Assembly: GCA_964016885.1 (NCBI GenBank)
Contig: OZ024765.1
Location: forward strand, 6,138,001 to 6,202,000
Reading direction: 5' to 3'
Source of the DNA: Eledone cirrhosa
Lineage: Eukaryota
Length of the DNA: 64,000 nucleotides
The translations under genes were made by a program, and so were the position numbers. Of this stretch, positions 1 through 64,000 are shown one piece after another (positions within the stretch are counted from its first letter, which is position 1; the number at the start of each line of letters is the position of its first letter). The notes under the pieces are model-generated. The model was given only the letters and a program-made list of their open reading frames with translations, ran no database searches and was not told the origin of the DNA.

Positions 1-289
1 AAACAAATAGTTACCAAATAATAATAATAATAAATAAAATAAATAAATAAATAAATAAATAAATACAAAATTGAAAAAAAAAAAGAATAAAAAAAATTAA
101 TAAAAAAAAAAACAAAATTGTTCTTTTAATCCAGCTATTTAATAAACCAATTGTTCTTGGAACTCAGCGATTTAATTGCCAGAAAAAGCAAATTAACGAG
201 TTTTTGAAGAAATATCTTTGATGAAAAATCACAGTTATGAAATGCACGGAACAGCAATTCTGAAGAATTTTCTTATTAAATCAGTTTCT

Positions 290-920
290 TTGTCTTTGTA
301 AAGTATTCGAAGGGGGTGTGGTCTTTTGTGAATTCCTTGTAAAGTATTCGAAGAGGGTGTGGTCTTTTGTGAATTCATTGTAAAGTACTTGAAGGGGGTG
401 TGGTCTTTTGTGAATGCTTTGTAAAAGTTTCGAAAGGGGTGTGGAACTTTGTGATTTCATTGTAAAGTATTTGAAAGGGTGTGTGGACTTTTGTCAATTC
501 CTTGAAAATTATTTAAAAGGAGTGTAGACTTTTGTGAATTCCTTGTAAAGTATTTGAAAGGGGCCTGGGACATTTGTGGTTTCATTGTAAAGTATTTGAA
601 AGAAAGCATGGACATTGTGAATTCCTTGTAAAGTATTTGAAAGGGAGACGTGTACATTTGTCAATTCATTGTAAAGTATTTCAAGGGGGCATGGAACATT
701 TGTGGTTTCATTGTAAAGTGTTTGAAGGGGGCCTGGGTTGTGGACATATGTGAATTCATTGTGAAGTGTTTCAAGGGGACATGGGCATTTGTCAGTCCCT
801 TATAACAAATTTGAGGATGCGTGGACTTTTGTGAATTCATTATAAAAGATTTGAAAGGGGACGTGGAACTATGAATTCCATGTAAAGTATTTGAGGGCAA
901 GGGGCTGGAACATTTGTCAG
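290..920. repeat. degenerate ~49-bp minisatellite
   Basis: ttgtaaagtatttgaagggg...ttttgtgaattc repeated ~12x. Confidence 0.85.
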
Positions 921-1767
921 TCCCTTTCTCTCATCTTTCTTTAATATTTTTATGTTTTTACTATTTAAATTTTCATTTATTTTGTTATTTATGCTAATGA
1001 GGCTGCTTAGTTTTCTAAATGTCTCAGAAAAATCAGGATCTGTCAGAGATACGCATGTATGTTATATGTGTGTATGTATGTCTGTATATATATATGAAAA
1101 TATATATACATATATACCTACTTATATATAAATATTCATATATATATATAATCATATATATATACATAATAATATTCATATTTATATATATATATATAAA
1201 TATTCATATATTTATATATATATATATAAATATTCATATATTTATATATATATATATAAATATTCATATATATATATATATATATATAAATATTCATATA
1301 TATATATATATATAAATATTCATATATATATATATATATTCATATATATATATATATATTCATATATATATATATATATTCATATATATATATATATATT
1401 CATATATATATGAATATATATATATATATTCATATATATATATATATTCATATATATATATATTCATATATATATATACAGACATCCACATATTATCCTT
1501 CTCCACCCCACCTTACCCCTGTAGTAGCTATTCTCAACATCACCATACATCCCTACCCCCATACACACATAGTCTATCCTGGGACACTGCCTACCCCTAT
1601 CCTCACTAAACACTTTGCCCCCTTCTAAATCCTCACCCCTCCACAGTCTATCCTGGGACACTGCCTACCCCTATCCTCACTAAACACTTTGCCCCCTTCT
1701 AAATCCTCACCCCTCCACACAGTCTATCCTGGGTCACAGCCCACCCATCTTCTCTTTCTACTCTAGA

Positions 1768-2056
1768 TCATACCCCTTCCTCCTCACTAAACCCTGACAT
1801 CCCAGTCATAGCTACTCCCACCCCAGTACCTACTATCACCACGGTACCTTCCACACTGCCAGGGGTTGTCCTTCTCTCCCATCCCCTAGCCCTCACCCTG
1901 TCAAATCCCTCTATATTTGACACTGCCCCACTTCTGTCAGTAGGGTAGTGAGGGCTCTCAAGCTGAGCCAACGACGACAACCTCTCTAGTGGTGCCGGGG
2001 CCACAATAAATGCACCAGGTACGCTCTGTACGATGGTTGGCGACAGGACGGACACC
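1768..2056 (-). CDS. candidate terminal coding exon C (VSVLSPTIVQ...ERLSSLAQLESP...*)
   Basis: ctttctaccacag acceptor, GC-rich unique island; the 95-aa frame needs a phase-2 donor, while phase 0 stops at 1958. Confidence 0.4.
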
Positions 2057-2654
2057 CTGTGGTAGAAAGCATGACCAAATAAAAAGAAAGGGTTTAATAG
2101 AACTTTTAGTTATGTCACAGGTAAGGTAACCTTTCTAATGTTGGAGACCTACATGATAAACAGACCCTATATGTCTTGTCTTTTGAACTCTTGATTCACC
2201 AAGAAATCAAGGGCCCTGTTTGAGTACCTGGCACCCTTGGGAAAACAGATGTTAAATGATGATAATGATACACACACACACACACACACATTATATATAT
2301 ATATATATATATATGTATACTCTTTTACCTTTACCTGTTCCAGCCATCCGGCTGAGGCCATGCTACACATTCTATCTCCAGCCTTAATATATATATATAT
2401 ATATAATATACTTAATATATATATATATATATTCATATTTTCTGTCATGTTTACATATTAAAAAGATGTGTATATCTATATACACATTTCTACAGTCTCG
2501 GTTACACACTATGTATTTATACAGATATATATATATATATATATGTATGACATACATGCACACATACACATACACATACATATATATATATATGTACGTA
2601 TGTATGCATATATAATATATATATATATGTAGCATGTTTGAGATTTTTATGTTT

Positions 2655-3060
2655 ATAATATTTACTGTATTATATACAACATTTTCCAGCCCCACATGTA
2701 ATGTAACCCCTATTTTTATAATATTTACTGTATTATATATAACATTGTCTGTCCAGCCCCTCATGTAAGGTAACCCCTATTTTTATATTTACTGTATTAT
2801 ATATAACATTGTCTGTCCAGCCCCACATGTAAGGTAACCCCTATTTTTATAATATTTACTGTATTATATATAACACTGTCTGTCCAGCCCCACATGTAAG
2901 GTAACCCCTATTTTTATAATATTTACTGTATTATATATAACACTGTCTGTCCAGCCCCACATGTAAGGTAACCCCTATTTTTTTAATAATTACTGTATTA
3001 TAACGTTGTCCAGCCCCACATATAATATAACCCCTAATTTTATAATCTTTACTGTATTAT
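2655..3060. repeat. ~67-bp minisatellite
   Basis: ccagccccacatgtaaggtaacccctatttt repeated 6x. Confidence 0.9.
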
Positions 3061-3217
3061 ACATGAAAACCATTTTGGTTAATAAAGAACTCAATATAGT
3101 TATTGTTACTCTTGCTGTTAGTCTTCTTCAGAACTTTCAAATTGCATAACTGTGTTCTTTTTTTGTCTTTTTTTTTTCTCTTTTTCTTTAATTTTTATTT
3201 TCATTTTCATTTTCTTT

Positions 3218-3350
3218 TTCCAGATTTTTCCAGATTTTTCTAGATTTTTCTAGATTTTTCTAGATTTTTCTAGATTTTTCTAGATTTTTCTAGATTTCTC
3301 CAGATTTTTCTAGATTTTTCTAGATTTTTCTAGATTTCTCCAGATTTTTC
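3218..3350. repeat. 10-bp tandem repeat (tagatttttc)n
   Basis: direct inspection. Confidence 0.95.
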
Positions 3351-3525
3351 CATAGAGAATGTCTGGTGTTTTGCAGATGGCTGCTGTTCGTATTGGAGAG
3401 CCACTTGCGGATCGACTGGGAAGAACTGTAGATTGAGATGGACTCACAGAACACAAGGGGGATAGGGTAAAGGGGTCGTGGGAGAGGGGGAGCAGCAACC
3501 TTTCGCAGACAACAGAGGAGCTGAG
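3310..3525 (-). CDS. candidate terminal coding exon B (LSSSVVCER...SRSASGSPIRTA...*)
   Basis: long pyrimidine tract plus ccag, phase 0 open to TAG within the 10-bp repeat; GC-richer unique island. Confidence 0.35.
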   Translation of the reverse strand, partial: LSSSVVCERLLLPLSHDPFTLSPLCSVSPSQSTVLPSRSASGSPIRTAAICKTPDILYGKIWRNLEKSRKI

Positions 3526-3623
3526 CTGGCAGTGTGAGGAGAAGGAGGAGGAAGAGGAGGAGGAGAAAGAAGAGAAATCGTTTGGTGTCGCATTTGGGTT
3601 TATACCTCCCTCCCTCCCTCTCC

Positions 3624-3676
<53 letters not shown>

Positions 3677-3706
3677 ATGTGCTTTGATTCTCCATCATAA
3701 ATTTAT

Positions 3707-3781
<75 letters not shown>

Positions 3782-3908
3782 GAAAAGGTAAACAGAAATA
3801 ACAACACAATCAGTACAGTATAAATATATATACACACATATGTATATACATATACACATATATATATATACACATATGTAACTACAGATATATATGCATA
3901 TATATATA

Positions 3909-3950
<42 letters not shown>

Positions 3951-4379
3951 TACATATACACATATATATGCATATATATACACATATACACACATATATG
4001 CATATATATATATATACATATACACATATATATGCATATATATATACATACATATACACATATATATGCATATATATATACAAATATACATACACATATA
4101 TATGCATATATATATACACACACACATATATATGCATATATATATACATATATATACACACATATATATACACATATACATACATATATATACACACATA
4201 TATATACACATATACAGATATATGCATATATATACATCTATGCATATATATGCATATATATACATATATATATATACATACATACATACATATACATACA
4301 TATACATACATACATATATGCATATATACATATATAAATATATATGCATACATACATATATACACACATACATATATCC

Positions 4380-4467
<88 letters not shown>

Positions 4468-4589
4468 ATATGTGTCGATCGATCGATCGACAAGATCCTA
4501 ATTCATTCGCTTATGGAGGGGGGTGGAACTTGTCAAATTGGACCAAGAAGGAGAAAGAGAAGAAAAAGGAGGTTTCAGTACTGTCTAAC

Positions 4590-5610
4590 TGTTAGTAACA
4601 GGGGGGTATGTCAGTAGGGGAGGTGGGTGTTAGTAACAGGGGGGGTATGTCAGTAGGGGAGGTGTGTTAGTAACAGGGGGGTATGTCAGTAGGGGAGGTG
4701 TGTTAGTAACAGGGGGGTATGTCAGTAGGAGAGGTGTGTTAGTAACAGGGGGGTATGTCAGTAGGGGAGGTGTGTTAGTAACAGGGGGGTATGTCAGTAG
4801 GGGAGGTGTGTTAGTAACAGGGGGGTATGCCAGTAGGGGAGGTGTGTTAGTAACAGGGGGGTATGCCAGTAGGGGAGGTGTGTTAGTAACAGGGGGGTAT
4901 GTCAGTAGGGGAGGTGTGTTAGTAACAGGGGGGTATGCCAGTAGGGGAGGTGTGTTAGTAACAGGGGGGTATGCCAGTAGGGGAGGTGTGTTAGTAACAG
5001 GGGGGTATGTCAGTAGGGGAGGTGTGTTAGTAACAGGGGGGTATGTCAGTAGGGGAGGTGTGTTAGTAACAGGGGTATGTCAGTAGGAGGTGTGTTAGTA
5101 ACATGGGGGGTATGCCAGTAGGGGAGGTGTGTTAGTAACAGGGGGGTATGCCAGTAGGGGGAGGTGTGTTAGTAACATGGGGGGTATGCCAGTAGGGGAG
5201 GTGTGTTAGTAACAGGGGGTATGCCAGTAGGGGGAGGTGTGTTAGTAACAGGGGGGTATGTCAGTAGGAGAGGTGTGTTAGTAACAGGGGGTATGCCAGT
5301 AGGGGGAGGTGTATTAGTAACAGGGGTATGCCAGTAGGAGGTGTGTTAGTAACAGGGGGGTATGTCAGTAGGGGAGGTGTGTTAGTAACAGGGGTATGCC
5401 AGTAGGGGGAGGTGTGTTAGTAACAGGGGGGTATGTCAGTAGGAGAGGTGTGTTAGTAACAGGGGGTATGCCAGTAGGGGGAGGTGTGTTAGTAACAGGG
5501 GTATGCCAGTAGGAGGCGTGTTAGTAACAGGGGGGGTATGCCAGTAGGGGAGGTGTGTTAGTAACAGGGGGTATGCCAGTAGGGGGAGGTGTGTTAGTAA
5601 CAGGGGGGAC
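4590..5610. repeat. G-rich 36-bp minisatellite, ~28 units
   Basis: gtgtgttagtaacaggggggtatg(t/c)cagtagggga. Confidence 0.95.
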
Positions 5611-6636
5611 ATGCCAGGAGAGGAGAGGGTTGTGGATCTGCCAGGAGCTGCGACCAGCAGATAGTTTCAGCAATGGAATAACCAAAGGACTATCAGCTCA
5701 TATTTATATATATATATATAGGAAAATGTTTAACCCCCTGGGGTTAAACATTTTCCTATTACCCATCTACTACCTTAAGTATTGATTACTCTGGTGCGTT
5801 ATGGTCCATCTGGTTCCTTACCACACTTCCTTCGTTATATATATATATATGGGTTATATATATATATATATATGTTATATATATATATATATATGTTATA
5901 CATATATTTATATGTTATATCTATATGTATATATATATATATATATAATACATATATGTGTATATTTCATATATATATACACACACTTTATTATAGAAAT
6001 GATTTCTACAGGACTAAAATTTTCCTGATCATTTCTCACAAATGAAACAGTTCTAGTGCTGTAGAGATCATTTCTATAATAAAATGAATATATCTATACT
6101 CTATTGATGTATTGAGTACATTTTCTGACAGTGGTCACCCCAAGATTTACACGAGGACCCTAAATATATATATATATATATATATCAATAATAGAAAGAT
6201 ATATATATAAATATATAAACAATAGAAGGACCAAACGAAATGAGGTTTCCTTGGTGTGATTTCACTACTGTTTTCTTACATATATATTATATATATATTA
6301 TATATGTTATTAGGACAGATTAAAGTTTACGCAAAGAATTGCTGCTTCACCCCTTTACGGGATCTTTTGAAACTCAGAAGATCCCGTAAAAGGGTGAATG
6401 CAGCAATTCTTTGCTTTAACTTTAATCTGTACTAATAATAAATATTTGCTCTTCGGATTTTGGTCTTCACATTTGGTCTTCACATATATATATATTTATA
6501 TATCTCTTTTGAGATGAGTTTGAATTATTTTTCCTACATCTTACGTTAACTATTTTTCCCATCTTGACGACATAGTCGCATATATGTTATGGAATGCTGT
6601 TAGCTTCTCGCTAAAACAATTTCTATACCTTTCATT

Positions 6637-6667
<31 letters not shown>

Positions 6668-6775
6668 GTATATATATGTGTGTGTGTGTGTGTGTATCAA
6701 CAATGGAAAGACCAATGGAAATGTGGTTTCCTTGGTCTGATTTGACTATTGTCTTCTTACACACACACACATATG

Positions 6776-6815
<40 letters not shown>

Positions 6816-6937
6816 TATATACATAGGACATATGTATATATGTATATATATATACATATATATATACACATGGCATATGCACATATATATATATATATAT
6901 ATATACGACATATGTATATATATATACATGGCTTATG

Positions 6938-6973
<36 letters not shown>

Positions 6974-7583
6974 CGTATATATAAATATACATATGTATAT
7001 ATAAATACATATGTATATATAAATACATATGTATATATAAATATACATATGTATATATAAATACATATGTATATATAAATACATAAGTATATATAAATAC
7101 ATACGTATATATAAATATACATATCTATATATAAATACATATGTATATATAAATACATACGTATATATAAATACATATGTATATATAAATACATATGTAT
7201 ATATAAATACATACGTATATATAAATATACATATCTATATATAAATACATATGTATATATAAATACATACGTATATATAAATATACATATCTATATATAA
7301 ATACATATGTATATATAAATACATACGTATATATAAATATATATGTATGTGTATTAACAATGGGAAGACCAATGGAAACATGGCTTCCTTCATCCAATTT
7401 GACAAGTGACTCCTCATTTAGTTTCTACATCTGCCATATTGTTTTCTGTTCTGATTCTGTGTCAGTTGAGAAGAGAATCGGTACAAAGGTAGGGGTCAGG
7501 GTGAGTAAATGACATGCCAGGATGAAGACGGGGGAGGGTTGAGGGTTGAGGACAAGGAAGAAGAGATGGGTTGGGGGGCACTG

Positions 7584-7856
7584 CTACTGCTGTTTGTGTC
7601 GCTGTCGCTGGTGTTTCTGCTGTCGATGGCGATACTGTTGTTGCTGCTGATGTGATGGCTCTGACTCAATGTGAGCTGTAGGACTCTTCCTCGTGGATGC
7701 TGCATACTTGGGTTGGTAGATGGGAGAATCAAGGTGATCGTCGTTTGTAGAAGTTGAAGGAGAGGGCGTAGAGGATATCATATACCAGTAACCTGCTGGG
7801 ACCCCTTCACAGCAACATAAATCTTCTGACGAACTGACCTGATATGGGATACCAAT
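7584..7856 (-). CDS. KCNH2: candidate terminal coding exon A (IGIPYQVSSSED...HQRQRHKQQ*)
   Basis: tttgtcttccag acceptor, phase 0, 90 codons to TAG; an internal CAG/gtcagt donor after 18 nt is also possible. Confidence 0.55.
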   Translation of the reverse strand: MGIPYQVSSSEDLCCCEGVPAGYWYMISSTPSPSTSTNDDHLDSPIYQPKYAASTRKSPTAHIESEPSHQQQQQYRHRQQKHQRQRHKQQ

Positions 7857-8749
7857 CTGGAAGACAAACAGAATCAGTTTGAAAAACCATCGCAAAAAAA
7901 ACCCCCCAACAATTGAAATCAATAAACCAATCAAACATACTGAATAGATCAATAGTTCTTCTTTCTCCTTCTTCATTTTCTTTTTTTTCTCCTTCCTCTT
8001 CTTCATCATCAGTCTTCTTCCTCTTCTCCTCCTCCTTCTTCTACTTCTTTGCTTTCTTCTTCTCCCCTCACTTATTCCTGATGTTGTTGTGAGGGTCAGA
8101 GTCCCCAAACACTTCTTCCAGTGGGTCCTGTCACAAGAAATCGTCTCGAGGAAGTGTTTGAGGACTCAGCTCCCCCACGACATCAGGAATAAGTGAGGGG
8201 AGAAGAAGGCAAAGAAGAAGAAGAAAGCAAAGAAAAAGAATGCAAAGAAGAAGAAGAAGGCAAAGAAGAAGAAGAAGGCAAAGAAGAAGAAAAAGAAGAA
8301 GGAAAAGAAGAAGAAGGAAAAGAAGAAGAAAGGAAAGAAGAAGACAAAGAAAAAGAAGGGAAAGAAGAAGAAGAACTATTGATCTATTCAATGTGTTTCA
8401 TTAAATGATTGATTTCAATCATTGATTGTTGTTTTTTTTTTCAATAGTTCAGTAGTTCAATAGATCAATAAGTAAATAAATATATTGATAAATAAACTAC
8501 AAAGAAATAGAGAGCAAAACCAATCAGTTGTAAAACGGTGGGGTGGATGTGAAGCATTGGGGGGTATGTAGAAAGAAGCACCAAGGAGACTCTGCAGGGA
8601 TAGAAATAATAGTGAAAAACACTAATGTAATGCGAAATAAAGATATAAACTGAGATAGGGGAATCACAGCAAACACAGGCACAAATATTTAGGGATCAAT
8701 GGACTAGACAGGGTTCAATACACATAAGCTGGATGTAGATGAAAACAAG

Positions 8750-8797
<48 letters not shown>

Positions 8798-9743
8798 ATA
8801 TATATATATGAAGAAATTTTAATGAAAATAATGGTTTCTTCATTTAGCAATTTGAAGGGAAGAAGGAAAGTCGATTAAATTGACCCCAGTGCGTGACTGG
8901 TACTTTATTTTATTGACCCCGTAATGATAATAATAATTGTTTCTACTTTAGACACAAGGCCAGCAATTACCCAGTGTATTACTGGTACTTTATTTTATCG
9001 ACCTCGTAAGGATGAAAGGCAATTTTAACCTCGGCGGGATTTGAACTCAGACTGTAAAGGGACGTAACTCTGCTAGAAAACATGGCGTCCAACCCTCTAC
9101 CGATACTGGGTTTCTTATATAAGCACAAGGCCAGCAATTTTGGGGGAGGGGAAAGTCGATTAAATCCACCCCAGTACGTTACTGGTACTTTATTTTATCG
9201 ACCCCCCCTCCCCCGTAAGGATGAAAGGCAAAGTCAACCTCGGCGGGATTTGAACTCAGATCACAAAGGGCCGTAACTCTATGTTGCAAAGCATGGCGTC
9301 TGACACTCTACCGATTCTGCCAAACCACCGGACATAATGATAATAATAATAACAATAATAATAATGATTTCTTTATTAGCCACACAGGGCTCACATTAAG
9401 GAGACATTAAAGACAGTACGGGACGATACAGCATGGGTTTTTCTTTAATAAATAAAAGATATCAAATTAAAAACACTGTAGACTAAATAATAAAAAATTG
9501 AAATGAATAAAAAACCTACCTGAGAGATAGAGTTATTTTGATGAACTCTATTAAGAATCCTAGAGAAGAGGCAGCGAAGGAAAGAAGCAAGAGAAAGTAT
9601 TATAGAGCTGCAGAGAAAATAGAATTCACTGCTATATGGAAAAAGTCTTTTTTTGTTTTCATAAAAAAAGAGCTCCCTTTTGCTTAGCACTAGACATGTG
9701 TATGTGTATGTGTCTGTATATGTGTGTGTGTGTCTGGAATATT

Positions 9744-9792
9744 GCTCTTCTGATGATTTCATACGGATGAAACAGTTCTAGTCCTGTAAATA
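9744..9792 (+). ncRNA. hammerhead motif related to 39331 (weak stem I); mutated copy at 6022-6068
   Basis: CTGATGA-TTTCatacGGAT-GAAA-CAGttctagtcCTG-TA. Confidence 0.55.
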
Positions 9793-10524
9793 AAGTCATT
9801 TCTATGTATATTATCATCATCGTTTAACATCCATCTTCCACGCTAGCATGGGTTAGACGGTTTTGTTCCATTTGATGCGGGGGTTGGTGAGGAGACCGTA
9901 TCTCACTCGTACAAAGTGCCTCTGGCAGGTTTTCTACGGTTGGATGCTCTTCCTCACACCAACCACTTTTACAGTGTGGACTGGGAGCCTTTTTACCGTG
10001 TCTCCTAGATGACTACTTTACAGTGTGGACTGAGGTGCTTTTTGTTGTGTCACCAACACAGTGAACGGAAATATATATATGTGTGTGCGTGAGTATATAT
10101 AAATTGATAGTCGATCGACAAGATCCCAGGCCTCATTCGCTTAACAAGCGGGGTGGAGCTCGTCAAATCGGATTGAGGAAACAATGTTTCCATTGGTCTT
10201 TCCAATTGCTAATAAAATCTGTCGGTCGTAAATCCAAGCAGAAGGAGCAATGTGAAATAAAGTGTTTTGCTCAAGGACATAACACATTGCCCAGTCTAGA
10301 GAGATAATTATGTAAGATAAAGCCTTTACTGCGAAACAATAGTGTATATAGAGTAATGTAAATGCTAAAGGGTTAAATCAACAAAGTATGAAAGGTAAAG
10401 TTGACTTCGGTGGGATTTAAAGAGAGCACAGAGTCAGAACTAATACCACTAAGGTATTCTAATTGACATTTCAATGACTCAGCCACTTTACCGACACACA
10501 CACACAAATATATATATATATATA

Positions 10525-11040
10525 ATCATCATCATTTTACGTCTGCTTTTCCCTGCTTGCAAGGGTGGGATGGGTCCTATTCAGTACAGCATCTCTCCAC
10601 TTGTCACGGTCCTTCGTCATCTCCTCTGTGATCTTCAGCAATCTGAGGTCTGCTCTCACCACCTCTGCCCATGTTTTTCGTGGTCTTCCTCTACTGCGTC
10701 TTCCTTCTACTAGGATTTCTTGGCACTTCTTTACCCAGCGGTCATCCTCCATGTACATCAGATATCTATACCATCGCAGTCTTCTCTCCCACACACCACA
10801 GCCTATCCCTCTTAGGCACAGTTTCTCTCTCACCACCTCTGCCCATGATTTTCATGGTCTTCCTCTACTGCGTCTTCCTTCTACAGGGATTTCTTGGCAC
10901 TTCTTTACCCAGCGGTCATCCTCCATGTACATCACATGTCCATACCATCGCAGTCTTCTCTGCCTCACACCACAGCCTATCCCTCTTAGACACAGTTTCT
11001 CTCTCAACTCATCTATGCTTGGTCGTTCACACACATTGAC
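10525..11040 (-). mobile_element. RTE family B 3' fragment with internal ~180-bp duplication
   Basis: RRLRWYGHVMYMEDDRWVKKC...GRRSRGRPRKTW twice, (GAT)n tail. Confidence 0.88.
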
Positions 11041-11232
11041 ATATATATCAAAAGTATATATTGAGTTAGAAACTCAGAATAGTCCCTTACACAGATACAT
11101 ACATGTGTTCAAATCCCTTTTCTCTCTTTAACATTAAATTATATATATATATAATTTAATGTATATACATATAGTATAGAGAGAGAGGTATAGAGGAAAG
11201 AGAGACATACATATATATATAGTGAGAGAAAG

Positions 11233-11275
<43 letters not shown>

Positions 11276-11303
11276 ATAGAAATGAGAGAAATGTCTATCG
11301 TAC

Positions 11304-11497
11304 CTGGACATCACTTGAATAGGGTGGAGGTGGGGGTGGAAATTGAAATACATCATCGTCTGGAACGGAACTCACATCCCTGACCACCATGTTTGATGCA
11401 CTTGAATCCAGCTGTTGTTGTTGTTGTTGTTGTTGCTGTTGTTGCTGATGTAGTTGTTGTTGTTCACTGGATTTTGGAAATGCTTGATAGTTGGTAC
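11304..11497 (-). CDS. KCNH2: erg exon: polyQ and PPPY motif
   Basis: caatag acceptor after a long U-tract, CAG/gtacga donor, 194 nt, phase 1-0; QQQLHQ(n)...FQFPPPPPPYSSDVQ. Confidence 0.78.
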
Positions 11498-11764
11498 CTA
11501 TTGTAAAGGGGACACCAAGAAAAATAGGGAAGATAAAAAGGAAATGAAAAGAAAAAAAGAAAAAAAGAAAAAAAGAAAAAAAGAAAAAAAAAGAAAAAAA
11601 AAAAAAAAGAACCAAGCAGGGAAAGGGGCAGGGCCAAACCCTTCACCTCAGTACCCCAGTTTTCCTTTATTAGAGAAATTAAAAAATTAAAAAATTTTTT
11701 TTAATCACTTTCAAAATACTCAAATATATTCCTAGGATAAAATTATATAAAAATAATAAAGAAT

Positions 11765-12450
11765 ATGATCGCGAATACAAGTGGCCGAAATGGGGTTCCT
11801 CCGAAGGGATTTTGGAGTAACGTTACTTGATAAAGTGTGTAGCTCGGAGATCAGAGAGTCACTCCAGGTAGAGCTGCTACTTCTCTGAATTGAGAGATCA
11901 CAGTTCTGATACTATGGACATGTGGTTAGAATGTCTCAGGAAAGAATCACTGGACATATTTGTAGCTCAGAGATCAGAGAGTCACTCCAGGTAGAGCTGC
12001 TATTTCTCTGAATTGAGAGATCACAGCTCTGATACTATGGACATGTGGTTAGAATGTCTCAAGAAAGAATCACTGGACATATTTGTAGCTCAGAGATCAG
12101 AGAGTCACTCCAGGTAGAGCTGCTACTTCTCTGAATTGAGAGATCACAGCTCTGATACTATGGACATGTGGTTAGAATGTCTCAAGAAAGAATCACTGGA
12201 CATATTTGTAGCTCAGAGATCAGAGTCACTCCAGGTAGAGCTGCTACTTCTCTGAATTGAGAGATCACAGCTCTGATACTATGGACATGTAGTTAGAATG
12301 TCTCAAGAAAGAATCACTGGACAGATTTGTAGCTCGGAGATCAGAGAGTCACTCCAGGTAGAGCTGCTACTTCTCCAAATGGAGAGATCACAGCTCTGAT
12401 ACTATGGACATGTGGTTAGAATGTCTTGGGAAAGAATCACTGGACAAATT
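11765..12450 (+). mobile_element. RTE (Rex3/Expander-like) C-terminal fragment amplified into ~5 tandem 126-bp units
   Basis: translates as AEMGFLRR.FGVTLLDKV.SSEIRESLQVE...YYGHVVRM with stops; unit repeats are visible. Confidence 0.8.
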
Positions 12451-12860
12451 TTACATTGTCTTAGTCTTCTTAAAACAAATCATTTTCTACATCAGAGGTT
12501 CTCAAAGTGAGCGCTCACTCCCTGGAGAAGGTCAGGGGGAGCACTGCGGCCTAAGGGGGTGGTAGAGATGATATAATGATATATTAAATATCAAATGATA
12601 CATACTATATATAAATATAGTCAAATAAAAAATATACAATATTTATTTATACATAGTATATATTATATTATTTATTATATATAAATTAAATGATGATGAT
12701 GAAATTAACAATTTTATTTATTATATATTATTTACAATTTGCATCTCTCTGGAAATAGGGTTGGGGGTGCTGAGGGTATTACATGGGCGTTTTGGGAGGG
12801 GGACCAAAAGTGTGAGAACCTCTTCTACATTATATAAAAATTTAAAAACAACATTATTAC

Positions 12861-13084
12861 CTGATGGTTTTGGCTCCGATACTGCGGTTTTACATGAGGT
12901 TGTTGTTGAATAGCTGCCGCTAGTGGGGGCAGGTGGTTGTGATGAAGAGCATGAGCTAATCTGAGCACCCCCACTGAAGCTAACAGCTGGTACCGACAGG
13001 GCGGCACCTGAATATTGGTTGCGTAAAATGCTTAAAATCATCGATATATCAGAACTCATTTTTTTCTCTAACCTGCAAAGCTGC
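12861..13084 (-). CDS. KCNH2: erg exon: tetramerising coiled coil (QLCRLEKKMSSDISMILSILRNQ...)
   Basis: tttccag/gtaata, 224 nt, phase 2-1; matches hERG [23 protein letters not shown]. Confidence 0.88.
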
Positions 13085-13277
13085 CTGGAAATAGAAAAAT
13101 GACAAAGGAAGACTAAAGCAAAAGACAGCTAGGATTTAAACTCAGAATGTAAAGACCTGCAGCAACTTACAGAAAGTATTTTGTCTGATATAACTATTCT
13201 ACCAATCCCTAACCCTAAAAATACACACAACTTCTAGGTATTGCATACACATTATATAGAATACCCCTAGACTTACA

Positions 13278-13312
<35 letters not shown>

Positions 13313-13364
13313 TATACAGAAAATAGCATTACTAAGTTATGTATACATGTTACATCTCTCTCTC

Positions 13365-14565
13365 ACACACCATCTCCTTTCTATAAAGACTTGTTACACC
13401 TCAATCTAACACCATCTCCTTTCTATAAAGACTTCTTACACCTCATGCTAACACCATACCCTTTCTATAAAGACTTGTTACACCTCATGCTAACACCATA
13501 CCCTTTCTATAAAGACTTGTTACACCTCATGCTAACACCATCTCCTTTCTATAAAGACTTCTTACACCTCATGCTAACACCATACCCTTTCTATAAAGAC
13601 TTCTTACACCTCATGTTAACACCATACCCTTTCTATAGACTTGTTACACCTCAATCTAACACCATCTCCTTTCTATAAAGACTTGTTACACCTCATGCTA
13701 ACACCATCTCCTTTCTATAAAGACTTCTTACACCTCATGCTAACACCATCTCCTTTCTATAAAGACTTCTTACACCTCAATCTAACACCATACCCTTTCT
13801 ATAAAGACTTGTTACACCTCATGCTAACACCATACCCTTTCTATAAAGACTTCTTACACCTCATGCTAACACCATACCCTTTCTATAAAGACTTCTTACA
13901 CCTCAAGCTAACACCATACCCTTTCTATAGACTTGTTACACCTCATGCTAACACCATACCCTTTCTATAGACTTGTTACACCTCAATCTAACACCATACC
14001 CTTTCTATAAAGACTTGTTACACCTCATGCTAACACCATACCCTTTCTATAAAGACTTGTTACACCTCATGCTAACACCATACCCTTTCTATAAAGACTT
14101 GTTACACCTCATGCTAACACCATACCCTTTCTATAAAGACTTGTTACACCTCATGCTAACACCATACCCTTTCTATAAAGACTTGTTACACCTCATGCTA
14201 ACACCATACCCTTTCTATAAAGACTTGTTACACCTCATGCTAACACCATACCCTTTCTATAGACTTGTTACACCTCAATCTAACACCATACCCTTTCTAT
14301 AAAGACTTGTTACACCTCATGCTAACACCATACCCTTTCTATAGACTTGTTACACCTCAATCTAACACCATCTCCTTTCTATAAAGACTTGTTACACCTC
14401 ATGCTAACACCATACCCTTTCTATAAAGACTTGTTACACCTCATGCTAACACCATACCCTTTCTATAAAGACTTGTTACACCTCATGCTAACACCATACC
14501 CTTTCTATAAAGACTTGTTACACCTCATGCTAACACCATACCCTTTCTATAAAGACTTGTTACAG
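13365..14565. repeat. 42-bp minisatellite
   Basis: acaccataccctttctataaagacttgttacacctcatgcta. Confidence 0.95.
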
Positions 14566-15065
14566 CTCTGTCTCTCTCTTTTTCTCAGGCTTTCCATCTG
14601 TCAGTCTGTCTTTCTCTCATTCCTACCATCCACTTCTACACAACACATACAACAACAAACACAAATCAAGAACAACACCGAGATAGATTAAACATAGTAG
14701 AATTTTTTCTCCATATGCTGACGAGTATGTGTATATGTGTTGCTCTGTCTGTATATGCATATGCATACATTTTTATGTATGAGTATATAAAAATAAACAT
14801 GCAAACACAGACACACTTACAAAAATACACACTCGGAAACACACACTCACACAGCACAGTTTTTTCACCATCCCCTTCCTTCCATACACACACACACACA
14901 CACATTCACGCAGGCAGCAGACGTAAAGAGAGAGGAATAGTATGAGGTAGTCAAACAACTCCTCTCTCTTTATGTGTTGTGACAGAATCTCAGAAATGTA
15001 TACATAGATACCACAACACTATTCCACTACTCCAGGGCAACAACACAGAGATAGTTTATACAAAC

Positions 15066-15256
15066 CTTGTCATATCCTCCAATCTTCTTTCCACATCTAA
15101 CGGACTAGTGTGCCCCACAACGGCTGTTTGTGAATCGGCACCGCATCTTCCTGAGGGTTGCTGTTCATCAAACTGTGAATGACTAGACGAAGTGGACACC
15201 GGTAGAGTCATACTTGATGTAGACTTGGGGACACTTGATGAAGAGGTGACTTTGTG
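15066..15256 (-). CDS. KCNH2: erg exon: Ser-rich linker and start of coiled coil (...LDVERRLEDMTR)
   Basis: ttttcag/gtttgt, 191 nt, phase 0-2; DVERRLE resembles hERG DVESRLD. Confidence 0.85.
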
Positions 15257-15289
15257 CTGAAAATATCACAGGTATATTTATAGATTTAA

Positions 15290-16045
15290 AAGGTACCCAG
15301 TACACACTGTAAAGTGGTCGTATTGTTATCACAACAAAAATCACCCAGTCCACACTGTAAAGTGGTTGTGAAGGTGTCATGACAAAAAGCACCCAGTCCA
15401 CACTGTAAAGTGGTTGTGAAGGTGTCATGACAAAAAGCACCCAGTCCACACTGTAAAGTGGTTGTGAAGGTGTCATGACAAAAGGCACCCAGTCCACACT
15501 GTAAAGTGGTCATGTAGGTGTCATGACAAAAAGCACCCAGTCTACACTGTAAAGTGGTTGTGAAGGTGTCATGACAAAAAGCACCCAGTCCACACTGTAA
15601 AGTGGTCATGTAGGTGTCATGACAAAAAGCACCCAGTCTACACTGTAAAGTAGCCGTGCAGGTAACCTGGTAAAAAGCTCCCAGTCCCCACTGTAATGTG
15701 GCTGTGTAGGTAACACGGTAAAAAGTTCCCAGTCCACACTGTAATGTGGCCATGTAGGTAACATGGTAAAAAACTTCCAGTCCCCACTGTAATGTGGCCG
15801 TGTAGGTAACACGGTAAAAAGCTCCCAGTCCCCATTGTAATGTGGCCATGTAGGTAACACAGTAAAAAGCTCCCAGTCCACACTGTAAACGTGGTTGGTG
15901 TTAGGAAGGGCATCCAGCCGTAGAAAACCTGCCAGATAGTCCTATACGAGCGAGACACGGTCACCCGATCAATCTTACCTCAAGTGGGACAACTTCTGTC
16001 TAACCCATGCTAGCGTGGAAGATAGATGTTAAATGATGATGATAT
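15290..16045 (+). repeat. 48-bp minisatellite ending in the RTE/SINE tail
   Basis: aaaagcacccagtccacactgtaaagtgg units run into ggttggtgttaggaagggcatcc...(gat)n. Confidence 0.9.
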
Positions 16046-17293
16046 ATATATATATATAAATTCTAGTACAGCATTAACGAAGCTTTAGTTTGCGGCCAAG
16101 CTAACAAATGCAAATTCGGTCTGTAGCTTTAGCACTCAAATGGGAATAGTACCCCATTGTAATAACTATACGTTTAGACAGCTTAGCAAATCAAATATAG
16201 CAATCAGCAGTCCAGCAGCATTATATATATATATATATATATATATGAAAGGTGTGAAATCCTTGGTACAGTTAGGTATATTTGAAAAAAGGAAAAGAAT
16301 GACTTCACTTGTAGTTCTAAACAATTTGATTTAATTTTATAATATTATGAGTTGGTACAACTACAAATGAAGTCATTCTTTTCCTTTTTTCAAATATATA
16401 TATATATATATATATATAAACAAGGTAAAAAGCAAACAAGCTAATGAAGATGAGAGAAAAGTGATTAGTTATATATACATATATTCATAAATCTTTATTG
16501 TTCTCTCCAGCATTTTAAATATATATATATATATATAGTTGTATGGTTGCATGAAAATGCATCCGTAGGTGGTATGCCAGTTGAGCACTCAATGCTCGTG
16601 AAGAGCAGAGTATAATAGTATAAGGATAAGGAACAAGGATTCAGTGTTGCATCATAACATATTTAATAACATATTACATATGTTTCTCTATCGATCAGCT
16701 CGAAGTAAGACTTATTCGGAGACGAATTCATATACTAAACATATCTGATGACCTTCCGATTACAGAGTCAGGTTTGATCTATAATATGTCTTACCTCGAG
16801 CTGATCGGTAGTGAAACATATGTAATATGTTATTAAATATGGTATGATGCAACACTGAATCCTTGTTCCTTATCCTTATAATGTATATATATATATATCA
16901 CCTTGACCTTGACCGACCAGTCTGTCGGGCGTCCAATCGGTGCCGCTGGTCACAGCACGTCATGCTGTTTTAGCCATAAGATAACGCCATCCCACTGGCT
17001 GGGCGGGCAGGCCGGATATATATAGATATATATATATACGATATTAACAAATGGAAACTATATTTATAAAACCATATTTATTTCATTATACATATTTCAG
17101 GGATACCAAATTAAATTATGGTATGCCTTCATCAGACAAAATACAATATATAACAAATTTACAAATAAGCTTTGACACACTCTTTTAAAATGCAACCATT
17201 ATTTTTGGAAGCCATCTGGATAGTATATCCAAAAATAATGGTTGCATTTTAAAAGGGTACGTCAAAGCTTATTTGTAAAACTGTTATATATTG

Positions 17294-17358
17294 TATTTTG
17301 TCTGATGAAGGCATACCATAATTTAATTTGGTATCCCTGAAATATGTATAATGAAATA
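17294..17358 (+). ncRNA. minimal hammerhead motif, AT-rich family (mirror copy 17079-17143 on minus)
   Basis: TATTTTGT-CTGATGA-AGG.ATACCA/TGGTAT.CCT-GAAA-TATGTA-TA^ATGAAATA. Confidence 0.72.
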
Positions 17359-17486
17359 AATATGGTTTTATAAATATAGTTTCCATTTATTAATATCGTA
17401 TATCTATTCCAAATACTTGTCGAGTGCTTTATATCAGTTATAAAAATATTTACTTGTTGTATCCCAACAACTTTAAATAGAACTTT

Positions 17487-17530
<44 letters not shown>

Positions 17531-17670
17531 CTGTCACTCACAGTCGAGTAGGACTTGGTAATCACGACCCTCTCTCCCTTGATCCAGTGTTGGTGATGAT
17601 GACAACAATGTTGATGATGGCAATGATTCTGGTAAGGAAAGGTAAACTAAGAAGAAGGTAAAATTCTTAC

Positions 17671-17789
17671 CTGAGTTTCAGGGCTAGCACTCAATTCCTG
17701 CAATAATGGCGCCGTCTCTTGACTCTTTTTCGTAGAATCATGTCTTCCTGTCACCACATTTACTAAAGTGTTCACACTAGATAAAGCAC
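17671..17789 (-). CDS. KCNH2: erg exon: GALSSVNTLVNVVTGRHDSTKKSQETAPLLQELSASPETQ
   Basis: ttacag acceptor, CAG/gtaaga donor, 119 nt, phase 1-0. Confidence 0.82.
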
Positions 17790-17838
17790 CTGTAACATAC
17801 ACAGTGTTACATTATATAGAAATATATATATCAATTAT

Positions 17839-17879
<41 letters not shown>

Positions 17880-19559
17880 CTAATGGTAGCTAAGATGCTT
17901 CCATAGGCAGTATGCTGGTTGAGCACTCTATGTTCCAATGGAGCAAAGTATTATAGAAGGGAAAACGAAAAATCAGTGATGCATCAGAACTCAATATACT
18001 GTGTGTTACAATTGTTTCCCCGGTGAACAGCTTGAGGTGCGATCTGTGTGTGGATCTACCTGACTCTAGACTCGCAGGTTCCTCGGACACGTCTATTGAT
18101 TTCGGAGCACATCCCCTGTCCGCCAGGGAAACAATTGTAACACACAATAAATTGAGTTCTGATGCATCACTGATTTTTCGTTTTCCATTCTATATATATA
18201 TATATATATAATATATTATGTATATATATATTATATAGATGATGATATATATTATATATATATATCATATATATATATATATTATGTATATATATATTAT
18301 ATAGATGATGATATATATTATATATATATATAATATATATATATAATATATTATGTATATATATATTATATAGATGATGATATATATTATATATATATAT
18401 CATATATATATATATATTATGTATATATATATTATATAGATGATGATATATATTATATATATATATAATATATATATATAATATATTATGTATATATATA
18501 TTATATAGATGATGATATATATTATATATATATATCATATATATATATATATACACAAATGTTTATTTCCCTCACAAGGTATTGGTCAACCTGCGACTGC
18601 ATTAGATGAAGACATTAGCACAAAGTGCCATATAGTGAAACGGAACCTGCAACCATAGGGTTTCAAAGCAAATTCCCCACCCACACTGCCATGCTTGCTA
18701 CCCCTATACAAAGAACAAGTAACAAAATGCATTGATTAACCCTTTAGCTTTTAAACTGGCCATATCCGGCCTAAATTCTCTCACCTCTTTCAGTTTAAAC
18801 CGACCATAACCGACTGCTCATTCTTATGTTAAGGTATAGTTCTCAAAATAAATAATATCAAAATCTCATAGATTCAATATTATGTGAGGTAAAGACTTTA
18901 CCACAAAAATACAATAGTATATATAGAGTAATGTAAATGTTATGAGATAATTATGTAAGGCAAAGCCTTTACCATGAAGATACAATAGTATATATAGAGT
19001 AATGTAAATGTTATGGGAGATAATTATATGAGGTAAAGCCTTCACCACAAAAGTACAATAGTATATATAGAGTAATGTAAATATTATGTGAGGTTAAGTC
19101 TTTACCACAAAAATACAATAATATATATAGAGTAATGTAAATGCTAAAGGGTTAATAGGGTTATCAATTCAAAATGGTTTTAAGATGTTAGTTTTTAGTT
19201 ATTAGTATTAATTTCACGCCTCAAAAATAACACCAGACTGTGGTGGTGGGGAATATACCCCACCCCACATCGAAAAAAATCAAACAAAATTTTAAAATCC
19301 CACCAATATTAATAGAGGGAAAATAAAAATATTGTGGGGAAAAAAACCAACAAAGTATGAGAGATATATTTGTGGGATGAAGAAATTAAAAAGAAACCAA
19401 AATATTTGTGTTAATCAAGAGAAAATAAATCACGATTTACTAAATTTTTTTCTTTGTTCCATTTCATAAGGAACAGCTTCTTTATCGCTTGTTCTGATTG
19501 GTCGACAAGATCCCAAACCTCATTCAGTTGCTGAGTGGGGTGGACCTTGCGAGATCAGA

Positions 19560-19912
19560 CCAAGGAAACAATGTTTCCATTGGTCTTTCAAAGGAAACTT
19601 TTGTTTCCATTGGTCTTTCCAAGGAAACACTGTTTCCATTGGTCTTTCCAAGGAAACAGTGCTTCCATTGGTCTTTCCAATGAAATAGTGTTTCCATTGG
19701 TCTTTCCAAGGAAACAGTGCTTCCATTGGTCTTTCCAAGGAAACAGTGTTTCCATTGGTCTTTCCAAGGAAACAGTGTTTCCATTGGTCTTTCCAAGGAA
19801 ACAGTGTTTCCATTGGTCTTTCCAAGGAAACAATGTTTCCATTGGTCTTTCCAAGGAAACAATGCTTCCATTGGTCTTTCAAAGGAAATTTTTGTTTCCA
19901 TTGGTCTTTCCA
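19560..19912. repeat. 28-bp repeat inside a SINE
   Basis: tttccattggtctttccaaggaaacagtg. Confidence 0.9.
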
Positions 19913-20721
19913 TTGCTGATACTAGCTACCGGTCACAACTCCTGGCAGAAAGAGCAACATGAAATAAAGTGTCTTGCAGAAGGACACAAAGCATCCGCCA
20001 GTCCAGGAATTGAACTCACAACCTCATGATTGTGAATACAACTCTCTAACCACTCAACCAGCACCTTCACTATATCATACAGAAAAACTCAGAAATATTC
20101 AGATATATTTTTAAAACTAAAGGAGTCTAATGTCTTCTTTTCTTCAGAGGTCACAGGATATGCAATTTTTGTGTGTCTATCCCATGCCTCCCAGGACAGG
20201 TTGCAGGCCCATTACCAGTTTGTACAGAATGAAATGGAGACTGCAAAATAGTTTTCCAACAGGCCCCTCTACCTAAGGCCTTGTTAACCCGTGCAAAGGA
20301 CTATGTGATATGATTCTTTTTCCTATTTATCACCAGTTTTTATCCCAGTTTCTGGGTTGTGAAGCAACTGAAAGTGTACGACGACTCCCACCCCTCCTCC
20401 TGGACATGACACCAGTCCAGTCCATCGCAGGGTTAAACCCCCAGCTATTGCTGGCACTCCTTTTCAGCTGAGTATACCAGACCAACATTAAATAAAGTGT
20501 TTTGCTGAAGAACACAACACACAACCCAGTCCAGAAATCAAACCCACAATATTATTATCGTAAGTCCAACACCCTTACCACTAAGCCACGCATCTCTACT
20601 TTCGAAAAATACTTCCAAACAAACTCCCTTTATATACATGAATGTTTGAGATATTTTATTTTTTTTGTTTTTTGGGGGTTTATTTTATTTTTTATCCCTT
20701 ATTTCACAGAATAATATATAC

Positions 20722-20958
20722 CTGCAATGTAAGGAAACCCCGAACTCAATTTTTTCTCCTTGTCTCTGGGCTGGAAATCAAAGTTGGCTGGTGTTACATC
20801 TTGACCTGCTTTCGCTGGTGAAAACTCCAAAATTCCTGCTCCACTCTCTCGGATCTCTTCATCACTTGATTCATAAGATAAGCCAGGTTCTGTCTCATGA
20901 CTCGACCGGTGGTGTAATCGTCTATCTCTTTGACAAGCTTTTTCATTTCGTAAAATCT
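20722..20958 (-). CDS. KCNH2: erg exon: distal C-terminus (...ESSDEEIRESGAGILEFSPAKAGQDVTP...)
   Basis: tttcccag/gtatat, 237 nt open, phase 1-1, unique coding-like composition. Confidence 0.82.
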
Positions 20959-20999
20959 CTGGGAAACAAGAAAAGACTTTTTTTTTTGCCCACAATTGA

Positions 21000-21416
21000 G
21001 GAACATTAGTTGGGTTAGAGAAAAAGCAGAGAAGGTTTAAACACATTTCAAAGAAGATTAGTTGGGTTAGAGAAAAAGCAGAGAAGGTTTAAACACATTT
21101 CAAGGAAGATTAGTTAGGTTAGAGAAAAAGCAGAGGTTTAAACACAGTTCAAGGAAGTTTAGTTGGGTTAGAGAGAAATCAGAGGTTTAAACATGGTTCA
21201 AGGAATATTAGTTAAGTTATAGAGAAAGCAGAGAAGGTTTAAACATGGTTCATGAAGCAGAATTTAAACAGGGCTCACTGAACATTAGCTGGATTAGAGA
21301 CAACACATAGATTTAAACATGGTTCATTGAACAACATAAGTTGGGTTAGAGAGAAAGCAGAGCAGGTTTAAACACGGTTCAAGGAATATTAGTTGGGTTA
21401 AAGACGACAAACAGAT
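21000..21416. repeat. degenerate ~50-bp repeat interrupted by TTAA MITEs
   Basis: ttagttgggttagagaaaaagcagagaaggtttaaac. Confidence 0.75.
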
Positions 21417-21420
21417 TTAA

Positions 21421-21628
21421 CCCTTTAGCATTTAAACTGGCCATATCCGGCCAGAATTCTCTCACCTCTTTCTGTTCAAACCGGCTGTAACCGGCCACTT
21501 ATTCTGATGTTAAGATATTGTTCTCAAAATAAATATCATCAAAATCTCATAGATACGATATTATGTGAGATAAAGCCTATACTGTGAAAATAGAACAGTA
21601 TATATAGAGTAATGTAAATGTTAAAGGG
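21421..21628. mobile_element. TTAA-flanked MITE (piggyBac-like), basic ~210-bp form
   Basis: ttaa-ccctttagcattt...aaatgttaaaggg-ttaa; other copies at 18740-19151, 21726-21943, 23835-24835, 27057-28543, 29953-30385, ~45250-46610, 47525-47821, 56957-57822. Confidence 0.85.
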
Positions 21629-22219
21629 TTAAAGAGGTTTCACTGAATATTAGCTGGGTTAGAGGCAACACAGAGATTTAACCATGGTTCATGGTTGGGT
21701 TAGAGAAAAAGCAAAGAAGATTTAACTCTTTAGCATTTAAACTGGCTGTATCTGGCCAGAATTCTCTCGCCTCTTTCTGTTCAAACCGGTTGTAACTGGC
21801 TGCTCATACTGATATCAAGGTACTGTTCTCAAAATAAATAATATCAAAAACTCAGATTCGATATCATGTGAGATATTATGTAAGATAAAGCCTTTATTAT
21901 GAAAATATAATAGTAAATATAGAGTAATGTAAATGTTAAAGGGTTAAAGACAACATAGATTTAAACATGGTTTATTAAACAACATAGGTTGGGTTAGAGA
22001 AGAGAAAGTAGAGCAAATTTAAACAATTTTCAAGTCTCTAATGATGACAACAGCAAAAATGGTTGTCCTTAAGTAGAGGATAAAACATTCTTGTTTTAAA
22101 ACACAAACGGCTGTTAAGTATTATGTAATTAACCAATTAAACAGGAAGTTAATGGTTTATTATAAACACAAAATTCTAAGTTATAGATGCAGGGTGTAGA
22201 GTGCTTCTACAGTGTTATT

Positions 22220-22560
22220 CATCATCATCATTATTTAACGTCTATTTTCCACGCTAGAATGGATTAGACAGGTTGTCCCATTTGATGCAAGTTGGGTCGG
22301 GTGACCGTGTCTTGCTCATATAGGACTGTTTCTGGCTAGATTTCTATGGATGGATGCCCTTTCTAAAGCCAACCACATTTAATGTATCACCTTGCCCAAT
22401 TGCACCTCTCAATGGCGATGACACAGGAATGAGACTTCTGGCGTTACGCAGTAATACAGAAGACCCGACTTCCCATGGGTACAAGCCGAAGCTGAAGCAT
22501 AAAGACAGTATGCCCCCACCCCCTCCCACTGCAAAGTGGTTGTGTAGGTGCCACGGTAAG
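22220..22560. mobile_element. rearranged RTE 3' fragments in both orientations
   Basis: 22220-22380 is a minus-strand tail; 22385-22560 resembles 62410-62580 on plus. Confidence 0.7.
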
Positions 22561-23378
22561 AAAGCACCCAGCACTCACTGTAAAGTGGTTGTGTAGGTGC
22601 CACGGTAAGAAAGCACCCAGCACTCACTGTAAAGTGGTTGTGTAGGTACCACGGTAAGAAAGCACCCAACACTCACTGTAAAGTGGTTGTGTAGGTGCCA
22701 CGGTAAGAAAGCACCCAGCACTCACTGTAAAGTGGTTGTGTAGGTGCCACGGTAAGAAAGCACCCAGCACTCACTGTAAAGTGGTTGTGTAGGCGCCATA
22801 GTAAAAAGCACCCAACACTCACTGTAAAGTGGTTGTGTAGGTGCCACGGTAAGAAAGCACCCAGCACTCACTGTAAAGTGGTTGTGTAGGCGCCATAGTA
22901 AAAAGCACCCAGCACTCACTGTAAAGTGGTTGTGTAGGTGCCACGGTAAGAAAGCACCCAACACTCACTGTAAAGTGGTTGTGTAGGCGCCACGGTAAGA
23001 AAGCACCCAGCACTCACTGTAAAGTGGTTGTGTAGGTGCCACGGTAAGAAAGCACCCAGCACTCACTGTAAAGTGGTTGTGTAGGTACCACGGTAAGAAA
23101 GCACCCAACACTCACTGTAAAGTGGTTGTGTAGGTGCCACGGTAAGAAAGCACCCAGCACTCACTGTAAAGTGGTTGTGTAGGTGCCACGGTAAGAAAGC
23201 ACCCAGCACTCACTGTAAAGTGGTTGTGTAGGTGCCACGGTAAGAAAGCACCCAGCACTCACTGTAAAGTGGTTGTGTAGGTGCCACGGTAAGAAAGCAC
23301 CCAGCACTCACTGTAAAGTGGTTGTGTAGGTGCCACGGTAAAAAGCACCCAGCACTCACTGTAAAGTGGTTGTGTAAA
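22530..23378. repeat. 49-bp minisatellite derived from the RTE 3'UTR
   Basis: cactgtaaagtggttgtgtaggtgccacggtaagaaagcacccagcact, ~17x. Confidence 0.95.
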
Positions 23379-23681
23379 GTATTTGTGTAAATGTATGTCT
23401 GTGAGTGTGTATTTATGTAAGTGTGTCTGTGTTTGCGTGATTATATTTATATTCTCATACATATAAATGTATGCATATGCACATACACACACGGACATAC
23501 ATAAACACACACACACATACACGTCAGCATGTTAAAAAAAAATCATAGTGACTAAAAGTGCCGGCTCTCTGCTAATACATGGAGATAGGGAGATAGACAG
23601 GCAAATCAAACAACGACAACAACAGCAATAACAAAGGTGCCAAGCGTAAAGATATAAATAGTAAGGAAAAAAGATATTTAC

Positions 23682-23751
23682 TTCGATAATAAGGTCTTTT
23701 AGCAAATTCTGATTCCATTTCTTCTTGAGGCATTTTCACAACCAATTCATG
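23682..23751 (-). CDS. KCNH2: erg exon: HELVVKMPQEEMESEFAKRPYYR
   Basis: ccctacag/gtaaat, 70 nt, phase 0-1; needed to bridge the phases of its neighbours. Confidence 0.8.
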
Positions 23752-23844
23752 CTGTAGGGAAGATAACAGAAGGAACGTTAGAATTTGGTAATGCAAGCCT
23801 GCTGCCCACCCTAAGGGGCTTTTTTGAGACTTAGCCCTTTACCA

Positions 23845-24695
23845 TTTACATTACTCTATATATACTATTGTATTTTCATAGTAAAGGCTTTACCTCACAT
23901 AACATTTACATTACTCTATAAATACTATTGTATTTTCACAGTAAAGGCTTTACCTCACATAATATCTCACATAACATTTACATTACTCTATATATACTAT
24001 TGTATTTTCACAGTAAAGGCTTTACCTCACATAATATCTCACATAACATTTACATTACTCTATATATACTATTGTATTTTCACAGTAAAGGCTTTACCTC
24101 ACATAATATCTCACATAACATTTACATTACTCTATATATACTATTGTATTTTCACAGTAAAGACTTTACCTCACATAATATCTCACATAACATTTACATT
24201 ACTCTATATATACTATTGTATTTTCACAGTAAAGGCTTTACCTCACATAATATCTCACATAACATTTACATTACTCTATATATACTATTGTATTGTCACA
24301 GTAAAGACTTTACCTCACATAATATCTCACATAACATTTACATTACTCTATAAATACTATTCTAGTTTTATGGTAAAGGCTTTACCTCACATAATATCTC
24401 ACATAACATTTACATTACTCTATATATACTATTGTATTTTCACGGTAAAGGCTTTACCTCACATAATATCTCACATAACATTTACATTACTCTATATATA
24501 CTATTGTATTTTCACAGTAAAGGCTTTACCTCACATAATATCTCACATAACATTTACATTACTCTATATATACTATTGTATTGTCACAGTAAAGACTTTA
24601 CCTCACATAATATCTCACATAACATTTACATTACTCTATAAATACTATTCTAGTTTTATGGTTAAGGCTTTACCTGGCATAATTATCTCACATAA
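23845..24695. repeat. 72-bp array inside a TTAA MITE
   Basis: acatttacattactctatatatactattgtattttcacagtaaaggctttacctcacataatatctcacata. Confidence 0.95.
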
Positions 24696-25644
24696 TATCG
24701 AATCTATGAGATTTTGACGTTATTTGTTTTGAGAACAATAACTTAATGTCAGTATGAGCAGCCAATTCTGGCTGGTTTGAACTGAAAGAGGTGAGAGAAT
24801 TCTAGCTGGATACGGCCAGTTTAAATGCTAAAGGGCTAAGCCACTCCAATAATTTGTTTCAATATCCACCGCCTTCCGATACTGCCATAAACACTTCTAG
24901 GCACTGCACACACATTACGAAAAGTACTATCAATAAAATAGAAACAACATCAGCAAAAACTATAGTGCACATACCCAAGGCACACAGAGCTGTGCTCAGT
25001 AAACCAGTAATGATGTAGAATAAAAATAATTGTTTCTACTTTTGGCACAAGGCCAGCAATTATCCCAGAGCATTACTGGTACTTTATTTTATCGACCCTG
25101 TTAGAATGAAAGGCAAAGTTAACCACGGCAGGATTTTAACTTAGAACATAAAGGGTCATAACTCTATGATGTAGAATAAAAATAATAATAATAATGTTTC
25201 TTCTTTTAGCACAAGGCCAGCAATTACCCCAGTGCATTACTGGTGTTTTATCGACCCTATAAGGATGAAAGGTAAAGTTAACCTTAGCGGGATTTGTCTG
25301 ACGCTCTACCGATACTGCCAAAATACTAATAATTGTTTCTATTTTTGGCACAAGGCCAGCAATTACCCAGTGCATTACTGGTACTTTATTTTATCGACCC
25401 CCCCCCCCCCCCCCCAAATAATTGTTTCTACTATTGGCACAAAGCCAGCAATTACCCAGTGTATTACTGGTACTTTATTTTATCGACCCCCGTAAGGATG
25501 AAAGGCAAAGTCAACCTCGGGCGGGATTTGAACTCAGATCGTAAAGAGACGTAACTCTATACTGGAAAGCATGGCGTCCGACCCTCTACCGACACTGCCA
25601 ATTCACCGCCCTAAAAAAAAAAAAATAGTAATGGTGATACTAAC

Positions 25645-25838
25645 ATCTCGTAAATCAAAGGTGACTTCTAAATTTTTGGTAAAACTTTCAGCAAACTCTG
25701 GGTACATATCAAGTATGTCCAAAAGATCGTCCCGATTTATCTTGTGAAGATCGCCGTATGTTAAAGCGCGGACATTACAACTGGATTTCCCAATAGTCAT
25801 ATGTTTACAAAGGTTCTCTCCAAAGACATCATCAGTTC
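25645..25838 (-). CDS. KCNH2: erg exon: CNBHD part 2 with intrinsic-ligand motif TFDLRD
   Basis: DDVFGE...VRALTYGDLHKI...DMYPEF...TFDLRD; 194 nt, phase 1-0, gttagt donor. Confidence 0.96.
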
Positions 25839-25888
25839 CTGCAAGGAGGAGAAAAAGAAGAAGAACGACAAGGAGAAGAAGACGATGA

Positions 25889-25920
<32 letters not shown>

Positions 25921-26794
25921 AGAGGAAGAGGAGGAAATATGTGTGTATGTGTATAGATAGATATGTGTGTATGTGTGTAGATAGATATGTGTGTATGTGT
26001 GTAGATGTGTATGTGTGTAGATAGATATGTGTGTATGTGTGTAGATGTGTATGTGTGTAGATAGATATGTGTGTATGTGTGTAGATAGATATGTGTGTGT
26101 GTGTGTAGATAGATATGTGTGTATGTGTGTAGATGTGTATGTGTGTAGATAGATATGTGTGTAGATAGATATGTGTGTATGTGTATAAATAGATATGTGT
26201 GTAGATAGATATGTGTGTATGTGTGTAGATAGATATGTGTGTATGTGTGTAGATAGATATGTGTGTAGATAGATATGTGTGTATGTGTGTAGATGTGTAT
26301 GTGTGTAGATAGATATGTGTGTATGTGTGTATGTGTGTAGATAGGTATGTGTGTAGATAGATATGTGTGTATGTGTGTAGATAGATATGTGTGTATGTGT
26401 ATATATAGTAAAATAACGGAGTAAAGGACTCGCGTATGTGTATATATATACATGTATGCATATATATGTGTGTGTGTGTGTGTGTGGGTGTTTGTATAGA
26501 GAGTGAGTATGTATAGAGAGTGAGTATGTATATATATGTATATGTATATATGTGTGTGTATATATATGTATGTGTGTATATATATGTATGTGCATGTATA
26601 TATATATAGAAGATAAAGAAGGCAAAGAAGAAGAAGGCGAAGAAGAAAAAGAAAGAAGAAAAAGAGGAAGAAGAAGAGAAAGAAAGAAGAAGAGCAACTA
26701 GAACAATAACAACAATAACAACAGTATGTTGTCTAAACTGCCAACAACAGTAACAAGGACAATGGGGAGGAAATGGATGACAGCCACAACTCAC

Positions 26795-26959
26795 CTAAAA
26801 TAGCAACAACTATATCATCCCTAAGTATTTCGATTGAGCCTCTTGAAACAAAAAATAAACCTGTCAGGACATCGCCCCGGTGCACAAGTGTGTCCCCAGG
26901 GGGCACATGGGTGGTCTTAAATTTCATTGATAAAGCTCGTAAACAGCCAGGACTGGCAC
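26795..26959 (-). CDS. KCNH2: erg exon: CNBHD part 1
   Basis: [30 protein letters not shown]...[17 protein letters not shown]; 165 nt, phase 1-1. Confidence 0.97.
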
Positions 26960-27099
26960 CTGAAGATGAAGAAGAAAGATGATACTAAATAAAATTTAAA
27001 ATTATTTAAAAACCACAAGCAGTGTTTCATTAGAAATATGGTAAGAAAATGGTTAACCCTTTAGCATTTACATTATACATACATTATATATACTATTAT

Positions 27100-27290
27100 A
27101 GGGCGGTGGATTGGCAGTATCGGTAGAGGGTCGGACGCCATGCTTTCTAGCATAATTATGTCTCTTTATGGTCTGAGTTCAAATCCCGCCGAGGTTAACT
27201 TTGCCTTTCATCCTTACGGGGTCGATAAAATAAAGTACCAGTAATGTACTGGTGAATTGCTGGCCTTGTGCCAAAAGTAGAAACAATTAT
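27100..27290 (+). mobile_element. tRNA-derived SINE type 2
   Basis: tggcagtatcggtag, gagttcaaatcc, gcctttcatccttacggggtcgataaaataaagtacca; tandem or partial minus copies at 8850-9330, 25025-25610, 47890-48425, 50830-51010, 56403-56695. Confidence 0.85.
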
Positions 27291-27330
27291 ATATACTATA
27301 GTATTTTTGTGGTAAAGGCTTTATCTTACA

Positions 27331-28387
27331 CTAGCTGAGCTACCCGGCTTCACCCGGGAGAATAGTTAAGAGAAAACGGATAAAAGAGAAAACGACTGTA
27401 TTGGATGTGTTGTCTGGTATGAGGTGAGACTGTAATGTGTGTGAGTGAGGGAGACAAAAAAAAACAATCATAAAACTTCCTTATTAGGATGGGGGAGGAA
27501 ACTCCTGATTAAATGGTAGCATTGGCCTTGGATTGTAAATGTGAAATAACCATAGTCAGTATGATCTTTTTCAGCTCCAAAGGACGTCATCTGAAACGCA
27601 GCAATATACCGCATAACATTGCTTCTGAAGTGTTTAGCTTCGTTAGTACGGTCTGCATATAGTATATGGATAAAAGCTGGAGGGTAGATTAATTTCAAAT
27701 AGTATCAATTTTTCTTTGTTCTGTAAAATCAAAGACTGTAGAACAACTTTATAAAAGCTAACACAATATTGTTAAACCTTCCTATAGATCAAAGGATCAT
27801 CATCATCATCATCATCACCATTTTACGTCCGTTCTTCCACGCTAGCATGGGTTAGACGGGTTGTCCTGTTGTGTGCAGTGTCTGGTCGGCTGACCATGCC
27901 TTGCTCATACAGGAACTGATCTGGCTTGATTTCTACAGCTGGATGCCCTTCCTAACACCAACCTCATTTACAGTGAGTGATGGGTACTTTTTCGTGGCGC
28001 CTACACGTCCACTTTACAGTGTGGGCTGGGTGATTTTTTGCCGTGGCACCTCCACGACCACCTTGCGGTGGGGGGTGTGGGGGCATATTGTTTATATGCT
28101 TCAGCATGTACCCATGGGAGGTCGGGTACTCTGTATTACTGTGCGACGCCAGAAGTCACGGTCGTGTGTCATTGTCTTTGAGAGGTGTAATTGGGTAAGG
28201 TCGGCTTTTATCACCTCATCCCAGGTCATCTATAATTTAAGCCGTTTCTAGACTTTCGTGGGACGTCACTCTCTCTCTCTGAATACCTAACACTTTAATT
28301 GTATCTCTCTCTCTTTAGATGTGTGTGTGTGGTTTTCATGTGATCCAAGCAACCAATAAACATCTCTCTTTTATATATATATCTAGA
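27331..28387 (-). mobile_element. internally deleted Helitron with RepHel N-terminal remnant
   Basis: 5' TC(TAGATATATATATAAAAG), 3' hairpin CCCGGGTGAAGCCGGG then CTAG, inserted between A and T with no TSD; ORF 27468-27698 KHFRSNVMRYIAAFQMTSFGA...FTIQGQCYHLI. Confidence 0.88.
27797..28230 (-). mobile_element. 3' fragment of the same RTE family as 60258-62817
   Basis: reverse complement nearly identical to 62390-62817, including the (GAT)n tail. Confidence 0.9.
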
Positions 28388-29099
28388 TAATTATCTTACA
28401 TAATATCAAATCTATGAGATTTTGATGTTATTTATTTTGAGAACAACACCTTAACGACAGTATGAGTGGCCAGTTATGGCCAGTTTGAACAGAAAGAGGT
28501 GAGAGAATCCTGGCTGGTTATGGCTGGTTTAAATGCTAAAGGGTTAAAGTGTTTATTGGTGAAATATATTTCTTTAATGAAATATATACAAGGAAGATTA
28601 ATCATTTTTAAAAGGTAATATTTGAAGCTCTAGTTAAACTTTAATTAGTTACTTACCTAGCTGTGTGTGATTACACACTTTACAAATTATCCCCTGTGAT
28701 TGTTTCATATGTTTATTTTAAATATATATATATGCCTTGCAATCGAAAGGTTGTGAGTTCAATTCTCAGACCAGGTGATGTGTTGTTTCCTTGAGCAAGA
28801 CACTTTATTTCACATTGCTCCAGTTCACTCAGCTGTAGAAATGAGATGATAGGGACTGGGTTCCCTATCATTCCACTGCAAAGTGGTCGTGGAGGTGCCA
28901 CAGCAAAAAAGCACCCAGCACTCACTGTAAATGAGGTTGGTGTTAGGAAGGGCATCCAGCTGTAGAAATCAAGCCAGAATCAGTTCCCGTCCCACCCTTG
29001 CAAGCAGGGGAAAAGCGGACGTAAAATGAAATGATGATGACGATGATGATGTCAATCAATTTCTAGTTGATATATTTATTTAATATATCGAAGTCATCA

Positions 29100-29400
29100 G
29101 ACAGGAGTCCGGCGTGAGGGATGTCATTACGGAATATAGGCACGGCAAGTTCAGATGGGCTGGACACGTCGCACGGTTCACCGATAATCGGTGGACCCGT
29201 GCAGTTGCCGAGTGGTGCCCGCGCGAGCAGAAACGACCACTCGGAGGGCCTCCACGAGGGTGGAGTTACGATTTTAAGAATACGATTGGGAATACATGGA
29301 TGAGGAAAGCATGATCCAGAGAGGAATGGACGGCGTGCTGTGACCAGCGGCGCTGAATGGACGCCCGACAGACTGGTCGGTTAAGATGATCAAGGTGATA
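29100..29400 (+). mobile_element. RTE family C 3' fragment (short reverse copy at 16897-16965)
   Basis: KFRWAGHVARFTDNRWTRAVAEWCPR...GGPPRGW. Confidence 0.8.
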
Positions 29401-29770
29401 TTTATTTAAAAACCTCCCATCATAATTTTATGTAAGACCCTTTGTTCCAAACACCAGCTTAATAACGAGAAAGTCAGTTATATTATTAAATCCCTTCGAA
29501 TTTTGGATTATTTTCAGAATTACTTGACAACAGGTGGTATCTTTCATTAGAAATAAGGTAACAAAAGTGATAAATTGTTTATATTTATCTAAAAATCTAT
29601 CATAATTTCAAGAACCTTGTTAAGTTATGTTCCAAACACCAGCTTAATAATGAGAAAGTTAGTTATATTACTAAATCCATCCAAATTCTTGATTAGGGTC
29701 CAAAAGGGTTAATAAAAAAAGTGGTTCAATAACAACAAGAAAACTCAAACCAAGGAGAAAATGGGATTAC

Positions 29771-29858
29771 CTTGAAAAGCTGGGCAATTACTGAGAAGGT
29801 TCCTGTTTAAATGTAGACAAATATCAGCTTGAAGGCATTCTGGAAAACTTTTTAATAC
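29771..29858 (-). CDS. KCNH2: erg exon: C-linker [29 protein letters not shown]
   Basis: 88 nt, phase 0-1, ttgcag/gtaatc; matches h[22 protein letters not shown]. Confidence 0.96.
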
Positions 29859-29952
29859 CTGCAATGTAGAACATAATATGTATTATATATGAGGGTTGGA
29901 TGAAAAGTTCATCCAGCTGTAAAAAATCCAGCCAAAATATAGTTCCGTTTAA

Positions 29953-30385
29953 CCCTTCAGCATTTACATTACTCTATATTTACTATTATATTTTCATGGT
30001 AAAGGCTTTATCTCACATAACATAGAATCTATGAGATCTTGATATTATATATTTTGAGAACAATATCTTAACCCCTTAGCATTTAAACCAGCCATATCCA
30101 GCCAGAATTCTCTCACCTCTTTCTGTTTAAACCAGCTATAACTGTCCACTCATATTTATATTAAGGTATTGTTCTCAAAATAAATGATATCAAAATCTCA
30201 TAGATTCGATATTATGTGAGATAACAATGTAAGATAAATCCTTTACCACAAAAATATAATAGTAAATAGAGAGTAATGTAAATGCTAAAGGGTTAACATC
30301 AATATGAGCGGCCGGTTACAGCTGGTTTGAACAGAAAGAGGTGAGAGAATTTTGGCTGGATATAGCTGGTTTAAATGCTAAAGGG
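29953..30385. mobile_element. TTAA MITE with a second, inverted copy (30072-30292) inserted at its internal TTAA
   Basis: ttaa duplicated at 30068-71 and 30293-96; the outer copy resumes after the insertion. Confidence 0.85.
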
Positions 30386-30659
30386 TTAAGTAAGGTACAG
30401 CATGGCCAACTGGCCAGACCTCCCTCTTAATGGGTCCACAAAGCTCCCACACTAACATGGTTGATTCTAGGAAAGGACTCCAGCAACCATAAAAGCCTAA
30501 CCAAAACACATGCTCTGCTATGTAAACAAGGAACATGCCCTGCTATAACAAGGAACAGGTCCAGAATTGGTAAAAATTCTAAGTCCTGCATGAGTTAGCA
30601 TGTTTACCTAATCCTTGTTATATACCTCTGAAGAAGAGATTTTATCTCAAAATATCAGG

Positions 30660-31022
30660 ATGGATGTGCAATGTTAATGTGCGTGAACAACCAAACATGG
30701 ATGAGTTAGAGTGAAACTGTGTATAAGAGGGATAAACTGTAGTGTGCGGGAGAGAAGACTGCGTTGGTATGGTCATGAGATGCGCATGAAGGATGACCGA
30801 TGGGTAAAGAAGTGCCAAGAAATCCCAGTGGAAGGAAGATGCAGTATAGGAAGACGACGAAAAACATAGGTGGAGGTGGTGAGAGCTGACCTCAGCTCGC
30901 TGAAGTTCACGGAGATGACGAGGGACCGTGACAAATGGAGAGATGCTGAGCTGAAAAGGACCCGTCCCACCCTTGCAAGCAGGGAAAAGCGGACGTAAAA
31001 TGATGATGATGATGATTATCAT
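30660..31022 (+). mobile_element. RTE family B 3' fragment
   Basis: same sequence as 10525-11040, ends ccttgcaagcagggaaaagcggacgtaaaa(tga)n. Confidence 0.88.
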
Positions 31023-31110
31023 CAGGACACATAAATAAATAACATCGTCTTATTTTATTGTTTGCCCATTTCACACTGTCGTGGTCAAACTTCACATTTT
31101 TCTATATGAT

Positions 31111-31440
31111 GGAGGCACATGGCTTAGTGGTTAGAGCATTGGTCTTGCAATTGAAAAGTTGTGAGTTCAATTCTCAGATCGGGTGATGTGTTGTTTCCTT
31201 GAGCAAGACACTTTATTTCACATTGCTCCAGTTTACTCAGCTGTAGAAATGAGATGATAGGACTGGGGTCCATATCATTCCACTGCAAAGTGGTCGTGGA
31301 GGTGCCACGGCAAAAAAGCACCCAGCACTCACTGTAAATGAGGTTGGTGTTAGGAAGAGCATCCAGCTGTAGAAATCAAGCCAGAATCAGTTCCCGTCCT
31401 ACCCTTGCAAGCAGGGAAAAGCGGACGTAAAATGATGATG
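31111..31440 (+). mobile_element. tRNA-derived SINE type 1 with RTE-derived tail
   Basis: A box tggcttagtgg, B-box-like gagttcaattc, central ccttgagcaagacacttt, RTE tail; copies at 28735-29050(+), 55810-56140(-), 57966-58350(-); related heads at 49961-50165(+), 19500-20070(-), 10110-10300(-). Confidence 0.85.
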
Positions 31441-31487
31441 TGTTTGTGAACACGGCATGTAAAGCAGATTTGCGTAATTCAAGTCTA

Positions 31488-31890
31488 ATCATCATCATCA
31501 TAATTTTACGTCCTCTTTTCTCTGCTTGCAAGGGTGGGATGGGTCCTATTCGGCACAGCTCCAATCATCACGGTCCTTCGTCATCTCCTATGTGAGCTTC
31601 AGCGATCTGAGGTCAGCTCTCACCACCTCCACCTATGTTTTTCGTGGTCTTCCTCTACTGCATCTTCCTTCTACTGGGATTTCTTGGCACTTCTTTACCC
31701 AGCGGTCATCCTCCATGCGCATCACATGTCCATAACATCGCAGTCTTCTCTCCTGCACACCACAACTTATCCGTCTTATACCCAGTTTCTCTCTCAACTC
31801 GTCCATGCTTGGTCGTTCACTTACATTGACATTGCACATCCAATGGAGCATGCTTGCTTCATTTCTCTCCAGCCAATGCATATCCTCTGT
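31488..31890 (-). mobile_element. RTE family B 3' fragment
   Basis: LERNEASMLHWMCNV...RRLRCYGHVMRMEDDRWVKKC. Confidence 0.88.
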
Positions 31891-32047
31891 AGTTGCTGCT
31901 CATTTTTGATAAATAAAATAATTAAAAACCACACACATTATAGCGCGTTATTCACACAAAGTAAATATTCAATATTTTTTCAAGAGGCGTTAAAGCAAAT
32001 TTGCATACTTCAAGTTCGCGTAAAAAGTGAACAGACTGTATATATTA

Positions 32048-32323
<276 letters not shown>

Positions 32324-32733
32324 CTACTGTTGGGTCCCAAATAATAGGGGGGGGGAGAATAAGTGGAGGTGGGAGTAGGGTTTAAGTGGGGGGTAAGCAG
32401 GGGGATGGGGTGGAATAAACGGGGTGGGATGCGAGTGGAGAATAAGCGGGAGGGGGGATAAGCAGGGGGTGGAATAAACGGGGTAGGGTGGGAGTGGAGA
32501 ATAAGCAGGTGGTAGGGTGGAATAAGCAGGGGTCTTGTTGAAAATTGGTAATATTTCTAGGTTGCCAATGTTGATTTTATCTAAACAACCAGAATTAGTC
32601 ATTTAGTTTACATATTGAGACCCAAACCGTTCCTATTTATTTTACAATACAGGATTTCTTGTAATGTACTTTCTGGGCTCAAGACAGACTTTAGAATTTT
32701 AGTGTTCTAGAAGTCTAAGGCTATAGCGTAGGA

Positions 32734-33012
32734 CAGGCATGTCAGACTGAGGGTCCCCAGAGGGCCACATGTGTTGTCCGAGGGCCACATGGGTCAAATA
32801 TGTGTTGTCCGAGGGCCACATGGGTCAAATATGTGTTGTCCGAGGGACACATGGGTCAAATATGTGTTGTCCGAGGGCCACATATGTGTTGTCTGAGGGC
32901 CACATGGGTCACATATGTGTTGTCTGAGGGCCACACATGACAACTAATTGCACACATTAAAACTAATTTTTTTCATTTTACCTTTGTGCAGGCCACATGT
33001 TAGACGTGCCTG
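32734..33012. mobile_element. older hAT-like MITE with internal ~38-bp tandem repeat
   Basis: caggcatgtc...gacgtgcctg ends, imperfect 8-bp TSD. Confidence 0.55.
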
Positions 33013-33419
33013 GCGTGGAGGTTCACATTAGCCTGACATGTGAAACACCACAATGAACTCTCTTGGCAGAGTTCTTTTCTTGAAACCTGATGTGTGCAGA
33101 CAAGTTGGGAGACCAACCATTACACTGAAGGATGTTCTTAAAGATGACACCAGATATAGTGGAGGCATTTCCTAACACCAACCACATTTACTGTGTGGAA
33201 AACAGATCTTCTCTGACAACCTGATGTGTGCAGACAACTCAGTATCATCTTCAGGATGTCCCTGAAGATGATACTGAGTTGGAGGCAGGGGAAATTCAAA
33301 CAGCAAAGCAGGATAGGATGAGATGGAGGAGGAATTTTGTCATGCTGAAAAATGTCCAGAACATCTCGTGGAAAAGGCACGTAGCAAATAAATTTCTCTG
33401 TGGTTCACACCTTCACCTT

Positions 33420-34173
33420 TCTTGGAAACATTTTTTCACACTCAGAGTTGCTGAAGCATGGAACAAACTACCTGCATCAGTTGTTAGCTGCCGAGACACT
33501 GCATCCTTTAAAACCTCCATGGAACAAACTACCTGCATCAGTTGTTAGCTGCCGAGACACTGCATCCTTTAAAACCTCCATGGAACAAACTACCTGCATC
33601 AGTTGTTAGCTGCCGAGACACTGCATCCTTTAAAACCTCCATGGAACAAACTACCTGCATCAGTTGTTAGCTGCCGAGACACTGCATCCTTTAAAACCTC
33701 CATGGAACAAACTACCTGCATCAGTTGTTAGCTGCCGAGACACTGCATCCTTTAAAACCTCCATGGAACAAACTACCTGCATCAGTTGTTAGCTGCCGAG
33801 ACACTGCATCCTTTAAAACCTCCATGTAACAAACTACCTGCATCAGTTGTTAGCTGTCGAGACACTGCACCCTTTAAAACCTCCATGGAACAAACTACCT
33901 GCATCAGTTGTTAGCTGTCATGACACTGCATCCTTTAAAACCTCCATGGAACAAACTACCTGCATCAGTTGTTAGCTGTCGTGACACTGCATACTTTAAA
34001 ACCTCCATGCTTCCTGAAATTCGCTTATATCCCCCTTCCATACACACACACACACACACACGTATATCATGACTCATACACTGTTCAATTTTCTGACATT
34101 TGTGCATTATTCTATGTACTATATAGGCAACTTTGATGAGTTGTAGTGCACCTGAGCACTGTACATGATAATT

Positions 34174-34204
<31 letters not shown>

Positions 34205-34205
34205 A
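33420..34205 (+). mobile_element. CR1-like LINE 3' end with 61-bp unit amplified ~9x and (ATT)n tail
   Basis: FFTLRVAEAWNKLPASVV motif; unit atggaacaaactacctgcatcagttgttagctgccgagacactgcatcctttaaaacctcc. Confidence 0.75.
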
Positions 34206-35081
34206 AAGCAATGGAGAACTGCATCAGCCGGACATGTGAAACGTCACAACGAACTCAGCTGGCAGAGTTCTTTTCTGGAAACTTGATGTGTGCAGAGGAG
34301 TTGGGAGACCAACCACCGTGATGTAGGATGTCCTTGGAGATGACATCAGGTTGGAAGGCAGGGGTAATTAAGACAGCAATGTAGGACTGGGTGAGCTGGA
34401 GGAGAAACTTCAAGATGGCACCAGTAACAGATGTATAGAAGAAGAAAAAGAAGAAGAAGGTGGTCAATTCGGCACAGTTAGTAGAGCAACAGACAGTTGT
34501 TCCTGGTGTCTGCATTCATTATCATCATCATTACCAACATTACCATCATCACCACCATCATACTTGCGAGCATCATCATCATTGTGTTGTTTAACATATG
34601 CTTTCCTTGCTAGCAAGTGCAGGATGAGTCTACATAGACCAAGTCAGTACTGAAGTGGGGCTACTGACCTCCCAGACAGGCCGAGGGTCGTGGGGATATG
34701 CATCTCATACTTTTAATATGATGATGACGATGATGATGATGACAATAATAATTACGTTAACAATGGAGAGAAAGAGAGAAGAAAAGAAAAAAAACATAAA
34801 CAAACAAACAGCAACAACAAAGTAACCATCTTAATCCTTACTTTACACCCAACCACAAATTATCAATATCGAAAAAACTTTTTACAAAGAAAGGAAAATA
34901 ACAACAACCACAACAAAGCAATTATCTTTACTTACACCCAATCAGCATTATTAACCTTTAATGCGCTGTCGGCGACAAAAGAGTAATCTCCCCTAAATCT
35001 GTTGACTGCTATGTATATTTTACACAGCTACAGTTGCTGTGCTGGGTTATTTTTTTCCAGTAAAATGACTATCTTTTAAAC

Positions 35082-35385
35082 CAGGGGTCCCCAACCTTTT
35101 GGGTCCACGGGCCGGATAGCCATGCAGCGGAGGCTCCGCGGGCCAGATGCGCAATTAATACTACTTATATACAAATAAGTAATCATTTATTTATCTCTTA
35201 TGTTAGATTTGAAACAAAATTCAATATTGATACTTAGAGCTGTCCCAAGCAGAAAAATACATTTAAACATTGTTTTATTCGGCAATATCGATAGATCGGG
35301 TGTGAATTTATTGCAAACTGAACCCTTTTTAGAACCCTCGCAGGCAGGATAAAGGCCTTCGCGGGCCGGGGGTTGGGGACCCCTG
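35082..35385. mobile_element. hAT-type MITE
   Basis: TIR caggggtccccaacc / ggttggggacccctg with perfect 8-bp TSD ttttaaac. Confidence 0.92.
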
Positions 35386-36047
35386 TTTTAAACAAACATT
35401 TATTAACAACATATCTGAATGATTGACAAACGTCACATCAATAAACTAGTAACCCCATCTAGCTTTGAAGTTATGAACTGTTGGAAGCAAGTTCATAACT
35501 TTGAAGTTATGAACTTCATCTCCCTTACTATCCTCCGGAGAAACATCTTTTCCATTCTGTCCGCTGGGGCTCTGAGGGAGGCCAGCACATGGGACCCCAT
35601 TTGCTCACCGTACAGAGAGATGGGGGAGGGTGAGAGAGATGGAGGTGACAACAGGGGGAGTTCAGCTCTTCACGTTCGGACCATACTCTTGTGTTTCAGT
35701 TTAGAAGTAATTCTATACTAAGAACGTATCAATATCTAGTAACATTATCATGTTGTCTATTGGACTCTCGCTGTTAGTAAAATATTATCATAGAATTGTA
35801 ATGAGAAAAACCACAGCTATGTGAAAAAATGAGCAGAATTAATTAACTCAACATTTTGTAAAACTTTGAAGTTATGAACTGGTGGAAACGAGTTCATAAC
35901 TTCAAAGTTATGAACTGTTAGGACGAGTTATCTCATGTATGGCACTGGATTACATACATGTTAGGACAAGTTATGTTGTCTACGGTACTGAAGAGGTTAA
36001 TACATAATATAGAATCAAGGGAAGGAATCCATTAAAATATTCAGCAT

Positions 36048-36386
36048 GCATAGATGAGTTGAGAGAGAAACTGGGTATAAGAGGGACAAGTTGTGGTGTG
36101 CAGGAGAGAAGACTGAGATGGTATGGACATGTGATGTGCATGGAGGATGACCGCTGGGTAAAGAAGTGCCAAGAAATCCCAGTAGAAGGAAGATACAGTA
36201 GAGGAAGACCACGAAAAACATGGGCAGTGGTGGTGAGAGCAGACCTCAGATTGCTGAAGCTCACAGAGGAGATGACGAAGGACCATGGAAAGTAGAGAGA
36301 TGCTATGTTGAATAGGACCCGTTTCACCCTTGCAAGCGGGGAAAAGCGGACGTAAAATGGTGATAATGATGATGATGATAATGATG
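36048..36386 (+). mobile_element. RTE family B 3' fragment 80 nt from the pore-exon donor
   Basis: ORF 36059-36295 RRLRWYGHV; (GAT)n tail. Confidence 0.88.
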
Positions 36387-36468
36387 CTGACGGTTAATAT
36401 CGCAAAAATATTTTTACAAAGAAAAGAAAAGAACCACAACAACATAGAAAGTAATTAACTTTACTTAC

Positions 36469-36868
36469 ACCCAATCAGCATTATTAATATCGAAAAAATT
36501 TTTTCCGAATTGGTATTGGGTGATACATTACCAAAACCAACACTGGTAAGGCTGCTGAATGTAAAATAAAGGGCTGTGACATATTTTGACTTGATGGTCG
36601 GACCACTATGAGTTTCATTCGGATCGTAGTACTGTTGTGTCTGTTTGGCCAGCTCATCTAGCCAGCCGACCGGGTGTCGTAGGAGGGGGCGCTCCACATT
36701 GCCAATGGCGTACCATATACAGGCCAGCCAATGTGCAATTAGAGCAAATGTTGCCATTAATAACATCAGCACCGCTGCGCCATATTCGGAATACCGGTCC
36801 AGCTTCCGTGCAACCCGTACCAGCCGAAGCAGGCGAGCGGTCTTCAGCAAACCGATTAACGTGGCAGT
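36469..36868 (-). CDS. KCNH2: erg exon: S4, S5, pore helix, GFG filter, start of S6
   Basis: [28 protein letters not shown]...[26 protein letters not shown]; 400 nt, phase 0-1. Confidence 0.98.
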
Positions 36869-37250
36869 CTGGGAAATACATAGAGGATAATAATTATTTC
36901 TTTAAGAGGAAGAAGAAGAATATATATATATATATATATAAGCAAAAGGGATATTCAATTTGTTGGTAATTCAACAAATATAAATGTTTATAACTGATTT
37001 AGAGCACTCAACAGTTTACTGGAGTAAATATTCAATGATATTTAATAAATAGAAACTATATTTATTCTATTATATATATTTCAAGGGTATCAAATCTTTG
37101 GTACGCTTTCATCAGATAAAATACAAAGTTTGTTTTATAAATTTTGACATATCCAAGAAAAGATACCTTACCGGTTCACTATCCAAGAAAAACTTGAACC
37201 AGTAAGATATCTTTTCTTGGATATGTCAAAAATTTATAAAACAAACTTTG

Positions 37251-37311
37251 TATTTTATCTGATGAAAGAGTACCAAAGTTTTGGTACCCTTGAAATATAT
37301 ATAATAGAATA
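37251..37311 (+). ncRNA. minimal hammerhead motif, AT-rich family (mirror copy 37063-37123 on minus)
   Basis: TATTTTAT-CTGATGA-AAG.GTACCAAA/TTTGGTAC.CTT-GAAA-TATATA-TA^ATAGAATA. Confidence 0.72.
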
Positions 37312-37458
37312 AATATGGTTTTATAAATATAGTTTCCATTTATTAAATATCATTGTATATATATATATTTATATAGAAGTGGTTACACAACAGTTAGTTC
37401 ACCATACCGAGAACAATTATTTTACCTTAGCAGATCCTCAGCTCGTAATGTCCATTAC

Positions 37459-37494
37459 GAGCTGAGGATCCGCTAAGGTGAAACAATTGTTCTC
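37459..37494 (+). ncRNA. minimal hammerhead motif, third family
   Basis: GAG-CTGAGGA-tCCgctaaGGt-GAAA-CAATTG-TT^CTC; palindromic stem III. Confidence 0.65.
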
Positions 37495-37730
37495 AGTATG
37501 GTGAACTAACTGTTGTGTAACCACTTCTACCTAACTCGTTCCATGGACTGAGTGCTCTACCACTACGAATATTACCTTCCAGTGTTCTACCACTATATAT
37601 ACAGTGCGTTCTGTTATTAATTCTGGCAATATAACACAAATATGACCCTCCCCAAGTATAACAATATATATATATATATATATATATTATTCAAAATGTT
37701 AACAAATGAAAAATATTCTCAAACAAAATA

Positions 37731-37797
37731 TATATTTTATTATACATATTTCAAAGGTACAATGGTGTTTAAGTACGTTTTCATCAGACAAAATATA
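37731..37797 (-). ncRNA. minimal hammerhead motif, unpaired, in the pre-mRNA sense
   Basis: TATATTTTGT-CTGATGA-AAA.GTAC/GTAC.TTT-GAAA-TATGTA-TA^ATAAAATATA. Confidence 0.68.
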
Positions 37798-38301
37798 TGA
37801 TTTGATATTTTCCATTTGTTAACATTTTGAATAATATTAAAAACTCCATGAAAATCATTTGTTGAGTGCTTCTAATCTATTGTAATATTGCATTCATTGA
37901 GTAATCAACAAACCATACTAATCTTTGGTTATATATATATTTATGTATGTGTGTTGTGTGTCAGTACTTACTTCCTTAGTTTCTGAACCAAATGTCTGTC
38001 AGTGTGTGACTGTATGTGTATGTATGTATGTATGTGTCAGTATATATATATGTGTGTCAGTGTATATATGTATATATATATATATATCACGATAAATTAA
38101 CGGAGGCATAGGCCGTCGTTATTCCCTGTAAATAATGTGCTCAAAGGGGAAGAGATCCTGAGCCCTTTAAAATATAATATGTTGAGAAGGTAACACACCA
38201 GAGAGAGATATATAGTGCGCTATCAATAATACAGGGAAAAAAACTTGTATTATTGATAGCGCACTATATATCTCTCTCTGGTCTGTTACCTTCTCAACAT
38301 A

Positions 38302-38332
<31 letters not shown>

Positions 38333-38423
38333 GTATGTAAAAGGTAAACAGAAATAACAACACAATCGGTACAGTATATGGAAGGTATATATTAGGTTTA
38401 CGCTTGATAAAGCAGGAAGAGGG

Positions 38424-38459
38424 TCTTAACGTTTCGGACACTAATCCTTCATCAGAAGA
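38424..38459 (-). ncRNA. minimal hammerhead motif, fourth family (degenerate relative at 58883-58914, minus)
   Basis: TCTT-CTGATGA-aGGAttagtgTCC-GAAA-CG-TT^AAGA. Confidence 0.62.
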
Positions 38460-38557
38460 AAGAATGAGAAATAAAATAGATTGAGGGGACGGGCGGGTTG
38501 GAATTGGAAAAAATGTCTTTAGATAAAAATATATATGTGTGTGTCAGTGTATATGTG

Positions 38558-38669
<112 letters not shown>

Positions 38670-39138
38670 TATGTCAGTACTGACTTCATCTACTTGTGTG
38701 TATGAATGTATGTATGTGTCTGAATATATATATATATATAGTAATAATAATAAATGTGAAGACTAAAATCCGTTAAGGGTGAAAGCAGTAATTCTTTGCT
38801 TAAATTTTAATCTGCTATTTTAATAAATATATATATATATATACATGGAAAGTTATATTTAAATTGTTGGGTTAACAACGAGTAAATATTTATAACTGAT
38901 ATAAAAGCACTCAACAAGTATTTGGAGTATATTTATGATATTAAATAAATGGAAACTATATTTATAAAACCATATTTATTTCGTTATATATATTTCAGGG
39001 ATATCATATTAACAATATGTTATGCCATCTTCAGACAAAATACAATATAAACAGTCTTATAAATAAATAGATACGACATACCTGCAAGGTGATTGAAAGG
39101 TATGTCGTATCTATTTATTTATAAGACTGTTTATATTG

Positions 39139-39204
39139 TATTTTGTCTGAAGATGGCATAACATATTGTTAATATGATATCCCTGAAATATATATAACGA
39201 AATA
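39139..39204 (+). ncRNA. minimal hammerhead motif, AT-rich family (mirror copy 38977-39042 on minus)
   Basis: TATTTTGT-CTGAAGA-stem II-GAAA-TATATA-TA^ACGAAATA. Confidence 0.68.
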
Positions 39205-39283
39205 AATATGGTTTTATAAATATAGTTTCCATTTATTTAATATCGTTGTATATATATATATATATGTGTGTTTTAATATAGAA

Positions 39284-39336
39284 AAGCTTCTACAGGACTA
39301 GAACTGTTTCATTCGTGAGAAATCATCAGGAAGCTT
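39284..39336 (-). ncRNA. type I hammerhead motif, mirror copy in the erg pre-mRNA sense
   Basis: left arm of the 39269-39398 palindrome; differs only in loop II (tcac). Confidence 0.8.
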
Positions 39337-39383
39337 CCTGATGATTTCTCCCGAATGAAACAGTTCTAGTCCTGTAGAAGCTT
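39331..39383 (+). ncRNA. type I hammerhead ribozyme motif (complete)
   Basis: AAGCTTC-CTGATGA-TTTC tccc GAAT-GAAA-CAG ttctagtc CTG-TA^GAAGCTT; three stems and GUA cleavage triplet. Confidence 0.8.
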
Positions 39384-39465
39384 TTCTATATTAAAACATT
39401 TATACTCTGCTATGTATTGAGTACCTTACTTACCGTGGTAACCCCCGATTCAACCAGGAATAACT

Positions 39466-39531
<66 letters not shown>

Positions 39532-39538
39532 TACTTAC

Positions 39539-39970
39539 TTCATCGGTTTCTGAACCAAATAGCAACAGGTCGAAAGGTATGGCAGCAACGACATCAATTA
39601 GAAACCAACCCTTGAAATAGTGAACGGCAATTTTTCCCGGATGGCTCACGACTTCATCGTTTTTGTTGACATACGTGGTACGGAAGTTAATAAGAATGTC
39701 GATAATAAACATTACATCGACAATAAGGTCTATGATAGTCAGTGGGTCCTGGTAGGAGCTTTGTACACTCTGGAAAGCTTCTTTTTTACGTTCCTCACTT
39801 AAAAGAAAAGCCGCAACATACGGGGTAAATATTGCAGTGTAAATCACAAGCAATAATATAATCCAATCCCAGGCGGCTTTGAACGGAGAATAGTGCAGAA
39901 TAGTGCATCGGTGGATGCGCGATGATTGCAACTTGTATTCTGGAATAACGTCTGCGCCAAGCGAAAGAAC
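39539..39970 (-). CDS. KCNH2: erg exon: S1-S3 ([15 protein letters not shown]...[16 protein letters not shown])
   Basis: 432 nt, phase 0-0, canonical sites; near-identical to erg S1-S3. Confidence 0.97.
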
Positions 39971-40054
39971 CTGAAGAATGAAATGAAATGAAATTTTAGA
40001 TTTTGTATAAATCACCTCTATGTAGGGTTAGGGTTAGCTGGCCTCATATGAGGT

Positions 40055-40745
40055 TGTATAGGAGGTTTCTTGGGTGTTTTAAAGACATGGGTCTCAGTCC
40101 TTATAAGAGGTTGCTTGGGTGTTTTAAAGACATGGGTCTCACTCCTTATAAGAGGTTGCTTGGGTGTTTTAAAGACATGGGACTCAGTCCTTATAAGAGG
40201 TTGCTTGGGTGTTTTAAAGACATGGGTCTCAGTCCTTATAAGAGGTTGCTTGGGTGTTTTAAAGACATGGGTCTCACTCCTTATAAGAGATTTCTTGGGT
40301 GTTTTAAAGACATGGGCCTCAATCCCTGTAGGAGGTTTATTGGGTGTTTTAAAGACATGGGCCTCAATCCTTGTAGGAGGTTTATTGGGTGTTTTAAAGA
40401 CATGGGCCTCAGTCCTTATAAGAGGTTTCTTGGGTGTTTTAAAGACCTGGGCCTCAGTCTTTATAAGAGGTTTCTTGGGTGTTTTAAAGACCTGGACCTC
40501 AGTCCTTAGAAGAGGTTTCTTGGGTGTTTTAATGACATGGGACTCAGTCCTTATAAGAGGTTTCTTGGGTGTTTTGAAGACATGGGCCTCAGTCCTATCA
40601 TTGTTATAGCTCACATCTATGTAGGGTTAGCTGACCTCTTACAAATGTGTATCTTATAGGAGGTTTCTTGGGTGCTTTAAAGACATAGGCCTCAGTCCTT
40701 ATGAGATGTTTCTTGGGTCTTTTAAAGATATGGGCCTCAGTCCCA
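40055..40745. repeat. 51-bp minisatellite next to the S1-S3 acceptor
   Basis: cttgggtgttttaaagacatgggtctcagtccttataagagg. Confidence 0.93.
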
Positions 40746-41097
40746 TCATGTTATAGATCACATCTATGTAGGTTTACATCTAATAGGAGGTGTTTTAATG
40801 ATAGGGAACCCCCAGTCTTGTCATGTTCTTACAGCTCATACCTATGTAGGTTTAGCTGACCTCATATGAGGTTACTCGGGTATTTTATAACCAACTTTCT
40901 CATTATTAAGCCGGTGTTTGGAACATAACTTAACAAAGGTTCTTACACGAAATTATCATGAAAGGGTTTTAGTTACTGATGCTGCTGCTGCTGCTGATAA
41001 ACATTTGAAAAGATGTAATTTTATATGGTAGAAGCAGTAGCAGTTTAACATAGTGCAGTACAAAAAGAGTTAAAATAAAAGGGAGCTCAAATCTCAC

Positions 41098-41142
41098 CTC
41101 ATCTACTCCATTAGCCCCATTTTTTACTCCTCTTCGGAATAT
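41098..41142 (-). CDS. KCNH2: candidate 45-nt cassette exon IFRRGVKNGANGVDE
   Basis: pyrimidine-rich ttttcactttcag acceptor, GAG/gtgaga donor, phase 0-0, no stop, unique sequence. Confidence 0.65.
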
Positions 41143-41230
41143 CTGAAAGTGAAAAGAAAAAAACAAAAGAAATGGTTAAGTTTTAGGTATTCTAAACATG
41201 GAAATACTGTTACTATATGTATATAGACAC

Positions 41231-41296
<66 letters not shown>

Positions 41297-41340
41297 TCAC
41301 CATCATTTTATATCCTCTTTTCCAAAACCAAGCATGTAAA

Positions 41341-41372
<32 letters not shown>

Positions 41373-41611
41373 GGAAAAAGTATGACCCCGACGGCAGAGC
41401 TCAAGCCGTTTTGACGGCTATTTCTGGACTGAATTAGAATTTTTAGCCTGGTGAATCAGGCTAAAAATTCCAATTTAGTCCAGAAATAGCCGTCAAAACG
41501 GCTTGAACCCTGCTGTCGGGGTCATACTTTTTCGTATTTCCCACTCTAATACCCTAAGTATTGAGTACTCTGGTGCGTTATGGTCCATCTGGTTCCTTAC
41601 CACAATTCCTG

Positions 41612-41674
<63 letters not shown>

Positions 41675-41686
41675 TATATATGAATG

Positions 41687-41735
<49 letters not shown>

Positions 41736-41744
41736 TTGTTTTTA

Positions 41745-42333
41745 GTCCTGCAGGATGTCCAAAGTCACCCTCCTCACCAAGAAACCTTGGTGGGGTTGCC
41801 AGTTTAGTCGCCAATGACCCGACCATGAGACAGGTTGTACTGGGATACATGTTACCAGTAGCACCAATAGGGCAAACCTGTCAAAGGGCAAAGGAGCTCT
41901 TAAGAGTCAATGGCCTTCCAAAATCACCGGGAGAGATGACCCCTTAGCCTTTGTCAAGGCAGAATTCTAGGAGAAGGAAAACTCTGATATAACACCTGCA
42001 ACCCTGATGGTATCCAATGATGTTGACTTGTTCTTCTTTTTGGTAAATATCATCTTGGTTAAGAGAGTGGGACTGGCTTTGTGCAGTGCCTTTGCCCACT
42101 ATAAAAGCTTCACAGCACAGGCATTGCTTTATATCTGGAGATCTCTCTGCACTTGTCGTCACATGGTACCATGGGCCCAGCACTATGTGTCAATAATTGT
42201 CACAAGTGTAGTGTTTGTACCAGAGTTTTCAAGTCGCTGGCTGGACTAAAATGTCACTCGCTCAGCGCATCGGTAGGGGTTCTCCTACATGGATATAAAG
42301 TAGTGGCCGTACTCGAAAACGAGTTGGCAGCCA

Positions 42334-42335
<2 letters not shown>
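41745..42335 (+). mobile_element. degenerate LINE fragment with C2H2 finger (RTE/BovB-like C-terminus)
   Basis: CSVCTRVFKSLAGLKCH near the 3' end, GC-richer island between TA tracts. Confidence 0.5.
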
Positions 42336-42367
<32 letters not shown>

Positions 42368-42528
42368 AGCTGCTGAAATGGGCCGGCGCTCAGTCGTTGG
42401 GGTCCTATATATATACACACACACACACATATATTTATATATATATATTTACCTTTTCTAGCATAGAAGATGGTTGTTAAACGATGATGATGATGATATA
42501 TATATATATATACATACACACATAAACA

Positions 42529-42560
<32 letters not shown>

Positions 42561-42690
42561 AACACTTCCAACTATAATTAACAAGAGGAGTCATGCTTCA
42601 AACACAGATTTTCCCACCAACACCAGAATTTGGGGGTTCCCTTTTTTCATTAATTCCACAAAACATGAAAGTAAATGTGTGTCTACATAT

Positions 42691-42722
<32 letters not shown>

Positions 42723-43232
42723 GTATATATAATATATATATATATATAGATACATAGTATACACATACAGATACTTACACAAACAGACATATATATATAT
42801 ATATGTATATACACATATTACATACATACGTTATATATACATATATATATATATATATATACATACTTACACACACATATATACGCATATACATATATAT
42901 ATATAAATAAAATATATATGCAGATATATAGTGTATACATACATATATATATATATATTTCATGTTTACATTGAATATAAGCACATATTAAAACCTTCAC
43001 CACCAACACCAGCACCACCACTACAACTACTACCACCACCACCACCACCACCACACATTTTGTACACTATTGTGAATAGCTGAGATGTGAAAACAGCAGA
43101 GAGAGAGAGAGGGGGAGAGAGATAATATAAACGTATATGTGGTGTACACATACACATATATATATATTGTGTTTACATTGAATATAAGCATACATTAAAC
43201 CTTCAACACTGACCACTACCTGAAATACACAG

Positions 43233-43272
<40 letters not shown>

Positions 43273-43414
43273 TTTCAACAAGATGTGTCACCATTAACAT
43301 GAAAGAACTTGACAAATAAGCCTGGGTATTAAACGCTAATAACTGGAAACCATAACTACCATATTGAACTGGATACTCTGAATTTTTTCCAGCTATTGGA
43401 AATAAGTCAGGGTT

Positions 43415-44810
43415 TTTAACCCTTTCCCTACTACATCTCTAATGGAAGACACTGTCTGTCTTTAACTCTTTCATTACTATATTTCTAATGAAAGACACTG
43501 TCTGTGTCATTAACCCTTTCATTACTATATTTCTAATGAACGACACTGTCTGTGTCTTTAACTCTTTCATTACCATATTTCTAATGGAAGACACTGTCTA
43601 TGTCATTAACCCTTTCATTACCATATTTCTAATGAACGACACTGTCTGTGTCTTTAACCCTTTCATTACCATATTTCTAATGGAAGACACTGTCTATGTC
43701 ATTAACCCTTTCATTACCATATTTCTAATGGAAGACACTGTCTATGTCATTAACCCTTTCATTACCATATTTCTAATGGAAGACACTGTCTATGTCATTA
43801 ACCCTTTCATTACCATATTTCTAATGAACGACACTGTCTGTGTCTTTAACCCTTTCATTACCATATTTCTAATGGAAGACACTGTCTATGTCATTAACCC
43901 TTTCATTACCATATTTCTAATAGAAGACACTGTCTATGTCATTAACCCTTTCATTACCATATTTCTAATGGAAGACACTGTCTATGTCATTAACCCTTTC
44001 ATTACCATATTTCTAATGGAAGACACTGTCTATGTCATTAACCCTTTCATTACCATATTTCTAATGAAAGACACTGCCTATGTCTTTAACCCTTTCATTA
44101 CCATATTTCTAATGGAAGACACTGTCTATGTCATTAACCCTTTCATTACCATATTTCTAATGAAAGACACTGTCTATGTCTTTAACCCTTTCATTACCAT
44201 ATTTCTAATGGAAGACACTGTCTATGTCATTAACCCTTTCATTACCATATTTCTAATGAAAGACACTGCCTATGACTTTAACCCTTTCATTACCATATTT
44301 CTAATGGAAGATACTGTCTATGTCTTTAACCCTTTCATTACCATATTTCTAATGGAAGACACTGTCTGTCTTTAACCCTTTCATTACCATATTTCTAATG
44401 GAAGACACTGTCTGTCTTTAACCCTTTCATTACCATATTTCTAATGGAAAACACTGTCTATGTCATTAACCCTTTCATTACCATATTTCTAATGAAAGAC
44501 ACTGCCTATGTCTTTAACCCTTTCATTACCATATTTCTAATGAACGACACTGTCTGTGTCTTTAACTCTTTCATTACCATATTTCTAATGAAAGACACTG
44601 TCTATGTCTTTAACCCTTTCATTACCATATTTCTAATGAAAGACACTGTCTATGTCTTTAACTCTTTCATTACCATATTTCTAATGAAAGACACTGCCTG
44701 TGTCTTTAACTCTTTCATTACCATATTTCTAATGAAAGACACTGTCTATGTCATAAACCCTTTCATTACCATATTTCTAATGAAAGACACTACCTATTTC
44801 TAATGGAAGA
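43415..44810. repeat. 51-bp satellite (inverted copy at 63590-64000)
   Basis: ttaaccctttcattaccatatttctaatggaagacactgtctatgtc. Confidence 0.95.
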
Positions 44811-45251
44811 CAATCTGTCTAACTAGTAAACATACTATAAACATTTGAATTAACAAACCCATATTTTCTACCAAATTATTACAGGGTGTTAAGAGTTAAT
44901 ACTGCAATAAACCCATTTTGGGGTCTTTTCTACCAAATTATTACAGGGTATTAAGAGTTAATACTGCAACAAACCCATTTTTTGGGCGTCTTTTCTACTA
45001 AATTATTACAGGGTGTTAAAAGTTAACCAAGATTAATGTAAATATAATTTTAATGAGATGTTAATCAATATAGCTTTAATGACTTGTTAATAAAATAGAT
45101 CAAACAAGAAAAAAACAAACCAAAAATACTATAATGCATAAAAATAAGATAAATATTAGAAAGCAAGGGTTAATGGTTATTTTAGTTTTAGTCATCACCT
45201 CAACCCTTTTGTTACCAAACTGGCCAAAACTACCAATTTAAAGTGTTCCTA

Positions 45252-46440
45252 TTTAACATTTACATTACTCTATATATACTGTTGTATTTTCACAGTAAAG
45301 GCTTTACCTCACATAACATTTACATTACTCTATATATACTATTGTATTTTTACAGTAAAGGCTTTACCTCACATAATATTTACATTACTCTATATATACT
45401 ATTGTATTTTCACAGTAAAGGCTTTACCTCACATAATATTTACATTACTCTATATATACTATTGTATTTTTACAGTAAAGGCTTTACCTCACATAACATT
45501 TACATTACTCTATATATACTATTGTATTTTTACAGTAAAGGCTTTACCTCACATAATATTTACATTACTCTATATATACTATTGTATTTTCACAGTAAAG
45601 GCTTTACCTCACATAATATTTACATTACTCTATATATACTATTGTATTTTTACAGTAAAGGCTTTACCTCACATAACATTTACATTACTCTATATATACT
45701 ATTGTATTTTCACAGTAAAGGCTTTACCTCACATAATATTTACATTACTCTATATATACTATTGTATTTTCACAGTAAAGGCTTTACCTCACATAATATT
45801 TACATTACTCTATATATACTATTGTATTTTCACAGTAAAGGCTTTACCTCACATAATATTTACATTACTCTATATATACTATTGTATTTTTACAGTAAAG
45901 GCTTTACCTCACATAATATTTACATTACTCTATATATACTATTGTATTTTCACAGTAAAGGCTTTACCTCACATAATATTTACATTACTCTATATATACT
46001 ATTGTATTTTTACAGTAAAGGCTTTACCTCACATAATATTTACATTACTCTATATATACTATTGTATTTTTACAGTAAAGGCTTTACCTCACATAATATT
46101 TACATTACTCTATATATACTGTTGTATTTTCACAGTAAAGGCTTTACCGCACATAACATTTACATTACTCTATATATACTATTGTATTTTTACAGTAAAG
46201 GCTTTACCTCACATAACATTTACATTACTCTATATATACTATTGTATTTTTACAGTAAAGGCTTTACCTCACATAATATTTACATTACTCTATATATACT
46301 ATTGTATTTTCACAGTAAAGGCTTTACCTCACATAATATTTACATTACTCTATATATACTATTGTATTTTTACAGTAAAGGCTTTACCTCACATAATATT
46401 TACATTACTCTATATATACTATTGTATTTTTGTGGTAAAG
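45252..46440. repeat. 60-bp array (~20 units) inside a TTAA MITE
   Basis: units align in register with the 60-nt lines. Confidence 0.97.
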
Positions 46441-46721
46441 TTTCTATCCTACATCATTATCTCACATAATTTCAAATCTATGAGATTTTTGATGGTATTA
46501 ATATTGAGAACAATACTGTAACATCAGTATAAGCAGTTGGTTACAGCCAGTTTCAACAAGAAGAAGTGAGAGAATTCTGGCCGGATATGGCCGGTTTAAA
46601 TGCTAAAGAGTTAATTACTATCATAGTAATGAAATAATAAATAATTTTAGTAGATCCTTCAAAATTCTTCATTAACTAATTTGACTGAGACCAACTTGAC
46701 TGAAACTAACATTTTCAAGAG

Positions 46722-47490
46722 TCTTCTTCTTCATCACCTACTTATTCCTGAGACTGTCATGGGAGCAGAGCCCTCAAACACTCCTTCCAGCAGGTCCTGA
46801 CAGAAGCAATCATCTCCAATTGATTCAGTTGGATCCCTAAGCGAGACCAGCTGAGCTCATGGATGTTATCCAACCATCTTGCTCGAGTCTGCCCCTGGAT
46901 CTCCTGCCGGTTGGTTTTGCCTGTAAAATCTGTCCAGCAATTCTTTCTTGAGACATTCTAACCACATGTCCATAATATCGAAGCGGTGATCTTAATTCAA
47001 AGAAGTAACGGCTCTACCTGGAGTGATTCTCTGATCTCCGAGCTACAAATCTGTCCAGTGATTCTTTCCTGAGACATTCTAACCACATGTCCATAGTATC
47101 AGAGCTGTGATCTCTCAATTCAAAGTAGCAGCTCTACCTGGAGTGACCCTCTGATCTTTCAGCTACAAATCTGTTCAGTGATTCTTTCCTGAGACATTCT
47201 AACCACATGTCCATAGTATCAGAGCTGTGATCTCTCAATTTGGAGATGTAGCAGCTCTACCTAGAGTGACTCTCTGATCTCCAAGCTACAAATCTGTCCA
47301 GTGATTCTTTCCTGAGACATTCTAACCACATGCCCATAGTATCAGAGCTGTGATATCTCAATTCGGAGAAGTAGCAGCTCTACCTGGAGTGACTCTCTGA
47401 TCTCTAAGCAATCACTTTATTGAGTAACATTACTCCACAGATCCTTTGGAGGAACCACATTTCGGCTGCTTGTATTTGCGATCATATTCA
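46722..47490 (-). mobile_element. second copy of the same RTE fragment with ~4 tandem 126-bp units and (GAA)n tail
   Basis: reverse complement of 11765-12450 plus the 3' end. Confidence 0.8.
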
Positions 47491-48538
47491 CTCTAAATGT
47501 GAATTTTAAAGGGTTCCTATTAAACCCTTTAGCATTTGCTATTTACTATTGTATTTTCACGGTAAATGCTTTATCTTACTTAATTATCTCACATAATATT
47601 TCACATAAGATTCTCATTACTCTATATTTACCATTGTATTTTCATGGTAAAGGCTTTATCTGACATAATTATCCCAGATAATACTGAATCTATGAGATTT
47701 TGATGTTATTTATTTTGAGAACAATACCTTAACATCAGCATGAGTGGCCAGTTACAACCGGTTTGAATAGAAAAGGGTGAGAGAATTCTGGTTGGATTCG
47801 GCCAGTTTAAATGCTAAAGGGTTAAGATTAAAATCTCCCAACATGTTATATAAAGGCTGTATGTTATTTCTGCAGCAAACTACGGAAGATGCAAGGTTGA
47901 CTTCAAGAGGATTTGAACCCAGAACATGAAAAGACATACAACTAAATACCGAGAAGAATTTTTTCTGTCGCTCTACCGATTCTGCCAATTCATCACCCTA
48001 AAACAATAATGAAAAATTATATTTTTTATATTTTTAGTATGAATAATGATTTCTGATTTAGGCAGAAGGCCAACAATTTTGGGGGAGGGGAAAGTTGATC
48101 AAATTAACCCCAGTGCATTACTGGTACTTTATTTTATCAACCTTGGTAAAATGGTTTCTTATATAGGCACAAGGCCAGCAATTTTGGGGGAGGGGAAAGT
48201 CGATTAAATCGACCCCAGTGCGTGACTGGTATTTTATCAACCCCGGTAATAATAATAATTGTTACTACTTTTGGCACAAGGCCAGCAATTTCCCCAGTGC
48301 ATTACTGGTACTTTATTTTATCGACCCCGTAAGGATGAAAGGCAAAGTTAACCTCGGCGGGATTTGAACTCAGAATGGCAAGGGCCATAACTATGCGTCA
48401 AAGTATGGCGTCCAACCCTCTGCCGTACATAAATCGTTTATTCATCATAATTATATCGAAATAATTATAATGAATAAACGATTTATGTAACATCAGCATC
48501 TTTATTAATGTTATTATTATCTAGATATATATTTATGC

Positions 48539-48599
<61 letters not shown>

Positions 48600-48839
48600 G
48601 ATATGTATATATAAAGTTCCCAGTTCCACACTGTAAATGTGGTTGGTGTTAGGAAGGGCATCCAGCCGTAGAAAGCCTGCCAAATAGTCCTATACCAGCG
48701 AGACATGGTCACCCGACCAATCCTTGCCTCAAGTGGCACAACTCCCGTCTAACCCATGCTAGCGTGGAAGATGGACATTAAACAATGATGATGTTAATGA
48801 TGATGATACATACATATATACATACAATATTATACTTAC

Positions 48840-49042
48840 AAGTCCTAGTTTTTCTGTAACATTTTGTTTCATATTCTGAACATTGGGGAGGAGTTTGGTT
48901 GTAGACAAGACACCGTCTATGTCTTTCTTGGCATCCATCAAGTTACCGATGCTGTCATCGTAGCCTTTAGTCTTATGTTTTGCTAGTTCGGAGTCACTGG
49001 AGGCTTGACTGATAAAATTGGACCTAACATGGTTCGCTAGAG
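48840..49042 (-). CDS. KCNH2: erg exon: ...QASSDSELAKHK...KQNVTEKLGL
   Basis: ttacag acceptor, gtaagt donor, 203 nt, phase 1-0; SSDSEL and NVTEK match hERG TSDSDL and HNVTEK. Confidence 0.92.
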
Positions 49043-50452
49043 CTGTAAATACCAAGAAAAACACATAAATAATTATTTGCAGATTTTTTGTACAAAAAAA
49101 AAATCTAGTTATGTTCAAATATAATTCAACTGAAAAACAACAAAACTCGGTAGAGAGTAGCGCGCACACACACACACATATATATATCAAGCGTAAAACT
49201 AATATATTTCTTCATTGTATTGTGTCATTTTGTTATTTCTGTTGGCCTTTTGCATACACACATGCAAGAGCCTTGTTTCCGGGGGGTACCAGGGGACAAG
49301 TCCTCATCACTTTTTCAAATGTCTATATTTTATTTTTTGTTTATTTGATATAATATATTCTTTTTAAGCTTATTTTTTTTTATATCTGAACTTCATTTGA
49401 ATATATAAAATTTAATTAGAGTAACATTTTACTTATGTGATAGGGTCCGGGTAAGGCACCATAAGCAATTTATGGTCCTTTAAGAATCAACAAATGTTGG
49501 TTTGTCCTTCTCACATTTTTTAGGCAAATGAGGCCCCTGCACACATGTATAGTATGGTATAGCAAGCCACATCGGACACTGGAATAGTTCCTTTACTTTC
49601 CTCAGAAGAAGAGTATTAATCTTGAAATATCAGGACATAGGAATAAATTAAGGTAAAAAAATACCCCTTGTTTCTTACAATTTAATTATTTTCAGACCAA
49701 TCTGCATTGTCATGGCTTTGAAACTTCGAATTCTTTATGTATAGGTATGTCAATATTTGTTTATAAAACTGATCTTTATTATATTTTATCTGATGAAAGT
49801 GCACCATAATTTGCTTTGGTGTCCTTGAAATAAATATGGTTTTATAAATATATTGTATTTTTACTCCAATAATTTGTTGAATGCTTTATATCAGTTATAA
49901 AAATATTTGCTTGTTGTATCCCAACAAATTAAATATAACCTCTACATATACATATATAGTGAAGGCGTGTGGCTGAGTGGTTAGAGAATTGGATTCGCAA
50001 TTATAAGGTTGTGAGTTCGATTCCTGGACCAGGCGATGCGTTATGTCCTTGAGCAAGACACTTTATTTCACGTTGCTCCTTCTACCTGGAGTTGCGACCG
50101 ATAGATAGTATTAGCAATTGGAAAGACCAACGGAAACATTGTTCCTTCGGTCCGATTTGACGAAAGTCGATCGTTCCTATATATATATATATATATATGT
50201 GTGTGTGAGTGTGTGTGTGTATATATATACATATATATATGTGTGTGAGTGTGTGTGTATATATATATATAATTATAAAATCTCTGTTACAGTATACAAG
50301 CATGTATACTGTAACAGAGATGTTACAGTATACATGCTTGTGTATGCTTTAGTTAAAATGTGTATGCTTTAGTTAAAATGTGTATGCTTTAGTTAAAATG
50401 TGTATGCTTTAGTTAAAATGTGTATGCTTTAGTTAAAATATCTTCAACTTAC

Positions 50453-50788
50453 GTGGCTCACTATTAGTCCGAATCTTATCATCAGCTCCGAGTGATTGAT
50501 GTTGGGTTAACCCTTCTAAAGATGAAGCTCTTCTCAGTTCAGTTTGATCCTCGAGATGAGACTTCGGCTCAAGTAAACTACTTGTGTCTGACTGTAGGCC
50601 TTCAATTTTCTTTCTTGATGGAGACGTTTGATGAGGAACATTTGAATCGGGAGTGGAAATTTGATTGAGAGGTACCGACTCCTCGAGTATAGGGGGATTT
50701 TCAGGATCTTGGAGCCCACTAATTGATTTAGGGGCTCTAAAATCTTTTCTAATAGATGGGAGACGTAATTTGAAACTTTTGTGTCGAC
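50453..50788 (-). CDS. KCNH2: erg exon: proximal N-terminus (SRHKSFKLRLPS...ELRRASSLEG...)
   Basis: tttcag acceptor, gtaagt donor, 336 nt open, phase 1-1; KSFKLRLP and RRASS resemble hERG KTFRLKLP and RRASS. Confidence 0.9.
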
Positions 50789-51219
50789 CTGAAAGGAAAA
50801 AGAAAAAAATATAATTAGGAATATATAAATAATTGTTTCTACTTTCGGCACAAGGCCAGCAATTACCCAGTGCATTACTGGTACTTTATTTTATCGACCC
50901 CGTAAGGATGAAAGGCAAAGTCAACCTCGGCGGGATTTGAACTCAGATCGTAAAGGGACATAACTATGCTGGAAAGCATGGCGTCCGACCCTCTGCCGAT
51001 ACTGCCAATCAAATAATATTAAGAATATCTATATATGAATTTGAGCACAATGTGTGTGTGTGTGTTTGTGTGAATGTATGTGTGTGTACAAAGAAGGGAG
51101 GGGATGGTGAAAAAACTGTAGCAAAACAGCAGTTGGCGTTCCATTTGCTATGCTGTGTGTGAGTGTATGTGCATGTATGCTTGTGTAAATGTAGAATGTG
51201 TGTGTTTGTGTAAATGTGT

Positions 51220-51950
51220 GTGTGTGTGTTTGTGTAAAAGTATGTGTGTATGTGTTTGTGTGAATGTATGTGCGTGTTTCTGTAAAAGTATGTGTGTATG
51301 TGTTTGTGTGAATGTATGTGTGTGTTTCTGTAAAAGTATGTGTGTATGTGTTTGTGTGAATGTATGTGTGTGTTTCTGTAAAAGTATGTGTGTATGTGTT
51401 TGTGTGAATGTATGTGTGTGTTTCTGTAAAAGTATGTGTGTATGTGTTTGTGTGAATGTATGTGTGTGTTTGTGTAAAAGTATGTGTGTATGTGTTTGTG
51501 TGAATGTATGTGTGTGTTTGTGTAAAAGTATGTGTGTATGTGTTTGTGTGAATGTATGTGTGTGTTTGTGTAAAAGTATGTGCGTATGTGTTTGTGTGAA
51601 TGTATGTGTGTGTTTGTGTAAAAGTATGTGTGTATGTGTTTGTGTGAATGTATGTGTGTGTTTGTGTAAAAGTATGTGTGTATGTGTTTGTGTGAATGTA
51701 TGTGTGTGTTTGTGTAAAAGTATGTGTGTATGTGTTTGTGTGAATGTATGTGCGTGTTTCTGTAAAAGTATGTGTGTATGTGTTTGTGTGAATGTATGTG
51801 TGTGTTTGTGTAAAAGTATGTGTGTATGTGTTTGTGTGAATGTATGTGTGTGTTTCTGTAAAAGTATGTGTGTATGTGTTTGTGTGAATGTATGTGTGTG
51901 TTTGTGTAAAAGTATGTGTGTATGTATTTGTGTGAATGTATGTGTGTCTG
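51220..51950. repeat. 48-bp (TG)-rich higher-order repeat
   Basis: tgtaaaagtatgtgtgtatgtgtttgtgtgaatgtatgtgtgtgttt. Confidence 0.93.
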
Positions 51951-52839
51951 TGTTTATGTAACAGTATGTGTGTGTTTGTGCGAATGTTATATCTGTGAGT
52001 GTGTATTTTGTATAGCTATAAAGGTGGGTTTTAATTAACCTTTCCAATTATTATGTATTTTCCACTTTTCGTAGACTATATGTATTTCACTCTAGTGGTT
52101 CTCTACCCCTCGTAATTCAAAACATAACCTTTTGTGTGTACTTCTCTACATAATATATTATGAAGAGCCCAGTACTTATACCTTGAGCTCATTAAATTAC
52201 AAGGGATTAACGTGATTCTATAACTCCGTTTTTTTCATTTGATATACTCATACATAAAAATGTAAGCATATACACATGCACACATATGTACACACATGTA
52301 CATATACACACACAAAATTGCTAATTTTTTTTTCTTTCATGTGGTGGCATGGTGATGCGTGTTCAAAACAATTCTAGTATAATATAATTAACAATTTGCA
52401 CAGGTCATCATGGGGGCCTCAGACATCCTCTGACCCCAGATACCCAAATATAATCTGATATATATATATATATAAGCCAACCCCACCATTTTATGTCTGA
52501 GAAATGAGCAAAAATCCAAACCTGGTTTATATAGAATTTCAACTTGGTGAAAATCGTTAAAATATTGACCCCCTGTTTTTAGTATTTTAGCACCAAATTT
52601 ACATTTACACACTTGCACCTCTCTAAGACAATGTCACTGGACCGAGATCTTTGGCGCCACACAGTAATACAGAAAACCCACCTTGCCTATGTACAAAATG
52701 AAACCTAGTCAGTAGGCACCTCTTCACCAAATATACACCCAACCCACTACCCCTACTCCATCATCCCACTCCCACCAACACCACTCTTTCTCTGTAAAGT
52801 TATGTTGGTACCACAGAACATCCAGCCCAAACTAATGAG

Positions 52840-53852
52840 GTCGTGTAGGTGTCATGACAAAAAAACACACAGTCCACACTGTAATATGGCCATGTAGGTA
52901 ACACGGTAAAAAGCTCCCAGTCCGCGCTGTAATGTGGCCATGTAGGTAACACGGTAAAAAGCTCCCAGTCCACGCTGTAATATGGCCGTGTAGGTAACAC
53001 GGTAAAAAGCTCCCAGTCCACCATGTAATATGGCCATGTAGGTAACACGGTAAAAAGCTCCCAGTCCACCATGTAATATGGCCGTGTAGGTAACACGGTA
53101 AAAAGCTCCCAGTCCACACTGTAATATGGCCATGTAGGTAACACGGTAAAAAGCTCCCAGTCCACCATGTAATATGGCCGTGTAGGTAACACGGTAAAAA
53201 GCTCCCAGTCCACCATGTAATATGGCCATGTAGGTAACACGGTAAAAAGCTCCCAGTCCACCATGTAATATGGCCATGTAGGTAACACGGTAAAAAGCTC
53301 CCAGTCCCCACTGTAATGTGGCCGTGTAGGTAACACGGTAAAAACCTCCCAGTCCACACTGTAATATGGCCATGTAGGTAACACGGTAAAAAGCTCCCAG
53401 TCCACCATGTAGGTAACACGGTAAAAAGCTCCCAGTCCACCATGTAATATGGCCATGTAGGTAACACGGTAAAAAGCTCCCAGTCCCCACTGTAATGTGG
53501 CCGTGTAGGTAACACGGTAAAAACCTCCCAGTCCACACTGTAATATGGCCATGTAGGTAACACGGTAAAAAGCTCCCAGTCCACCATGTAATATGGCCAT
53601 GTAGGTAACACGGTAAAAAGCTCCCAGTCCCCACTGTAATGTGGCCGTGTAGGTAACACGGTAAAAACCTCCCAGTCCACACTGTAAATGTGGTTGGTGT
53701 TAGGAAGGGAATCCAGCCGTAGAAAACCTGCCAGATAGTCCTATACAAGCGAGACACGGTCACCCGACCAATCTTGCCTCAAGTGGGACAACTCCTGTCT
53801 AACCCATGTTAGCGTGGAAGATAGACATTAAACAATGATGATGATGATGATG
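52840..53852 (+). repeat. 48-bp minisatellite ending in the RTE/SINE tail
   Basis: gtaggtaacacggtaaaaagctcccagtccac...tgtaatatggcc. Confidence 0.93.
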
Positions 53853-54321
53853 GGTTACAGTGTAACATACCAATGTTACCACTGGGCCTGCATATGGCTA
53901 ACTACTCTAACCACTGTACTATTATAATTTGGTAATTGCTGTACAGTTTTGAAAGAGTGTAGCAGTTCCTGGAATGAACGACAGGAGAAGAGATGCCTAC
54001 AGACATTAGAGGAAGTTGTTGGTTGAAAGAGAAATCATGGTATCTTTTATAACAGATGAAAAGACTTGACTGGCTTTGAGGAAAGATCAAAACAACTGGA
54101 GATTCTCAACTTCAATAGAGGAGACATAACTAAAGATTAAAACTGTCTGGTTCAGGTATTACTACTACTACTGCTGCTATTACTAATACTGCTACTACTA
54201 CCACCACCACCACCATCATCACTAATACTACAACCACAGCTACTGCTGCTACTACTACGACGATGACTATATTGACTATATATCATCATCATCTTGATAT
54301 ATATATATATATATATATTTC

Positions 54322-54352
<31 letters not shown>

Positions 54353-54452
54353 TTCTTGTTTTTAAATTACTCCGGAGTAAATAGACCAACCTGCGCACTT
54401 AGTAGAGTGCTCTACTCTGCATACTGTCGGTAACTAACCAACACATACTCAA

Positions 54453-54527
<75 letters not shown>

Positions 54528-55006
54528 TACATATATATATATATACATATATTGGAAAAAAAACAAAAAAAAACACACACAGTCTACGCTGTAATGTGGC
54601 CGTGTAGGTAACATGGTAAAAAGTTCCCAGTTCCACACTGTAAATGTGGTTGGTGTTAGGAAGGGCATCCAGCTGTAGAAAACCTGCCAGATTGTCCTAT
54701 ACGAGCAAGACACGGTCACCCGACCAGCCTTGCCTCAAGTGGGACAACTCCAGTCTAACCCATGCTAGCGTGTAAGATGGACGTTAAACGATGATGATGA
54801 TGTATACATACATGTCTGTATATATATCAGATAGGGTGTGGTAAAGACCAACTAGACCATAACCCACCAGAGTACTCAAAACTTGGGGTAGTAGAGTGGG
54901 TAATATGAAAAGATTCAGGACCCCGACTGCTGAACTCTGGCGATTTCGACAGCTAGATCCTAATTTTTTCATATATGTGTATATATATGTGTGTGTGTGT
55001 GTGTGC

Positions 55007-55037
<31 letters not shown>

Positions 55038-55667
55038 AATATATAGTAATAATAATAAATTTGAAGACTAAAATCCAAAGAGGGCTCGATAAGTATAAAT
55101 ATATATCAAATATATAAGAACCGTAGAGCAAATATTTATTAAAATAACAGATTAAAGTTTAAGCAAAGAATCGCTACTTTCACCCTTAAACTTTAATCTG
55201 TTATTTTAACAAATATATATATATATATATATATATAAATATATATAAACAAATAATAATAAGGAAAAAAATACAATAGAAAATGGTGGAGGGATTTTTT
55301 CAGTATAATATCAAAACATTTATTTATAAAGTGGGTATTTCCACATTTAATCATGGTACCCGTTTCATTATTATATGTGTTTTCAACGGCAAGTGCAAAG
55401 TGCAGTTAAGTTGCATATTTATACAAATAATAATAAAATGGAGAAGGAAAATTATTAGTTTTTACATACATTTTTAGAGAGGAAAGTTCATTTTTTCTAT
55501 CCAAGGCTATCCTTCGTTTTCTTTTAGTTGTATATATATATATATCATCATCATCATCATCATTTCCTTTTACGTCAGCTTTTCCCTGCATGCAAGGGTG
55601 GGACGGAAACTGATTCTGGCTTGATTTCTACAGCTGGATGCCCTTCCTAACACCAACCTCATTTACA

Positions 55668-55762
<95 letters not shown>

Positions 55763-56771
55763 GCATATATATTTATGCATATTTATGTATGCATATATAT
55801 ATATTCATTTCATTTCATTTTACGTCCGCTTTTCTCTGCTTGCAAGGGTGGGACGGGAACTGATTCTGGTTTGATTTCTACAGCTGGATGCCCTTCCTAA
55901 CACCAACCTCATTTACAGTGAGTGCTGGGTGCTTTTTTGCCGTGGCGCCTCCACGACCACTTTGCAGTGGGATGATAGGGACCCCAGTCCCTATCATCTC
56001 ATTTCTACAGCTGAGTAAACTGGAGCAATGTGAAATAAAGTGTCTTGCTCAAGGAAACAACACATCACCCGGTCTGAGAATTGAACTCACAACCTTTCGA
56101 TTGCAAGCCCAATGCTCTAACCACTAAGCCATGTGCCTCCAATATATGTATGTATATATATACATGTATGTATATATACATATATATATGTATATATATA
56201 TATACACATACATGAAAAAAAAGCATCCAGTACTCACTGTAAATGGAGTTGGCATTAAGGAAGGGCATCCTGCAGTAGAAAACAAGCGAAAATGAGTTCT
56301 GTATGACTAAGATGTGTCATCTCATCTAACCATGACTTGCCTCAAATAGGACAATACGTCGAACCCATGCTAGCATGGAAAATGGACGTTAAACAGTGAT
56401 GATGAAGGCAAAGTTAACCTCGGCGGGATTTGAACTCAGAACGTTAAGGGCCATAACTCTATGCTGCAAAGCATGGTGTCTGACACTATACCGATTCTGC
56501 CAATCCAAATAATTATTTCTACTTTTGGCACAAGGCCAGCAATCATCGCAGTGCATTACTGGTACCTAATTTCATTGAACCCGTAAGGATGAAAGGCAAA
56601 GTTAACCATGGCGGGATTTGAACTCAGATCATAAAGGGCCGTAACTCTATGCTGCAAAGCATGGGGTCCGACTACCAATCCACTGCCTTGCCAATCCAAA
56701 TAACAAAAACATGTTGCTAAAAAAAAAAAATTTTTTTTTAAAAAAAAATGGAGGGGGGGGATTCTACTTAC

Positions 56772-56903
56772 TGATTTTGAAATTTTTAAATTCTGCTTTC
56801 GATGGAGCATCTGTGATATCTTCAAAGTTGATAATAAACATAATAATGTCACCATGTTCATTCTTGACTGGGGCCACCAGAATACTGGCCAGGAATTTGC
56901 TGC
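56772..56903 (-). CDS. KCNH2: erg exon: PAC end of PAS domain (GSKFLASILVAPVKNEHGDIIMFIINFEDIT...)
   Basis: ttctag acceptor, gtaagt donor, 132 nt, phase 1-1; matches hERG VPVKNEDGAVIMFILNFE; not in the ORF track in this frame. Confidence 0.93.
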
Positions 56904-56964
56904 CTAGAAACAGTGGGATAGAGGAAAGAAAACAGAAATAAATTATAGATATTTAACCCTTTAC

Positions 56965-57735
56965 CATTTACATTACTCTATATACACTATTGTATTTTCA
57001 CAGTAAAGGCTTTATCTCACATAATATCTCACATAACATTTACATTACTCTATATACACTATTGTATATTCACAGTAAAGGCTTTACCTCACATAACATT
57101 TACATTACTCTATATACACTATTGTATTTTCACAGTAAAGGCTTTACCTCACATAATATCTCACATAACATTTACATTACTCTATATATATTATTGTATT
57201 TTCACAGAAAAGGCTTTACCTCACATAATATCTCACATAACATTTACATTACTCTATATATACTATTGTATTTTCACAGTAAAGGCTTTACCTCACATAA
57301 TATCTCACATAACATTTACATTACTCTATATATATTATTGTATTTTCACAGTAAAGGCTTTACCTCACATAATATCTCACATAACATTTACATTACTCTA
57401 TATATATTATTGTATTTTCACAGTAAAGGCTTTACCTCACATAATATCTCACATAACATTTACATTACTCTATATATATTATTGTATTTTCACAGTAAAG
57501 GCTTTACCTCACATAATATCTCACATAACATTTACATTACTCTATATATATTATTGTATTTTCACAGTAAAGGCTTTACCTCACATAATATCTCACATAA
57601 CATTTACATTACTCTATATATATTATTGTATTTTCACAGTAAAGGCTTTACCTCACATAATATCTCACATAACATTTACATTACTCTATATATACTATTG
57701 TATTGTCATGGTGAAGGCTTTACCTCACATAACAT
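56965..57735. repeat. 72-bp array inside a TTAA MITE
   Basis: same unit as 23845-24695. Confidence 0.95.
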
Positions 57736-58607
57736 TTTCATATTATTTATTTTGATACCAATACCTTAAAATCAGTATGAGTGGCCAGTTATGACAGGTT
57801 TGAACAGAAAGAGGTGAGAGAATTATCCCTCCAAAACTAGAGGCTGACTTGTCCGCTGAATATAAAATGTGGAAGTGTGCGAGCTACTTCACCTGAGCTA
57901 CACTTCAGAATTTTAGGGGTCAATCTATGCACCGGATTGATTTGTACGCTGGCATATACGGTATATATCATCATCATCATTTTACGTTCGCTTTTCCCTG
58001 CTTGCAAGGGTGGGACGGGAACTGATTCTGGCTTGATTTCTACAGCTGGATGCCCTTCCTAACACCAAACTCATTTACAGTGAGTGCTGGGTGCTTTTTT
58101 GCCGTGGCGCCTACACGTCCACTTTGCAGTGAGTGCTGGGTGCTTTTTTGCCGTGACACCTCCACGACCACTTTGCAGTGGAATGATAGGGACCCCAGTC
58201 CCTATCATCTCATTTCTACAGCTGAGTAAACTGGAGCAATGTGAAATAAAGTGTCTTGCTCAAGGAAACAACACGTCACCCAGTCTGAGAATTGAACTCA
58301 CAACCTTTCGATTGCAAGCCCAATGCTCTAACCACTAAGCCATGTGCCTCCATATATACATATATATATATTTCTAGACCAGAAATAGCCGTCGAAACGG
58401 CTTGAGCTCTGCCGTCAGGGTTAAACTTTTTCCTGTTACCGACTCTACTACCTTAAATATTGAGTACTCTTGTGCGTTATGGTCCATCTGGTTCCTTACC
58501 ACACCTCCTTCGTTATATATATATATATATATATATATAATGAGTTAACAAAAAGAAAATTCCCTGAATCACCTATGTATATATATGTGTGTGTGTATAC
58601 ATACATA

Positions 58608-58646
<39 letters not shown>

Positions 58647-59662
58647 TTAATATTTTGAATTGATATTAATAACTCTGGAAAACCATAACTGTTGAGTGCT
58701 TCCAATCTATTGTAAAACTCATTTTTTGATTTATTCATTGAACCTTGTTTAACTTTTAAATAAATATATATATATATATATTTTTTTTAAAGTTGAAACA
58801 GTAAACAGAAAACAAAAAAAATGTGGAAGTGAAGAGGCAGTACAAATATTATTAGTTCCACGCTTGAGAGTGGGGGGGGGGGCATGTTTCGGGCATAAGC
58901 CCTTCATCAGGAGAAAAGTGGGCAGGAAAAGAGTTCCGAGGGAGAAAGAGAAAGAGAGAGATACAAGAATGTGTCCGTGAGTGTATTATAATATATATAT
59001 ATATATATATAATATATTTAGAAACACACAGATACATGCGGACACACACATATACATGAATGCATCCACACCCAACCGTGAGTTAAGGGTGCCAACATAA
59101 CTCCTTCTGGTTGAGTAATCTTTGAAGTGTGGTGGCTGCTGGAAGGCTGCCATTGCTCATACTTCTCGCCCCCTTCACGACCTCTTCTACGGCTTCGATA
59201 TAAATACCCCCTCCGCCTCTGTGGTATTTTCTTCGGGGTTATAAGAGGTTTAGCTCTGTTTCTCGACCGTTATATCGCGTGACTATCTCCCCCTCCGCCT
59301 TTTGGGATTCTTTCTCACGTCGTGTAGACGCGTTCTTGAGACTAGTAAAATGAGGTATCCTCTTGATAAGTCGGCAGACCTCGCAGGGACTCTATATCTT
59401 TATGATGTATTGTTTTTGTTTATGCCACGAAACTACGTAGTCGAGGAATCTAGGAGCAGTTTAGGTATGATACATTTTATTACTAATTATATCTAAATGT
59501 TTCTTCTCTCTTCATAATGTATATATATATATATATATATATATATCATCACCATCATTTCACGTCTGCTTTTCCCTGTTTGGGACGGGTCCTATTCAGT
59601 ATATATATATGTGTATGTGTCTGTATATTCATATATATATATATTTATATATATATATATAT

Positions 59663-59741
<79 letters not shown>

Positions 59742-60257
59742 GTACACATACACCCAAATTCAGTAGACTAAAGATAGATTGAATAAATAGTAAACAACAG
59801 GCTGCCACACATGACCCACAAATAAACTTTAATGATAACCACGCCTTAACATCCTGTAATGATTCGGTAGAAAATATAGAAAAACACGTTTGTTAATTCT
59901 AATGTTTATAGTATCTTTACAAGTGGTCAGATTGTTGTGAAAATTTATAGTTTTATATCTTAACATCCTGTAATGATTGAGCAGAAAATATCTAAAAACA
60001 TGTTTGTTAATTCAAATGTTTACAGTATATTTACTGGTGGACAGATTGTTATGAAAATTTACAGTATTAGAGTAAAAACTTTCATGTTTAATGTAATGTA
60101 GTCATAGTGTTGTTTTGTACTAAATATTTATAGTATCTTTACTGGTGGAGAAATTGTTATGAAAATTTACAGTATTAGAGTAAAGACTTTAATATTTAAT
60201 GAGCGTCTGTGGTACTTTTGCCTGACACAAACCCGAACTGCATTTCATCTAGGTCAA

Positions 60258-62817
60258 TTGGAAGCTGAAAGTCCCCTCAACCAGTAACAGATTTAAAGAT
60301 ATTTTACTCAACGCCTACGACAGTAAAGAAGAACAGATAGAGACATTTAACGTAGAAGAGAACTGGGAGTTCCTAAAAAATAACTTACTAGAGGCGACGG
60401 ATGAGGTTTGTGGCTGGAGTAAGACCTCAAGCAGGAGGAGAGTGACTTGGTGGTGGAACAATAAGGTAGATGAAGCAGTCAAGGCCAAGAGACAGGCATG
60501 GAAAGAATGGAAGAACGGGGGGAGCAGGGTACATTACATAGAGACCAAGAGGGAAGCTAGGCGACAAGTATACTTAGCTAGGAGGGAAGCAGAGGATAGA
60601 AAATTCAAGCATGTTTTACAACGTGAGGACCAGAAACAGGAGGTATTCAAGATTGCGAGGCAGTGTGTCAGAGATAGTTGTGATGTCATTGGAGAGAAGT
60701 GTATCCGGAATGATAAAGGTGAGCTTGCCCTCACAAGTGCTGAGAAGAAAGATGCATGGAAGAGTCATTATGATAGATTACTAAATGAGGAGAATGCATG
60801 GGAAGAAGAGACCCTACCCCACGTAGACCCTATAGAGGGACCAGCAGTACAAGTCAGCGGCAGCGTAGTAAGTAAGGCAATCAGAGATATGAAGATAGGG
60901 AAGGCAACCGGTCCATCGGGTATAGCTGCCGAGATGCTGAAGGCATCTGGGTCTGTAGGTCACACTATAACCACACGTATCGTTAACCAGGTAATACTAG
61001 AGGGGGCCATACCAAAAGATTGGTGCAGTAGCATCATTGTCAACTGCTACAAAGGTAAAGGCGATGCACTAGATAGAGGAAACTATAGAGGTATAAAGTT
61101 GATGGACCAGGTCATGAAAGTAACAGAAAGAGTTATAGCACAGCTGATTAGGGACCGGGTGAATATAGACGAGATGCAATTTGGGTTTGTACCAGGGAAA
61201 GGCACCACTGATGCGCTCTTCCTTGTGAGGCAATTACAGGAAAAGTACCTAGCTAAAAGTAAGCCACTCTACTTGGCATTTGTCGACCTTGAGAAAGCCT
61301 TTGACAGAGTTCCACGTGCAGTAATCTGGTGGGCTCTTAGAAAACTAGGAGTAGATGAATGGCTTGTGAAAGCGGTACAAGCCATGTATAGGGGAGCAGT
61401 CAGCAAAGTTAGGATTGGCAATGAGTATAGCGAGGAATTTAGCGTACAGGTTGGGGTCCACCAGGGCTCTGTTCTTAGCCCTCTCCTGTTCATCATAGTC
61501 CTGCAGGCAATAACGGAGGAGTTTAAGACCGGATGCCCATGGGAACTCCTGTATGCTGATGACCTCGCACTCATAGCTGAATCTATGGTAGAACTAGAGA
61601 ATAAATTCCAAACCTGGAAGCAGGGACTAGAGAGAAAGGGCCTCAAAGTCAACATGACAAAGACTAAGGTCCTTATAAGTAGACGAGAAAACAGAACCCA
61701 GATCCCCTCAGGGAAATGGCCTTGCTCAGTATGTAGGAAAGGTGTAGGTAGGAACTCCATTCTTTGCCCCAAATGCAAACAATGGGTACACAAGAGATGT
61801 AGCGGGATCTCAGGAAGCTTAATTAAGAATGTAGGATTCACATGCAGCAGCTGTGCTGAAACAGCAAGCAAACAGCCACAGGAAACAAGTACCACCAATC
61901 TCTGGGAGGGCCCTGTAGAAACAGTAGACAGCTTCTGCTACCTAGGTGACCGAATTAGCAACGGAGGTGGGTGCTCAGAAAGTACAATAACTAGGGTAAG
62001 AACGGGATGGAAGAAGTTTAGGGAACTACTACCACTGCTAGCTGCAAAAGGCTTCTCCCTCAGAATGAAAGGCAGACTGTATGATGCGTGTATCCGAACA
62101 GCGATGTTGCATGGTAGTGAGACCTGGGCGCTGAAGGTGGAAGACTTACGTAGATTAGAGAGAAACGAAGCCTGCATGCTCCGATGGATGTGTAACAGTA
62201 ATATACGTGAACGACAAAGCATAAATGAATTGAGAGAGAGACTGAGCATAAGAGGAATCAAATGCTGCGTGCAGGAGAGGCGGTTACGCTGGTATGGACA
62301 TGTGATGCGTATGAAGGATGACAGCTGCATAAAAAGGTGCAGAGCACTAGAAGTTGATGGAAACCGCGGAGTGGGGAGACCCAAGATGACTTGGGATGAG
62401 GTGATAAAAGCCGACCTTACCCAACTACACCTCTCAAAGTCAATGACACACGACCGTGACTTCTGGCGTCACGCAGTAATACAGGGTACCCGACCTCCCA
62501 TGGGTACATGCTGAAGCATATAAACAATATGCCCCCCCCCCCCCACCGCAAGGTGGTCGTGGAGGTGCCACGGCAAAAAAGCACCCAGCCCACACTGTAA
62601 AGTGGACGTGTGGGCGCCACGAAAAAGCACCCAGCACTCACTGTAAATGAGGTTGGTGTTAGGAAGGGCATCCAGCTGTAGAAATCAAGCCAGATCAGTT
62701 CCTGTATGAGCAAGGCATGGTCAGCCGACCAGACACTGCCCACAACAGGACAACCCGTCTAACCCATGCTAGCGTGGAAGAACGGACGTAAAACGGTGAT
62801 GATGATGATGATGATGA
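60258..62817 (+). mobile_element. 5'-truncated RTE-clade LINE with 3'UTR and (GAT)n tail, antisense in an erg intron
   Basis: Open frame from about WKLK (60259) to TGA 62514; RT motifs NYRGIKL, QFGF, FVDLEKAFDRV, GVHQGSVLSP, YADD; RLRWYGHV C-terminus; no endonuclease domain; inserted into a ~122-bp satellite. Confidence 0.95.
60442..62514 (+). CDS. RTE reverse transcriptase ORF (partial, 690 aa as called) with internal PHD-like zinc finger
   Basis: ORF track; YADD catalytic motif; CSVC...CPKCKQWVHKRC...CSSC. Confidence 0.9.
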   Translation: MTWWWNNKVDEAVKAKRQAWKEWKNGGSRVHYIETKREARRQVYLARREAEDRKFKHVLQREDQKQEVFKIARQCVRDSCDVIGEKCIRNDKGELALTSAEKKDAWKSHYDRLLNEENAWEEETLPHVDPIEGPAVQVSGSVVSKAIRDMKIGKATGPSGIAAEMLKASGSVGHTITTRIVNQVILEGAIPKDWCSSIIVNCYKGKGDALDRGNYRGIKLMDQVMKVTERVIAQLIRDRVNIDEMQFGFVPGKGTTDALFLVRQLQEKYLAKSKPLYLAFVDLEKAFDRVPRAVIWWALRKLGVDEWLVKAVQAMYRGAVSKVRIGNEYSEEFSVQVGVHQGSVLSPLLFIIVLQAITEEFKTGCPWELLYADDLALIAESMVELENKFQTWKQGLERKGLKVNMTKTKVLISRRENRTQIPSGKWPCSVCRKGVGRNSILCPKCKQWVHKRCSGISGSLIKNVGFTCSSCAETASKQPQETSTTNLWEGPVETVDSFCYLGDRISNGGGCSESTITRVRTGWKKFRELLPLLAAKGFSLRMKGRLYDACIRTAMLHGSETWALKVEDLRRLERNEACMLRWMCNSNIRERQSINELRERLSIRGIKCCVQERRLRWYGHVMRMKDDSCIKRCRALEVDGNRGVGRPKMTWDEVIKADLTQLHLSKSMTHDRDFWRHAVIQGTRPPMGTC

Positions 62818-63589
62818 ATATAGTCATAGTGTTGTTTTGTAATAAATATTTATAGTATCTTTACTGGTGGACAGATTGTTGTGAAAATTTACAGTATTAC
62901 AGTAAAGACTTTAATATTTAATGTGATGTAGTCATAGTGTTGTTTTGTAATAAATATTTATAGTATCTTTACTGGTGGACAGATTGTTGTGAAAATTTAC
63001 AGTATTACAGTAAAGACTTTAATATTTAATGTGATGTAGTCCTAGTGTTGTTTTGTACTAAATGTTTATAGTATTTTTACTGGTGGACAGATTGTTGTGA
63101 CAATTTACAGTATTACAGTAAAGACTTTAATATTTAATGTGATGTAGTCATAGTGTTGTTTTGTACTAAATGTTTATAGTATCTTTACTGGTGGACAGAT
63201 TGTTGTGAATATTTACAGTATTAGGGTTAAGACTTTAATATTTAATGTGATGTAGTCATAGTGTTGTTTTATACTAAATGTTTCTAGTATCTTTACTACT
63301 TTGCAGTATTATATCTTAACACCCTGTTATGATTTAGAGGAAAATATCTAAAAACATGTTTGTTAATTCAAATGTTTATTATAGTCTTCACTAGTAGACA
63401 GGTTGTTGAGAAAATTTACAGTATTAGAGTAAAGATTTTAATGTTTAATGTGATGTAGTCATAGTGTTGTTTTGTACTCTTCACAAATGCATTTCTAATG
63501 TGGCTTCATCTGGTACAGGATGTTATGAGTTGAATATAATAACCACTCCAACATATTTTACTGGTTTCAGTCATTAAATTGTAGCTACG

Positions 63590-64000
63590 ACTTTCATTAG
63601 AAATATGGTAATGAAAGGTTTAAAGACATAGATAGTGTCTTTCATTAGAAATATGGTAATGAAAGGGTTAAAGACATAGGCAGTGTCTTTTATTAGAAAT
63701 ATGGTAATGAAAGGGTTGAAGACATAGGCAGTGTCTTTCATTAGAAATATGGTAATGAAAGGGTTAAAGACATAGGTAGTGTCTTTCATTAGAAATATGG
63801 TAATGAAAGGGTTGAAGACATAGGCAGTGTCTTTCATTAGAAATATGGTAATGAAAGGGTTAAAGACATAGGTAGTGTCTTTCATTAGAAATATGGTAAT
63901 CAAAAAGTTAAAGACATAGGCAGTGTCTTTCTTTAGAAATATGATAACAAAAGGGTTAATGACATAGGTAGTATCTTCCATTAGAAATATGGTAACGAAA
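63590..64000. repeat. 51-bp satellite, runs off the window edge
   Basis: reverse complement of the 43415-44810 unit. Confidence 0.93.

Follow-up and report, generated by a model that had tools for sequence, protein, structure and literature searches.

A double-hammerhead palindrome in a potassium channel intron of Eledone cirrhosa, most likely a by-product of Penelope-like retrotransposon insertion

The 64,000-nucleotide stretch of Eledone cirrhosa DNA analyzed here (the window; contig OZ024765.1, positions 6,138,001 to 6,202,000) carries a palindrome in an intron of a potassium channel gene, with a hammerhead ribozyme motif on each of its strands. This raises the question of whether it is a self-locked ribozyme retained by the host, which editing or unwinding would set free to cut the channel pre-mRNA, or a structure left behind by a mobile element.

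The palindrome, its hammerhead motifs and the predicted lock

The palindrome at 39269-39398 consists of two 65-bp arms, for which 64 of 65 pairs are complementary outward from the centre between 39333 and 39334. The sole mismatch (39316 T versus 39351 C) is located inside loop II, so that the 130-bp palindrome with one mismatch described by a first-pass annotation was reproduced. Its folding z-score was −23 with 0 of 200 shuffles equally stable, which is far above chance, and the full hairpin has a predicted free energy of −102 kcal/mol. The neighboring exon at 39539..39970 (minus strand) encodes the S1–S3 region of a KCNH2/ERG-type potassium channel, as it matches KCNH2/hERG with an E-value of 1.4e-69. 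The host intron has its donor GT at 39538-39537 and its acceptor, read from the sequence, at 36869, giving a length of 2.67 kb; the palindrome hence lies 140–269 nt into this intron, which agrees with the annotated 140–270 nt downstream of the S1–S3 donor. The same intron contains a 39-nt partial copy (37955-37993, 90%) of the exon donor region 39522-39560, and a 45-bp minisatellite of approximately 15 copies (40055-40749) is located directly upstream of the exon.

A type I hammerhead motif was located at 39331..39383 on the plus strand, with the core starting at 39338 and the predicted cut between 39376 and 39377, and another at 39284..39336 on the minus strand, which is that of the pre-mRNA, with the core starting at 39329 and the predicted cut between 39291 and 39290. 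On each strand, stem I is followed by CUGAUGA, a single U, stem II (3 bp, 4-nt loop), another U, and GAAA, and then by stem III (4 bp, 8-nt loop), UA, and the 3' strand of stem I, so that the core boxes CUGANGA, GAAA, and UH and the three helices of a type I hammerhead are all present. The claim of a complete hammerhead on each strand therefore stands for the motif, but the motif is weak. It has U.U at 10.1/11.1 instead of G10.1-C11.1, and a single arm adopts the hammerhead fold with a probability of 0.017 in a nearest-neighbour folding model, while the best RNAfold structure of one arm retains stems I and III without the hammerhead stem II. When the palindrome was searched against Rfam, no hammerhead family was matched, whether at the gathering score or with the cut-off relaxed to E ≤ 10, and the only matches were to sub-threshold miRNA hairpin models.

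Further motifs of this kind occur in the window. Three larger palindromes of another repeat family (38937-39244, 37053-37321, and 17034-17403) carry outward-facing hammerhead-like motifs, one on each arm, in the same geometry as at 39269-39398, and the arms of the first are identical at 147 of 147 positions. A palindrome of a third family (37374-37529) contains a hammerhead-like core at 37462 (plus strand), near which its arms are joined. A minimal hammerhead motif with a 4-bp stem I (approximately 38425-38460, minus strand, core at 38455, helices assigned by eye) lies on the pre-mRNA strand of the same channel intron outside any palindrome, and judged by its sequence it is more likely than the palindrome to be an intronic ribozyme free of such a lock.

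The lock itself was predicted to be complete: the full hairpin sequesters the ribozyme as annotated, leaving the hammerhead fold with P ~1e-52, and with P ≤ 1e-47 in co-transcriptional prefixes. The annotated order, in which the antisense arm is transcribed first, is correct, yet it applies to either strand of every palindrome of this kind. The proposed release by editing was not borne out. The hammerhead fold reached P 1e-39 when all adenosines of the first arm were read as G, 1e-17 when all 20 of them were made unable to pair, and at best 1e-12 among 750 randomly drawn editing patterns in which the core was left unedited, so that modelled A-to-I editing leaves P at or below ~1e-12 in these nearest-neighbour models, which are without true inosine parameters. 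Moreover, six adenosines of the core lie within the duplex and are themselves editable.

At 39 palindromic loci, 81 arm differences were distributed at 0.062 per core site, 0.046 per stem site, and 0.043 per free site; the core and free rates do not differ significantly (p 0.24), indicating neutral decay of the core after insertion, although many of these loci were picked by likeness to the window copy and a class-level test says little on one young copy. Both cores are intact at 17 of the 39 loci, one at 18, and none at 4. Both are intact at the window locus too, which, together with the complete predicted lock and the distance of 140 nt from the splice donor, speaks for a host function; intact cores are however expected when the arms differ at just 1 of 65 positions. 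The genome holds approximately 4,876 such loci (matches with a join within ~13 nt of the window copy's and a tail on at least one arm, among which a two-tailed locus may count twice), and the window contains the three further double-hammerhead palindromes of another family, two of them in the same intron. We consequently regard it as highly improbable that the host keeps a self-locked ribozyme to be released by editing or unwinding and to cut the channel pre-mRNA.

The parent element and its head-to-head copies

The insertion extends beyond the 130-bp palindrome to 39467, and its two arms are unequal. The long arm (39332..39467, plus strand) is an element end that begins with the first stem I base and takes in the hammerhead and the tail, and it is 95.6% identical over 136 nt to L098:1521-1656, which continues into a reverse transcriptase (RT) open reading frame (ORF). 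The short arm (39269..39335, minus strand), which presents the sense ribozyme copy on the channel pre-mRNA, is an inverted copy of the element end with 98.5% identity over 67 nt to the repeat preceding the ORF in L098; it stops at the near 3' end of the family, likely a proximal RT start. Common to both arms is the AGCT at 39332..39335, which makes up the first four stem I bases in uninverted copies, while a 69-nt tail (39399..39467, plus strand) is present on one arm only. The whole is seated in a (TA)n/(TG)n tract, of which the left flank (39259..39268, plus strand) has the same 10 bases as the right flank (39468..39477, plus strand). These direct repeats are a possible target-site duplication, for which their low complexity makes them weak evidence. 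The annotated palindrome bounds are thus correct, but the extent to 39467 and the identity as a Penelope-like retrotransposon end had been missed.

Using one arm as the query, 69 matches were obtained among 40 scored of 381 candidates, many of them as opposed pairs. Exact-pattern counts over the genome, for each of which the reversed-pattern control gave 0, placed a 20-mer of the tail at 18,088 positions, the exact 22-nt centre of the window palindrome at 122, and the uninverted junction at 534; the first two, like the 4,876 head-to-head matches, are lower bounds. The control was likewise 0 for the patterns of head-to-head, two-tailed, and cut-site-centred copies. Two older, diverged copies of the same family end also lie in the window (6019-6141 and 9744-9794, plus strand). 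Other repeats in the window include a 753-aa open frame with RT motifs (60253-62514, plus strand), which we take to resemble an RTE-type LINE, and two tRNA-like matches of near-identical sequence (56074-56131 and 58281-58344, minus strand), which are probably SINE heads.

Uninverted copies continue upstream into a longer repeat, and 2 of 30 uninverted loci (L097 and L098) continue past the tail into an ORF, so that the hammerhead sits in a terminal repeat adjoining the ORF start. Following the same hammerhead and tail, both loci contain a broken RT-GIY-YIG ORF with the motifs RWR, DKT, YRD, and CNC-x5-C; the upstream repeat and the ORF are present, the 3' ends are interrupted, and no full-length downstream hammerhead repeat was found at these loci. 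The GIY-YIG domain was matched in Pfam with an E-value of 0.0048, below its cut-off, and no RT match was obtained from Pfam and PDB sequence searches of the parent ORF; the RT was recognised from its motifs, by eye, against a published Hydra alignment. IKRIRWR and SSDKTKN in both loci correspond to the RWK (here RWR) and the DKG-to-DKT change that mark the Hydra clade, and so do, in the translations of L097 examined by eye, a CxC-x5-C linker before GIY-YIG, the absence of CCHH, and CxxC and CxH near the end. The (TA)n insertion target in the flanks of the copies is also that of the Hydra clade, and the adjacent inverted 5'-truncated copy with a tail on one end only is that of Penelope-like elements. 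These motifs place the parent as a putative Hydra-clade, endonuclease-positive Penelope-like retrotransposon. Beside the parent copies are more Penelope-like ORFs of other families (L097:4625-6014 and L098:5586-7387), one of which forms a 560-bp inverted pair.

Copies of the family have two 3' ends, approximately 60 and 130 nt past the core. Among the first 30 tail copies ordered by position, 16 of the 29 that could be aligned have an adjacent inverted arm, and all 16 of these arms end at the short site. This position-ordered set is preferred to a best-match set, in which 2 of 16 inverted-arm calls were TA-repeat matches and at least 2 real arms were missed. A tail on both arms was found at only 39 loci genome-wide, and hence a long arm is nearly always paired with a short one. 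The joins peak at stem I, where the 4,876 matches compare with 449 in the next equal-width bin outward, many of the latter having, by eye, short inserted duplications at the same point. Relative to the core, the sense arm of the 29 position-ordered copies starts between −8 and +3 in 10, between −20 and −9 in none, further out in 8 (extending >20 nt past stem I), and inside or past the ribozyme in 11; the join is a peak rather than a point, as 16 of the first 100 matches listed have joins deeper in the ribozyme (by eye).

An assembly or library artefact, namely a fold-back chimera, is scarcely credible as the origin of such structures. Contigs of four public runs were available, none of which spans the window locus, and in a run of organism B they hold the family and the exon (with 34 differences), the exon contig ending before the insertion site. 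Contigs of runs X1, X5, and X6, however, cross the centre of family copies, and the arms differ within loci, with a fixed asymmetry, so that the palindrome class is real. At the 39 palindromic loci, the arms differ at 2.1 of 43 nt within a locus versus 3.9 between loci; this similarity could also stem from repair between the arms.

Because the palindrome is one of approximately 4,900 similar structures and matches a Penelope-like element end, it is most likely an insertion by-product and not an editing-controlled switch. We conclude with considerable confidence that in it a Hydra-clade Penelope-like terminal repeat and a shorter inverted copy of itself meet head to head in a (TA)n tract, and that it is now dead and with no role in the channel gene. 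Stem I covaries between subfamilies (C-G in 26 of 36 copies and A-T in 4 of 36), by which the ribozyme looks maintained in the active element and not in the inserted copies. The genome accordingly holds thousands of near-perfect short hairpins, which could be editing or small-RNA substrates when transcribed.

A possible route of insertion

Uninverted copies read YC and then AGCTTC at the start of stem I. Since their stem I starts with AGCT, the window copy appears as a fusion through four self-complementary bases, and its seventh stem I pair was created by the fusion. The AGCT word is not required, however, because the hotspot is also found in a subfamily that lacks it. In 28 of 35 uninverted copies, which are related and represent approximately three lineages, a TATA box is located 29–31 nt upstream of the first stem I base, across three different spacer sequences; 3 copies have none and 4 have it at other distances. 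The pairing of long and short arms, together with joins at the first stem I bases approximately 30 nt below a conserved TATA box, suggests that the palindrome centre is probably the transcription start of the element, where two run-off cDNAs were joined.

Starting from the observed family identity, copy numbers, long-plus-short arm rule, junction hotspot, and neutral decay, the following route may be proposed. A TATA promoter in the repeat would set the RNA start at the first stem I base, and the element enzyme would nick both strands of (TA)n. Two cDNAs would then be primed on the opposite strands at two internal sites, approximately 60 and 130 nt down the RNA, and both would run off its 5' end. 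Their 3' ends would be joined by microhomology, here the self-complementary AGCT, to give a palindrome without a spacer; AGCT at 39332..39335 is thereby both the predicted transcription start and the putative joining microhomology. In transcripts that cross the locus, neither copy of the ribozyme is predicted to be active, because of the hairpin. An RNA start at stem I combined with double priming at two internal sites is, on the sequence evidence, somewhat better than an even proposition. We likewise lean, if slightly, toward the broader reading that thousands of palindromes record Penelope-like insertion in vivo, in which one RNA that begins with the first hammerhead base serves as template twice, from two fixed internal start sites, for cDNAs on opposite nicked strands, and these run-off cDNAs are then joined end to end. 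If true, this would account for both the inverted copy and the one-sided tail, and the ribozyme would sit at the very start of the capped element transcript. The family further offers thousands of countable junctions with sharp predictions, namely a start site at stem I and a long arm paired with a short one.

Palindromes centred on the predicted cut site are rare (11, some of them not family copies), which is in line with an uncleaved template; against the 122 with the exact centre of the window copy, cleaved RNA was rejected as the main template. A splice acceptor before stem I was also set aside as the cause of the hotspot, as the junction listings contained no shared upstream exon (by eye). 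A cap-derived extra base was sought at the junctions, where it is indistinguishable from one-base microhomology or fold-back.

The hotspot might instead reflect reverse transcription that stops at the edge of stem I, either by fold-back of the cDNA on its own stem I or by stalling on the ribozyme fold, and not the start of the RNA. Four loci (L010, L028, L109, and L112) do join one stem I strand directly to the other, and in two subfamilies that differ by a compensatory change in stem I, the hotspot falls on the helix boundary. This explanation nevertheless leaves unaccounted for that the TATA box stays at −29 to −31 across different spacers; a stall would be expected on entry into a helix rather than on exit from it, and the ribozyme fold is weak. 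We therefore consider it unlikely, though worth keeping in view. The exact 22-nt centre common to 122 copies could alternatively come from a miniature element able to copy itself and to spread whole. The promoter, however, lies outside the palindrome, the arms follow the subfamily variants of the parent, and the junctions vary widely, with the 56-nt length of the window copy found in 9 of the first 50 places listed (by eye), which makes such an element very unlikely.

Relation to known Penelope-like elements and retrozymes

An inverted truncated copy with a one-sided tail has already been described for Penelope-like elements (PMC8557442). Two internal RT starts bounding the tail, both strands cut and extended, a predicted dimer, and insertion for which ribozyme cleavage is not needed have been reported in another clade (PMC11167929), and dual hammerheads on opposite strands, with low activity of such motifs, in PMC4209133. 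Both PMC8557442 and PMC11167929 describe the origin of the inverted structures, the second-strand steps, and the ribozyme role as unresolved.

The closest likeness is to the Hydra-clade elements (Craig et al. 2021, PMC8557442), including Penelope-13_HM and Hydra-1_Obim, which share the C-terminal GIY-YIG, the RWK-like and DKT motifs, the CxC-x5-C linker, the (TA)n target, and a 3' hammerhead. In 14 of the 25 Hydra families listed (by eye), stem II is likewise closed by U...U, and Penelope-13_HM is listed, like the window copy, as having hammerheads on both strands and a truncated copy in inverted orientation. Hydra-1_Obim has a different hammerhead, so that the window element represents another family, and its protein also differs by eye. 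The tail is approximately 69 nt in the window family versus 30–40 in Hydra-clade elements, and the inverted copy is, unlike in the descriptions of that clade, usually trimmed down to the ribozyme, any spacer being short or absent.

PAc (Poseidon from Anolis carolinensis; Frangieh et al. 2024, PMC11167929) likewise has a hammerhead where repeat and ORF meet and an AT-rich target; its tail is defined by two internal RT starts, both strands are cut and extended, and uncleaved RNA is its main template. It belongs to a different clade, and its ORF starts inside the ribozyme, whereas the ORF motifs of the window family start after the tail; neither long–short arm pairing nor a stem I start site is described in the text covered. 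No description of the long-plus-short arm rule or the stem I start site was found in the Penelope-like literature covered, mostly openly accessible papers.

The minimal hammerheads of metazoan Penelope-like elements (Cervera and De la Pena 2014, PMC4209133) have the same type I motif in a terminal repeat, mostly in truncated copies, and opposite-strand pairs. These pairs are 100–700 bp apart, whereas the window pair overlaps by four bases, and they have a long stem II, G10.1-C11.1, and a minimal stem III, in contrast to the 3-bp stem II, U.U, and 4-bp stem III of the window motif. Non-LTR retrozymes (PMC7229834; bioRxiv 10.64898/2026.07.22.740005) are also reported to carry a type I hammerhead, within a short non-coding repeat that is related to Penelope-like ends. 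They form head-to-tail tandems with at least two hammerheads on one strand, whereas the window locus is head-to-head with one per strand, and a retrozyme identity was rejected on this ground. The head-to-head arrangement is thus already known for Penelope-like elements, while the long-plus-short arm rule and the clustering of joins at stem I below a TATA box are apparently new.
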